Part shown: positions 1-58,868 of the stretch, in pieces
Position numbering within the stretch: the stretch's first letter is position 1
How the letters are laid out: every line of letters begins with the position of its first letter
Origin: Aplysia californica
Lineage: Eukaryota
Assembly (NCBI RefSeq): GCF_000002075.1
Contig: NW_004797276.1
Location: 1,522,673-1,581,540 of the forward strand
DNA: 58,868 nt
Direction: 5' to 3'
Position numbers and translations under genes: made by a program
Notes under the pieces: generated by a model
Databases searched by the model: none
What the model was told of the DNA's origin: nothing
Seen by the model: the letters and a program-made list of their open reading frames with translations, nothing else

Positions 1-35074: not shown

Positions 35075-38000
35075 TCAAACTCGACTTAAGTTTGTTGTGC
35101 TGTAGATGTGTTCTTCAGAATTGTCATGAGCACGTGGGGTGGAGGCCTTGCCTTGAATTCTGTACGATGAAACTGATGATGCATTGGCATATGTGTTATC
35201 ATCATCATCTGCTTCCAAGATTTCTCCAAGCTTCCGAGCAACGGAGGCAATGGAGGGCCGAACTTCATTCTCTAGTGACCAACATGTCCGTAGCAAGTCG
35301 TAACTGTGGACAGATATTTGAATGCATTTCAAGTTTTTCATTGTTAGAATACTATGTACAAAGAAGTATGGGAAGGTAGGGGAATTCCACACCCCCACTT
35401 ACAGCCCTTAGAACCAACAGAAATCTGTTTGACATTCAGCTTTTATCATTTGCTTCTGTCTGCCATGTTTTATTTTTCAATTTAGCTTTAATTTCTCATA
35501 TGTCTGTCTTTTTATTTTCATTTTGGCATGTGTGCTCATGTGGGTGTGGAATTGCCCCACAATATTACATTTTTAATTAATTTGAAAAATGAAAGTATGG
35601 GGATGCTGATATTGTAGAATTCATATTATGTTTTGTTTCCTAACTTATCAGACCAAAAGTAAAACTATTGGGGAGGATGTGTCCTCTTTCTACATAAAGT
35701 AACATCGATAACACTTGTCTCACAATCCAATTGAAAAGTATGGTGTGGAATTCCCAGATAATTATAAGTTGCCTAGTTAAAACAATTCAACAAACATACC
35801 GGGTAGCAAAAATAGTATTTGCAAACCTCCCTAAAGTTGTTGGCAACTTTCATTTTAAAAACCTTGAAGTATATTAAGATAATGCAAAAGTGTTAAGGAA
35901 AATTAAGTGAATCTCCAAAAACCAAAGGGCACTCTACTCTGATATGCCGTAAAACCTCCACTAAAACAAAACAAAAAATATGAAGATGGCTTCCAATAAA
36001 AGTTTAGAAATACTTTTCGAGCCTTTGAAAAATAATGAGAAAAAAGAAAAGAAAAGAAAAAATACCTGTGAATCATTACAGCCTAACATCACTATTCTAT
36101 TGAACATGACGGAATGTGTGTTTTACTTACACATCATTAGAAAGAGTCTCAGGCTTTCCAAGGATGTAGCCCTGTAGAATATACTCTCTGACATCATCAG
36201 CTTCTGTCACCTCATGGAATGGTAAACACCCACGCGTCAGAAGTTCCCACACCAGGACAGCAAATGACCACTGAGGAGAGAATTCACACACTTCATGAGT
36301 TTCTTGGAACAGTATGAGTACCATGGAAGTTTATCTGGAAGAAAATACAGCATTACTATTGCAATGGCTTGTTCTACCTTCTGGCTGTAATCCTTTGAGC
36401 TCTTAAAAATTTGTCATTCATGCCTACAGCGTCTGAGCATCTGAGCCTCCTTAGATTTGACTGCTAGAACTAGATTTGCACACTACAACAAATTGTCGCC
36501 TATCTTTAGAACGGAGAAAGGTAGTAATCAGTAGTAAAGGTGAATTATTACACTTGCACTCACTACTCACTGGGCAACGTTTAAACACCATCTGAGTTAT
36601 CTTATCTCGGACATTAGATGAAAAGAATGCCATGGCTTTATATAACAACAGAAAAGACACTGAACATACAAATACAAGTTCAGTGTGAGGGACAGAAATG
36701 TCTGCATGAATGGCGTTGGAGAATGAAATCATCATCTTCCTGAAGCATAGGTTCTGACGCTTAAATTAGTTACACTTCACTGTTTGCTGTGTCTTTCTAC
36801 TCCAGCTCAACAGAGAAAGGAAATCAAAACACTGCTCTACCAAACCATGTTTGGGATTGTACACTGAAGTCACGGATCACTAAAACCTACCAATTGTATG
36901 GAAAATAGGAGATACTAAGCATGAATGAGTTCAAATAACACACTGTGGTATGAAGGGACAGATAATGCAGTTCTTTGAGAGCGTGTCCAGAGATATGTTC
37001 TACTCTCACAGAGTTATAGGTATCATCTTAAAGCTTGCTGATTTATCATGCTTTTGTTGAAAAAAGTACCCATCTATCTTCAATAGAAGTCAAGATATTC
37101 GCGATTGAAGGAAGTGGGGGTGGGGAAGGAGGGGTGTCACCTGGTTTTAGAGGTAAAATTAGCGAGAAAATGGTCGCCAAAGTTTGGCGACTTCCATAGC
37201 TTGAGAGTCCTTGTAAATGGAAAATTTACATTTTTTGTGTGCCAATGTATTTCAGTAAAAGCCGCATGTAAATGTGTTTTTAAGTGGGCATAAAAAGTTT
37301 TGAGTTAAAAACAAAAATTTGAGAAAAATTACGATATCTTCGATTTAATTTCATTATTATTTTATCGAGCGCCTGATTTCACCACGATGCTTCACATTTC
37401 TTGTTGCTATTTGCACTAGCCATAATAAATTTTACAATTGGAGAAAAAAAAAAGTGATAATACAGACTCCTGTCACCCCTTCTGGTAGCTGTCTATTTGT
37501 TCTGTCATTGTACATAAGACTTGAGACCTACCATGGAAGGCTGTACATTCTATAAACAACAACAATAAAACAAAAACAAAATACAGCCATTCAGCTTACC
37601 ACATCTGTTCTGCTGTCATAGTAACCATCACTGATGCTCTCTGGAGCCATCCATCGCAAGGGCAAATAGCGTTCTCTCTGATCATCATAGACATATTCAT
37701 CAGGGTAAAAGTCCCAGGAGAACGCTGCATCACCCAGCTTCACAACAGAAACGTCATCCAAGCTGAAATAATACCAAACACAAATTGATAAGTTCCAACT
37801 AGAAATAGTCATTGATATTTAGGGGAAAGTCATCTGTTCTAATACTGTAATACCATTAGCTTAAAGTTTCAATTTCAGCAAAACAAGCAGACACCAGTGA
37901 AAATCACATAAGACTGTGCGGTATCATGGTGAAATCAGGCACTCATCAAAATAATGAAATCGGAGAACCTGAATTTTTATTCTGCCCATGTAGCAATTTT

Positions 38001-40501
38001 CACCTCTCTCTTTGAAAACTTTTTTTTGGCTCAACACTTTTTATGTCCATTTGAAACCACATTTCTGTGTGGATTTTACTGAAAAATATTTACCAAAGGC
38101 TAAAAAAATATAAATTCGGAGTTTCCCAGGAAGCTCAAGCTTTGGAAGTCACCCAAATTTCGTGGCCTTTTTCTGGTTAATTTCACCTCTACTTCCTTCA
38201 TATGCAAATAGCTTGACTCATGTCCCTGATAGACAGATAGGTATTTTTTAAAATCAAAGCAAGACAAATGAACAAGTTTTAAAATGATACCAATAACTTC
38301 AGATGCCAAAAAATGCTCAGCACCTGATTTCACAATTGTTAAGAAACTGTAGACACTGTTCCTTTTTACTTTTTTCCACAGAAGAAAAGAAAAAGGGTTG
38401 TCCATTCAATACCGACTACAAGAGTACATTGAGAGACACAACAGCTGTCTAGGTCAAACAATAGCACATCCCTTTCTGTGCCACCTTACAATAACAATAA
38501 TTTGACTCATATAGTGAGGTCAAATATACATGGATTATGGCTGGTGCCTCTATAAATAAATCATTGTTGGTCAAGGTCAAGTGAGGTCACAATAATTTTG
38601 AATGAACTTCTTCCCAACTTACAAACAATTTCGGGCTGCCACATCTTTATGTGTAATGTCTTTAGAGGCCAGGAAATCAATTCCCTCTGCAACTTGTTGA
38701 CTGAAAGCAAGCAGCTGCCTCACACTGAATTCCTGTACGAAGAAAAAAAGAAAACAAGGGAAAGGAAATGAGTGGGGTTATGTTCCACAAGGTATCTCTA
38801 TGAATGAATGGTGTTAAGATCTGACATAAAGAAAGGTACTTCGAAATATTTCAAGTTATACAGAGAAATTATATGTGTGAACTTGTAGTCCGAAGAAATA
38901 AAGGTTTGACACATGGTCTCATATCTTTTAGAAATGTACAAAAAATGAATATCTTTACATAGAGGTATAAATGCGTGTCATCAGAAATTTAAAAAGGGAA
39001 TGATATTTCACCATGATGCAAAAACTATTTATAGAGTATGCTGAAAGATCTATTTTAGTCAATTTTTACCATCTGTAACGACATGTCCTCAATACATCGC
39101 CTGCAGAGCATGAGCTTTCTAGACTAGTCCCAATAAAAATATTTATCTAAAAATAGCTGAGTCACAATATGAATCTTACTCAAATGGTTATCATCTATAT
39201 AATTTTTGTCAAAAAAACATTAATTGTTTCATAAAGCATTCGCCTGCAAGCAAATTGATTTGTTTTTGTTTTCCATAAAGCAGCTGATGTTTAAAAATAC
39301 TTCTCACCAGTCAAAGAGACTTCTACAGCACTTACCTTATCAGTGTTTGAAATGACAGCTTTCAGTGTACCCTGAACCATATGAGGGTACAATATATGAA
39401 AACGTTGTTTGTCCACACCAATCCCATAGATACTGAGAACATGTGTATGGGTATAGCGACGTAACCTAAGACACTCGCTTAAGGCCTGGTTGGCCCAGAG
39501 AGGCAGAAGAGAGTCTGAAGAGAATAAAGTAATAAAGTTAATTTTTAAAAGGTAATACTAATAGTTTTGAAAACAAGGTTCAAAAGTATGTGATCATTCA
39601 CTGTATGGTCTGTACAAACAAAACTGGGTTATCACTCAGCACAAAAAGGATTTCTTCAATCCACCCATTTGTAATGAAAGGAACATAGAACTTGTGCAGA
39701 GAATTCTACAATATGATAAAATAGTTTCAAAGCCACACAGCAAACTCTAAATACTGCAACTTTTAAAAAACTGTTATACTTTGAGCAACCAAATTAGATT
39801 TATCGATACCTTGAGCAACTGGTTCTGTCAGACTTTTTATAGTCAGCTTCATCACAGGCTTCCCATTCTTTTGTATGGCTCCATCACACAGAATGGCTTG
39901 CTTCCCTGTGAGTTAGAAAGACCAAATATGTTTTTATTCTGTACAATGGCAATGGCCATAATGTCATAAATGTTGCAATGCCAATGGCTGTTACAGTATT
40001 TTTTTCAACAATAACTTACCAGTTGAAAAACTGATTACTTCAAGAGTATGTTAGTATTATGTGAAATGAGACCATGATAGTACAGACTATCAGTATTTCG
40101 GAGAAAAAACAGGAAAAAAATTTACTCAAATTTACTGCCAAAGTGATACACATGCAAATTGGAGACTGCATTATGGCAAAGAGATGAGAGTAAAAAATTA
40201 TGAGAGACTACTGAGGAGACCTGAATCTGGCACTGAACATATGGCACAGTAGTGTGCTCTATGAAGTTCTTACCTTTGAATATTGGATTACGTCCTAAAT
40301 TAAAATGTCCCCTTCCCACATAGCATAAGCTGACATCCTCTCTCAACCCTGGCTCTATATGGGGCAAGAAGTCCTCCATTAATACAGCATCCTCAGCACT
40401 GGAATTGACAATGCCCTTCTTTGGTTCCTTGATGACTGTTTCCATATGGATATTGCCATGAAAGCCGTTGGAAGTTGGTGGTTGGTCCATGACGCTGTTC
40501 A
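35075..40501 (-). CDS. Receptor exons 17-23: juxtamembrane region, tyrosine kinase-like domain with degenerate motifs, C-tail
   Basis: [12 protein letters not shown] (degenerate Gly loop), LTIKSL (beta3 Lys), LSEC (alphaC Glu), [97 protein letters not shown], tail TYANAS and HIYSTT, stop at 35075-35077. Confidence 0.92.
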
Positions 40502-43500
40502 CTGGAATGACAAACACAAACAAAATATACATATTAAAAAAATATCAAGCCTATCATAGAGAACATGTCACCTATACATTTCACTTTTTAGCTCCAGAGC
40601 CCTTCATACCATAATTTTGAGTGAATCATTTAAAATTGTTTTAAATATATGACACAAATAACTGAACAAAAAACTTTTCAAACTCAAGCAGAATCCTGAA
40701 CGTTCATCATCGGTCTGTGCACTGCTGCCTGTTTCTTTTGATGTCCCAATTAATAATCTATAGCTTCAAACTTTGACTCACATTCTGCGTAATCGTTCAT
40801 ACTACGAGGCTCAGAAGCGACCAAGTTCTTGTGATCCAAGTTGTCAAGTGTTGGGGGTGATTTCTTATTCCTCCTATACCGGCAGCAACAACAAATTATG
40901 ATGATGCCAATTACAATGAGAATCACAGCAGCAACACAGCTGATGATGATGATAAACCCAGTTGTCTCATAAAACTCCAGGTATTCCACGGTGCCAACAA
41001 CCCTTTCAATGTTCCCAATAGAAATCTGGGGACACAAAAAAAGAGGAAAGTCACACAGTCATAATAATATTAATGCATCTTTTAATTAGGTAAGTAAAGT
41101 TGAAAGATTCAACTTGTGAGCTCCATCAATCAAAGCCTCTTTCTAAACTACTTGGTCATAATTCTCAACTTTGTTGGATGATATGAAAAGATGCTTCCTC
41201 CTTTTCTCAAGGTGCACAAAGGCCAGTTAGTGTGTACTGCAGAAAAAAAATAGATATATACCTTTCTGTAAGAGGAAAAGTACTATCCTTTTAACACTGT
41301 AAACAAAAAGTATATAATGAAATGCTTAAGAGACCCATTATGGCTCTATAAACTTACACATATTCAACCTGGGTAACAAAACATCTCAACTTATTTGTGT
41401 ATAAAAGTTTGCAAAATTTAAAAAAAATAGAATCTACTTAAATTAGGGCGGAAGCCTTTTTTGTTCCAGCCTTACCTTTATTTCATGTGACCTTTTCCCA
41501 TTTGGAGCAGACTTAGGTGGTGAGCATTCTATCCCTGAGTTGGAAATACTCTTAATATCACAGTGTACAACACCAAGCAGCACTTTGTAGTTGTTGTCAT
41601 GGCAACCATTCAATAGACGTTTTCCCTGCAGAAGAAAATGCATTAAGCTTCAGAGACTTGAGAACATACCCCTTTGTATCTTTCCAGGAAACTAATTTTT
41701 ACCAAGGCACACATACTTTTTCAACCCATTTCTAGCAATCATACAATTTCAAAGGTGAACAATGGATGAGAATAAAATAAACACAATAATTAATGTAAAC
41801 TTGACTGGCAACAAGATAAAGTTTTAAAGTGTAGAAGCCAGTTGAGAACTTTGCTATATTATATTACTTATGTTAGTAATCCTTACAGCACCGGGTTATA
41901 TTTAGCCCTGACTTCCTTTAGGCCCAGTAATTCTTGAATCTTGGACTCCTCGGGCTCAGCTAGCACGTACTGACCAAGTCTGCAGATTTCTTTTGCCGAC
42001 ATTAAAAGAAACTTATACTGCTTTTGATAAAGTTTATAAACATAACATGTCTTCAGACAACTGGATAGACGACTAAAATACTCGACTATTTTTGAGGTTC
42101 ACAGCTCCCTGTAAGGGAAAGATATACAACTGGGCCAAAGCACTGTAAACTACTATGTTTTTAAAACAGTGAAAAAAAAAATTCATTTGCAATGTTCTGA
42201 TTCGTTTGGAATTCACTGAACAAAAAAGAAATTAGGAAAACAATTGTAAAATCAAAAACACATGGATTCTATAGCAATAGATGATAATTTAAAGAGGAAA
42301 CATTTTTATAAATCATGACTTACTGAAAGTGAGATTGTTGTCTCAAATGGATATTGAAACTTTATAGTTCCTTTGTAATCAAAGACTGGGTCGTCAACAA
42401 CTTCAAGGTTTCCGATGTTAGAAAATGACAGGCCATCAAAGACTGCTGTCATCTTATATTGATCACTTGGATTATTTGGTAAGGACAAATTTTTTAGATC
42501 TGGTGTTCCACAGATGACATCACTGTCAACATGTCTGCAGATCTGAAAAAAGAAAGAACAGAGGGAGAGAATGAACATTGATGGAAATCGTTATAAATTA
42601 TGGGAAACCAAAAGGCTGTTTTCACATACTTAACATGATATTTTGAGTACTCAACAAAAAATTAAAGAGAATACAATTATACATATACACTTTCCTTTTC
42701 CTTTAACTCATTCGCTACGTATTATTTTCGGCTTACGGGCGAATTTTTTTTTGGGAAGTCGAAATGAGATGATGACTAGTGCGCAGTTCAAAGGTCTTTG
42801 AGGCTACAAATTCAAATAAATATTAACATATTATACACCAAAATTTTTAATATGATTTGTAAAATATATCTGTAATGTTTATTTGTGCATGTTTCAACAT
42901 TTGTTCCTGTAAGAGGCGATTACGTAACACAATTTTGCTTGGATTCGGATAAAATTTGAAAATAAAAAATTTACCATCTTCGGTGAAACTCAAAAAATAT
43001 GTTTGCACCGAGTCAAATGATACATCCAAATAACCATAAATGATTATGGAGCTGTAAAATATTGAAAAATTTGTAGTCATTTATATACATTTCATAAAAT
43101 TTGCACATTTGGATTATGATAACCGACATTGAAAAAAAAAAATTTTTAATCTTAAAAAATGGACAAGATGCATTCACAAACAGAAAAAGAACACTCGTAT
43201 CGTATATGGAATTATTCAGAATTGCATTTAGAATAAACCTACACATGTCTTGAGTGGTACTTTCACAAAAAAATAGTGATTTTCTGGAGAAAAAAATAAT
43301 TTGACAATAGCACTGAAAAATATTGATTTCTCAATAACAGAGCAATGGCAATTTGGGCCCAATCGTATAAATATTCTAAAAAAGAGTCCTACATTTCTTC
43401 AGTGTGCAAAATAATGATATATTTTGTTGTGAAAAAGTAGTAAGACTGGCGTCTGGGCGATAACTTGAGCATCGCGATAAAACAAAGTCGCATAAATTTC

Positions 43501-46500
43501 GAAATCGTGTTTCAAAACTGAATCAAAACTTTCGATTTTCAGTGGAAACACTTGACTTGAAAGTCAACATTATATTACGACCTTTATTTTAACATGTAAA
43601 TGTGGATTGGAATAGAATCTAAGCTAAAATTGAACGTCGGTTCTCGAGCCGCCGGTGGCGGCTTAGCGAACTGACGGGCACTTTAGCCGCGCCGTCCCCC
43701 ACAGCTTGGCACAGTGAATGAGTTAAATCACAATTAACTCAGAATTCAGAACATTTTTCATTTAAACAGTTTTTAATGGCTGGTACAATTAATGTCAGTT
43801 ACAACATCAAAAAGTAAAAACTTTTGAGAATCCCGTAACATTTTAGGTACAGTACACACGAGGTTATTTAAAAGACGTTAAGTTACATCTTCCTCCAGGT
43901 CAATTCAACTTGCTGAAAAGCGTGGATTGTCCAAGAAACACAAAATAAAAGACAGACAGGTTTTCTCAACATGGACTTACAGACACTGCAGAACTGTCTG
44001 GATTCCCTACTTTCTGGACACTCAGTTTTGGGTACTGCACACTCTCCAAATTGGTGCCAGAAAGTTGTATTAAGCATCCTCCACTGAGAATAAAACCAAT
44101 AAAACAAGATGAAAAATAGGACTAAAATCAGCACATCAGCAGACTGACAACAATATCACATTAACAGTCATAAGAACAACATAAGCCAGAACAAAACAGC
44201 AAATGGCTCAAACTTCAATGGAATAAACATACAGGATTAACATCATGCAAGCAGCCGCTACTTTCTTACAGGAGAGGCTGAAAAGTTCTCTAAGAGTCAA
44301 ATTAAATAAAATGCTACTCGAGATCTCTATTCCTCTCCAAATGAAGAGGTTCCTGCAATATTAATATAAAACTTTGAGAATCTGATATCTATGGTAATTC
44401 AAAAGTCTACCTGATGAATGTAGTGAGACCAGCTCCTGTGCGTGGGTTCACTACAGGGTTGGGTCTGAAGCTGAACGATGTATTGAGGTCTAGAGGAACA
44501 TCCACCTGTTTCCAACTGAGTTTGACGGGAACACTCTTTGGTCCTGTGGTGCTGGGTAGGGCTACAGTTTTGAACACCAAGGCACTGTCATCACTGGAGA
44601 TGAAAGTAACAAGTGATAGATAAGTAACAAGATATTATAATTTTCATCATGACAATCACAATGACCTCAAGACAGAAATTTATCTTACTTTAAAAAAGAG
44701 AATAATCTAGTAAGTTGAAGATAAAAAAAAAATATGAACAATAATTGCCCCCTTAAAATTATTTGAGTCTAGGCAATGGATTCAAGACTATTTCAAAAGC
44801 AAATCTTTTCCACTGTCTCTTGATAGTTCAATTGCTTGCTGGTATTCATCCAAATAGCAATATCATAACCTGGATTTCAAGAAATCTATCTTGGCGAGAT
44901 GTGTAGGCCAATCATATTAGATTAAAGTAACCTTCTCTAACAAATAGTATCCGTACAGACAGTGGTGTCTTCGGGACTGTTAGCCTAAAAAAAGCAATAA
45001 AAAAAAGAAAAGAAAATGCTGATAAATGGAAAGAAAATTATTTTGTGGGAGTTTTTGTCCTTCAAACCCAGAAGTTAAATCACCCACAACAAATTTCTTT
45101 TAGTATCTCAAACAATGCACAGTGGAACAATTTTTCTCTTCTTTAAAGGGGTTATTAGTGACTGAGAAAGCGAATTTTTAAAGTGATAAAACTGCTGCTC
45201 CCTATAAAGAGCTCATAACAATATAAATTCAATGTACTTTTTAAAAATATTCAGGGTCCAACGTACATGTTCAAAAGAGCTGAAACCTTCACTTCGCAAG
45301 CTTAATTACAAAAACCAATGTCATCGCCATTCCACAACCGCTGTCATAATCATCAATATTTGATTTAAAGAAGAAAACAGAGGAGGAAAATCAAGTGAAA
45401 GAAGTGGAAGCATACTACTTACTGCTCACAATATGAGGTATTAGTAGCTATATATTACTGGAGCAGTTGTTGATAAAATCTCATACTTCTGAGTCATGAA
45501 TTCAATTAGTATCCTTATAAGTTTCTGCTGTGTCATCCAGTTGGAAAATAAGATGAACAAATATTATTTGCGGCCACTTCAAAATTGCTCAGCCACTGAG
45601 GAACATTGTCCTCATGTTGATTCAATCTGTAAGGAAAACAATTTCAAATTTCTCACAGAACTCTACTGCTATATACACTGGAAATTAGCCAGGATAGCCA
45701 CTCATTGTCAAAGAGATAAATGGTTGTCTTAGGCAGGTGGACAGTATCATTATAATGTAGAAAAAACCCACAAGGCTGGAAGTGATCAGGTAACTGTCTT
45801 GGACAGGTGACCGTTAGAGCAGGTTCAACTGTAATTGGGAAATCTCTCTAACAGTTTGTAGTCTGATTCATGGCAGGTATAAGGCACCATAGTATCATTA
45901 CTGCCGGTGTGTTGAAGATGCACCACCTACAAGTGAAGATATAAGAACTTTAAAGCCACCATTATTATGATCTTTCACTCAGTATTTCCACCAGCCCTGT
46001 TCATTATGGACCTATGACCTGATGCTGAATATTCTTTGCCAGTTTTAGCCAGCTCTTTCCTCCTCTAGAATACAGTAAAGGATTCAATGTATTTTAATTG
46101 ACGGGGAAGCAGTCTCTTTAAAAAAAAAGGAGCCCAAAGGGATTTTAAAAAATTTACTACATCACAAAAGACATGCAAGCCAAGTACACATAAGCTGAAA
46201 GCCCATTTCTAAAATCTTACAGATCAAAAACTGCTTGCTGCACATTTCCAATGAAAAGTGATGGATTGTGGGTTTCGTTTCCAAGTAATATTCCCCTGAC
46301 AGTGACAAGGGTACCCCCTTTGAGAGGGCCATAGAGGGGTTTCACATCCAACACCTGCGGAGACTAAAGAAAAATTTTGGGTTTAATTAAAACTACATCT
46401 TTCTTTAATATCAAAGTTTGACTGTGAAAATGAATACAAAGGAAATAAAGATAAAGTCACTCTTAAACAAAAGTAAAGGCAACACCAACACCACCAACGA

Positions 46501-58868: not shown

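Follow-up and report, generated by a model that had tools for sequence, protein, structure and literature searches.

The window analysed here, a stretch of 58,868 nucleotides of the Aplysia californica genome, contains the gene LOC101856621 on the minus strand from 57118 to 35075, encoding a protein of 1397 residues. Exon 1 (56646-57118) carries the ATG, the signal peptide and the start of a usherin-type LamG-like head, and is GC-rich (54%, CpG observed/expected 0.84). Exon 2 (55110-55245) continues the LamG-like head. Nothing in the readable part of the window matched residues 204-237 of the database protein P0001, which are probably encoded within the N stretch at 53816-54803. The end of the LamG-like part and a laminin-N-like head are encoded by four exons at 53490-53424, 52824-52566, 51954-51827 and 50932-50801, and laminin-EGF (LE) repeats, the last a half repeat, by another four at 49543-49339, 48392-48250, 47844-47651 and 47321-47155. 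Five exons (46363-46221, 44593-44411, 44083-43981, 42542-42324 and 41625-41476) encode an IPT/TIG region of the Met/plexin type and are followed at 40782-41025 by the transmembrane helix and a juxtamembrane segment with an NDY tyrosine. All of these exons lie on the minus strand, and the 3' UTR extends beyond 34500.

The kinase region is encoded by seven exons, also on the minus strand, whose joined frame was free of stop codons and identical to residues 1018-1397 of P0001. Kinase exon 1 (40274-40501) encodes the juxtamembrane helix and beta1 and ends within the invariant middle glycine of the P-loop (G1093), since the intron 40273-39906 interrupts its codon. The P-loop reads IFKGKQAIL (from residue 1090), and kinase exon 2 (39810-39905) contributes GKQAIL, with the third glycine replaced by alanine, and the beta3 motif LTIK, in which the VAIK alanine is replaced by threonine and Lys1116 is kept (codon 39837-39835). 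Kinase exon 3 (39336-39514) holds a family insert with a tryptophan, the alphaC sequence ALSECL with Glu1138 (codon 39476-39474), the gatekeeper Tyr1167 and the hinge; the catalytic loop HKDVAARN (38651-38628) is in kinase exon 4 (38623-38732). In kinase exon 5 (37600-37762) the DFG-equivalent reads DAAFSWD (Asp codon 37731-37729), Tyr1244, the equivalent of MET Y1234, is kept, the next tyrosine is replaced by valine, and WMAPE follows. Kinase exon 6 (36131-36270) encodes the Met-type WELxTRG motif, and kinase exon 7 with the tail (35075-35303) encodes the docking motif YAN (Tyr1360, 35191-35189), the C-terminal LSRV and the stop. Every kinase motif named in an earlier sequence-only reading was found in the minus-strand sequence. 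Its coordinates, 37600-40300, cover only five of the seven exons.

All six introns of the kinase region have an AG acceptor and a GT donor. The splice joints 35303/36131, 36270/37600, 37762/38623, 38731/39335 and 40501/40782 were seen in contigs of two runs, which are presumed to be of RNA, and for two other kinase joints the spacing of contigs of the same runs fits; none of the sequencing runs containing the stretch is recorded as RNA. Two polyA raw-read runs barely covered the kinase exons at 38959-42143, as would be expected of a decaying pseudogene or an artefact of the gene model. Against such an origin stand the stop-free frame, the canonical splice sites, the spliced contigs in the two other runs and an orthologue tree that divides gastropods from bivalves, which makes it extremely improbable. 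The gene is intact and spliced, and the seven exons with an open frame and clean splice sites were described correctly before.

Judged from its sequence, the kinase belongs to the Met family. It fell inside the Met-family clade with support of 100/97 against five outgroups, a tree from which RYK and AXL were absent, and its sequence scores were about 1e-52 for MET, 7e-48 for RON and 4e-42 for RYK. The best single-domain PDB match was MET, and all 47 listed Foldseek rows were MET. The Pfam TIG domain was matched at 4.6e-13 in two stretches, and the profile of the IPT region matched MET and Met-LP rows. As no Sema or PSI domain was matched at E 0.1 in four of four proteins and the N-terminal region is usherin-like, the receptor is a Met-kinase paralogue and not Met proper. 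A ligand of the HGF/MSP type is unlikely for a receptor without a Sema domain. With the head profile, usherins were matched at E-values from 3e-32 to 5e-19, whereas laminins reached no better than 5e-4; the LamG and LN parts of the Aplysia protein are below Pfam detection, so that their assignment depends on the family profile. With usherin (USH2A) the receptor shares the N-terminal order LamG-like, laminin-N and LE, but it has about five LE repeats instead of ten and ends in the IPT region and the kinase, and the usherin-type LamG and FN3 run with a short cytoplasmic tail is absent from it. A separate usherin-like locus is present in the Aplysia genome.

The receptor shares with MET and RON, including the Aplysia Met XP_012942361, the kinase ancestry, the order of IPT region, transmembrane helix and kinase, the WELxTRG motif and a tail YxN, but differs in its usherin-type head, in lacking Sema and PSI, and in an altered P-loop, VAIK, gatekeeper, DFG and YY. 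Aplysia has a different Met protein in which GKGNFG, VAVK, HRD, DFG and YY are intact (PMC6374515). The 'Acali Met' of that paper also has 1397 residues but is a different protein. The 2019 survey covered Sema-domain proteins, and the receptor gene is not in its list (PMC6374515). Met-LP, a Met paralogue of lophotrochozoans, has likewise exchanged its ectodomain, in its case for that of a plexin (PMC6374515); its head differs, and the mollusc Met-LP rows in the alignment lose the catalytic Asp instead.

The motif changes were followed through 20 gastropod and bivalve orthologues, which formed one clade (100/100) separating into the two classes, and compared with 33 canonical Met-family rows. 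The first and third glycines of GxGxxG, the VAIK alanine, the DFG Phe and Gly, the arginine at DFG+3 and the equivalent of Y1235 were kept in none of the 20 orthologues, whereas each is present in 32-33 of the 33 canonical rows. New residues were fixed as well: the gatekeeper is Tyr and DFG+1 is Phe in 20/20. Retained throughout were the beta3 Lys, the alphaC Glu, the catalytic Asp and Asn, the DFG Asp, the His, the Arg and the middle P-loop Gly. Since only 28 of the 290 columns of the kinase alignment are invariant, these residues are under selection. The retention of the Lys, Glu, catalytic Asp and Asn and DFG Asp in Aplysia had been noted before and extends to the whole set; the Gly loop, described as lost, is not wholly so, because its middle glycine is invariant. 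HRD in place of HKD occurs in three orthologues (Babylonia, Patella and Mizuhopecten). The VAIK alanine column varies between T, Y, S, M, K and I and the beta2 valine column between L, I, V, R and M; the positions that sandwich the adenine vary freely, unlike a constrained ATP site. The equivalent of DVWSFG reads DVWSFA in Aplysia, and this Gly to Ala change, previously counted among the signs of inactivity, is present but uninformative; it occurs in 6 of the 20 orthologues and in the PYK2 outgroup row and was dropped. The C-lobe of the kinase was the most conserved region in every gastropod comparison. The intact spliced frame, the changes common to all gastropod and bivalve orthologues and the conserved C-lobe exclude decay and bear out the idea of a maintained function.

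A pattern of this kind is known from receptor pseudokinases. A rule based on three residues (VAIK Lys, HRD Asp and DFG Asp) would call the molluscan kinase active, and likewise RYK and ROR, because all three are kept, in 20/20 orthologues here. The degeneration of the P-loop, the HRD Arg and the DFG Phe and Gly that is typical of RYK, ROR and PTK7 is present. RYK, PTK7 and ROR1/2 keep the same Lys, Glu, HKD..N and DFG Asp and have lost the DFG Phe; RYK has in addition lost the DFG Gly and the first P-loop Gly, and combines QxGxxG, AFVK, the Glu, HKD and DNA with an occluded ATP site (PMC13259870). Of the analogues put forward earlier, RYK is of the right class, while ERBB3, which has lost the catalytic Asp and kept DFG, compares poorly at the motif level. 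The Met ancestry, the usherin-derived head, the Tyr gatekeeper and the losses of the VAIK Ala and the Y1235-equivalent had been missed in that reading.

The predicted structure agrees with the likeness to RYK. The AlphaFold model of the kinase had a pLDDT of 92, with 94-97 in the activation loop, compared with 45-52 in the activation loop of a canonical Met-family control model that is 50% identical to MET. It matched the RYK structure 6TUA with Z 35.3 (rmsd 2.0, 281 residues aligned), level with the best MET structure (Z 35.5, rmsd 2.2, 289 aligned). For the single canonical Met control, RYK scored below 33.7 and was outside the best 50 matches, the first of which reached 36.8. The modelled fold thus resembles RYK and that of the control does not. 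The match to inactive MET structures with type-II inhibitors was dropped as a sign of an inactive state, since the control gave the same ranking.

The level scores, together with HKD and D-x-A common to RYK, could also mean that the kinase was derived from RYK with its dead state inherited. We consider this very improbable, because the sequence scores and the 47 Foldseek rows favour MET, WELxTRG, the IPT region and the YxN tail are Met features, and a separate set of RYK-like exons in Aplysia (WEMMTMG) shares only 32% identity with exon 6 of the receptor gene. The RYK-like locus mostly reads N. No WIF domain was matched in P0001, and the single WIF match of the genome is on another contig. Unlike RYK, the receptor is Met-derived, lacks WIF, has also lost the third P-loop Gly and has a YxN tail. 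Its resemblance to RYK is probably convergent.

Whether the remodelled pocket could still bind ATP, with the receptor phosphorylating its own tail as an atypical active or weakly active tyrosine kinase, was weighed against these data. The Phe at DFG+1 and the gatekeeper Tyr would then rebuild the regulatory spine, and these new invariant aromatics could replace the DFG Phe. The invariant Lys, Glu, His, Asp, Arg, Asn, Asp and middle Gly, the HRD of three orthologues and the one activation-loop Tyr kept with the tail YxN fit such a kinase, HER3, EphB6 and EphA10 keep ATP binding (PMC13259870), and conserved tail tyrosines need a kinase, for which self-phosphorylation is the simplest source. However, five positions that are invariable in MET (Gly1, Gly3, DFG Phe, DFG Gly and Y1235) are all altered, the adenine-pocket columns are variable, and RYK has the same five catalytic residues yet is occluded (PMC13259870). 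A deep mutational scan of MET describes F1223, G1224, the P-loop glycines and Y1235 as intolerant of substitution (PMC11398868), tolerances that may not transfer to a molluscan kinase domain only about 31% identical. On balance an active kinase is rather unlikely.

The first activation-loop tyrosine is present in 20/20 orthologues and the second in none. A Grb2-type YxN follows in 17 of the 18 rows that extend past the kinase, in both mollusc classes. The proteins of Aplysia, Lymnaea, Elysia and Bradybaena end in S-x-V/I, which we take to be a PDZ motif. Usherin itself acts by binding matrix and through a PDZ motif (PMC7317166). Together with the S-x-V/I end, this would suit a matrix-binding scaffold or decoy whose signalling depends on a PDZ-type tail or on cleavage and involves neither tyrosine phosphorylation nor a Met partner. 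The S-x-V end is confined to heterobranch gastropods, in contrast to the YxN of both classes, and this makes a scaffold or decoy improbable.

The best reading is that of a maintained, probably catalytically impaired receptor. More specifically, we favour with some confidence a molluscan Met-family receptor with a usherin-derived head that acts as a RYK-class pseudokinase co-receptor and whose tail tyrosine is phosphorylated by another kinase; a dead kinase is likely because snails and bivalves share one remodelling of the ATP pocket. With two P-loop glycines and the DFG Phe and Gly gone, the Tyr gatekeeper and the bulkier residue at the VAIK Ala position would close the ATP site. An ordered fold resembling the autoinhibited one of RYK would then be held in place by the retained Lys, Glu, Asp, Asn and Asp together with the single activation-loop Tyr. 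Because the LE repeats of usherin bind collagen IV and fibronectin, the laminin-type head is predicted, by analogy, to bind a matrix or membrane ligand. Phosphorylation of the tail YxN would fall to an active partner, in the simplest case the canonical Met or a kinase of the Src family, and would recruit a Grb2-type SH2 adaptor. HER3/ERBB3 follows the same proposed logic of a dead kinase, a phosphotyrosine tail and an active paralogue in the genome, but it binds ATP and has kept DFG while losing the catalytic Asp (PMC13259870).

Outside Mollusca, the only member among the best 150 matches of a representative search, and among the 72 matches listed for an Owenia query, was the Owenia fusiformis protein CAH1784899.1 (P0066). 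No cephalopod or chiton member was among the matches listed, and the ESM Atlas gave generic kinase clusters only. The Owenia protein, a putative orthologue, agrees with the molluscan receptor in domain order and in the half-LE/IPT junction and keeps GEGYFG, VAVK, a Leu gatekeeper, DFG and YY, with a catalytic loop HGDLSAKN. Database labels for the orthologues are inconsistent (HGF receptor-like, usherin, RYK-like and TXK-like). We tentatively propose that a spiralian ancestor may have fused a usherin 5' end to the IPT, transmembrane and kinase half of Met, that Owenia kept a near-canonical kinase and that a dead, RYK-like form became fixed in molluscs ahead of the gastropod/bivalve split. As Met-LP is also without the catalytic Asp in molluscs, the Met system would then comprise three receptors, two of them dead and one active, in which the usherin-headed receptor might couple the sensing of the basement membrane to Met signalling in a HER3-like manner.

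No description of a usherin-headed Met pseudokinase receptor was found in the openly accessible literature, where the oyster kinome may list the orthologue as Met, and there is no Met relative among the eight human receptor pseudokinases (PMC13259870). The usherin-Met chimera is likewise a receptor architecture for which no description was found. If the reading is true, a Met-family pseudokinase has been maintained in two mollusc classes. It would have arrived independently at the RYK pattern, with all catalytic residues kept and the ATP site closed, and the canonical Met and the Owenia protein would be natural comparators for why pseudokinases keep these Lys, Glu, Asp, Asn and Asp residues.

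The receptor gene runs on the minus strand from 57118 to 35075 and holds the stretch that the sequence-only reading had flagged as a probable pseudokinase domain (37600..40300). In the window, 23 of its exons are visible, and residues 204-237 of its product P0001 (LOC101856621, 1397 residues) had no match anywhere in the readable sequence. The juxtamembrane end, the kinase and the tail are encoded by seven exons with GT-AG ends at 6/6 introns. The joined frame had no stops and was identical to P0001 residues 1018-1397, which confirmed the intact reading frame with clean splice sites claimed earlier; every motif quoted there was present in the window. Contigs from two runs, with RNA status guessed by the tool, contained the spliced joints 35303/36131, 36270/37600, 37762/38623, 38731/39335 and 40501/40782 and several upstream introns, and a single 6062-base contig carried pieces spanning 52824 to 34500. 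In two polyA raw-read runs, the exons at 38959-42143 had next to no depth. A dispersed intronic repeat (38020-38086, 48144-48210 and nearby intronic stretches; copies 91% identical) draws in numerous partial reads that stem from other parts of the transcriptome. The protein ends in LSRV, a possible PDZ-binding end (35075-35090, minus strand), also found in Lymnaea and Elysia and absent from caenogastropods and bivalves. A 107-base stretch occurs twice with 99% identity, at 49648-49754 and, adjoining an N run, at 57651-57757; this is either a repeat of recent origin or an artefact of assembly. A plus-strand gene that we take to be SLF2/FAM178-like converges on the receptor gene and has a CANIN-domain exon (21751-22050; PF14816, E 2.6e-6, above the cut-off).

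Laminin-EGF (LE), IPT/TIG and tyrosine kinase domains were detected by Pfam in all four proteins scanned, and Sema/PSI matches in none of them. A profile of the region ahead of the first LE repeat, built from 20 family sequences, matched five usherins over most of its length (E 3e-32 to 5e-19), and the best laminin reached E 5e-4. The head shares with usherin the N-terminal order LamG, laminin-N, LE, as given in the available part of PMC7317166. Elsewhere in the Aplysia genome, on a different contig, there is a distinct usherin-like locus.

The kinase is Met-type. An orthologue used as query scored about 1e-52 with MET, 7e-48 with RON and 4e-42 with RYK; the sole higher-ranking match was a two-domain EGFR construct, because its two domains' scores sum. 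Of the matches listed by Foldseek, 47/47 were MET. The canonical Met of Aplysia is a distinct protein, which in the accessible text of a Sema-domain survey (PMC6374515) has Sema-PSI-IPT and intact GKGNFG, VAVK, HRD, DFG and YY, whereas the usherin-headed receptor is without Sema/PSI and has altered motifs; the Aplysia entries in that text were Met and Met-LP1 only. RYK-like kinase exons (L017/L010, G000:C1057) and a WIF exon (L016, G000:C2153) lie on separate contigs, and at the RYK-like exon ending LLMEG an intron splits the same P-loop Gly codon as in the receptor gene.

Orthologues were found in heterobranch, caeno-, veti- and patellogastropods and in scallop, oyster, pearl oyster, ark, mussel, unionid and venerid/myid bivalves. 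For the tree, 65 of about 200 kinase-bearing proteins were chosen, after near-duplicates, fragments and most kinases not of Met type had been set aside. All 20 family rows fell into a single clade (100/100), whose stem was long (1.2), inside the Met-family group (100/97 against five outgroups, RYK and AXL being absent). The clade divided into gastropods and bivalves, two of the 20 rows being assigned to the bivalve side by the tree itself. Among the 11 gastropods compared, identity to Aplysia was 52-77% in the kinase C-lobe and 23-37% in the head. We conclude that the feature is real and conserved.

The kinase sites were compared between the 20 family rows and 33 canonical Met-family rows. P-loop Gly1 and Gly3, the VAIK Ala, the alphaC Phe, the DFG+3 Arg and the Y1235-equivalent are missing from 20/20 family rows, all of which have a Tyr gatekeeper, a Phe at DFG+1 and the Y1234-equivalent. 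These site identities come from the alignment, and for the gatekeeper and P-loop the MET numbering was assumed. The proposed loss of the Gly loop held for Gly1 and Gly3 but not for the middle Gly, kept in 20/20. The change of DFG to DAA was borne out by the absence of the DFG Phe and Gly from 20/20 rows and that of HRD to HKD by 17/20; of these alterations, the suggested check across orthologues found all but HKD in every one of the 20 rows. The Lys, Glu, catalytic Asp/Asn and DFG Asp are retained in every row, as had been stated for the Aplysia protein, and so are H and R.

Judged from the alignment and a structural model, the kinase is probably catalytically dead. In the accessible part of a deep mutational scan of human MET (PMC11398868), F1223, G1224, the P-loop glycines and Y1234/Y1235 were intolerant to substitution. 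Human RYK has QxGxxG, AFVK, E, HKD and DNA with an occluded ATP site, a pattern unlike that of HER3 (PMC13259870, Table 2, available sections). The AlphaFold model (residues 1059-1366; 20-row alignment including four canonical Met-family rows) had a pLDDT of 92 and an ordered activation loop. It matched the human RYK structure 6TUA (Z 35.3, rmsd 2.0, 281 residues) in a tie with the best MET entry (Z 35.5, rmsd 2.2, 289 residues); activated MET entries gave Z 31.8-32.3. For a control, a hemichordate Met-family kinase was modelled, which had a low-confidence activation loop and did not have RYK among its best 50 structural matches. Inhibitor-bound inactive MET as top match was rejected as a sign of inactivity, since this single control also puts it first, and therefore only the RYK contrast, drawn with this one control, is informative. 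It is rather unlikely that the kinase is atypically active, a reading favoured by the catalytic residues, invariant in 20/20 rows and, with only 28/290 columns invariant, therefore under selection, and by the conserved tyrosines, which speak against inactivity.

The tail carries YxN, which in the docking site of MET is the motif for the SH2 domain of Grb2, in 17/20 family rows (17/18 of those reaching past the kinase). With a dead kinase and a conserved docking tyrosine, this tyrosine would be phosphorylated in trans, as in HER3, with canonical Met and Src-family kinases as plain candidates. Since LE repeats of usherin bind collagen IV and fibronectin in vitro (PMC7317166, available part), the analogy suggests a matrix or membrane-bound ligand.

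Five proteins, P0128 (Argonauta), P0144 (Mactra), P0176 (Solemya), P0108 and P0158, formed a Met-LP-like clade (100/99). A plexin ectodomain is present in four, P0176 being a fragment; the catalytic Asp is Asn in all five (HHN, HGN, HRN) and the alphaC Glu is gone from four. By its motifs, this clade of five rows, the Aplysia Met-LP1 kinase not among them, is a predicted second, HER3-like Met-family pseudokinase in molluscs.

The annelid Owenia fusiformis has a protein (CAH1784899.1, P0066) whose domains are LamG3, Laminin_N, LE, IPT and kinase, and whose half-LE/IPT junction matches that of the mollusc family. The head profile matched it with E 4e-12, and its head grouped with the mollusc heads (97/94; Owenia on a long branch, usherins sampled from vertebrates only, three laminin rows skipped). 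Unlike the mollusc family, it retains GEGYFG, VAVK, DFG and YY and has Leu as its gatekeeper; its catalytic loop is odd (HGDLSAKN). Its kinase fell outside the family in the free tree, the AU test did not reject the grouping (p 0.31), and its IPT region scored no higher against the family profile than ordinary Met rows. From these comparisons, a single ancestral usherin-Met fusion is plausible. At least three Owenia receptors (P0066, P0078, P0081) combine IPT with a Met kinase, and their heads are usherin-type, ephrin-receptor-like Cys-rich and trefoil; these differing heads suggest that ectodomains may have been swapped repeatedly onto an IPT-kinase module.

Pseudokinase receptors are a known kind, as are shuffled paralogues of Met. 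In searches of the open full-text literature, we found no description of the combination in this receptor, an usherin-type head joined to a Met kinase with RYK-like degeneration and maintained in two mollusc classes.
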